Shown here one piece after another: positions 1 through 38,706 of a DNA stretch of 38,706 nt. Made by a program: the position numbers and the translations under genes. This DNA comes from a virus (Duplodnaviria > Caudoviricetes). Every line of letters starts with the position of its first letter. Position 1 is the stretch's first letter. The notes under the pieces were generated by a model. That model was not told the DNA's origin. It did no database searches and saw nothing but the letters and a program-made list of their open reading frames with translations. The stretch lies in IMG/VR virus record IMGVR_UViG_3300025267_000039, positions 1-38,706 of that record. The stretch is one strand, 5' to 3'.

Positions 1-117
1 CCGACGCGCCGTTGACGAGATTGTCATGGGTGATGTAGTTATATTCGCCAATGGCAGTGAGCGTGGGGTAGTTCCCTACGTGTTTGATGACAGTCGCATC
101 TATTGAAAGGAAAAGCG

Positions 118-429
118 ATGTCTACAAAAGAAACTCTACTAAAACATGTTGAAATTGCTAAAACAGTGGGAGAGTTAGCAGGTAAGCTAGAAGACCTTAT
201 CTATTCTTTCTCTCCTCCTGAATTACGAAAGCACAAAAAGAGTATAGAGGGTATGCTGTTCACTACTGCTCATATACTTATGGACTCTGCTGTCGTGCGT
301 TTGACAGGTGAGGAGTTCAAAGACTTCCTAGACTCTCAAGGTGAGGGAGATAGCGAGATGGCTAAAGGACTTGACGAAATGCTAGCCTCCCTTGCTAAGG
401 ATGATGAGGACGAAGGGAGCATACACTAA
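118..429 (+). CDS. hypothetical early protein
   Basis: ORF 103..429; ATG at 118 follows AAGGA; acidic C-terminus; stop overlaps the next start (TAATG). Confidence 0.7.
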   Translation: MSTKETLLKHVEIAKTVGELAGKLEDLIYSFSPPELRKHKKSIEGMLFTTAHILMDSAVVRLTGEEFKDFLDSQGEGDSEMAKGLDEMLASLAKDDEDEGSIH

Positions 430-644
430 TGCCTCAATGTGAAGAGATGGGTGATAACTGCAAGATTGGTAACGTAGAAGTGCTGCGTTCCAATGCCGGT
501 TATTACATTGGATATTATTGTAAGGAATGTGGTCCTTGGGACAGGCTGAGTAAGGGTTACTTCGCTACTGAAGAGGAAGCGAAGAGACAACTCGACTGGT
601 ATCGATATGCTCCAACCATCCGTGTTGTGGGGCAGGCCCCTTAA
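429..644 (+). CDS. small Cys-containing hypothetical phage protein
   Basis: 71 aa, coupled to both neighbours by TAATG; RSNAGYYIG..CxxCGPWDRLS..YF pattern. Confidence 0.7.
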   Translation: MPQCEEMGDNCKIGNVEVLRSNAGYYIGYYCKECGPWDRLSKGYFATEEEAKRQLDWYRYAPTIRVVGQAP

Positions 645-865
645 TGAGTAAACTCAGACATGGGTGGGAGTATATTACTCAAACACATCGTCTACATTCT
701 GGTGGACGATTCACTGAGGTATTAGTGCATGATGTTGTAGCATCTGAACCCATAGCTCTGTTCTATGGGGCGAATGCCAAGCTGAATGCAAAAAAGTTTA
801 TCTCTTACAAAAAACAAAAGGAAGAACGATATGTTAGACCGTACATTCAAAACAAAATGGATTGA
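644..865 (+). CDS. hypothetical protein
   Basis: 73 aa ORF coupled by TAATG overlap. Confidence 0.6.
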   Translation: MSKLRHGWEYITQTHRLHSGGRFTEVLVHDVVASEPIALFYGANAKLNAKKFISYKKQKEERYVRPYIQNKMD

Positions 866-1238
866 TGCACTACGTAATGGACCTTATCACCAAGTGGAGT
901 CAATGCTAGGTGATAATAAAGATGGGCGCTGCTGTCTCGGAGTAGCGTGTGAGTTGATGCCTAATGTAACTGGTTACGAAGTGCTGCCAGAGGATTGTCC
1001 CGCATCGGACTCACATCCAGATGAGACAGAACACCTGCGGGAGCTGGATGCTCCTCGTAAGTATCTTAGCTACGTTTATAAGAAGGATGAGCACGCTGAG
1101 ACACAAGAACTAATGCTGACTCCCCTCATGATGGCGGATATAGGAGTGTCATCTGAGGATGCCCACACGTTGGCTCGCATGAATGATTGTGGTCATTCAT
1201 TCAGGGATATAGCCAAGTGGATATATACAAATCTGTAG
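831..1238 (+). CDS. hypothetical phage protein (KWIDALR...CCLGVACEL type)
   Basis: ORF 786..1238; ATG 831 after AAGGAAG is the likelier start; pattern familiar from phage hypotheticals. Confidence 0.7.
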   Translation: MLDRTFKTKWIDALRNGPYHQVESMLGDNKDGRCCLGVACELMPNVTGYEVLPEDCPASDSHPDETEHLRELDAPRKYLSYVYKKDEHAETQELMLTPLMMADIGVSSEDAHTLARMNDCGHSFRDIAKWIYTNL

Positions 1239-1242
1239 GCTG

Positions 1243-1271
1243 TTGACATTCCTTACACACAGGAGTAGGAT
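1243..1271 (+). promoter_or_regulatory. sigma70-type promoter
   Basis: TTGACA (1243-1248), 17 nt, TAGGAT (1266-1271), intergenic. Confidence 0.65.
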
Positions 1272-1276
1272 GCAGT

Positions 1277-1441
1277 ATGCATAAATCTCTTAAAGATATT
1301 CTCACCCGCAAGGTGAGGAAGACCCGTGACCCTAACTGGGAATACAGAAGGGCATTGGGCAAACGTGTGGTGCCTACTAAGAAAGGCACTGGTTCCTACA
1401 ATCGTAGTCAATTCAAGAAAGGAACTGAAGATGAAGCATGA
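1277..1441 (+). CDS. 54-aa basic protein with ArfA-like motif (not in ORF track)
   Basis: Hand translation MHKSLKDILTRKVRKTRDPNWEYRRALGKRVVPTKKGTGSYNRSQFKKGTEDEA; RVxxxKKGxGSYxR matches the ArfA core. Confidence 0.7.
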   Translation: MHKSLKDILTRKVRKTRDPNWEYRRALGKRVVPTKKGTGSYNRSQFKKGTEDEA

Positions 1442-1712
1442 CTACAAAAAGAAATCAGATATTCCTCCTGAAGTGGTGGAAGACCTGAAAGAAATGGGTG
1501 ACTGGGGTAAACCTCTTGAGGAAATCCTAGACATCCTGAATGAGCATGTCCGATACTTGGATGAGCTTGATGCTGCTCATGAAGAGCAACAGAAAATGGT
1601 AGGTAGATATCAGGAAGATATCACGCCTGAGTTAATGGATAAGCACAACCTAGAACTGTATCAAACAGAGAAGGAGGAGGAAGCGGATGGGTTCAAATAC
1701 TGTAGACACTAG
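1431..1712 (+). CDS. acidic hypothetical protein
   Basis: ORF 1326..1712; ATG 1431 after AAAGGA is the likelier start. Confidence 0.65.
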   Translation: MKHDYKKKSDIPPEVVEDLKEMGDWGKPLEEILDILNEHVRYLDELDAAHEEQQKMVGRYQEDITPELMDKHNLELYQTEKEEEADGFKYCRH

Positions 1713-1890
1713 ACCCAATCGTAAATCCCCTGCTGAGATATACCTCGCTACTCTTGAAGACCAGCGGGATAGGTTGAAGAAGATGTACAACGCCATAGAA
1801 GTAGGCGCGTACACTGGTAACAAAAATAATGTTGTTGCTAGAATTAAAGAACTTGACAAAAAAATAGCAAAGGAACAAGGTAATGAATAA
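1687..1890 (+). CDS. small coiled-coil hypothetical protein
   Basis: 67 aa; AGGAGG upstream; overlaps both neighbours. Confidence 0.6.
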   Translation: MGSNTVDTRPNRKSPAEIYLATLEDQRDRLKKMYNAIEVGAYTGNKNNVVARIKELDKKIAKEQGNE

Positions 1891-2833
1891 TCAACTATTC
1901 GACCATGATAAACTTAACTTCAAGGTAGAGAAGTTCCCACTTCACGCATGGGATGCGGATGAGTATATGTCCACTGGTACTTGGAGTAGTGGACTTTCAG
2001 CAGTCTCACCTGAAGTAGGGTTGGGACTTCGACGTACAGATAACAAACAAGTACTATCTATCGTGTCGGAGGAGAGACCTGACCATCAGTACTTACCAAT
2101 GGTGGAGGGCATGGAGCAGGGTCTTCGGGACTCTGGCATAGACCTGACTGATGTAATTACTACAACAGATGTGTATGATAATGGTGCTCAAATTCAATTG
2201 ACTGCCAAGTTTCCTGCACAGGCTATGGATATTGGTAATGGAGACACAGTAATACCACAACTTATTGTGCGCGATTCTCATAATGGGAAATGGGCATTGA
2301 ATGGGATGATGGGAAATTTCCGCGATGCCTGTTGGAACACCCTCGTAGTAGGGGATAAGCTCGTGTACATATACATGAAGCATACCAAGAATTTAGATGT
2401 CCAAGCCTTCACTCACAAGCTGAAGAATGCAGCAACGTATATAGGTGGAGAAGGTAAAGAGATGATGCAAACTTGGTATCGTAGCCCTGTAACCAGAGAG
2501 CAAGCCATTAACCTGTTCACTAAAACATTGGCTCAACGTACTGATAATGTTAGCAGAAAGAAGGTAGCTAACAAGGTAATGCTCTCCAACCTCATGAAGA
2601 TATTTGATGAGGAGAACCGTCACATACACGGCAGTGCTCTCTATGAGAAGTATGCAACGAGAAACGAGGGTAGTATGTGGACGGCATATAATGCAGCCAC
2701 TCACTGGTCTTCACACGCATCTGAGAATGCTCGTAAGGGCAGCAAACCACAGAACGTGTGTGTTACCCGTGAAGAACAGGTACGTAAGATGCTGAACTCA
2801 ACTGAGTGGGCATCGTTGGCACTCGCTGCATAA
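1883..2833 (+). CDS. DUF932-family phage protein
   Basis: 316 aa; RRTDN..LSIVS, DSHNG, RDACWNTL and C-terminal SMWTAYNAATHWSSH motifs typical of DUF932. Confidence 0.8.
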   Translation: MNNQLFDHDKLNFKVEKFPLHAWDADEYMSTGTWSSGLSAVSPEVGLGLRRTDNKQVLSIVSEERPDHQYLPMVEGMEQGLRDSGIDLTDVITTTDVYDNGAQIQLTAKFPAQAMDIGNGDTVIPQLIVRDSHNGKWALNGMMGNFRDACWNTLVVGDKLVYIYMKHTKNLDVQAFTHKLKNAATYIGGEGKEMMQTWYRSPVTREQAINLFTKTLAQRTDNVSRKKVANKVMLSNLMKIFDEENRHIHGSALYEKYATRNEGSMWTAYNAATHWSSHASENARKGSKPQNVCVTREEQVRKMLNSTEWASLALAA

Positions 2834-2845
2834 GGAGTGGTGAAG

Positions 2846-3010
2846 ATGAATGGGTTAGTATATAATGAAATCAATCTTGGTTTTGCTACGCTACAAGTGT
2901 ACACAAGCGAGAAAGGAGTTGAAAGAGCTATAATGAAAAGCTCAACAAAGTTTGCATATGACTTTGAAGTTCCTAAAGAAGAAATATATTCTGAAAAGGT
3001 AGGTGAATAA
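2846..3010 (+). CDS. 54-aa hypothetical protein (not in ORF track)
   Basis: TAAGGAG RBS; MNGLVYNEINLGFATLQVYTSEKGVERAIMKSSTKFAYDFEVPKEEIYSEKVGE fills the gap. Confidence 0.6.
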   Translation: MNGLVYNEINLGFATLQVYTSEKGVERAIMKSSTKFAYDFEVPKEEIYSEKVGE

Positions 3011-3296
3011 GATGTCTACTAAAAGAGAAAGAGAAATGATGGATGGCATACGCCTGTGGACACATCAGAAGGAGGAAGCGTTACACGAGGCTGTTGTTGT
3101 CCTAATTGACGAGATGGACCTAACGTATGAAGAGGTCCGTCAGCTCAGAAGAAAGTGGGAAAGTTTAGTTTCTAATGCAGAAGAAACATCAGATGATACC
3201 GAGATGTTTGAAAGGCTGGAAGAACTAACCCATGACTGGGAAGAAAGTATGTACTGGAAACATGGACAGGAGGAGCCAGATGAGGATGAATGCTAA
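3003..3296 (+). CDS. acidic hypothetical protein
   Basis: 97 aa ORF; start could be ATG 3012. Confidence 0.65.
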   Translation: MNKMSTKREREMMDGIRLWTHQKEEALHEAVVVLIDEMDLTYEEVRQLRRKWESLVSNAEETSDDTEMFERLEELTHDWEESMYWKHGQEEPDEDEC

Positions 3297-3348
3297 CTAT
3301 ATTATCATAGGTTTTGTTATCTTTCTAGCGTTACTCTGTGTAATATAA
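3280..3348 (+). CDS. 22-aa hydrophobic mini-protein (not in ORF track)
   Basis: AGGAGGA RBS at 3268-3274; MRMNANYIIIGFVIFLALLCVI; fills the gap before the next RBS. Confidence 0.45.
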   Translation: MRMNANYIIIGFVIFLALLCVI

Positions 3349-3360
3349 GGAGAACTAGAC

Positions 3361-4032
3361 ATGCAGACAGTGCATGAGACTGTCTTGTCAGGCAAGTTGG
3401 AATTGTTTAAGTCTGTCAGTGTGAACACACTTACCAATAAGTTCTGTCATGACAACTACGTGCGTGGTAAGAAGCGCAATGAAGAAGCAGGTGAGGTAGT
3501 GGATATCTGCGGGGTATGTTACTCCTATGATATGCTCAAGGGTTTCCGCAAGAATACCGCACCTGCATTGCAGAGGAACAGTGACTTGTTTCCTGTGCGA
3601 ATACTTGAACAACATGAGTTACCCACCATCCTAGAATTATACTATAGGTTTGATGCTCATGGTGAGCTGATAACAGAAACCGTGGATGGGATAAAGTACC
3701 CTAAGTTCAATCACATAGAGAACTATTGCAGGATTGCAGAGCATAATCCGCACTCCATCTTCGCTCTCTGGACAAAGAGAACGGACATCATTGCACCATT
3801 CTTTGACCAACGTGAGAAGCCTGCCAATCTTATCCTTATCTACTCTAATAAGAAGGTAGGTACAATTATGAGTAAACCTCCTCGACACTTTGACCGGACA
3901 TTCAATAATGTTCTTGCACATGAACATGTGGAATTACAAAATTGTACTGGACAGAAGTGCAAGGATTGTTTACTGTGCTACACACCTAACAATGGGGTGG
4001 ATACAATCGTAGAGAAAGTAAAGAGGTACTAA
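3361..4032 (+). CDS. GP88-like (radical-SAM-related) Fe-S protein
   Basis: C-x20-CxxCY, YRFDAHGE, FALWTKR, NLILIYS and C-terminal Cx4CxxCxxC; TAAGGAG RBS. Confidence 0.7.
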   Translation: MQTVHETVLSGKLELFKSVSVNTLTNKFCHDNYVRGKKRNEEAGEVVDICGVCYSYDMLKGFRKNTAPALQRNSDLFPVRILEQHELPTILELYYRFDAHGELITETVDGIKYPKFNHIENYCRIAEHNPHSIFALWTKRTDIIAPFFDQREKPANLILIYSNKKVGTIMSKPPRHFDRTFNNVLAHEHVELQNCTGQKCKDCLLCYTPNNGVDTIVEKVKRY

Positions 4033-4035
4033 GAA

Positions 4036-4233
4036 ATGACTAACATGATTGATAAACGAATCAAGGAACTGATTGTAGAAACGTTGAAAGGAGTGATTGA
4101 TAAACGAATCAAGGAACTGATTGAGGAAGCGTTGGAAGGAGCAACAGTTATTTGTCAGCAACAGGACAACATATATGGAAAGATTGAACTGAGTGAGTGG
4201 TGGGATTCAGATGAGGAAGAGCGGAATGATTAA
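4036..4233 (+). CDS. hypothetical protein with internal 16-aa duplication
   Basis: IDKRIKELIxExLxG occurs twice; GAGG RBS. Confidence 0.65.
   Translation: MTNMIDKRIKELIVETLKGVIDKRIKELIEEALEGATVICQQQDNIYGKIELSEWWDSDEEERND
4046..4141 (+). repeat. 48-nt tandem duplication, 2 copies
   Basis: TGATTGATAAACGAATCAAGGAACTGATTG (30 nt) is identical at 4046 and 4094; the remaining 18 nt are similar. Confidence 0.95.
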
Positions 4234-4450
4234 ACGCATCCATGTGAATCAGCATAACATAAAACGTAACAGAAAGCATGGGACCAGAGACCCTGTGATT
4301 ACTGTTAAGACTTATAAATCAAACACTTACGCACACAACGTGCATATCGATGGACCTTGTGATATAATATATTCACCTGACAAACCATTGCCATGCGGAG
4401 CACAGGTCTGGATAGAAACCATTGCCGATGTGCAGCTACAAAAGGAATAG
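4226..4450 (+). CDS. conserved small phage protein of unknown function
   Basis: IHVNQHNIK..DPVITVK..YSPDKPLPCGAQVWIET pattern familiar from many phages; ATG 4226 is the likelier start within ORF 4193..4450. Confidence 0.75.
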   Translation: MIKRIHVNQHNIKRNRKHGTRDPVITVKTYKSNTYAHNVHIDGPCDIIYSPDKPLPCGAQVWIETIADVQLQKE

Positions 4451-4455
4451 GTGGA

Positions 4456-4710
4456 ATGAAAGAAGATATAAATAAATGCAAGGAGCTAATAAAGGAAATA
4501 AATATCAGCAAGTACAACCAACAGGAATACGCAGCGATAGTAGATGATATCTTCAGTGCAATTCCTATAGCTGCTTCCTTTGAAACACAGATAGATAATC
4601 TTATCTGGAAATTGGAATCAACACAATCTGAAGTAGGAATGTGGAAGGACCGCCTGACTCATGCGGAAGACCTGTTAGAAAATCTGAAGAGGAGGGTGTT
4701 GAATGACTGA
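4456..4710 (+). CDS. coiled-coil hypothetical protein
   Basis: ORF 4393..4710; ATG 4456 follows the previous stop. Confidence 0.6.
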   Translation: MKEDINKCKELIKEINISKYNQQEYAAIVDDIFSAIPIAASFETQIDNLIWKLESTQSEVGMWKDRLTHAEDLLENLKRRVLND

Positions 4711-5035
4711 CAAAGTAGTAGACCTCACTAAAATTCTTGAGGATAAAAAACAAAAGGTAGATGATGGTCTGGACCGGATAAGAGCACAGGTAATGCAAGC
4801 AGGATACAATCCTGAGTATGCTTTCGACCTTCTCTTATACATCAGCGATTTACATACCACATTTCTGGACATAATGGAAGAGAGGGAAGATGAAAGACCC
4901 GTTGACCATCCCGACCTTTTTGAGAACGACAAAAAGAAAGAAGGAATGTACGACCTTGGTTACGAAGAAGAAAAGACGAAGGTCCACAGGCTTGCGCCTA
5001 ATGAAGAAGAAGAGGAGTATCCCAAAGACCATTGA
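4703..5035 (+). CDS. acidic hypothetical protein
   Basis: GAGGAGG RBS; 110 aa; 3' end overlaps the next ORF by 146 nt. Confidence 0.65.
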   Translation: MTDKVVDLTKILEDKKQKVDDGLDRIRAQVMQAGYNPEYAFDLLLYISDLHTTFLDIMEEREDERPVDHPDLFENDKKKEGMYDLGYEEEKTKVHRLAPNEEEEEYPKDH

Positions 5036-5312
5036 GTACAAGATACCAACCAAACCAAAGGACCATCCGGTGCATCCTGACCGTGTAGTAGAGTGGATTA
5101 AGTATCAGAAAAGTGAGGCAGCGGCCTATGGAAAGATAGCTCGCAGTCGTAAGTCCTCAGCAGAAGAGAAACTTATAGCCACTAGAAAACAATTGGATGC
5201 AAAGGCTTACACCAGAGAGATGAACCACTACCTTAGAGCAGGAGATTGGATTTCTGACAGATGGGGTAGAGATGGAGAAAACAAAACGCTATGGAGAAAG
5301 GTAGCATCATGA
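4890..5312 (+). CDS. basic hypothetical protein with N-terminal FtsZ-tail-like peptide
   Basis: GAGGG upstream of ATG; begins MKDPLTIPTFLR; folded-looking C-terminal part (EWIKYQK...YLRAGDW). Confidence 0.65.
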   Translation: MKDPLTIPTFLRTTKRKKECTTLVTKKKRRRSTGLRLMKKKRSIPKTIEYKIPTKPKDHPVHPDRVVEWIKYQKSEAAAYGKIARSRKSSAEEKLIATRKQLDAKAYTREMNHYLRAGDWISDRWGRDGENKTLWRKVAS

Positions 5313-5536
5313 AGAAAGATAGTTTGGTACGTGATAAATATATCACAATGGGACAAGAAACAGAAACAGTAGCTGGCGAAGGCTGGACACATGTTTATGT
5401 TAAGCTTGAAAAAGACTTCAAGATTCTTCCACCAGTGGAACAACTAGATGTATTAGTTCAAATAGAAAAAGAATTAATACGAGTACGTACAGACTTGATA
5501 GACGAGTTGTTTATCAATTCTAAATACCCAACATAA
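5309..5536 (+). CDS. hypothetical protein
   Basis: ATGA overlap at 5309-5312 within ORF 5291..5536. Confidence 0.6.
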   Translation: MKKDSLVRDKYITMGQETETVAGEGWTHVYVKLEKDFKILPPVEQLDVLVQIEKELIRVRTDLIDELFINSKYPT

Positions 5537-5547
5537 AGAGAAAGACA

Positions 5548-5736
5548 ATGAGTACAAAAAATCTATGGGAACGAGATAGAAAGACTTGGTTTCGTGCTTT
5601 GGTACGTGAGTATCAGCGGGAAGGTTATAGTTCCAAAGAAGCAAAGAGACTAGCTCGTAATGAAACAGACGAAATTATGGCAGATAAAGAAGGATTTGTC
5701 AAGGAAATACTGAGGGAGGAGTGGGAGGATAGTTGA
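5548..5736 (+). CDS. small charged hypothetical protein
   Basis: 62 aa; EGYSSKEAKRLA helix pattern. Confidence 0.65.
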   Translation: MSTKNLWERDRKTWFRALVREYQREGYSSKEAKRLARNETDEIMADKEGFVKEILREEWEDS

Positions 5737-5737
5737 T

Positions 5738-5917
5738 ATGACAACAGCGTGGAAATTAGTTTGCAAACGGAAAGGAAGAAAACCCTACGTGGTTGAAACC
5801 TTTGGTAAAAGAACAGACGCAGAGAAAGAACTTGACATGAGAGGAGGTTTAGTCTATGCTTTGGACAAGTTATCAGCGAAAGACATATACATCATACAAA
5901 GAACGAATCATCGATGA
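5738..5917 (+). CDS. 59-aa hypothetical protein (not in ORF track)
   Basis: GGAGG RBS; MTTAWKLVCKRKGRKPYVVETFGKRTDAEKELDMRGG... Confidence 0.55.
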   Translation: MTTAWKLVCKRKGRKPYVVETFGKRTDAEKELDMRGGLVYALDKLSAKDIYIIQRTNHR

Positions 5918-6008
5918 GCTACAACGTGTAGCATGGTGGACACTAGTAGGTTTCATAGTGGTTTATTTCTTATACATTCTTAGTTTTACTTTTAATGGAG
6001 TGACATGA
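5856..6008 (+). CDS. 50-aa membrane mini-protein (not in ORF track)
   Basis: GAGGAGG RBS 5841-5847; C-terminal TM segment VAWWTLVGFIVVYFLYILSF; stop abuts the primase start. Confidence 0.5.
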   Translation: MLWTSYQRKTYTSYKERIIDELQRVAWWTLVGFIVVYFLYILSFTFNGVT

Positions 6009-7664
6009 GTGAACAAGACTGAATCAACATTTGTTAAACATGTACCATGTCCTCACTGTGATTCCTCAGATGGGAACTCGGTGTGGTCAGATGGTCATCA
6101 ATATTGTTTTGTTTGTGAAACATTTACTGAACCAGAAGGAAGTTATATGGAAGCAGTACAAACTAAATCCCCCATCAAAGGGGTAATAACTAATAGTTTC
6201 TCTCAGGGTTTTTATTCTGATATAAGAGATAGAGGATTAAAAGAAGCTACATGTAAAGCTTATGGAGTAAAGGTAGAAAAAGAGAATACCTTTATCTCTA
6301 AGCATATTTATCCTTACTATAATTCAGAAGGAAACCATATCTCTAACAAGATAAGAATAACAGCTAACAAAGACTTTAGGGTAGAAGGAAATCTAACTAA
6401 GAGTACTTTGTTTGGTCAGAATATCTTCTCTCCTAAAGGTAAGTATATAACCTTATGCGAGGGTGAGTTGGATGCTTTGTCTGTCTTTCAGATGTTCGGC
6501 TCGAAATGGCCGTGCGTATCCGTCAAGTCTGCTGCGTCAGCGTTGAGAGACTGCAAAGATAATCTGGAATATCTGGATTCCTTTGAGGCTGTCATCCTTT
6601 GTTTTGATAATGACAAGGCAGGCAAGCAGGCTACCACTAAGGTAGCAGAGTTATTTGAACCTCATAAATGCCGTATCGTAAATCTCAAGGATTTCAAAGA
6701 TGCCAATGAGTATCTGGTAGCAGGCAAGCGTGAGGAATTTATACGATTGTGGTGGGCAGCAGTGCCTTACACCCCCGCTGGGATTATTAATCTTAACAGC
6801 TTAGGTGAGGCTCTTTATGACGAGAACTACTGTGAGACTGTTCACTTTCCTTGGTTAGGGCTGAACGAAAAGCTTTATGGGTTGAGGACCGGAGAGTTGG
6901 TTACGTTCACCAGTGGTGCTGGTATGGGAAAGAGTTCTATCATTCGGGAACTTATGCATCATATCATGACTAATTCGGAAGACAACATCGGCGTGTTAGC
7001 TTTAGAAGAAAGTGTGAAAAATACTGCCTTCAACATCATGTCGGTAGAAGCGAATGAAAGATTGTACATCAAAGAAATAAGAGATGAGTTCTCTCGTGAC
7101 CAGCTGCGTGAATGGGAAAAGAAAACTATAGGAACAGGAAGGTTCTTTGCCTTTGACCACTTTGGTTCTGCGTCTAACAATGAGATACTCAATCGCATAC
7201 GCTACATGGCGAAAGCTTTAGAGTGTAAGTGGATTGTGATAGACCATTTATCAATCCTTGTTTCAGGACAAGAAGACACAGACGAGAGAAGAAGTATTGA
7301 TATCCTTATGACCAAGATGCGTTCTCTTGTAGAAGAAACACAGATAGGACTGTTACTTGTCTCACACCTGCGTCGTACCACGGCTGACAGAGGACATGAG
7401 GAAGGCAGGGAAGTATCTTTGAGCCATCTTCGTGGGTCCCAGAGCATTGCTCACCTGTCCGATGCCGTAATCGCACTGGAAAGAAATCAGCAGGCACCTG
7501 ACCCTGTTGATGCCAACACAACTACGGTACGGATACTGAAAAATAGGTACACAGGTGAAACAGGTATCGCAACTTATCTATTCTACAATAGTAAAACAGG
7601 GCGGCTTGGTGAAGTTTCCAATCCATTTGAAGCGGAGGATACTGAAGATGCCGTGGGTAATTGA
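6009..7664 (+). CDS. T7 gp4-like DNA primase-helicase
   Basis: Zn finger CPHC...CFVC, TOPRIM (EGELD, FDND, KDANE), Walker A SGAGMGKS, IDHL, LRGSQSIAHLSD, KNRYTG. Confidence 0.97.
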   Translation: MNKTESTFVKHVPCPHCDSSDGNSVWSDGHQYCFVCETFTEPEGSYMEAVQTKSPIKGVITNSFSQGFYSDIRDRGLKEATCKAYGVKVEKENTFISKHIYPYYNSEGNHISNKIRITANKDFRVEGNLTKSTLFGQNIFSPKGKYITLCEGELDALSVFQMFGSKWPCVSVKSAASALRDCKDNLEYLDSFEAVILCFDNDKAGKQATTKVAELFEPHKCRIVNLKDFKDANEYLVAGKREEFIRLWWAAVPYTPAGIINLNSLGEALYDENYCETVHFPWLGLNEKLYGLRTGELVTFTSGAGMGKSSIIRELMHHIMTNSEDNIGVLALEESVKNTAFNIMSVEANERLYIKEIRDEFSRDQLREWEKKTIGTGRFFAFDHFGSASNNEILNRIRYMAKALECKWIVIDHLSILVSGQEDTDERRSIDILMTKMRSLVEETQIGLLLVSHLRRTTADRGHEEGREVSLSHLRGSQSIAHLSDAVIALERNQQAPDPVDANTTTVRILKNRYTGETGIATYLFYNSKTGRLGEVSNPFEAEDTEDAVGN

Positions 7665-9306
7665 TGTAGAAACCAACGCTCTTCTTCCAGAGGCATCGAA
7701 GGTACACTGCATAGTAGCGCAGGATTTCAACAACGGGCAGACGATGAGCTTCAAACAGGATGAATGCTTGTATCTCTTCCCCCCGTGGGCGCGGTCAGTT
7801 GACCAGTTTATTATGCATAACGGTGTATCTTTTGATGCTCCTGTACTGAACAAGTTGGTAGGCACAAAGATAAAAGTATCCGATGTTGTCGATACTCTTA
7901 TCCTATCTCAGTTGTACAATCCCATTCGACCTAACGGACATTCGCTTGCCGCATGGGGTGAACGATTGGGAATGCCTAAAGGAAACCATACTGAGTTCCA
8001 TGAGTTCAGTGGAGAGATGGTTCGTTACTGTAATCAGGACGTAAAGATTACGCGAAAGCTGATGCAGGAACTATCGCAGGAAGGTCAAGGCTTCTCGCCT
8101 AAGTCTGTTCGCTTGGAGCATAATATACGAGCTATCCTTGACCAGCAGGAAGAGACAGGCTTTGCTTTGGATGTTCCCTATACCACTGCTCTGATGGGCA
8201 GGCTGGAAGATGAAGCTGACCAGATAGAGAATAATCTACAAGGAATCTTTGAACCTATTGTGCATGAAAGGGTATCGGAGAAGACAGGAAAGAGATTAAA
8301 AGATAAAGTAGAAATCTTTAATCCATCTTCTCGCCAGCAGATTGCATCACGATTGATGGAGTTGGGATGGAAACCCACACAAAGAACGGAGAAGGGAAAC
8401 ATTATTGTAGATGAGAAGATTCTATCTGGGATAGATTTACCGGAAGCCAAGCAGATTAGTCACTACCTGTTGTTGCAGAAGAGAGTATCTCAGATACGCT
8501 CATGGCTAGAAGCCTGTGTGGATGGGCGCGTTCATGGTACAGTGATGACTTTGAAAACCATTACGTCCCGTATGGCGCACAGTTCTCCAAACATGGCGCA
8601 GATTCCTGCCAGTTATTCTCCGTATGGAACAGAGTGTCGAACTTGTTGGACTGTCAGCAGTCCCTTGACCCACTGTTTGGTAGGGACAGATGCCAGTGGG
8701 CTGGAGCTAAGAGCATTGGCTCACTATATCAATGACCCTGACTTCACTAAGGAAGTGATTGAAGGTGACATCCATAGCGCCAATCAGAGGATGGCAGGGT
8801 TGCCTACTCGTGACCTAGCCAAGACGTTTATCTATGCCTTCCTCTATGGAGCGGGTGCATCTAAGATAGGCAAGATAGTCCAAGGTAATGCAGAGACAGG
8901 ACAGCAACTGATAGACAGATTTCTGGACAACGTTCCTAATCTACGACGTATCAGAAGTCAAGTACAGGAGGCTGGTGAGCAGGGAAAGATTAAAGGGCTG
9001 GATGGTAGGCTGTTGATGGTAAGAAGCCCACACGCCTCTCTGAACCTGCTTATACAGGGTGCTGGAGCCATTATCTGCAAAGTATGGCTGGTATGTCTCA
9101 TGAAGAAGATATATCGCTGTGGTGTGGATGCCAAGCTGGTTGCATCTATTCACGATGAGTACCAGTTTGAGGTACATAAGAATGATGCTGCTGAGTTTGG
9201 TAAGCTAACCAATGAAGCAATAAAGGAGGCCCAAGATATACTACAACTTAACTGTCCACTTGACAGTGAATTCAAAGTAGGTGAGACATGGGCGCAAACA
9301 CATTGA
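7648..9306 (+). CDS. family A DNA polymerase, T7 gp5-like
   Basis: Exonuclease motifs DVET, HNGVSFD, YCNQD; polymerase motifs DASGLELR, AKTFIYAFLYG, IHDE; ATG 7648 after GGAGG. Confidence 0.97.
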   Translation: MPWVIDVETNALLPEASKVHCIVAQDFNNGQTMSFKQDECLYLFPPWARSVDQFIMHNGVSFDAPVLNKLVGTKIKVSDVVDTLILSQLYNPIRPNGHSLAAWGERLGMPKGNHTEFHEFSGEMVRYCNQDVKITRKLMQELSQEGQGFSPKSVRLEHNIRAILDQQEETGFALDVPYTTALMGRLEDEADQIENNLQGIFEPIVHERVSEKTGKRLKDKVEIFNPSSRQQIASRLMELGWKPTQRTEKGNIIVDEKILSGIDLPEAKQISHYLLLQKRVSQIRSWLEACVDGRVHGTVMTLKTITSRMAHSSPNMAQIPASYSPYGTECRTCWTVSSPLTHCLVGTDASGLELRALAHYINDPDFTKEVIEGDIHSANQRMAGLPTRDLAKTFIYAFLYGAGASKIGKIVQGNAETGQQLIDRFLDNVPNLRRIRSQVQEAGEQGKIKGLDGRLLMVRSPHASLNLLIQGAGAIICKVWLVCLMKKIYRCGVDAKLVASIHDEYQFEVHKNDAAEFGKLTNEAIKEAQDILQLNCPLDSEFKVGETWAQTH

Positions 9307-9791
9307 TTGAGATACGTTCCTGTACTTCTTCTTATGGCACCCAGATATACTTCTCTAAGGGGAAGTTCGATAGCTGGTGTGTTTATCTGAAGAAGGATGG
9401 GAACGCACAAGCACCTCATGACAAATCCTACTTTAAAGCATTGAAAGAATTAGCTGCCAAGTATGGAGAAGATGTAATTTATGATAAGTTTGTGCAGATA
9501 TATGAGAAGACATCTGTCAAATGCTATGCAAATGTAGTAAATTACATTGAAGATTTATCTCAAGACCTAGAAGAGGAGGATAGGGAACTATTCTGGAATA
9601 CACTGACCACTCTATACTTTGCTATGGTTGCTGAAGAGAACAAGAAGTTTACCAAGTTGGGAAAGAGAATCAAACGACTGGGGATTCATCAGATTCTTCA
9701 AGAGGATTTGAATATCTCTGAAGCAGCACAGTATAGTAAGGGTATGAAGTGGCGGCAGATACATGATGAGTGTGTTGAACGTGGTTTTTGA
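9288..9791 (+). CDS. hypothetical protein
   Basis: 167 aa; GKFDSWCVYL and MVAEENK..KLGKRIKRLG motifs; function not recognised. Confidence 0.7.
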   Translation: MGANTLIEIRSCTSSYGTQIYFSKGKFDSWCVYLKKDGNAQAPHDKSYFKALKELAAKYGEDVIYDKFVQIYEKTSVKCYANVVNYIEDLSQDLEEEDRELFWNTLTTLYFAMVAEENKKFTKLGKRIKRLGIHQILQEDLNISEAAQYSKGMKWRQIHDECVERGF

Positions 9792-9799
9792 AAAAGTTC

Positions 9800-9828
9800 T
9801 TGACATAGCTTTAGGAGTATGTCATAAT
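9800..9828 (+). promoter_or_regulatory. sigma70-type promoter with extended -10
   Basis: TTGACA (9800-9805), 17 nt, CATAAT (9823-9828) preceded by TGn; A-tract upstream. Confidence 0.8.
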
Positions 9829-9865
9829 TCGTTTTTACTGAATAGAAATGAAAGGAGCCAACAAC

Positions 9866-10381
9866 ATGGCTGTAATTAGCGGAACTGTATACTGGAATAA
9901 AACTGTTGTACCAGAGCGTTTTATGGGCAACCAAAATGAGTCTTTAAAGTGGAGTATAGATATCGGTAATCTTGATGACAAGGCAGTTAAAGTGCTGCAA
10001 GCTCTCGGTCTTGAACACAAGGTAAAAAACAAGGCTGAAGGAACAGGAACTAAAGGAGCTGACCCTTCAGATGTTCGCGGAGATTTTGTAACTTTTTCTA
10101 CGAAGGTAGAAAGAGAAGATGGAACTCCTAATAAAGCACCTCGTTTTATTGATGCGAATAAAAATGAATTACATCCTGATTCAAATGGGTGGTTAGGTAA
10201 TGGTTCACAAGTAAATGTTGCGTTTGACCCTTGGCCTAGTAAGCATGGTGGAAAGAATATGACTATGAAAACTATCCAAGTTATAGAGCGTAAGGAATTT
10301 ACACCTGCCGCTGACGATGAGTTGGATGTAGTACCCGGTGGTTTCGTCAACGACGACGAAATCCCATTCCCCTCTAACTAG
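9866..10381 (+). CDS. single-stranded DNA-binding protein (gp2.5-like)
   Basis: Position after the polymerase; LGNGSQVNV and IQVIE OB-fold motifs; acidic tail DDEIPF; AAGGAG RBS before ATG 9866. Confidence 0.8.
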   Translation: MAVISGTVYWNKTVVPERFMGNQNESLKWSIDIGNLDDKAVKVLQALGLEHKVKNKAEGTGTKGADPSDVRGDFVTFSTKVEREDGTPNKAPRFIDANKNELHPDSNGWLGNGSQVNVAFDPWPSKHGGKNMTMKTIQVIERKEFTPAADDELDVVPGGFVNDDEIPFPSN

Positions 10382-10389
10382 CTGGGTAA

Positions 10390-10424
10390 GGGGGCTGGCC
10401 TTACCTGTGTCAGCCCCCGTTTCT
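10390..10424 (+). terminator. GC-rich hairpin, probable (leaky) intrinsic terminator
   Basis: GGGGGCTGGC-9 nt-GTCAGCCCCC followed by GTTTCT just after the SSB stop. Confidence 0.65.
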
Positions 10425-10425
10425 C

Positions 10426-11286
10426 ATGAAAGAAATATACACTCTTATCGATGATATCTATAAGTTATTTATTGATAAACCTCGAACAAAAAAACCAACC
10501 AAAGCTGTTCAGAAAGCTGCTGAAGAGTTCGCTCAGAAAGTCAAGCAGCATGTCTTGGATAGAGTATATGATGAAAGGAATCAGGAAAGAAAGACCAACC
10601 TTCGCTTGTCACAAGTAGGCAGACCTGCTCGCCAACTGTGGTATAATATTAAAGGTTATGGACAATCAGTAGACCCTTCTGGACCCACACAGATTAAGTT
10701 TCTTTATGGGAATATCCTAGAAGAATTACTTTTGTTTTTAACCACGATGGCAGGACACAAAGTTGAAGAAGAACAAAAGAAAGTAACTCTTAATGGTGTT
10801 ACAGGTCACAAGGATTGTCGCATTGATGGAGTGACAGTGGACATCAAGAGTGCTTCCGCTCATGCCTTCAGAAAATTTGAGAATGGAAGTCTGGCATCGG
10901 ATGACCCCTTTGGATATATAGGTCAACTCTCTGCCTACGCTCAAGCGGAAGGAGATGACGAAGCAGCATTCTTTGTTATCGACAAGCAGCGAGGCACACT
11001 AGCATTAACTTTTCTCCATGACATAGAAATGGAAAATGCTTCTCAAAAGATAACTGACATTAGAAGTTATCTGAAATCTGATGACCCACCTCCTCGTTGT
11101 TATCCTGATGTACCCGAAGGCACTTCAGGAAACCGTAAGCTTGCTATTGGCTGTGTCTTCTGTCCTTATAAAACGGGATGCTGGCATGATGCTAATGGTG
11201 GAGCAGGGCTTCGTACCTTTCAGTATGCTAATGGCCCACGGTTTCTAACTTACGTAGCAAGAGAACCTAATGTTCCTGAAATATGA
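10426..11286 (+). CDS. PD-(D/E)xK exonuclease, Cas4/RecB-like
   Basis: GHKD...VDIKSAS, QLSAY, C-terminal CxxCPY...C. Confidence 0.85.
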   Translation: MKEIYTLIDDIYKLFIDKPRTKKPTKAVQKAAEEFAQKVKQHVLDRVYDERNQERKTNLRLSQVGRPARQLWYNIKGYGQSVDPSGPTQIKFLYGNILEELLLFLTTMAGHKVEEEQKKVTLNGVTGHKDCRIDGVTVDIKSASAHAFRKFENGSLASDDPFGYIGQLSAYAQAEGDDEAAFFVIDKQRGTLALTFLHDIEMENASQKITDIRSYLKSDDPPPRCYPDVPEGTSGNRKLAIGCVFCPYKTGCWHDANGGAGLRTFQYANGPRFLTYVAREPNVPEI

Positions 11287-11621
11287 AAACTCAAAGTGCA
11301 AAGAGTAAAGGAAGGAGGCTGCAACAATGGTTCAGAGGGCTGTTAATAACGACCCTCCACATAGACGAAGCTGACTTGGAAAGCAGAAGTATGGGAGCAG
11401 GTGGTGAGGATATCATGATGGCGAAAGCCGCTCGTCACTTGTTCCCTTACTCTGTCGAGTGTAAGAACCAAGAGAAACTTAATGTATGGTCTGCATATGA
11501 GCAGGCAGAAACTAACGCTGGAAAGTTTGAACCTCTGGTAGTGATAAAGAAGAACCGAAGGAACCCGTTAGTTGTTATAGATGCAGAATACTTTGTTAAT
11601 TTACACAGAGCACATGAATAA
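11283..11621 (+). CDS. Holliday junction resolvase-like endonuclease
   Basis: SKGRRLQQW, GEDI, SVECKNQE, PLVVIKKNR motifs. Confidence 0.8.
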   Translation: MKTQSAKSKGRRLQQWFRGLLITTLHIDEADLESRSMGAGGEDIMMAKAARHLFPYSVECKNQEKLNVWSAYEQAETNAGKFEPLVVIKKNRRNPLVVIDAEYFVNLHRAHE

Positions 11622-11958
11622 ATTAAAATTAGATTTGTTAAATATCTTGCAGGAATATCAGTATAAAGATTCTCCTGAACGCTCTCTCTTTTTGGCTGTT
11701 ATCCTTCAGGCACTGCTAGATGCAACCAAACCTATGCGTAGCGACGAGTCCTCACAGGCTATCAATTACAGAGAACGAGCTATCAGTTGGTTTGCTGCAT
11801 CTATCGGAGTAACGTCAACAAACTTCATAGAGGTATGTGACATGGCAAATCTTGATTCTGTGTATGTACGAAACTTTGCCTACAAGGTTATTCATTCCAA
11901 AGAGAAAACTTTTATTCGACATAGAATTAACCAAGTGCTACAAACAGATAGGATGTAG
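11614..11958 (+). CDS. conserved hypothetical phage protein
   Basis: PERSLFLAVILQALLDA...WF...FIEVCDMA; ATG 11614 overlaps the upstream stop region. Confidence 0.7.
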   Translation: MNKLKLDLLNILQEYQYKDSPERSLFLAVILQALLDATKPMRSDESSQAINYRERAISWFAASIGVTSTNFIEVCDMANLDSVYVRNFAYKVIHSKEKTFIRHRINQVLQTDRM

Positions 11959-11964
11959 GAGAAT

Positions 11965-12195
11965 ATGGGAAAAGGAAAAGCTACACAAGAACAGGTAGGA
12001 GGTGTCCACTACAAGGAATGTAAAATACAACCTACTGAATACATCATGGCTAACAAACTGAATTTTTGTGAAGGCAATGTTATCAAGTATGTCACAAGAC
12101 ATCGTGTTAAAGGCGAAGGGTTAAATGATTTGTTAAAGGCCCGACATTATATTGACCTGTGTATAGAGCTAGAGTATGGGGGAGAGAATGTTTAA
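11965..12195 (+). CDS. DUF3310 protein (T7 gp1.7 nucleotide-kinase-related)
   Basis: QVGGxHY, FCEGNVIKYVTR, DLLKARHY. Confidence 0.9.
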   Translation: MGKGKATQEQVGGVHYKECKIQPTEYIMANKLNFCEGNVIKYVTRHRVKGEGLNDLLKARHYIDLCIELEYGGENV

Positions 12196-13864
12196 ATCGA
12201 GTAGGAATCCACAGTTTCGTTCAAAGTTTTCAGAAGATATATTTTATACAAAATATTCTCATGAAGGTGCAGAAACTTTTCATGAGTTAGCTTGCACGTT
12301 AGTTAATGATGTGTGTAGAGAAACCATGAGTAAGGATGAAAAGGAAGCGTTGATTGACCATATTTCTAATCTCCGATTCATTCCCGGTGGACGCTACCTA
12401 TATTATGCAGGCAGAGAAAAGAAGTTCTTTAACAATTGCTATCTATTGAAAGCAGAAGAAGATACGAGAGAAGACTGGGCTAATCTTAGTTGGAAATCAG
12501 AGAGCTGTTTAATGACGGGCGGAGGTATTGGAATAGATTATTCTGTCTACCGCTCTGAAGGACAGAGCCTAAAGGGAACAGGGGGAATTGCATCTGGTCC
12601 TATACCTAAGATGATGATGATTAATGAGATAGGACGGCGTGTGATGCAGGGCGGCTCACGTAGGTCAGCTATCTATGCATCTCTTAACTGGAAACATCCT
12701 GATGCAGAGAAGTTTCTTACTATCAAAAACTGGAATGATATGCCTGTAGGAAATACAGGCCAGACATTATTTGATGTGAAGCAGGCTGACTTTGATTTTC
12801 CTGCTCCTCTGGATATGACTAATATCTCTTTGAACTATGACACTGAGTGGTTGCTTGAATACTGGAGGACAAATGAGGTAGGCGATATCTTTTTACAGAA
12901 TGTACGACAAGCTTTATCAACAGCAGAACCGGGATTTTCTTTTAACTTCTTTGAACAGGAAAACGAAACATTAAGAAATGCTTGTACCGAAGTTACTTCC
13001 GAAGATGATTCAGATGTGTGCAATCTGGGAAGCCTGAACTTTGCTCGTATCGGTGACATTAACCAATTGAGAGAGGTCGTAGACCTAGCAACCAAGTTTC
13101 TTATCTGCGGCACACTCAGGGCAGACCTTCCTTATGATAAGATATTAATGGTGCGTACCAAGAACAGACGCTTGGGCTTAGGTCTTATGGGCTTGCATGA
13201 ATGGTTGCTTCAGCGTGGACTGAAATATGACACCACTCCTGAGCTGCATAGATGGTTAAAAGTGTACGAAGCACAGTCAGATAAGACTGCAGCAGAGTTT
13301 TCTAAGTTTAATGCTATCTCTTGCCCAGTAGGAGTACGTGCTATAGCTCCTACAGGAACGATAGGCATTCTAGGAGGAACCTCCACAGGCATTGAACCTA
13401 TCTTTGCAGTAGCCTACAAGAGAAGGTATATGAAGAACCGTCGCTGGCACTATCAATATGTCGTTGATAGCACAGCACAGGAGATGATAGAAGTTTATGG
13501 TACATCGCCAGATAAAATTGAATCGGCATTAGACCTTGCACCTGATTATGAAAGACGAATGAAGTTTCAGGCTAATGTGCAGGAATATGTAGACATGTCT
13601 ATTTCCAGTACTATTAACTTACCTGAATGGGGAACAGAACATAACAATGAAGCGGGAGTAGAAGCCTTTGCTCATACGTTAGCGAAGTATGCTCATAGAC
13701 TCAGAGGCTTTACTTGTTTCCCTGATGGGTGCAGAGGAGGACAGCCCCTTACCCCGGTTCCTTACAAGGAAGCTATCTCTAAGTTAGGAGAAGAATTTGA
13801 AGACAATATACAGGCCCATGATATATGCACCATCTCAGGGTCTGGAGGAACTTGCGGAGTATAA
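12188..13864 (+). CDS. nrdJ: class II (adenosylcobalamin-dependent) ribonucleotide reductase
   Basis: NNCY, RRSA, NACTE (NxCxE), CNLGSLN, APTGT, C-terminal Cys pair; compact, with no beta subunit adjacent; ATG 12188. Confidence 0.85.
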   Translation: MFKSSRNPQFRSKFSEDIFYTKYSHEGAETFHELACTLVNDVCRETMSKDEKEALIDHISNLRFIPGGRYLYYAGREKKFFNNCYLLKAEEDTREDWANLSWKSESCLMTGGGIGIDYSVYRSEGQSLKGTGGIASGPIPKMMMINEIGRRVMQGGSRRSAIYASLNWKHPDAEKFLTIKNWNDMPVGNTGQTLFDVKQADFDFPAPLDMTNISLNYDTEWLLEYWRTNEVGDIFLQNVRQALSTAEPGFSFNFFEQENETLRNACTEVTSEDDSDVCNLGSLNFARIGDINQLREVVDLATKFLICGTLRADLPYDKILMVRTKNRRLGLGLMGLHEWLLQRGLKYDTTPELHRWLKVYEAQSDKTAAEFSKFNAISCPVGVRAIAPTGTIGILGGTSTGIEPIFAVAYKRRYMKNRRWHYQYVVDSTAQEMIEVYGTSPDKIESALDLAPDYERRMKFQANVQEYVDMSISSTINLPEWGTEHNNEAGVEAFAHTLAKYAHRLRGFTCFPDGCRGGQPLTPVPYKEAISKLGEEFEDNIQAHDICTISGSGGTCGV

Positions 13865-13872
13865 TTTTTTTC

Positions 13873-13901
13873 TTGACAAGTCATTCAAAATATGAGATAA
13901 T
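13873..13901 (+). promoter_or_regulatory. sigma70-type promoter with extended -10
   Basis: TTGACA (13873-13878), 17 nt, GATAAT (13896-13901) preceded by TGn. Confidence 0.8.
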
Positions 13902-13911
13902 ACTATCCTTG

Positions 13912-13969
13912 ATAGGAGAAAGCAGGCTAATGCAGCTTTCCCTATTCCTTGTCTAAGAAAAAGAAAGGA
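13912..13969 (+). promoter_or_regulatory. candidate ROSE-like RNA thermometer in the hsp20 5' UTR
   Basis: Two consecutive hairpins; the second pairs TCCTT[G]TCT with AGAAAGGA (the SD), leaving a bulged G. Confidence 0.55.
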
Positions 13970-13976
13970 TTTTATT

Positions 13977-14408
13977 ATGCTTTTACAACACTTTAAAGAT
14001 ACACCGCCCTATGTGTGGGATAGTTTCTTTCGTCACTCTATAGGTTTTGATAGAATGTTCAGTCATTTAGAGCGTATGAGAGGAGTTCTTCCTACCTACC
14101 CTCCTCATGATTTACTTAAAACAGATACCGGGTATCAGATAGAAATGGCTATTGCTGGATTTTCCAAGGAAAACATTACTATCGAATTGAAAGATGATAT
14201 TCTTGCTATCAAAGGGGAACTCAAGAACGAAGATAAACATCCTAAGTATCTTCATAAGGGAATAGCAGAGAGAAAGTTTGTAAAGAACTTTTCTTTGTGT
14301 GAGCATGCAGATGTATCAGACATCACACTCAGGGATGGCGTACTGATGATTCAAATCACAATCAACGTTCCTGAAAAAGAGAAACCAAAACTTCTCCCAA
14401 TCAATTAA
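13977..14408 (+). CDS. small heat shock protein Hsp20 (IbpA-like)
   Basis: IGFDRMF, YPPHD, IEMAIAGF, YLHKGIAERKF, DGVL, PEKEKPKLLPI. Confidence 0.95.
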   Translation: MLLQHFKDTPPYVWDSFFRHSIGFDRMFSHLERMRGVLPTYPPHDLLKTDTGYQIEMAIAGFSKENITIELKDDILAIKGELKNEDKHPKYLHKGIAERKFVKNFSLCEHADVSDITLRDGVLMIQITINVPEKEKPKLLPIN

Positions 14409-14422
14409 AAGGAGCTATAAAA

Positions 14423-14497
14423 ATGTGGAGTAAACCTCAAGTACGTGAAATAAATGTAGGCTTAGAAATAAATTGTTATGCCTGCGCTATTCTCTAA
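14423..14497 (+). CDS. pqqA: PQQ precursor peptide PqqA (not in ORF track)
   Basis: AAGGAG RBS; MWSKPQVREINVGLEINCYACAIL; WxxP leader and G-x-E-x-x-x-Y core; 24 aa. Confidence 0.85.
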   Translation: MWSKPQVREINVGLEINCYACAIL

Positions 14498-14500
14498 CAA

Positions 14501-14818
14501 ATGCAATTCATAACAGTAGGTAACAAGCAATACCCTAGAGTTTCTTTACGGTGGAAAGACATCGTAGGAGATTCAGCTATGCAGTCCTCAAAAGAATCCC
14601 GACAACTGGTATGTCCAACGATATGGACAGAAGGATATATTTTTGATTCTTTTGAAGAAGACGGAGAAACTTATGTACGTACTTTTTCTACGTGGGCTGA
14701 GATAGATGATGAGGTAAGCTTTGGAGATAGAAATTGTTTCCCTATAAGTGTACTTATTTCTGAAAGCAAAGACGAATTAGAAAGAGCTTTACTGTTTATG
14801 AAAAAAGATAGTGATTAA
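14501..14818 (+). CDS. conserved hypothetical phage protein
   Basis: 105 aa; YPRVSLRWKDIVGD...TEGYI...FGDRNCFP. Confidence 0.7.
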   Translation: MQFITVGNKQYPRVSLRWKDIVGDSAMQSSKESRQLVCPTIWTEGYIFDSFEEDGETYVRTFSTWAEIDDEVSFGDRNCFPISVLISESKDELERALLFMKKDSD

Positions 14819-14820
14819 CC

Positions 14821-14852
14821 AGAGGAGGGGAGGAGAAATTCTCCCTTCTCTT
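14821..14852 (+). terminator. hairpin, possible terminator closing the hsp20-pqqA unit
   Basis: Purine arm AGAGGAGGGGAG / pyrimidine arm CTCCCTTCTCT directly after the stop; weak U-tract. Confidence 0.45.
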
Positions 14853-14869
14853 AACAGAGATAGGAACCA

Positions 14870-15730
14870 ATGACTGATATACCTACTATTTATATAGGCT
14901 ATGACCCAGCCGAAGACAGAGCTTATAAAGTTTTACGAGAATCAATTTTATGCACCACTTCTGAACCTGTAAGAATAGTTCCTCTAGTTCAATCTTCTTT
15001 ACGTCACATGGGAATCTATCGTAGAAGCTGGGAAAGAGATAAGGATAATAATAAAATTGATAGTATAGATAAAAAACCATTCTCAACTGATTTCAGTTTC
15101 ACACGGTTTCTAGTACCTCTTCTCAATATGTATTCTGGATACGCTATTTATATGGACTGTGATATGTTAGTTCGGTCTGACATCATGGAAGTATTTAATG
15201 TAATGAATAGAACTAATCCTTCTACTGCTTTATGGTGTGTCAAGCACCATTATACACCTACTCAAATTTTAAAGATGGATGGTAAAGTTCAAACACAATA
15301 CTCACGTAAAAACTGGTCAAGTTTTATTCTTTGGAATTGCTCACATGATTCGCATAAAAATCTTACTGTCGATGATGTCAATACTAAACCGGGATTGTGG
15401 CTCCATAACTTTCGATGGTTAGCTGATTTGCCTTTTGCTATGCTAGATGGTCCTTATCCTGCAGAAGATATGCGCGTTTCTTATCACAATGAATTGATAG
15501 GAACTCTTCCTGAAGAATGGAACTGGTTAGATGGACACTCCTCCGAACAGATGCGCCCAAAAAATGTTCATTTCACCACAGGTGGTCCGTGGTTTTCTAA
15601 GTGGAATCCTAGTCGTGCCAAGGATGCCAGCTATGCAGCTGAGTGGGAACAATACAATAACCTTTTAGATATGGATGAGATATTAGGTAGGAAGACCACT
15701 CTAAAGTGGAAAAAAATAAATGACAGCTAA
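14870..15730 (+). CDS. GT-A fold glycosyltransferase (GT8-like / CDI-like)
   Basis: IYIGYD, STDFSFTRFLVP, DCD (DxD), RKNWSS, EWNWL, HFTTGGPWF. Confidence 0.85.
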   Translation: MTDIPTIYIGYDPAEDRAYKVLRESILCTTSEPVRIVPLVQSSLRHMGIYRRSWERDKDNNKIDSIDKKPFSTDFSFTRFLVPLLNMYSGYAIYMDCDMLVRSDIMEVFNVMNRTNPSTALWCVKHHYTPTQILKMDGKVQTQYSRKNWSSFILWNCSHDSHKNLTVDDVNTKPGLWLHNFRWLADLPFAMLDGPYPAEDMRVSYHNELIGTLPEEWNWLDGHSSEQMRPKNVHFTTGGPWFSKWNPSRAKDASYAAEWEQYNNLLDMDEILGRKTTLKWKKINDS

Positions 15731-18101
15731 AATTAATGTTGTAACTTCTTTCTCGGAAGAGGGCTGGAAAGATTATGCACAGAAGATGGTTAACTCTGCT
15801 GCCGAACATTGGGGTCCAAACCTACACCTGACAGCCTTCTATCATGATTTTGATTTACTTTCCTGTAATCCTGTAGAATCTCCAAACATAACTTATCGAA
15901 ACCTCAATGAGATAACAGATATGCTGGAGTTCAGAGAAAGCCATAAAAGATATGATGGAACTCTTGGTGGAGACATGCCCTACAACTGGAAGCATGATTG
16001 TATAAAGTTTTCCCATAAAGTATTTGCTCTAACAGAGTTTGCTTTTGAGTTATGTGCAGATAGCAAGAAACCGGGATGGCTGGTATGGCTGGATGCAGAT
16101 ACTACCACAGACCGGCGCTTTACCATAGAGGACATGGAATCTTGTCTTCCTGCTAAAGCAGAGCTTGTTTATTTAGGAAGGCAGAGCTTTGAATATAGTG
16201 AAACTTCTTTTGTAGGATTCAATCTCAACCACCGCCCTGCAGTAGACCTACTGGGTGACCTTCGTGGGCAATACATCTCAGGTGAAGTTCTTAATTACAG
16301 AGAATGGCATGATGGTTTTATTTTTGAGAGGCTCTTGATTATTTATAATGCTCATGGAATGAAAAGTCATGACTGGACAGGGCATATTAAAGATATAAAA
16401 AGTATGACCAAGGGCAAGCAGGCATTTGACCAAGCTCCTATCGGAAAGTTCATGACCCATTTCAAAGGGAAGAAGAAGAAACTTTATAAAGATAAACATT
16501 CCGAAGACATGGTTATGCCAGCGAAGAGATATCAGCAGTTACTTGACGCTGTTCTATTTTATAAACCTAAAACAATTGTAGAGACAGGTGCGTTTAATGG
16601 ACAACGAGCTATTCAACTATCTTTAGCTGCATTCGAGCACACAGATTCTGTAAGTTACATAGGTTATGATTTGTTTGAGGATGCTACAAGTGAATTGGAT
16701 AAGATAGAATTCAACAGTAAGGACCATAATACCTTACAGGTAGTACGAAAAAGATTGGAAGAGTTCGCTGAGAAAATAAAGAAAAAAGGAAAGACATTTA
16801 CTTTTAGGCTGATAAAAGGAGACACTAAAGAAACACTTCAACATCCTATTGTTATTGATACACCTGAAGGTGAGAGAACTTTACATCCTAACCAAGCTGA
16901 TTTAGCATTCATTGATGGTGGTCATTCAGATGCTACTGTGCAGCATGACTACGCTACTTTAAAAGATGTACGTATCATTATCTTGGATGATTTTATAAAT
17001 CCTATGGAAGAAAAGAAAGAAGAAGCTCTTCATTACTGTGCAGTCAACAGATTATATGATACTATTGAGGACAAAAGAAAATGGGTGCTTCCTTCTGCTG
17101 ACCCTATCTATGCTGAAAGTACACGAATAGGTTCTACGCATCTGGCTATCGTTCTAAATGATGATTCAGAGGAAACAACACCGCCCCCTCCTCAACATCT
17201 CTTTCAGGTTCCTATTATAGTTCAACCGAAAGATTGTGTTCCCAAAGAATACATTCAGAACAACATACAATCAAATACTCAGATGATTAATAAATGGGTA
17301 GGAAGGGCTAAAAGAAATAATGAAGTAGCTATCATGGTATCTGGTGGAGCCAGTACGAACTGGAAAGAACTGGAAGCTGTGATTCAGCATGAGGGAGAAG
17401 AGAACTGTAAGATTGTTTGTGTGAAGCACTCCTATCCAGACCTTCTTAAACACGGCTTCAAACCGTGGGCCTGTGTTATTCTGGACCCCCGGCCTGTGAC
17501 AGGAACGAGCACCCACGGGATAGTTCGTTCAACTCTGTTTGAAAATGTACATGAAGACACTACTTTTATGTTGGCTTCAATGACAGACCCATCAGTGACA
17601 GAGCTTGTTAAAAGTAAAACAGATAAGGTCATAGGCTGGCATGCATTTTCTGAAGCTCTGCGAACTCCTGACGAACAGGGAAAGCAGCCGCGCGATAACA
17701 AACTTATTGTAAAAGAAGAACTAGGGATGGAAGAAGGAGCTACATTGATTGTAGGAGGCACCTGTGCAGCTATGAGGGGCATAGGTATTATGCATACTCT
17801 GGGCTTCCGCTATTTCCATCTATTTGGTTATGATTGTTGTTTTGAAGAACCAACCGAAGAACTTCAGGAATTAAAAGATGACCAAGGAAAGCCCAAATAT
17901 ATTAAGGTGAGCGTAGACCACACCCCTTACTGGACTACTGGTGAGTTACTGGCAATGGCGCAGGATTGTGAGAAATTATTCGGACGGGATGATATAGACA
18001 TGGATATAAATTTTCATGGAGAGAACACCTTAGTGGCTTCGTTGTGGAAGACCTCTCCAATACAGAAACTTAAGCATTATACGGAAGTTATAGGAGGATA
18101 A
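15720..18101 (+). CDS. three-domain protein: GT-A glycosyltransferase + class I SAM methyltransferase + MAF/DUF115-like domain
   Basis: KFSHKVFA..WLDADT..EWHDGFIF; IVETGAFNG..GYDLFE..FIDGGHS..IILDD; VSGGAS..ILDPRP..LGFRYFHLFGYDCC. Confidence 0.75.
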   Translation: MTAKINVVTSFSEEGWKDYAQKMVNSAAEHWGPNLHLTAFYHDFDLLSCNPVESPNITYRNLNEITDMLEFRESHKRYDGTLGGDMPYNWKHDCIKFSHKVFALTEFAFELCADSKKPGWLVWLDADTTTDRRFTIEDMESCLPAKAELVYLGRQSFEYSETSFVGFNLNHRPAVDLLGDLRGQYISGEVLNYREWHDGFIFERLLIIYNAHGMKSHDWTGHIKDIKSMTKGKQAFDQAPIGKFMTHFKGKKKKLYKDKHSEDMVMPAKRYQQLLDAVLFYKPKTIVETGAFNGQRAIQLSLAAFEHTDSVSYIGYDLFEDATSELDKIEFNSKDHNTLQVVRKRLEEFAEKIKKKGKTFTFRLIKGDTKETLQHPIVIDTPEGERTLHPNQADLAFIDGGHSDATVQHDYATLKDVRIIILDDFINPMEEKKEEALHYCAVNRLYDTIEDKRKWVLPSADPIYAESTRIGSTHLAIVLNDDSEETTPPPPQHLFQVPIIVQPKDCVPKEYIQNNIQSNTQMINKWVGRAKRNNEVAIMVSGGASTNWKELEAVIQHEGEENCKIVCVKHSYPDLLKHGFKPWACVILDPRPVTGTSTHGIVRSTLFENVHEDTTFMLASMTDPSVTELVKSKTDKVIGWHAFSEALRTPDEQGKQPRDNKLIVKEELGMEEGATLIVGGTCAAMRGIGIMHTLGFRYFHLFGYDCCFEEPTEELQELKDDQGKPKYIKVSVDHTPYWTTGELLAMAQDCEKLFGRDDIDMDINFHGENTLVASLWKTSPIQKLKHYTEVIGG

Positions 18102-18102
18102 C

Positions 18103-18507
18103 ATGGCATTAGGAATTGCGGAAGCTGTTGTTGGAGTGGTAGGCAGCGTACTTGATAAGTTTGTAGAGGATAAAGACTTACGTGCCAAGCTTAATCATGA
18201 ACTGAAGACTCAAGTTCAACAAGCTAATATGGCACAGATAGAAGTGAATAAAGCACAAGCTGCTCATCCTTCTATCTTCGTAGCCGGGGCTAGACCTGCT
18301 ATCATGTGGATATGTGCCTTTGGTCTAGGCTGGCAGTTTGTATTTCAACCTGTTTTTATATGGGTACTAGCTGTTACATCCTATAGTGTGCCAATGCCTG
18401 TCATACCTACGGATGGGTTGCTTACCCTTACCCTGTCGTTGTTAGGTTTGGGCGGCATGAGAAGCTTTGAGAAAATGAAAGGGATACATAGGGAGAACTT
18501 ACAGTGA
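18103..18507 (+). CDS. holin, GTA-release 3TM family
   Basis: LDKFVEDKD, QIEVNK, FVAGARPAIMW, LLGLGGMRSFEK; hydrophobic segments. Confidence 0.85.
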   Translation: MALGIAEAVVGVVGSVLDKFVEDKDLRAKLNHELKTQVQQANMAQIEVNKAQAAHPSIFVAGARPAIMWICAFGLGWQFVFQPVFIWVLAVTSYSVPMPVIPTDGLLTLTLSLLGLGGMRSFEKMKGIHRENLQ

Positions 18508-18746
18508 AAGACTGGCTATTTGAATTAGGAATACTAACTCTGATAGGAGCAGCAGCTTTTCTATTCATGCTGGGATGGAAAGAAGTAGCATCTGCCGAAT
18601 TCACAAAAGAAAAAATATATACTCTTGATGAGGACGGCAGATACTTTGTGAGGCTCTCGTGGACGCCAAAACCTACTCAGGACCTTCAGATAAATACTAA
18701 CGATATAGGTGAACTAAAAGCTCAAATAGGCATATGGTTGAACTAA
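18504..18746 (+). CDS. small membrane-anchored hypothetical protein
   Basis: GTGA overlap with the holin; N-terminal hydrophobic helix. Confidence 0.55.
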   Translation: MKDWLFELGILTLIGAAAFLFMLGWKEVASAEFTKEKIYTLDEDGRYFVRLSWTPKPTQDLQINTNDIGELKAQIGIWLN

Positions 18747-19144
18747 ACGAAAAACAAGAAAAATTTGCCCAAGCTTATATTGTTAATCGCAATGCAACTC
18801 AGGCAGCCCGTGCTGCAGGATATGCTGAAGCGTCTGCATATAATCAAGGATATAGACTACTTCAACATCCATTGGTACAGGAACGTATCGAAGAACTTGA
18901 AGGAGAACTTGAAACCAGCGTCGATGTTATAGAAGAAATTGAAAGTCAATATACTTTTGCCAAACAACAGGGCAACACCAACAGTGCTATCAAAGCTTTA
19001 GAACTCCTCTCGCGCATACGTGGTAACAAGAGTGATAAAGAAGACATCAACCATGAGGACTTACGTTCCCGTATAGTAGGTTTCATGGAAATCCTTGGCA
19101 AGGAAGAAATTGACTCTCTTGTAGCCAAGTGCAAGTTTGATTAA
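18734..19144 (+). CDS. terS: terminase small subunit
   Basis: LNEKQEKFAQAY..NATQAARAAGY..GYRLL..IKALELL. Confidence 0.88.
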   Translation: MVELNEKQEKFAQAYIVNRNATQAARAAGYAEASAYNQGYRLLQHPLVQERIEELEGELETSVDVIEEIESQYTFAKQQGNTNSAIKALELLSRIRGNKSDKEDINHEDLRSRIVGFMEILGKEEIDSLVAKCKFD

Positions 19145-19461
19145 ACACTGAAGCTTTCTCCACACCCACATAAAGACTTGGCATTAGGATTGTCTATCTT
19201 TAGTATAGACCCTACGATATCCTTTCTGTAATCTATTGTAGTACCTGTAACAAACATAATCGCTAACGGGTCAATAAATAAATTTCCTGTGGTCAGCGAT
19301 ATCTTTTCTGATGCTGGACTGTCTTCCTCTAGTAGCGACCACACATAAGAAAAACCGGAACATCCCCCTCCCTTAACAGACAAAAGAACTCCCTGAGATT
19401 CAGGTGAGTTCTTCAGTATGCCTGAAAGATGTTCATCGGCTGTTGAGGTTAGTGTAATCAC
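19141..19461 (-). CDS. iscA: HesB/IscA-family Fe-S cluster carrier
   Basis: ITLT, GGGCSGFSY, GTTIDY, NPNA..CGCGESF; all three Cys intact; IscA versus ErpA/SufA not resolvable. Confidence 0.9.
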   Translation of the reverse strand: MITLTSTADEHLSGILKNSPESQGVLLSVKGGGCSGFSYVWSLLEEDSPASEKISLTTGNLFIDPLAIMFVTGTTIDYRKDIVGSILKIDNPNAKSLCGCGESFSV

Positions 19462-19466
19462 CTATC

Positions 19467-19622
19467 TTATTTTCCGTTACGCTTGTTCCAAAGCTGAAAG
19501 AGCGTGAGCACCTTTTCTTTTAATACCTGTATATCCGCATGCATCTTAGCTAATATTATAATAAGAGATATCAATGCAAGAAGAATAGGCCATGAGGTAC
19601 GAAGTAGTTCCATCCAATCCAT
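19467..19622 (-). CDS. 51-aa single-TM protein (not in ORF track)
   Basis: MDWMELLRTSWPILLALISLIIILAKMHADIQVLKEKVLTLFQLWNKRNGK fills the gap on the coding strand. Confidence 0.65.
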   Translation of the reverse strand: MDWMELLRTSWPILLALISLIIILAKMHADIQVLKEKVLTLFQLWNKRNGK

Positions 19623-19639
19623 TTCAATACTCTACTTCT

Positions 19640-19927
19640 CTACTGAGGAGTTACAAATTTTGCTAACAAACTATCCAGCTTGTTCTCCATCCTGTCAAAT
19701 CTTCCCAGTAGCTTTTCCATATCTCTTTGCATTTCAGCTTTAATTTCAGTAACCTCTTTTGCCAACTCATCTCTGGTTGCATAAATTTTAGGAAGTTCTT
19801 CACGAGTATCACTCATTCTACGTTTTATATCTAGCATCTGTTGAGTTACACCCCTCATCCACCACATAAATCCCCCAGCAGCGAGGCTTAAAATGGCGTT
19901 CCAGAGCATTGTTGGGTCTGTTGGCAT
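19640..19927 (-). CDS. TM + coiled-coil small protein
   Basis: ORF 19640..19960; ATG 19927 after AAGGA; hydrophobic N-terminus then heptad region. Confidence 0.65.
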   Translation of the reverse strand: MPTDPTMLWNAILSLAAGGFMWWMRGVTQQMLDIKRRMSDTREELPKIYATRDELAKEVTEIKAEMQRDMEKLLGRFDRMENKLDSLLAKFVTPQ

Positions 19928-19952
19928 AGCAGGTTCCTTCTTGTTATAATGC

Positions 19953-22900
19953 TTAAGCACCTGGAATAAATTCTAATAATGGGTCTCGCCCTAATATACG
20001 GTCAACTCTTCTACGAGTTTTAATACCAGGTTTTCCAGTTGGATGCTGATAATGAAGGTTAAAATAAATATTTTTTTGTGCTCCTATATCACCCTGATGA
20101 GCTTGTTTAAGCAATACATCTGAACCTCTTCTCTGTCCTATATTAGCAAAAAATAATTCTCTTTCCTGTTCTTTCGTTAACCTATCAAGAATAAAAGATT
20201 TTGCAGCATCAGAATCATAAGAAGATTGTCGAGCCTCGTGATACCATTCGGGTAATCTAGCATTCTCCTTATTGTATAGCCTTTCTAACCTATTTAGAGC
20301 TGTCTGGAAAGAATTCCACGACGGTTGAGGCGCACCTGTCTCTTTATCTCTTCCTTTCAGTTCATAATCTACAATAGCTCCTTCATCGTTTAGTATAGCT
20401 TTATCAGGATTATCTGTTAACCATTGCCAATAACCTCTGGCCGAAGAGACAGGATTAGTTCTACCGCTTTCACTTTCAATCTTTCTTATTTTTTCAGAGA
20501 AATCCCATAAAGGTTTTGGGTCACTAATATTTAATCTTCCCATCAGAACTTTCAAAGGAATGTTAGAAGCAGTTAATTCTAAATCGCCCATTAGTTCCCC
20601 TCCATTATTCATTTGTTCTGTGGGTGTTCCACCCTCCTGCAAACGAGGATTAGGAGACTGCTGCAGATAGGCCATAAGTTGCTGACCTATCTCTACCTGT
20701 CTATCAGTGTAAGGATAAGGACCCTCCATAAATTCTTGACCCTCTACTATAGGCCCGAATAGCATATTTCCCATCACTTGGTCAGCGTAACTTGTTTCAA
20801 ACCATTTATCCTGTGTACGCTGTTCTGGCGTTTCTCTATTCTGGGCATTACGATAATGAGCTTTTGTAATCTTTTTCTGGACCGGATTACTCTTCATTAT
20901 ATATTTGAATTCATCAGTCATCTTCTTGACCACTGGGTCCATAGTTTTAAGACCATGAATAGCTTCACCTATAACAAGATTTTCCAGATTAGGACCACTG
21001 ATTTCCTTATTATATATTTCTATTAAAGGAGTTCCTGCCATAGGATTATCACGTTCTTCAGCAGGATAATACTCTGCGTGTCCTCCCTTTCCTTCTGGAC
21101 GCTCTGCTCTTCGTGCTTTGATTCCATATTTATTTAGTATTGGCTCGTAAGGAGAAGTCAACCATTCTGTTTCATCCACTACCTCTCCTGAAGTTATAGG
21201 CCCTCCAAATTCTTTACTAATAAGACCACCTTTAGCTTGATTCTCTGGAATATCATAATTAACTTGTCTATATTCCTGAGCTTTACGCTTCGTAAGAATA
21301 TCTTCTAGTCTCTCCCTAAAGAATTGCGATTGACCCATAAGAGGAAGAGCTTGTATCAATGTAGTTTTTGTAGGTCTTTCTATAGCTCTTTCTACCTGTG
21401 CTATTGTTGGTCCTAGAATAGCTCCTATGGGACTGGAACCAAATTCTACAGCCCTTTTTGCATCTACAGCAAACTGGAAAGAACCTAAGAATCCGCTTCG
21501 ATAAATATTATCCCAGAATCTATCCCAAGGAGTCCACTTTTTCTTTCGTGGACTTTTTCCGTAACCACCATATTTAGCGATATCCCGAAGGTCAGAAGCT
21601 ACATTAATAACAGCCATCATTCCTACACCTGTAGCCAGTATATTGAGCCTATCCAGATTCTTTTCTGTGGCTGGTACTCCTCTTCCTCCCGTAGCTTCCG
21701 GAGCAAACTTTCGATACCATCTTTTCATAATGGTATTGCCGAAAACAGTTTGGAAACCTTTAAGATTTGAAATCATACCCCACCGTGCGTCTGAATGCCA
21801 ATAAGGACGATTGGTTACACGAGGATTTACTATGACATCATTGATAAAACGAATTCTCCCCGTTTTCATTTTCTCAAAGAAAGCTCCTTGCTGGGGGCGT
21901 CCTTGTTTGTACCATTTGACAGCTTCATCGGCATCCATACCTAAGTCAGCTAATTGACGAACAAATCTTTGTTGAGCGTTACGTGATAAATTAGGATTGG
22001 TAGCAAGAGCTTTGATATTAGATTGGATTAGATTTTGTCCTACTTGGTCAGAGAATATTCGTGTCAGTTTTGTCCACTGAGACAATAACGTTAAATCAAA
22101 GAAAATAAGATTAGCTCTGTTTACTTCTCCTCCGAATCCCTGAACAAGACGCTGAACCATGCTGTTCTCACCGGTATCCAAAGCCATACCAATATCACGA
22201 GCCATAATATCTGCTTCACTTCTGGATACTCCACGGAATGCAGTTCGTAACATACTTCTACTAGCCGTGCTTAGTAAAGAAGGAACAGCCCTTGTAAAAG
22301 CAGCTGGACCACCTCGTTCCAAAGCTACCAATGGTTCGGCTAAAGAAGCCAGTGTAGCTAATGAAAGCAATCTCATATTCTGGTAAGTAGAAGCGAGAAT
22401 ATTTGATGTTCTCCACCAAGAAGGAGCATGTTTTATGGGGTCTACTCTTTGTTGGAGAGCATCGGCAATAGTATAAATACGATTTAATTCCTTTTCAGTT
22501 GCTGGTCTTCCTGCTGCAGCAGCCTCATCAATTCCTTTTCGTACTAAGTTACCCAGTGTACCTTCTTTTGCACCAAATAGGTCAGCGTATGTTACACGTC
22601 TGGCTGCATTACTGGTATATGTAGAAAGAACATCAAAAAAATTATTATTTAGAAATGGTTCAAGTTCATTATCAGGAACATCTTTCAGGAATGTACGAGA
22701 CTTCTCAATATTGCTCATTTTTTTAGTAGGACGAGGAGTTGGTCCTCCTTTGCGTGGTCGTTCAAATAAATTTTTTACAATACTGGCATCTTCTACACCA
22801 CTATTTTCTGAAAGCTCTCTAATAAATCCTTCTATCTGGTCCTCTTTCATTCCTTTTGAGCGTAAGAAATTACGACCTGCGTCCGTATTAAGTTTTCCTA

Positions 22901-24878
22901 CTTCCCATACCCGTGGAAAATAATTCTTTCGGATATTCATAGGTAACCCAGCTAATTTAGCATCGTTTGCCACTTCATTGAGAAGAGTTCTTATTCCTGT
23001 AACAGCTTTGTTTAACTCCGGTGGTATTTTTCCTCCTCGTAAAGCTCTAAGAATCTGAATCTGTACGTCTTGAGGAAGAATTTCTCGTGTTTCATGACGC
23101 ATCATACGAACGCCGGGGATAGCTTTACCTATTTTTACCAAAGTACTTCTAGGAACGGCAGCAACCAACTCATCTAACGCACCATCAAGTAAAGTAGTGT
23201 ATTTTCCTATACGTTTGGACATTTCTGTAAAGAAATCACCCTTGTCTCCCAACGGAATACCTTTCAGGTTTTCTACTTCTTCAAAGCTATGCATCATGTG
23301 TCGTAGTTGACGAAAAGAAGGAGACACACGAGCCAAACCATCAAGATAAGATATAGATTTAAAACCAAATGCTTCCAGTTCCCTAGCTAACTTATCACCT
23401 GCTCTTTGAGCAGCAGCTCTGAATCTAGGTAAGACTCCAGTGGGAGAGGATGGGTGACCTGTTAAGCTATCAGTAACTGTATTAAGCTTGGCAGCATCTT
23501 CTAAGGAAATATTTAAATCCTTTACTGGGACTACTACGCTATTACTTCTAGGTCTTAGATTAGCAATCACTTCATCTGAAAAAGAATCTTTAGGAAGAAT
23601 AGCTCCTGTTTCCAGATTTCTCAAGCCTGTAGGAGTCAACTCTACTTCTCTCTTACCGGGACCATATGCTCGATTTAATTTTAGTTGATTCTCAGCACTA
23701 GCAGGTTTTCCAGTTTCAGCATTAACCCATCTAGGACGAGCACCTACTTTTGCTACAGCAGCTGGCCTCGGTGCTCTTCCTGTTCGTGCAAAATATTCCC
23801 ATCCAAAGTCTACTAAATCCTGTGAAGACATATCTTCAAAAGACTGAGCACCTCTCCACGCATACCTTGTATTTCCTAAAGTACGTACAGTTCCCTCTTC
23901 CAGTCTAGGAAAAGTAACTTCTACTCTCTGAGCTGTTAGTGGGTCAGCAACCTCTGCGGCAGCTTGAGCAACTATTCTATCCGCATCAGGATTAAGAACA
24001 AAAAAAGTTAATTTTTCTCCTACCTTTTTAGCCGCTACTCTTCCTGTAGAATCATTTACCCATTGAGCACCTACCCATGTATATTCAGCACCGTCATCAG
24101 GGTCTATAGCTTTTTGTCCTCTGCGAAGAGATTTAGGGTCAGTATTATATATGGGCGGTTTGCCTTTTGACAAGCTTCTGGATAGAGCATGCATTGCTCC
24201 TGAGATAGTGCCGCCAAATACCACACCTTCTGCGAATACTTTAGCCTTCTTCTCCATTACACTGTCATCAGGTTTAATGGCAGTGGGGCCTCCTAAGTAA
24301 TCTCCAAAAGTATGAAGGTCAGAAGGGTCTGCTACTATAAAATCAGAAAGCCCAAAACCCATAGCTTCTACACCTACCTTTTGTTTACGAGAAAGAGCAT
24401 TATATTTCTTAGCTAATTCTGGAAATCCTTTAAGTCCCTGTAGAATTCCTCGTCTCGCACCAATGTAAGGAATCATATAACTTCCTACCTCTGCCCCGGC
24501 TCCCCCAAGAGGAGTAATGGTAAATCTTTTCTGTCCTGCATAATAAGGAGAAGGACCACGTAGAAAATCTCTGGCTGTATTAATATTCTCATCCAGAGTT
24601 TCCATATCTTCTTTATCTAGCCAACCGGGTGCCAGACCGCCGGGACCTCCAAGAGATGCCGTTCCTCGAATTGCTCTGGCAACTGCTTCATAAAAAAGAT
24701 TGACAGATTCAGTACCAAACAGGTCCACCTTTTCTCCAAAAGTAACAGGTTCAGGTCCTCTTATTCGCGCTCGCTCGACAGCAACCTTTTCAGCAGCTTC
24801 AGTCCACTGGTCTGCCACTTCAGGTGTAATAACATCTAAAGAAAAATCAAAGCCGGGTGTGGGACGATAATCAATCAT
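19953..24878 (-). CDS. large internal virion/ejection protein with C-terminal zincin-like and lytic-transglycosylase-like domains
   Basis: 1641 aa, last large gene of the virion block; NYFPRVW core; GEAIH; KIESESG..SSARGYWQ. Confidence 0.7.
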   Translation of the reverse strand: MIDYRPTPGFDFSLDVITPEVADQWTEAAEKVAVERARIRGPEPVTFGEKVDLFGTESVNLFYEAVARAIRGTASLGGPGGLAPGWLDKEDMETLDENINTARDFLRGPSPYYAGQKRFTITPLGGAGAEVGSYMIPYIGARRGILQGLKGFPELAKKYNALSRKQKVGVEAMGFGLSDFIVADPSDLHTFGDYLGGPTAIKPDDSVMEKKAKVFAEGVVFGGTISGAMHALSRSLSKGKPPIYNTDPKSLRRGQKAIDPDDGAEYTWVGAQWVNDSTGRVAAKKVGEKLTFFVLNPDADRIVAQAAAEVADPLTAQRVEVTFPRLEEGTVRTLGNTRYAWRGAQSFEDMSSQDLVDFGWEYFARTGRAPRPAAVAKVGARPRWVNAETGKPASAENQLKLNRAYGPGKREVELTPTGLRNLETGAILPKDSFSDEVIANLRPRSNSVVVPVKDLNISLEDAAKLNTVTDSLTGHPSSPTGVLPRFRAAAQRAGDKLARELEAFGFKSISYLDGLARVSPSFRQLRHMMHSFEEVENLKGIPLGDKGDFFTEMSKRIGKYTTLLDGALDELVAAVPRSTLVKIGKAIPGVRMMRHETREILPQDVQIQILRALRGGKIPPELNKAVTGIRTLLNEVANDAKLAGLPMNIRKNYFPRVWEVGKLNTDAGRNFLRSKGMKEDQIEGFIRELSENSGVEDASIVKNLFERPRKGGPTPRPTKKMSNIEKSRTFLKDVPDNELEPFLNNNFFDVLSTYTSNAARRVTYADLFGAKEGTLGNLVRKGIDEAAAAGRPATEKELNRIYTIADALQQRVDPIKHAPSWWRTSNILASTYQNMRLLSLATLASLAEPLVALERGGPAAFTRAVPSLLSTASRSMLRTAFRGVSRSEADIMARDIGMALDTGENSMVQRLVQGFGGEVNRANLIFFDLTLLSQWTKLTRIFSDQVGQNLIQSNIKALATNPNLSRNAQQRFVRQLADLGMDADEAVKWYKQGRPQQGAFFEKMKTGRIRFINDVIVNPRVTNRPYWHSDARWGMISNLKGFQTVFGNTIMKRWYRKFAPEATGGRGVPATEKNLDRLNILATGVGMMAVINVASDLRDIAKYGGYGKSPRKKKWTPWDRFWDNIYRSGFLGSFQFAVDAKRAVEFGSSPIGAILGPTIAQVERAIERPTKTTLIQALPLMGQSQFFRERLEDILTKRKAQEYRQVNYDIPENQAKGGLISKEFGGPITSGEVVDETEWLTSPYEPILNKYGIKARRAERPEGKGGHAEYYPAEERDNPMAGTPLIEIYNKEISGPNLENLVIGEAIHGLKTMDPVVKKMTDEFKYIMKSNPVQKKITKAHYRNAQNRETPEQRTQDKWFETSYADQVMGNMLFGPIVEGQEFMEGPYPYTDRQVEIGQQLMAYLQQSPNPRLQEGGTPTEQMNNGGELMGDLELTASNIPLKVLMGRLNISDPKPLWDFSEKIRKIESESGRTNPVSSARGYWQWLTDNPDKAILNDEGAIVDYELKGRDKETGAPQPSWNSFQTALNRLERLYNKENARLPEWYHEARQSSYDSDAAKSFILDRLTKEQERELFFANIGQRRGSDVLLKQAHQGDIGAQKNIYFNLHYQHPTGKPGIKTRRRVDRILGRDPLLEFIPGA

Positions 24879-24890
24879 TTTACGATATTC

Positions 24891-27257
24891 CTATGGTCCA
24901 ATGGGATTTCCCTCCGTGTCCACAGGAGCTTTCCCATGTATGTCTACATCTAAGCTTCTGAAAGCCTGCAACATCAGACCAAAAAAGTGCTCTGATTGTG
25001 CCTCAGGGTCATTAGGATATTTATCTTGGGCCTTCTTAGCAAAGTTTTCTATTATTATCAATGGAGGAACATTAAAAGTTTCGTCTATAGTACCAGCAGC
25101 CGCGTGCTGTGCCGATAAAAGAATTGTCTCATATATATCAGGATTCCACATTCTTTGTTTAGGGTCCCATGCTAAGGATACCAATTCAGCAGCCTTACTA
25201 CCTTTATCAAATTGATTCCTGTCATTAAATCTAGGATTATCATTTAGAGCACTGGCTACACTATTAATTCTATGACCAAAATCTACTATGTCCTCATTAT
25301 TGTCTGTTGCAAAGTCTGTTAATTTCCTTCCATAGTACGTAGCCAGCTGTTTGTTCATAGAGGCAGTTGGTGCAAACTTTGCTGGAGCACCTGCTTCTGC
25401 TTCTGCAGCAGTAACCTCTCTTTCTCTTAGACCATGTTTAAGCTCAAACTGTCTTCTATCTTCAGCTGCTTTCGCCTGCTGTGCATCAATATCAGCTAGT
25501 TCCTTAGTTGTTGCCAACTTTCGAGCCTGTTCAGACTCTGCCCTTTGTCGAAGTGCTTCTCCAGCACCTCCCATAGCCGCTGTAAGCTGTTCTAAGATAG
25601 TTGGCTGATTAAAGGCACCCAGACCACCTCTGGCACTCCTAGCTCCTTCTACAAGCCGTGCATGCGCCTGAGAGGCACCTCCAAAGCCAGTAGTCCACTT
25701 ATCTTGCGCTCCTTTATAACCCTTCAGGAGATTCTGATATTTCTCCAAATTGGTAAAGGGTGGTGAAAAGCTGCCGGGATAACTAGAAGGTAATTCCTCC
25801 GTGGTGGCTTTTTCACGAGTTGGGAAGTAAGGTATCGGTTCATCCATTACTTCTACTTCTTCTTGTTCTTGTTCTTCATAAACGCCAGTTACTGGAATTT
25901 TTTGCTCGTGTACGTCAGCAGTGGATACATTTGTACCACTAAAAGGTGAAGCACCAGCACCTTGTAATCTACCCATCATTTCTATAATATCTCTCCAACT
26001 AGGCATCCCACCTTTCTCTTCTATTGCCTCTCCAAGACCACTTCTTTCCACATCCATTGCTTCTTCAAGAGTACCTCTTTGTAAAGATACAATACCTCCA
26101 TTTGCAAAGGAACCTACCTGACCTCCAGTTTTACGAGCACCGAACCCTCCGCTCTGACCATAAATATTAAGACCAGCAAGACCTGCACCCAGTAACTGTG
26201 AAGACAAAGGAGTCTGTATGATAGGCTGTCGTTGTACTTGCGTAAATCCAGCAGATTGAGGTAGGCCACGAATAATAGATTGATATTGTTGTAGTTCACC
26301 TTTGGGAAAGAATCTTTCCTGTTCAAACTGTTGACGAGCCAAGTCCAGAGCCTGTTGACGCTGGGCTTGCTGAACTTCACCGACACCTGACAATCCTGCA
26401 ATCTGTTTGCGTGACCTGTCAGCTGCAATTTCACCCAGTGTTCCTAATTGTTGAGCACCTGTAAGCTGCCTACGTCTTTCATTCTCAAGAGATGTTACAG
26501 CCCTGTCATATCCACCATAAAGACCTCTGGCCTGTATATCGGCAAGGTTCTGTTGCAGATTACGGCTTGCCTCTGCTTGCTGGACCCCTGCGCGGGAACC
26601 TCCAAAAGCTCCCTGTCCTACAGCTTCGGCATTAATACGTTGTCTTTCTACGTCAGCCTGACGTTGTGCTTCTCTGGTAGCGATATCAATTACATTCTGT
26701 TGAAAAGGATTGATGCGTTCCTGAATCTGTTCTGAAGTAATATCAGTGACGCCCTGAAGTCCTGCTCCCAATGCAGGCTGGTAGTAAGTGCTTGGGTCAC
26801 CTAGAGCAGTACCTGCCAACCCTGTACCAAACTGTTGCCGTCCCAGTTCCTGTGCTTGTAACTGTTCCGGTCTGAAACCTGCAATCTGAGGACCACCAAA
26901 AGGAATAAAACCTTCATCACGAGCAACATCATATTCAGTTTCTGCTTCGCCAGTTATTCTTTCTATGTGAGGACGTAACTCAGGAGGGAATTCCGCTGTT
27001 TGAGTTGTACTTGTTACAGCAGGTTGTTGCTGCTGTCCACCACCACCGCCTCCTTTATACTCTCTCAATCCAGTTACTTCATTGATAGTTCCTGAACCTC
27101 CCAAGGATTTGAGTACACCTGCTTCAAATATATTTACATGAGCAAGTTCTGTATCTCCTTCCTCCCCATAGCCTGTAATATCGTTGTATAAATCTCGTAA
27201 CAACGCAATCTTTTCAGGTATTGAAAAGGTGGAAACTAATTCTTTGGTGTTAATCAT
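24891..27257 (-). CDS. internal virion / DNA ejection protein
   Basis: 788 aa, Q/A/G-rich coiled coil; NPFQQNVID, GAFGGSRAG motifs typical of podovirus ejection proteins. Confidence 0.7.
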   Translation of the reverse strand: MINTKELVSTFSIPEKIALLRDLYNDITGYGEEGDTELAHVNIFEAGVLKSLGGSGTINEVTGLREYKGGGGGGQQQQPAVTSTTQTAEFPPELRPHIERITGEAETEYDVARDEGFIPFGGPQIAGFRPEQLQAQELGRQQFGTGLAGTALGDPSTYYQPALGAGLQGVTDITSEQIQERINPFQQNVIDIATREAQRQADVERQRINAEAVGQGAFGGSRAGVQQAEASRNLQQNLADIQARGLYGGYDRAVTSLENERRRQLTGAQQLGTLGEIAADRSRKQIAGLSGVGEVQQAQRQQALDLARQQFEQERFFPKGELQQYQSIIRGLPQSAGFTQVQRQPIIQTPLSSQLLGAGLAGLNIYGQSGGFGARKTGGQVGSFANGGIVSLQRGTLEEAMDVERSGLGEAIEEKGGMPSWRDIIEMMGRLQGAGASPFSGTNVSTADVHEQKIPVTGVYEEQEQEEVEVMDEPIPYFPTREKATTEELPSSYPGSFSPPFTNLEKYQNLLKGYKGAQDKWTTGFGGASQAHARLVEGARSARGGLGAFNQPTILEQLTAAMGGAGEALRQRAESEQARKLATTKELADIDAQQAKAAEDRRQFELKHGLREREVTAAEAEAGAPAKFAPTASMNKQLATYYGRKLTDFATDNNEDIVDFGHRINSVASALNDNPRFNDRNQFDKGSKAAELVSLAWDPKQRMWNPDIYETILLSAQHAAAGTIDETFNVPPLIIIENFAKKAQDKYPNDPEAQSEHFFGLMLQAFRSLDVDIHGKAPVDTEGNPIGP

Positions 27258-27681
27258 CTTTTAATTCCTTCACTAGCACAGTGTAGTATTTTTTGTAGCC
27301 TTTGTTGCGTAACGCTCTGGTCCAGCCATCTCTTCCAGCAGTCTCGATGTGGCTGATACCATTCTCCTTACAAAATCTTTCAACAGGTTCACTCCAGATA
27401 TCCATCCACTTCTTCATAGTGTTTCTTTTTGCTCCCCACAAGTGACCTCTTAAATGCTTATGATTGGGATAAACATAAATCTCTGTGGTAAATGCTACGA
27501 TAATCTCCTGCTCTTCTTCATCCAGTATCAACCACAATTGCTGACGGTCTGTCTTGAGCCATCCTTTTACATCTTCTAAACCAACCTCTCCTATGGTCCT
27601 ACGAATTGCTTTCTCTAAGAGAGGTTCTGCATGCGGCCATAGAACATCAATATACTTAGGTTCTGCCCTGTAAACAATCAT
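27250..27681 (-). CDS. GNAT-fold-like virion morphogenesis protein
   Basis: 143 aa between ejection genes; FCKENG..IETAGRDGWTRAL...GY pattern. Confidence 0.55.
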   Translation of the reverse strand: MIVYRAEPKYIDVLWPHAEPLLEKAIRRTIGEVGLEDVKGWLKTDRQQLWLILDEEEQEIIVAFTTEIYVYPNHKHLRGHLWGAKRNTMKKWMDIWSEPVERFCKENGISHIETAGRDGWTRALRNKGYKKYYTVLVKELKDD

Positions 27682-27682
27682 T

Positions 27683-30634
27683 CTAGGCGGTCAGAGCCTT
27701 ATTCAATTCTTTTTTCCCGTCTATCTCATTCACCTGTTTCGTTTGTCCTGTAGAAGCATATCTAATATTCTTAACTGCATTATCAAGAATGTCTGCTCCT
27801 GCATTGCTGCTTCCATTGCCAAGCATTGCTACAGCATCGGCAGGCCAGACATACTCATCTCTTGCTATGACAGCATCCGTTCCTGTGTCTTTATAGAAAC
27901 CCATACCTCCTCCTGGATGTTGTGATTCCACAATGTCAAAACGACGGTCATCAGACATCCCATCTCCTGTAGTATGTACCTGTCCTTCAAAGACAGAACC
28001 ACCATGAGCACTTCCTATGAATTGGTCTACTATTTCCTGTTCACTGGTAGTTGAGCCTGTAGTTGGAGATGTGCCTGCTCCAATAAACTGGTCTACGACT
28101 GCCTGTTCTGTTTGAGGACCACCTGAAGTAAAGGCACCGCTCAGGAATGAAGGAAATCCACCGGGCCTAACTCCGGTAGCATACTCAAATATCTCCTGTT
28201 CCGTAGTCGGTCCTATATAAGTACGCGGTGTACGTCCTCTGATTTCACTTGGTTCTGGAGCTGGCGCTCCTCCACCTCCTCCTGAACTTGGTAATTGACT
28301 TGCTGGGATAAAACCGGGAGCTGCCCTAACCCCACCCTCTGTAGTATAAAGTCCACCTGCATCTTCTATTGACATTAATTTAGGACCACCCATCGCTCCC
28401 ATTCCCGGCACGTATGTCAAACCGGGAGGAGGTGGTTTAGCCCCGACAACTCCACTTCCTGTCCAAGCACCACCACCAGCTTGTCTGGCAATCGTACCAC
28501 CTTGAGCCAAGCCTATCAGACCACCTTGGTTGACAGGCTCTAAGCCACTTTCTTTTATTTCCGTTCCCTGTCGGCCAGTAGCCGCTGTCTGTGCTGCAGC
28601 ATTTGCTTGTGCTTGTGCCTGCATTCCAGGTGACCAGCTAGTGCCTTCACCTAACGCCATTGAATCTGCTACAAAACTTGACAACATACCAAGAGGACCA
28701 AGCTTACTAGCTATACCCCAAGCCTGTGCAAGTGGTCCTGCATCAGCGCCGGGAGTACCAAATATACCTTGGAAACTTTGCGAGAAACTAGGAGTTCCAG
28801 AACCTCCTAAGCCGGGACCTGCTCCACTTAAAGTTTTGGAAGTTTCACCTGCTCCGTATGGAGAAGAAGGACCAGCTATTCCTTGCTGAGAATAAGTAAG
28901 ACCGGGAGCAAAAACATTAGATGTACCTTCAGCTAGTGGTCCTAAAGCATAATTAGGACTAGTATAACTTTGTCCTCCTGCTTGAAAACCTACTCCACCT
29001 AGACCCACTCCTTGAGGACCAAAAGTAGTGCCGGGACTAACAGCAAATCCCATACCCTGAGTTCCTAAACCTTGAGTAACATTCCCAAGCGAGAGATTAC
29101 CCCCCTCACCGGATGGAGCAGCCCATGATGTCTGCGGTCCCGCCCTAGTCTGAGTAGTTGTTGGGCCTTGTAAAGCGTTAAGAGCAACATTAGCTAAAAC
29201 AGTAGCTGTCTCACCGTCAGTAGTAGTAGGAGTAGTAGTAGTAGTCGTTCCACCGCTGTCACCTCCGCCGCCTCCACTACTGCTTTGGCCTCCTCCTGAC
29301 GTGTGTGCGGCACCGCCATAACCGATACCAGCACCTGGACCAGCAGCAGCAGCAGACTGTCCTCCTGCTACCCCTGTAAAGTAGTATTCGGGCAGCCCAG
29401 TCTCAGGGTTTATAGTAGCAGCACCACCCATTCTTTTGAGCAGGTCAGCTTCTCTTGCACTGATATGGGCTACCTGACCACCCATAAGTGTGTTGTCTTC
29501 AAATCTTCCTTGATTAGCAAGAGCACCACCACTTTGTAAGGATATCAATCCACCAGTAGCTTGCCCAACAGGTGCAATTCCGCTTTCTTCTATATCTATA
29601 TCTTCAAGAAATAAACCCGGTCCTCCCGCTTGAGTAAGTAATTCTTCCCCCTCATCAGCAGTAAATTTAACTGCCCGTCTAGGTGCTCTTCCTCTGATAG
29701 GTTTAGAAGGTATGAATCTTCTATCATCAACATCTTCCAATCCTTCAAATGTCGGAGGTTGCTGACCAGCTAGTAAAGTAGCTGCTCCTACTCCAACAGA
29801 GACAGGTAATCTATTCTTTTGCAACCATGTTTGTTCTGCTGCTTTTCCTTCAACTGGTTCTCTACCTGTAGTACTTGATGTTCCAAACAGCTTTTGAAGC
29901 CAATTAGGTTGTGCAGATTGTTTAGCTACTTGTTCAGCATTCGATAATCTCAGTGCTTCAGGAGTAGAAAAGGTAGGTGCTATTGGACTTGGAATAGTAG
30001 ATTCAAATGCAGCAGCAGGAGAAGGCTTTATAAATGGATTAATTGTAGCTGGAACTATAGATGTTCCTCCCGCCCCAGTAGCACCCTGTAAAGCAGCTTG
30101 AGGAGACACTCCTCCAAACATTCCCATTGTATGAGGAACACTACTAAGTGGAAGGGCAGATTGTGTTGCTGCTTGTCCTCCCATTAATACATTTGGACCA
30201 CCAAGAGTAGACGTACTACTAAGACCACCAGCACCAGTACCAAATAATCCTTGTAGACCAGAGAATGGCCCCCACGGAGAACCTATACTTCCAGCAGTTG
30301 TAGCCCCAAGACCAGTGGCACTCATAAATCCTGCACCACCTAAACCCAGTAAACCACCTAATGCCGCGCCTTTTAAGACATTCTTAAATCCTCCACCTCT
30401 TGCTCCTCCAGCAAGACCACCAATGGCAGCACCAGCTATGGGCAACCACCAAGCAAAGCCTTCAGGTGCTCCTGTCTTGGGATTTCGTGTCAATCCACCG
30501 GGAGTCATAGCATCGAACATCTTGACTTCCATTGGATTCATATGAACGAGTTCTGTGTCTCCCATTCTCCCCTGCATTGCCATTAAACTGGCAAGACCGC
30601 TACCGGGAGCATCTCTATTCATATACATAGCCAT
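27683..30634 (-). CDS. Gly-rich internal virion protein
   Basis: 983 aa, low complexity, Gly-zipper hydrophobic stretch, two leader modules, C-terminal GDGMSDD..DEYVWPADAV..LGNGSSNAG domain. Confidence 0.7.
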   Translation of the reverse strand: MAMYMNRDAPGSGLASLMAMQGRMGDTELVHMNPMEVKMFDAMTPGGLTRNPKTGAPEGFAWWLPIAGAAIGGLAGGARGGGFKNVLKGAALGGLLGLGGAGFMSATGLGATTAGSIGSPWGPFSGLQGLFGTGAGGLSSTSTLGGPNVLMGGQAATQSALPLSSVPHTMGMFGGVSPQAALQGATGAGGTSIVPATINPFIKPSPAAAFESTIPSPIAPTFSTPEALRLSNAEQVAKQSAQPNWLQKLFGTSSTTGREPVEGKAAEQTWLQKNRLPVSVGVGAATLLAGQQPPTFEGLEDVDDRRFIPSKPIRGRAPRRAVKFTADEGEELLTQAGGPGLFLEDIDIEESGIAPVGQATGGLISLQSGGALANQGRFEDNTLMGGQVAHISAREADLLKRMGGAATINPETGLPEYYFTGVAGGQSAAAAGPGAGIGYGGAAHTSGGGQSSSGGGGGDSGGTTTTTTPTTTDGETATVLANVALNALQGPTTTQTRAGPQTSWAAPSGEGGNLSLGNVTQGLGTQGMGFAVSPGTTFGPQGVGLGGVGFQAGGQSYTSPNYALGPLAEGTSNVFAPGLTYSQQGIAGPSSPYGAGETSKTLSGAGPGLGGSGTPSFSQSFQGIFGTPGADAGPLAQAWGIASKLGPLGMLSSFVADSMALGEGTSWSPGMQAQAQANAAAQTAATGRQGTEIKESGLEPVNQGGLIGLAQGGTIARQAGGGAWTGSGVVGAKPPPPGLTYVPGMGAMGGPKLMSIEDAGGLYTTEGGVRAAPGFIPASQLPSSGGGGGAPAPEPSEIRGRTPRTYIGPTTEQEIFEYATGVRPGGFPSFLSGAFTSGGPQTEQAVVDQFIGAGTSPTTGSTTSEQEIVDQFIGSAHGGSVFEGQVHTTGDGMSDDRRFDIVESQHPGGGMGFYKDTGTDAVIARDEYVWPADAVAMLGNGSSNAGADILDNAVKNIRYASTGQTKQVNEIDGKKELNKALTA

Positions 30635-30635
30635 G

Positions 30636-31163
30636 TTAGTAAATTCCTGATGGGTTCATGTAGTTGGATTGAGGTCTTGTATTCTGAGCATATATATTGG
30701 ATGCATTGATAGGACTAGGAGAGACAGAACCTCTCATTGAACTAGCCAACGGAGGCGGTAAATAAGTTTCTCCTCTAAGAACATTGGAAGGATAGGACCC
30801 TCCAAACTGATGGGCTTGTGGCATTGGAATCTGATTCTGAGTCATCCTCGGAATATGGCGTTCTTCAGGATTTACGGATAACGTGTTCAATCCCCTGTTA
30901 AAAAACCCTCCAGTCTGAGCAGCAATAGGAGGAAGAGAAGGTCCACCAGCCGCCTGTAGTGAAGCATTGGTCTGGGGATGCCCTGCAGGCACTGAACGAT
31001 TAGATATTTGTTGAAGAATAGCAGCTAATTGAGGATTACTCTGAAGCAACGACTCCAAACCTCCTGAAGAAGCTGGCCCTGTAACAGTTGTAGGAGAAGT
31101 TCCCGGCCCTCCTACATTTACTGGTCCCATTAAACTTCCGCCTTGATATCCATATGTATACAT
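30636..31163 (-). CDS. P/G/S/Q-rich, probably disordered virion-associated protein
   Basis: 175 aa, tightly packed in the late operon; AGGA RBS. Confidence 0.6.
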   Translation of the reverse strand: MYTYGYQGGSLMGPVNVGGPGTSPTTVTGPASSGGLESLLQSNPQLAAILQQISNRSVPAGHPQTNASLQAAGGPSLPPIAAQTGGFFNRGLNTLSVNPEERHIPRMTQNQIPMPQAHQFGGSYPSNVLRGETYLPPPLASSMRGSVSPSPINASNIYAQNTRPQSNYMNPSGIY

Positions 31164-31172
31164 GTTACTATC

Positions 31173-31457
31173 CTAATTTAAATTTTGCCATTCCGTTGTA
31201 GCACCAGAACTTACATATCCCTTGAATTTACCTGTACTTGCTGAGTATGCAATGTCTCCTGCCAGTGGTCGTCCTATACTCGTTACGGTTACAACTGTGT
31301 AAATATGACTAGCTGGTGTTGCATCTACCTGCTGGTCTCTGTATTCCAATTCATTTACTACAGCTGCTCCCCATCTTCTAATCGTGTTATAAATATCTTC
31401 TGCTGTCTTTTTGCGATAAGAAAAAGCAAAAGAAGGTAATAATGAATATCTAGCCAT
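31173..31457 (-). CDS. small tail-associated protein
   Basis: 94 aa coupled by TAATG; GDIAYSASTGKFKGY. Confidence 0.6.
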   Translation of the reverse strand: MARYSLLPSFAFSYRKKTAEDIYNTIRRWGAAVVNELEYRDQQVDATPASHIYTVVTVTSIGRPLAGDIAYSASTGKFKGYVSSGATTEWQNLN

Positions 31458-33319
31458 TATCTCCTGCCATCAGGCTGCATTGCCATTCTCAGAGAACCAA
31501 ATCTCCATGATGTTCCTGCTGAGTTGGCAGAAACTTTTACCTTTGCTTGTCTGCCTCTTGCTCTAAAATCTACTTTCTGGGTCGTGTTGGTAACATCAAA
31601 CGGTCCTTTAATTATTTCACTATTTACTGGAAATTCCTGTGAAGCAATCTCTATGGTAACGGTTCCATCATTGATATCAAAGTCAGGAATCATACGGTCC
31701 ATAAACATTAACTCATCTCCATCATCAATATCAAAATAAGCTGACTCGATAAAGAATGAAATTGGCTCTCCATCTGCAGTAAATATACTTACAGGTTCAT
31801 TATCAAACAGGAATGACTCAGTACCGGACACGCCTGTCGTTATCGTATTATCATAGGTTTCCTGACTTTCATAAGTAGTCCAGATAGCACTTCCATAAGT
31901 CCAGTAATTATCATCTGGATTGAAAATGACGTAACTGTCACATTCATTTTGTCCTGATGATGGATATAACCAGATTATTTCCTTAAATTCCGAATTAATA
32001 CCCGCATATATTTTGTCCGTTTGTGACCTGTTCAATCTATCAAAAACATATTTCTTTACAGTACAATCCAGTACCTGTAACTGCCCATCAAAGAGGAAGA
32101 AATTATCCTCTCCCATCCACACAGAACGACCTGCATAATCAATTCCTGCATGAGGCCCAATCAAACCACAATTTGTTCCCATCTGCTGGAACTTAAAAGT
32201 AAAAGGTGGTCCTACAAACTGCATCAACCACATAGCATTATCTGTCCAGATATTAATAGCACTACGGGAACGTGTTGCTCCTACAATTTCCGAACCATCG
32301 GCCAGTACATTCTCTCCCGATGTAGAACTGATAGAAGGAGTAAAATTATCAAAATTATTCTGGTCAGACCATCGAACCAGCATAGAATTGAAAGTTCCAG
32401 TTGCAAATTCTGTACTTCCTAAAGCTATTAAATGACGGTCATTAGGAGACACAATAACATAATTATTTACACTAGGAGAAGCACTAATCAAAGCTGCACG
32501 AGTAGTAGGTCCCTGTGATGTATCCCAATTATAAATTCTTCCTTCCCTTCTACAAGCAACAATATCTTCACCCCAATTATCAATCGTCCATTGGGTATTT
32601 CTGAAAATAATAGCAGAAGAAGTAGCTGCTTCATTAAAAGCTCTTTTTCCAGTAGATGAAACTCCAGCATTATATACACCAGCACCCCAACCTAATCCCT
32701 GAATAGCTACAGAAGTTCCTGTATGTAAATAAAAATTTGCGGTAGCTGTGCCTACTCCCGTTTCTGTACTGCTGGCCGTCACTGATGCATCAAAAGAAAA
32801 GGAATTAGTATTTAGTACTGAAACCTGATAAGTTCTATTTCCTAAATCAATAGCTCCTCCAATCGTAGTAGCAGATGTAAAAGCTACAAAATCTCCTGTT
32901 TCTGCACCATGACTAGAGGCTGAAACAGAAACTCTTACCGAACCTGCAGCAGTAGAGAAGCCATTATTCGTTCCATCAATAGTAACTATAGCTAATGTAT
33001 TATCACCTGTACTGGTTTTCCCTCGAATAGGAGTAATATCAAAAACAGTATCTCCATTAAATTCATACAGTTTTGCTTCAGTTCCGAATGACGCTCTTTT
33101 AAAAGTACTATTATCGGCCCATGTAATTAAATCTCTGGCTGTTCCTGTTAAAACAGTCGAACTCTTTTTAACATATCCCCGTAAATTTTCAGGTCTTCCA
33201 TCTCTAAATCTTACGTGGTCAGTATCATACCAGTTTCCTTCTTCAGCATACTGCGTAGATTCTCTATGAATGCCCGGTGTGAAGTTTAACTTCACTAATT
33301 TTGCCATTGTCGAAGACAT
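31457..33319 (-). CDS. tail hub / stabilisation protein (P22 gp10-like)
   Basis: 620 aa beta-rich; VRFRDGRPE, VRWSDQ, GPPFTF, CGLIG, RARGRQ, PDGRR end; position between fibres and ejection genes. Confidence 0.75.
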   Translation of the reverse strand: MSSTMAKLVKLNFTPGIHRESTQYAEEGNWYDTDHVRFRDGRPENLRGYVKKSSTVLTGTARDLITWADNSTFKRASFGTEAKLYEFNGDTVFDITPIRGKTSTGDNTLAIVTIDGTNNGFSTAAGSVRVSVSASSHGAETGDFVAFTSATTIGGAIDLGNRTYQVSVLNTNSFSFDASVTASSTETGVGTATANFYLHTGTSVAIQGLGWGAGVYNAGVSSTGKRAFNEAATSSAIIFRNTQWTIDNWGEDIVACRREGRIYNWDTSQGPTTRAALISASPSVNNYVIVSPNDRHLIALGSTEFATGTFNSMLVRWSDQNNFDNFTPSISSTSGENVLADGSEIVGATRSRSAINIWTDNAMWLMQFVGPPFTFKFQQMGTNCGLIGPHAGIDYAGRSVWMGEDNFFLFDGQLQVLDCTVKKYVFDRLNRSQTDKIYAGINSEFKEIIWLYPSSGQNECDSYVIFNPDDNYWTYGSAIWTTYESQETYDNTITTGVSGTESFLFDNEPVSIFTADGEPISFFIESAYFDIDDGDELMFMDRMIPDFDINDGTVTIEIASQEFPVNSEIIKGPFDVTNTTQKVDFRARGRQAKVKVSANSAGTSWRFGSLRMAMQPDGRR

Positions 33320-34272
33320 TAAGTATACGCGTTAGTTAGAATTGCCTGTACATCCGTAGAAGTTCTTACAATATAATCCAGACGGTCTTCAGAATCAATA
33401 GACGTACTCAAAGTAGGAGCTGTCCCGCCTATAAAATCCCAGTTTGCAGCATAAGATAAAGTACGTGAACCTGTGCCGTCCTGAATTAAAAAGATAGAAC
33501 CAGTTTGTCCCGTTACACAATTAGAAGGATTTTCTAAAGTTCTATTGCCAGCTAACTGCACTTCAAAATTCTGTCCTGTTCCAAAATCTACTGCAATAGA
33601 AGCTCCATCGGTTAAAGATACTTTATCTGCTATAGCATTAGCTGTGATATGCAATTGTCCCAAAGGAGAAGCAGTTCCAATACCAATAGTAGTAGCTATA
33701 ATTTCTCCTCCTGCCGATACAGTTCCACTAAAAGTAGCTCCTGCTGCAGATAACTGACCTGCTATAGTTACTGGACCTGTCGCTGACATAACACTGGTAG
33801 TAATACTGGTAGCAGTTAGAGTATTAATTGTAGCTGTAGTAAATGATACAGCAGCGGTTAAAGGAGCACCAGCTTCAAAGACACTCACTCCATCGCATAT
33901 AAGAATTCTAGTAGCACTCGTACCTACTTCATATCCTGAACCACCTGCTGTTTTGACGGTAATGGTACTGGAACTTTGGCGAACTGTTTTATCATTTATC
34001 AAATAGAATTTACTATTACCGGGAATAACAACATTAACATTAGAACTAACCGTACCCACAAATTCAAGCATAGCAGACCGTGCTTCATCGGCAGCACCAT
34101 CATTGTTTGATAAAGTTTTATCAACAGAAGAAAGAGAAACGGTAGTATAGGCCGCAATCGCAGAATCAATTAAGTTAATAACATTATCATTAAGAATGGT
34201 TCCCCAACTATTAGGATTTTCACCATCTCCCTGTAATTCCAGTCGGATACGACTTGTGTAGGTGGAAGCCAT
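33319..34272 (-). CDS. tail fibre / fibre adaptor
   Basis: MASTYT..GENPNSWGTILN anchor; S/T-rich shaft; C-terminal QDGTGSRTL domain. Confidence 0.7.
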   Translation of the reverse strand: MASTYTSRIRLELQGDGENPNSWGTILNDNVINLIDSAIAAYTTVSLSSVDKTLSNNDGAADEARSAMLEFVGTVSSNVNVVIPGNSKFYLINDKTVRQSSSTITVKTAGGSGYEVGTSATRILICDGVSVFEAGAPLTAAVSFTTATINTLTATSITTSVMSATGPVTIAGQLSAAGATFSGTVSAGGEIIATTIGIGTASPLGQLHITANAIADKVSLTDGASIAVDFGTGQNFEVQLAGNRTLENPSNCVTGQTGSIFLIQDGTGSRTLSYAANWDFIGGTAPTLSTSIDSEDRLDYIVRTSTDVQAILTNAYT

Positions 34273-34284
34273 GTTTATTTCTCC

Positions 34285-34788
34285 TTACAACTCTTCATCC
34301 CAAGGAGCTTTAGGCCAATCAAAAAGAATTCCACTTTTATTGCCCTCTTCATCCCAAGTAAGAAGAAGAACTTCTAATTGAGCAATGCTGCCAGCTCCTG
34401 TAACAGCTGCTTCCATTTCATCTCCTTTAGCTCTAATAGAATCTCTATAAGTCTGAAAATCAGCAGGAATAGCTTTTCCACTATCCGCTTTACGAATAAT
34501 TACCCAATCTGTAGAGGATAGCAGTGAATTCTGAGTATTCTTTATTTGGTCCACGAAACTATCTTTTACAGTTTGGACAGGTTTTTCAGAACTATTGATA
34601 GTACCATCTTTATTTTGAGACCATGTATAAAACCTACTATCTGGTGGAGATTCTTCAATTATCTCCTCAATACCTATAGAAGCTTTTTCCTCAGCAGACC
34701 AAATATGCCAATTAGATGGGTGCTGAACGCCATTTATATCCGTCCATGCCTTTCCCGGTCTAATTGTTTTTTCTTGATATTTAAACAT
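34285..34788 (-). CDS. tail fibre assembly chaperone-like protein
   Basis: LLSSTDW...YRDSIR...WPKAP motifs; downstream of a fibre gene. Confidence 0.7.
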   Translation of the reverse strand: MFKYQEKTIRPGKAWTDINGVQHPSNWHIWSAEEKASIGIEEIIEESPPDSRFYTWSQNKDGTINSSEKPVQTVKDSFVDQIKNTQNSLLSSTDWVIIRKADSGKAIPADFQTYRDSIRAKGDEMEAAVTGAGSIAQLEVLLLTWDEEGNKSGILFDWPKAPWDEEL

Positions 34789-34790
34789 TT

Positions 34791-35210
34791 TTACCTCACT
34801 TCGTCATACGATTTTCCGATGAACTTTCGCAAACCTTCTTCAGTCACATAAAGTACTGGAGACTTATTTACTCTTTCAATGCAATATAATTCTACCAGAA
34901 CTTCTCCTCCCAAGAAATTTTGAAATAGATATGACGCAATAATTGCATATCCATCCCGATGCGGAGACTTAAAAATTCTTACATTACTTATTCTCGAATC
35001 TTCCTGTTCTATACTTTTTAAAAAATATTGTGTTTCTTCTAAAGATAAATCTTTATGCTGTGCTGAAAACTTATAATAAAAATAAGAAGTTAATCCATCA
35101 CGTTGAAGTCCATTAAGACCACAGGGATTAAAAACTGGTTCTCCTTCATTTGCTAAAGTTATATTTGATAATAAACACAAACATAATATTAAAAATATTT
35201 TCTTAATCAT
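34791..35210 (-). CDS. AT-rich hypothetical protein with signal peptide
   Basis: MIKKIFLILCLCLLSNITLA-NEG; visibly AT-richer than flanks. Confidence 0.6.
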   Translation of the reverse strand: MIKKIFLILCLCLLSNITLANEGEPVFNPCGLNGLQRDGLTSYFYYKFSAQHKDLSLEETQYFLKSIEQEDSRISNVRIFKSPHRDGYAIIASYLFQNFLGGEVLVELYCIERVNKSPVLYVTEEGLRKFIGKSYDEVR

Positions 35211-35211
35211 A

Positions 35212-37671
35212 TCATCGTGCTGGTGCTGGAGCTACACCATCACCACCAAATGGGTTTTCTGCATATGCCATAAATATAAAAGAGCCGCTACTAACATTAA
35301 TTCGACTTCCACTAACTCTAACTTTAAACCCATTGGACAAAATATCGATTGCTGCTTGTGAATCAGTTGCCTCTACATCAGTGCCATTAACTCTTAATGT
35401 AAGGTCAGTTAAATTATACGCATTTCTTTTATTATCAAACATAATCCAACCATCAGCAGCAGATGCTTTTTTAATAATAACAAGTGATGGCTTGAATCCA
35501 CAGTAAGCAAAAGGGCCATCTGCATTTCCGGTTCCAGTATATGTGCCAAATCTAGAGAAGCCGTCTATCCCTACAAAAGAGTATGCCACATATGTTCTTC
35601 CAGAACCATTAACACTATTATTTGAATCTATTGTAAAAGTCGTAGAAGAACCTCCTGTAATATGTTCAGAAGTAGTAGCAGCATTATCATTAGTAAGATT
35701 CAAATCTTCAGTAAAAGCCGTAATACCATCTTCCCAATTAGAAACAAGATGATTATCTCCATTACTACGAGGCAGTATCCATACAGTATCTAAAGTAGTT
35801 CCTAAACCATGACCAACAGTAGCTCCACCACTTCCGTTTCCTGTATAGGTACTAACCGATATTCCAGCCGTCGCATCTACATAGGTGGTTGTGGTGTTGA
35901 TACTACCAGCAGTATTTGATGCTCCTGAATTACCAGCGGCCCAACACCATGCTACATAATCCTCAGTATTTGTATTAACAGCAGCTAAACTACCAACTGT
36001 AAAACCATCTGAACCAAATGTCGTCACTCCTTCGGCTGTTGTAGTTTCAGTATTGGTACTATTTATTTCCAGTAACTTGGTGGTACCTCTTGCGGCATCA
36101 TAATTAGAATGATTGTCCGCAGCATCTCGATTTTTAATCCATACAATATCAGGTTGCATACTGGAGTTACCAGTAAATGTGACGGCCTTACCACCTGAAC
36201 CTATGGCAGTCCCATTTCCCGTATAGAGTTGTGTCTGGAAATTAGTCGATGGGTCTTTGAGGGTTGGTGCAGGGAAATCTGCAACATTTTCAAAATAAGT
36301 GAATCCAGTTGGTGTTGTTCCAGATATATCAGCAGACTTTATTAATGTTAGAACAGGAGCCTTGGCTCCAACAGCAAACGTATACTCAGTACTTCCAATC
36401 ATGTCTGATATAGTTATCGATGGGTTTGCTCCCGTAGCTGGATTTCCATCTTTACCTGCATCAGCAGCTATCCATACCATTGCTGTAGCACTTGCATCAT
36501 AAATACCCAGAAAACACTTACCAGTAGCCATATCAACGGCCATCCAAAATTCATCAGAGGTTGTTATTGCCTGACTAGGGTTAATACTTGAACTATTTAT
36601 ATAATCATATAAATACAAACTAGAAGAAGATGGATTCATATTAAGACCATCACTTGCACCAACATCCTCATTGCTTCCAGCCGCATCACCAAAATTAGTG
36701 TTGTTGGATTTCGTAATTCCAAAATTCCATCCATTATTAGCGGCGACATTATTTGTCGAAAAGGCTACTGCATATTTACCAGTTGGAGGAAGGTTAGCTG
36801 ATAATGATACCATTGTCCGTGTACCCGGTCCGTTATAAACTAAGTTACCATCTTTAAGGGTACCACCACTTCTTTGATTATTTAATGGATTATAAGTTAT
36901 TTGATTATTTGTAGGTGTATCCGTCATCTGGTCAGCAGCAGCTAATCCCGAAGTCGTCCAATCATTAGTATTGCCGGAGGTGTCGTCGCCTAAAGCTGAT
37001 GAATCCCCAAATGCCAGAAAAAACCCATTGTCACCATATGTACCACTAAATTTTACAGGAATCCAAACTCCATCGTCATTGGTTTCTCCGAAACTAGATG
37101 GGGTTAACTGTTGTCCATCAATGAAATTGATTTCGGACATATAGCCATCCCACAACCCATCACCTCCATGATTTTGCAAACCAATATCATGTGCTACTGC
37201 AGTGTTAATCCCCGTATTTGCTCCACTTGATGGATTATTCGTCGTATCAAATGCTGTTATCTGTGAACCATTGATATATATCTTAATCATATCATTTCCA
37301 GATTCATCGGTATTGACGGCAACAATAAGATGATACCATGCACTAGGGTCTCTAAACACCTGAGTGGTAACTCTATAAATTGTACTACCTCCACTAACTG
37401 CTAATCTATTATCAGTATATATAACTATATCTCCACGGTCGGTATCTCCAGCTCCTGACCCTGCTGTAAAAATAGATGGGGCAGGACCACTGCTGATGAG
37501 ATTTCCTCGTTTAAACCAAGTAGAGTATGTCCATCTATTGGCATCAGTTGCTGTGCCAAGAGTTTTAGAAAGATATGAACTATCGTCATCGTTAAACCGA
37601 CAGGAGTTATCTATCGTGTAGGCACCAGTTGATGCTGCTGCCGCTCCTGCTAATACATTATTTTGAAACAC
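35212..37671 (-). CDS. receptor-binding / fibre protein with LamG (ConA-like) domain
   Basis: SCRFN, WTYSTWFKR, FRDPSAWYH, FIDGQQL; later YTGNG repeats and FxP..V.IK; AGGAG RBS, GTG start. Confidence 0.8.
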   Translation of the reverse strand: MFQNNVLAGAAAASTGAYTIDNSCRFNDDDSSYLSKTLGTATDANRWTYSTWFKRGNLISSGPAPSIFTAGSGAGDTDRGDIVIYTDNRLAVSGGSTIYRVTTQVFRDPSAWYHLIVAVNTDESGNDMIKIYINGSQITAFDTTNNPSSGANTGINTAVAHDIGLQNHGGDGLWDGYMSEINFIDGQQLTPSSFGETNDDGVWIPVKFSGTYGDNGFFLAFGDSSALGDDTSGNTNDWTTSGLAAADQMTDTPTNNQITYNPLNNQRSGGTLKDGNLVYNGPGTRTMVSLSANLPPTGKYAVAFSTNNVAANNGWNFGITKSNNTNFGDAAGSNEDVGASDGLNMNPSSSSLYLYDYINSSSINPSQAITTSDEFWMAVDMATGKCFLGIYDASATAMVWIAADAGKDGNPATGANPSITISDMIGSTEYTFAVGAKAPVLTLIKSADISGTTPTGFTYFENVADFPAPTLKDPSTNFQTQLYTGNGTAIGSGGKAVTFTGNSSMQPDIVWIKNRDAADNHSNYDAARGTTKLLEINSTNTETTTAEGVTTFGSDGFTVGSLAAVNTNTEDYVAWCWAAGNSGASNTAGSINTTTTYVDATAGISVSTYTGNGSGGATVGHGLGTTLDTVWILPRSNGDNHLVSNWEDGITAFTEDLNLTNDNAATTSEHITGGSSTTFTIDSNNSVNGSGRTYVAYSFVGIDGFSRFGTYTGTGNADGPFAYCGFKPSLVIIKKASAADGWIMFDNKRNAYNLTDLTLRVNGTDVEATDSQAAIDILSNGFKVRVSGSRINVSSGSFIFMAYAENPFGGDGVAPAPAR

Positions 37672-37681
37672 TCTTTATCTC

Positions 37682-38706
37682 CTAGCTTAAATTCAACGTA
37701 GCCATAGCCTGTACATCAGTAGACGTATAAACAATATAATCAAGTCTATCAATGGCACTTCCATCTGTAGTCAATGTAGGAGCTGTTCCTGCTGCAAAAT
37801 CCCAACTGGAACCATAAGATAAAGTACGTGAACCTGTGCCGTCCTGCTCTAAGAAAATAGAACCTGTTTGTCCTGCTACACAATTAGTAGGATTTTCTAG
37901 CGTTCTATTTCCTCCTAACTGCACAGCAAAATTCTGTCCTACATTAAAGTCCACTGCTATAGTTGCTGCGTCTGTTAAACTCACCACATCTGCCACTGCT
38001 GCAGTTCCAATATGAATCTGTTTACCTAAAAGGGTATTTACTCCCGCCGCTACAGCACTCGTATAAACATCTGCTGCCGACACATCTCCACTAAACTCTC
38101 CTGCTGCTGAAGATACTTTCGTAGTAAAGCTTCCTGTAACTCCTACTATATCAGTAGAACTAATTCCTGTACTAAAGCTACCACTGGCACCATCTATATC
38201 TCCAGTAACATCTCCTGTTAAATCACCAGTAACATCTCCTGTTAAATCACCAGTAACATCTCCTGTTAAAGCTCCGTCAAATGCAGCACTTACAATACCA
38301 CTAAATACTGCTGAAGAACCACTTACAACTCCACTTATTTCAAGAGCTGCTGCTGAAGCTTTTGTAGTAAAGCTTCCAGTAACTCCTACTATATCAGTAG
38401 AACTAATTCCTGTACTAAAGCTACCACTAGCTCCATCTATATCTCCAGTTACATCACCAGTGACATCACCAGTTACATCACCAGTAACATCACCTGTGAC
38501 ATCACCTGTTAAAGCTCCGTCAAAAGCTGCACTAACAATACCACTAAAGACAGCTGAAGAACCACTTACAACTCCACTTATTTCCATTGCTGCAGAAGAA
38601 ACTTTTGTTGAAAAACTTCCTGTTATTGCAGTCATATCAGTTATGGAAGCAAAAGATACCACTACTAATTGATTTATAGTATAAGCCGACACCGATACCG
38701 GAGCAG
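37682..38706 (-). CDS. tail fibre with TGDV repeats, 5' end beyond the window
   Basis: Frame stays open upstream of GTG 38692 to the edge; (TGD[VL])n shaft; C-terminal QDGTGSRTL domain. Confidence 0.8.
   Translation of the reverse strand, partial: APVSVSAYTINQLVVVSFASITDMTAITGSFSTKVSSAAMEISGVVSGSSAVFSGIVSAAFDGALTGDVTGDVTGDVTGDVTGDVTGDIDGASGSFSTGISSTDIVGVTGSFTTKASAAALEISGVVSGSSAVFSGIVSAAFDGALTGDVTGDLTGDVTGDLTGDVTGDIDGASGSFSTGISSTDIVGVTGSFTTKVSSAAGEFSGDVSAADVYTSAVAAGVNTLLGKQIHIGTAAVADVVSLTDAATIAVDFNVGQNFAVQLGGNRTLENPTNCVAGQTGSIFLEQDGTGSRTLSYGSSWDFAAGTAPTLTTDGSAIDRLDYIVYTSTDVQAMATLNLS
38105..38625 (-). repeat. 243-nt (81-aa) in-frame duplication with nested 12-nt TGD[VL] repeats
   Basis: AAAGCTCCGTCAAA at 38268 and 38511; near-identical 81-aa units. 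Confidence 0.9.

What the first reader, a model, noticed from the sequence alone, without database searches (positions are those of the whole stretch)
14423..14497. Phage-encoded PqqA, the peptide precursor of the redox cofactor PQQ, with no other pqq genes
Seen: a 24-aa ORF below the track cutoff, MWSKPQVREINVGLEINCYACAIL, with a strong AAGGAG RBS directly after hsp20. Known: PqqA has a WxxP leader and an E-x-x-x-Y core that the radical SAM enzyme PqqE (with PqqD) cross-links, and one peptide is consumed per PQQ made. No pqqB-E is in the window. Inference: the phage supplies the stoichiometric substrate to the host pathway to sustain PQQ for quinoprotein dehydrogenases or redox protection, or the peptide is a decoy that titrates PqqD/E. 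It would be a 75-nt auxiliary metabolic gene that most gene callers miss.
Basis: partly seen in the sequence, partly recalled or inferred. Interest (0 to 1): 0.88.

Follow-up and report, generated by a model that had tools for sequence, protein, structure and literature searches.

The report
Phage-borne PQQ precursor gene cassette
A marine phage carries an intact 24-codon copy of pqqA, the peptide that bacteria use up to make the redox cofactor PQQ, as a small cassette that some near-identical phages lack; it likely feeds the host's PQQ pathway during infection, and such viral copies are common and already reported.

Summary
Confirmed. Window 14423-14497 encodes a 24-aa peptide that passes the curated cut-offs of both PqqA models (Pfam 30.4 vs 21.1 bits; TIGR02107 34.2 vs 20). 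It sits behind an AAGGAG RBS after hsp20. No pqqB-E was found in this 65%-complete record of a marine HTVC103P-like phage.

RBS, ORF and stop form a 92-nt cassette that two relatives at 96-97% nucleotide identity lack exactly; 0 of 50 related records carry pqqA. Phage pqqA is widespread: about 3,900 IMG/VR stretches (extrapolated), and 120 of 120 sampled matches are small ORFs. With both codons left free, Glu15 and Tyr19 were kept in 240 of 240 viral copies, which favours a real substrate over a decoy. The window's variant matches marine Alphaproteobacteria (e.g. order TMED109) that have pqqE and PQQ dehydrogenases; the host is not identified.

Best reading: the phage likely supplies the consumed precursor to host PqqD/E/B/C. 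Expression and PQQ production are untested. Viral PqqA was reported in 2020 (Lake Baikal) and 2026, and this scan found it before on other DNA (71 notes in at least 65 genomes). New member of a known kind.

The parts
14423..14497 (+). pqqA ORF, 24 aa; leader with Trp2/Pro5, core Glu15-x-x-x-Tyr19
14409..14414 (+). Shine-Dalgarno AAGGAG, 8 nt before the ATG
14409..14500 (+). 92-nt presence/absence cassette (RBS + ORF + stop + 3 nt); a single base stands in its place in L123, L125 and L690
13873..13901 (+). sigma-70-like promoter (TTGACA-17-GATAAT, 11 of 12, with TG) upstream of hsp20; predicted to drive hsp20-pqqA-orf105
   Evidence: consensus match only; the number of sites found, 4, is at chance level, 3.5
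13977..14408 (+). hsp20 small heat-shock gene, upstream neighbour
14501..14818 (+). orf105, 105-aa protein of unknown function; a second optional gene at this site (absent in L124, L691, L692)
14827..14844 (+). terminator-like hairpin closing the predicted unit; a similar hairpin follows hsp20 directly in L124, L691, L692
   Evidence: 1 found vs 0.8 expected by chance

Best explanation
This is a phage-encoded PqqA that likely serves as extra substrate for the host's PQQ pathway during infection. Shown: an intact pqqA with its own RBS sits in a 92-nt cassette after hsp20, with no other pqq gene in the record; viral copies keep Glu15 and Tyr19; bacteria with the same peptide variant have pqqE and PQQ-dependent dehydrogenases. 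Inferred: the peptide is translated from an hsp20-pqqA-orf105 transcript. Host PqqD would bind its leader and host PqqE would cross-link Glu15 to Tyr19; host protease, PqqB and PqqC would then finish PQQ. PqqA is the one part consumed per cofactor while the enzymes are reused, so 75 nt would keep PQQ flowing to periplasmic alcohol or methanol dehydrogenases and respiration in an infected marine alphaproteobacterium. The benefit is probably conditional, because most relatives lack the gene.
For: Both family models over cut-off. With the Glu15 and Tyr19 codons left free: E and Y in 120 of 120 alpha-type and 120 of 120 Methylophilaceae-type viral copies, both synonymous codons used; pooled uncorrected pN/pS 0.21 and 0.15 (0.43 and 0.28 at unconstrained positions). 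Stand-alone in phages: pqqE over cut-off in 0 of 50 records, pqqD in 0 of 49. Host side: pqqE over cut-off in 39 of 43 bacterial genomes with this peptide type; TIGR03075 dehydrogenase matches in 29 of 30, with two or more in 14 of the 18 Cys-type genomes. Host-matched variants: the Methylophilaceae type is found in cultured Methylophilales phages. Bacteria also keep extra pqqA copies (7 of 46 genomes around G079; five copies in a production strain, PMC9851590 passages). Chemistry from PMC10906245 passages.
Against: No experiment shows translation, processing or a fitness effect. The only RNA-library holder has scattered low-depth contigs over 14 of 30 bins, so DNA carry-over is not excluded. 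Patchy: 1 of 80 related loci (a near-identical copy of the window) and 0 of 50 related records carry it, including 7 near-complete ones. PqqA may not be limiting: PMC9851590 names PqqB/PqqC as possibly rate-limiting and reports only a limited gain from pqqABCDE over-expression. PQQ is catalytic, so demand within one latent period may be small (inference). The host is not identified; the best bacterial match is 20 of 24 aa, and the window copy has Ile at position 23 where 112 of 120 have Glu.
Confidence: 0.62

Rival explanations
1. The peptide is processed to PQQ, but the benefit is redox or stress protection rather than dehydrogenase flux: pqqA is part of a stress unit with hsp20, in a genome that also encodes an IscA-like Fe-S carrier.
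For: Position directly behind hsp20 in a predicted shared transcript; IscA-like gene at 19144-19461; Glu/Tyr conservation fits this equally well.
Against: Most Cys-type viral copies lie in head/packaging modules next to portal (31 of 79 loci), GroES (28), terminase and capsid genes, not hsp20. An hsp20 homologue was detected in only 1 of 120 Cys-type loci, the near-identical copy, though 41 of them hold under 700 nt. Cultured carriers infect obligate methylotrophs.
Confidence: 0.14
2. Neutral passenger: a small host gene picked up by recombination at a hot spot between hsp20 and the terminator, without current benefit in this lineage.
For: Absent from 96-97% identical relatives and from 0-of-50 related records; a second optional gene, orf105, comes and goes at the same site.
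Against: The cassette is trimmed to RBS + ORF + stop with no host flank. It is diverged from all sampled copies (at most 51 of 66 nt viral, 49 of 66 bacterial) yet intact. A strain with 13 differences over 444 nt of the upstream region shows no listed difference in pqqA. A further 236-nt contig has an hsp20-like end, pqqA with 10 differences and the terminator. The family is under purifying selection in phages.
Confidence: 0.12
3. Decoy or competitive inhibitor: the peptide occupies host PqqD/PqqE and lowers PQQ synthesis, sparing SAM, iron or reductant.
For: Only the peptide is carried; the window copy deviates at the C-terminus (Ile23, in 2 of 120); a tight-binding slow substrate could keep Glu and Tyr.
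Against: Glu15/Tyr19 kept in 240 of 240 copies. Several viral peptides are identical to bacterial ones. Viral PqqA co-occurs with a PQQ dehydrogenase in Baikal VP_266 and in record G004, which points to boosting.
Confidence: 0.08
4. Counter-defence: PqqA-like peptides take part in phage-host conflict, and the phage copy interferes with a host defence.
For: A marine metatranscriptome study found a PqqA-annotated RiPP family co-expressed with PD-T7-2 and type II RM systems (PMC11118758, one passage); strain-level presence/absence is typical of conflict genes (inference).
Against: That result is co-expression only and concerns host Pseudomonadaceae. The strict match of viral to host PqqA variants and the conserved core are explained more simply by PQQ synthesis.
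Confidence: 0.04

Closest known systems
Bacterial PqqA (PF08042 / TIGR02107), precursor of PQQ
   Same: Length, Trp-x-x-Pro leader, Glu-x-x-x-Tyr core and scores over both cut-offs; up to 20 of 24 residues identical to alphaproteobacterial copies.
   Different: Not in a pqqABCDE operon; sits in a phage behind hsp20, with only 14 nt upstream and so no promoter of its own; optional among close relatives.
Viral PqqA of Lake Baikal population VP_266 (Coutinho et al. 2020, PMC7678222; passages read)
   Same: Virus-encoded PqqA proposed as an auxiliary metabolic gene that boosts host PQQ.
   Different: Freshwater methylotroph virus that also encodes methanol dehydrogenase; here a marine HTVC103P-like phage with an alphaproteobacterial peptide variant and no dehydrogenase among the 48 window proteins scanned.
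Virus-encoded pqqA/pqqD/pqqE in reservoir sediments (PMC13188868; passages read)
   Same: Lists pqqA among viral auxiliary genes.
   Different: Read there as phosphate-solubilising genes in freshwater sediment, with pqqD and pqqE also viral; here pqqA stands alone.
Cultured Methylophilales phages Venkman (MT375522), P19250A (KX815270), Melnitz (MZ577097)
   Same: Each carries an intact pqqA ORF with an RBS and no same-strand annotation.
   Different: Methylophilaceae-type peptide, different phage groups, known methylotroph hosts.
HTVC103P-type pelagiphages and Roseobacter phage CRP-3
   Same: Closest cultured relatives: PolA 45-46% to HTVC103P/104P/115P, class II RNR 69-71% to CRP-3/CRP-212, and a similar two-module layout.
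   Different: No pqqA motif in the stretches fetched (24.8 of 53.0 kb of CRP-3; 29.2 of 54.1 kb of HTVC103P); too distant to give the host.

Membership tests
PqqA (PQQ precursor peptide) | Score over the curated cut-off of PF08042 and TIGR02107 | tested here: met
   30.4 vs 21.1 bits; 34.2 vs 20 bits
PqqA (PQQ precursor peptide) | Short stand-alone ORF with Glu-x-x-x-Tyr near the C-terminus and an N-terminal leader | tested here: met
   24 aa, Glu15/Tyr19, Trp2/Pro5
PqqA (PQQ precursor peptide) | Cognate pqqB-E in the same genome | tested here: not met
   None in the record (65% complete; pqqC without positive control). Expected for a phage copy that uses host enzymes; orphan copies also occur in bacteria. 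This excludes 'pqq operon', not 'PqqA'.
PqqA (PQQ precursor peptide) | Binds PqqD, is cross-linked by PqqE, yields PQQ | not testable with these tools
   Needs biochemistry; the peptide is also below the 30-residue size for complex prediction
Viral auxiliary metabolic gene | Lies within a bona fide phage genome, flanked by phage genes | tested here: met
   Primase, PolA, RNR upstream; holin, TerS, virion proteins downstream; the same layout in 99.97% identical L122
Viral auxiliary metabolic gene | Conserved under purifying selection in viruses | tested here: met
   E/Y 240 of 240; pN/pS 0.15-0.21 across viral copies; family-level, not specific to this lineage
Viral auxiliary metabolic gene | Expressed during infection | tested here: inconclusive
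   One RNA-library contig bridges hsp20 and pqqA (14110-14478, depth 4.5), but pieces are scattered genome-wide and DNA is not excluded
Viral auxiliary metabolic gene | Host has the pathway, and the gene alters host metabolism | tested here: inconclusive
   Bacteria with the same variant have pqqE and dehydrogenases, but the host is not identified and no effect was measured

The most novel reading that the evidence does not exclude
Phage pqqA is one of the most widespread overlooked auxiliary genes: a ribosomal-peptide precursor that hijacks the host's maturation enzymes. It occurs in thousands of viral contigs in host-matched variants and has been placed at different sites in related and unrelated phage groups. 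This lineage shows it switching on and off as a clean 92-nt cassette among 96-97% identical strains. The Cys-type peptide would then tag phages of uncultured TMED109-like alcohol-oxidising Alphaproteobacteria, and precursor supply would limit energy yield in infected cells.
Probability: 0.3. Interest if true: 0.62.

Novelty: new member of a known kind. Interest (0 to 1): 0.34.

Why it matters
If the reading holds, phages tune host cofactor supply with a 75-nt gene that annotation usually misses, in abundant marine and freshwater bacteria that oxidise methanol and other alcohols. Auxiliary-gene surveys would have undercounted it, and the peptide variant could help assign hosts to uncultured phages. 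The idea is in print but untested. What this work adds is scale, an unbiased test of the two reactive residues, a natural plus/minus pair of close relatives, and cultured phage-host pairs (Venkman, P19250A, Melnitz) in which it can be tested.

Tried and rejected
tblastn of the 24-aa peptide against 50,697 phage records found nothing, and blastn of the cassette gave only 18-25 nt chance matches. The tblastn was too insensitive, since it missed the Methylophilaceae-type copies found. The first motif scans fixed Glu and Tyr and could not test their conservation, so they were repeated with those codons free. Chance or in-frame pieces of larger proteins were rejected: 120 of 120 matches have a start within 8 codons and a stop 22-23 codons after the Trp. 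Host contamination of viral contigs was rejected for the records tested: no pqqE or pqqD, and phage head genes as neighbours; pqqB and pqqC were searched only in the window's own record. Host assignment by the IscA-like gene led nowhere, as did PolA and RNR best hits, which point to SAR11 and roseobacter phages respectively. Expression could not be shown. The regulatory box that earlier notes describe before other viral pqqA genes has no room in the 14 nt upstream here; upstream regions were only inspected by eye. Gain versus loss is unresolved: rarity among relatives favours gain, while the diverged hsp20-pqqA-terminator contig in run X18 (236 nt, one side only 25 nt, so weak) suggests an older presence at this site. 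L689 (same length as the window's record) and L122 were not counted as independent.

Full report
Observation. The + strand of 14423-14497 gives the 24-aa peptide and a TAA stop. AAGGAG lies at 14409-14414, directly after the hsp20 stop and 8 nt before the ATG. The peptide scores 30.4 bits on Pfam PqqA (cut-off 21.1, E 3.8e-7) and 34.2 bits on TIGR02107 (cut-off 20, E 1.6e-8). It is the only match in the record, a linear virus record about 65% complete. Models for pqqD, pqqB, pqqC and pqqE found nothing in it at E<=1 (the pqqC search rang in no control either).

The phage. The window holds primase/helicase, PolA, class II RNR, hsp20, a glycosyltransferase-like gene (label from my reading of the sequence; PHROG unknown), a methyltransferase/MptE-like protein, holin and TerS on +, and IscA-like and virion genes on -. 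PolA is closest to HTVC103P-type pelagiphages (45-46%) and RNR to Roseobacter phages CRP-3/CRP-212 (69-71%). HTVC103P-type phages are described as marine podoviruses (10.1101/2019.12.14.876532, passages). Runs holding the stretch are marine or aquatic viral metagenomes, and 17 of the 20 are flagged as possible sources. A sigma-70-like promoter (11 of 12) precedes hsp20 and a hairpin follows orf105. Neither count exceeds chance, so the hsp20-pqqA-orf105 transcript is a prediction.

A cassette. Of 80 loci related through the 793-aa neighbour (the best 80 of 300), only L122, 99.97% identical to the window, has pqqA; 25 of the 80 include an hsp20 homologue. L123 and L125 (96-97% nucleotide identity) match to 14408 and resume at 14501 with one base between, so they lack exactly RBS + ORF + stop. 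L124 (75%), L691 and L692 lack both pqqA and orf105. TIGR02107 found pqqA in 0 of 50 related whole records (47 of those 80 plus 3 orf105 relatives; 7 at least 90% complete), while ringing in 5 of 5 known carriers. In public runs, a strain with 13 differences in 444 nt upstream shows no listed difference in pqqA. One 236-nt contig joins an hsp20-like end, pqqA with 10 differences and the terminator, without orf105 (weak, one side 25 nt). Gain or loss is unresolved.

How common. A degenerate motif matched an estimated 3,900 stretches of IMG/VR (extrapolated from 2 of 64 parts; stretches, not species). All 120 returned are small ORFs, with a start within 8 codons and a stop 22-23 codons after the Trp. 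Most are of a Methylophilaceae-like type. About 330 stretches are of the window's Cys type. In 79 Cys-type loci with flanks, the commonest neighbours are portal (31), GroES (28), terminase and capsid genes. Of five near-complete carriers, three have PolA 49-57% identical to the window's, about as close as non-carriers at 57-61%, and two are unrelated. pqqE passed its cut-off in 0 of 50 viral carriers (chosen from 120, mostly the longest; three weak radical-SAM hits), pqqD matched 0 of 49, and a PQQ dehydrogenase 1 of 49. A Methylophilaceae-type query hit 9 cultured Methylophilales/Methylophilaceae phage records. The three inspected, Venkman, P19250A and Melnitz, have intact pqqA ORFs with no same-strand annotation.

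Substrate or decoy. With the Glu15 and Tyr19 codons left free, both residues were present in 120 of 120 alpha-type and 120 of 120 Methylophilaceae-type copies (98 and 108 distinct DNA sequences), with both synonymous codons in use, while leader positions varied. Pooled pairwise pN/pS was 0.21 and 0.15, or 0.43 and 0.28 at positions the pattern did not fix. These values are uncorrected and not tree-based, and copies diverged at the fixed positions would be missed. PqqD binds the leader and PqqE cross-links these two residues before protease, PqqB and PqqC act (PMC10906245, passages).

Likely hosts. One scan of GTDB genomes returned 121 of about 330 stretches with the alpha-type core; 41 are Cys-type, the best 20 of 24 identical to the window peptide. 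Titles are mostly uncultured Alphaproteobacteria. Two Cys-type genomes (SP94, MarineAlpha9_Bin3) are labelled TMED109 and one (SP28) GCA-2721365 in the supplement of PMC12542740 (passages). pqqE passed its cut-off in 39 of 43 genomes tested, and dehydrogenases matched in 29 of 30, with two or more in 14 of 18 Cys-type genomes. This narrows the host to a type, not a taxon. The phage is 42% GC and the sampled TMED109-like loci about 30%.

Mechanism. Shown: gene, cassette, conservation, stand-alone state, and pathway in matching bacteria. Inferred: expression, processing by host enzymes, and a gain in dehydrogenase-driven respiration because PqqA is the consumed part. Against: no proof of expression, since the RNA-library contig over 14110-14478 is one of 11 scattered low-depth pieces; most relatives lack the gene; and one production study names PqqB/PqqC as possibly rate-limiting, while also reporting five pqqA copies and high pqqA expression during PQQ synthesis (PMC9851590, passages). 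I put substrate supply for dehydrogenases at 0.62, redox protection 0.14, passenger 0.12, decoy 0.08 and counter-defence 0.04.

Prior knowledge. Viral PqqA was reported for Baikal population VP_266 beside methanol dehydrogenase (PMC7678222, passages), and viral pqqA/D/E for reservoir sediments (PMC13188868, passages). PMC11118758 mentions host PqqA co-expressed with defence systems (one passage). In the Melnitz paper, PQQ appears in the main text only as a medium additive (PMC9004378). Three searches (listings only, 30 of 60 papers listed) showed no experimental test and no large census. The library lacks most subscription papers, and supplements other than those of PMC12542740 were not searched, so gene tables naming viral pqqA may exist. 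This scan's index holds 71 notes on the theme in at least 65 genomes and none for this genome or this sequence.

Verdict. A real PqqA and a sound candidate auxiliary gene, but a new member of a known kind. Interest 0.34, resting on scale, the clean plus/minus cassette and ready test systems.

Noticed in passing
window 14501-14818 (+): orf105, unknown function, is a second optional gene at the hsp20 site; only 6 relatives were found in IMG/VR, three of them at 58% in another context.
   Followed up: partly
window 19144-19461 (-): IscA/ErpA-like Fe-S carrier gene; a phage-associated clade at 59-98% identity precedes cellular-type hits. PqqE is an Fe-S enzyme, but relatives without pqqA also carry this gene.
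   Followed up: partly
window 14870-18101 (+): A glycosyltransferase-like gene and a 793-aa protein with methyltransferase and MptE-like/PseD-like domains form a pair conserved across the 80 related loci; possibly a DNA or virion glycosylation module.
   Followed up: no
window 12176-13864 (+): B12-dependent class II RNR about 70% identical to Roseobacter phages CRP-3/CRP-212; many relatives carry a distant RNR (22-27%) or none in the locus, suggesting RNR swapping.
   Followed up: no
L680:1501-1572, L681:1501-1576, L682:1501-1564: Unannotated pqqA in cultured phages Venkman and P19250A; in Melnitz a hypothetical CDS is called on the opposite strand instead. MEP301/401/402 also hit but were not inspected.
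   Followed up: partly
G004 (L062, L693, L694): A viral record with both pqqA and a full-length PQQ-dependent methanol/ethanol dehydrogenase, like Baikal VP_266.
   Followed up: no
L245 (record G181): The only other sampled viral copy with Ile at position 23 lies in a phage whose PolA is 57% identical to the window's; possibly a shared origin.
   Followed up: no
L342, L391, L332, L337, L355, L377, L380: Small marine alphaproteobacterial genomes with two or three pqqA copies close together.
   Followed up: no
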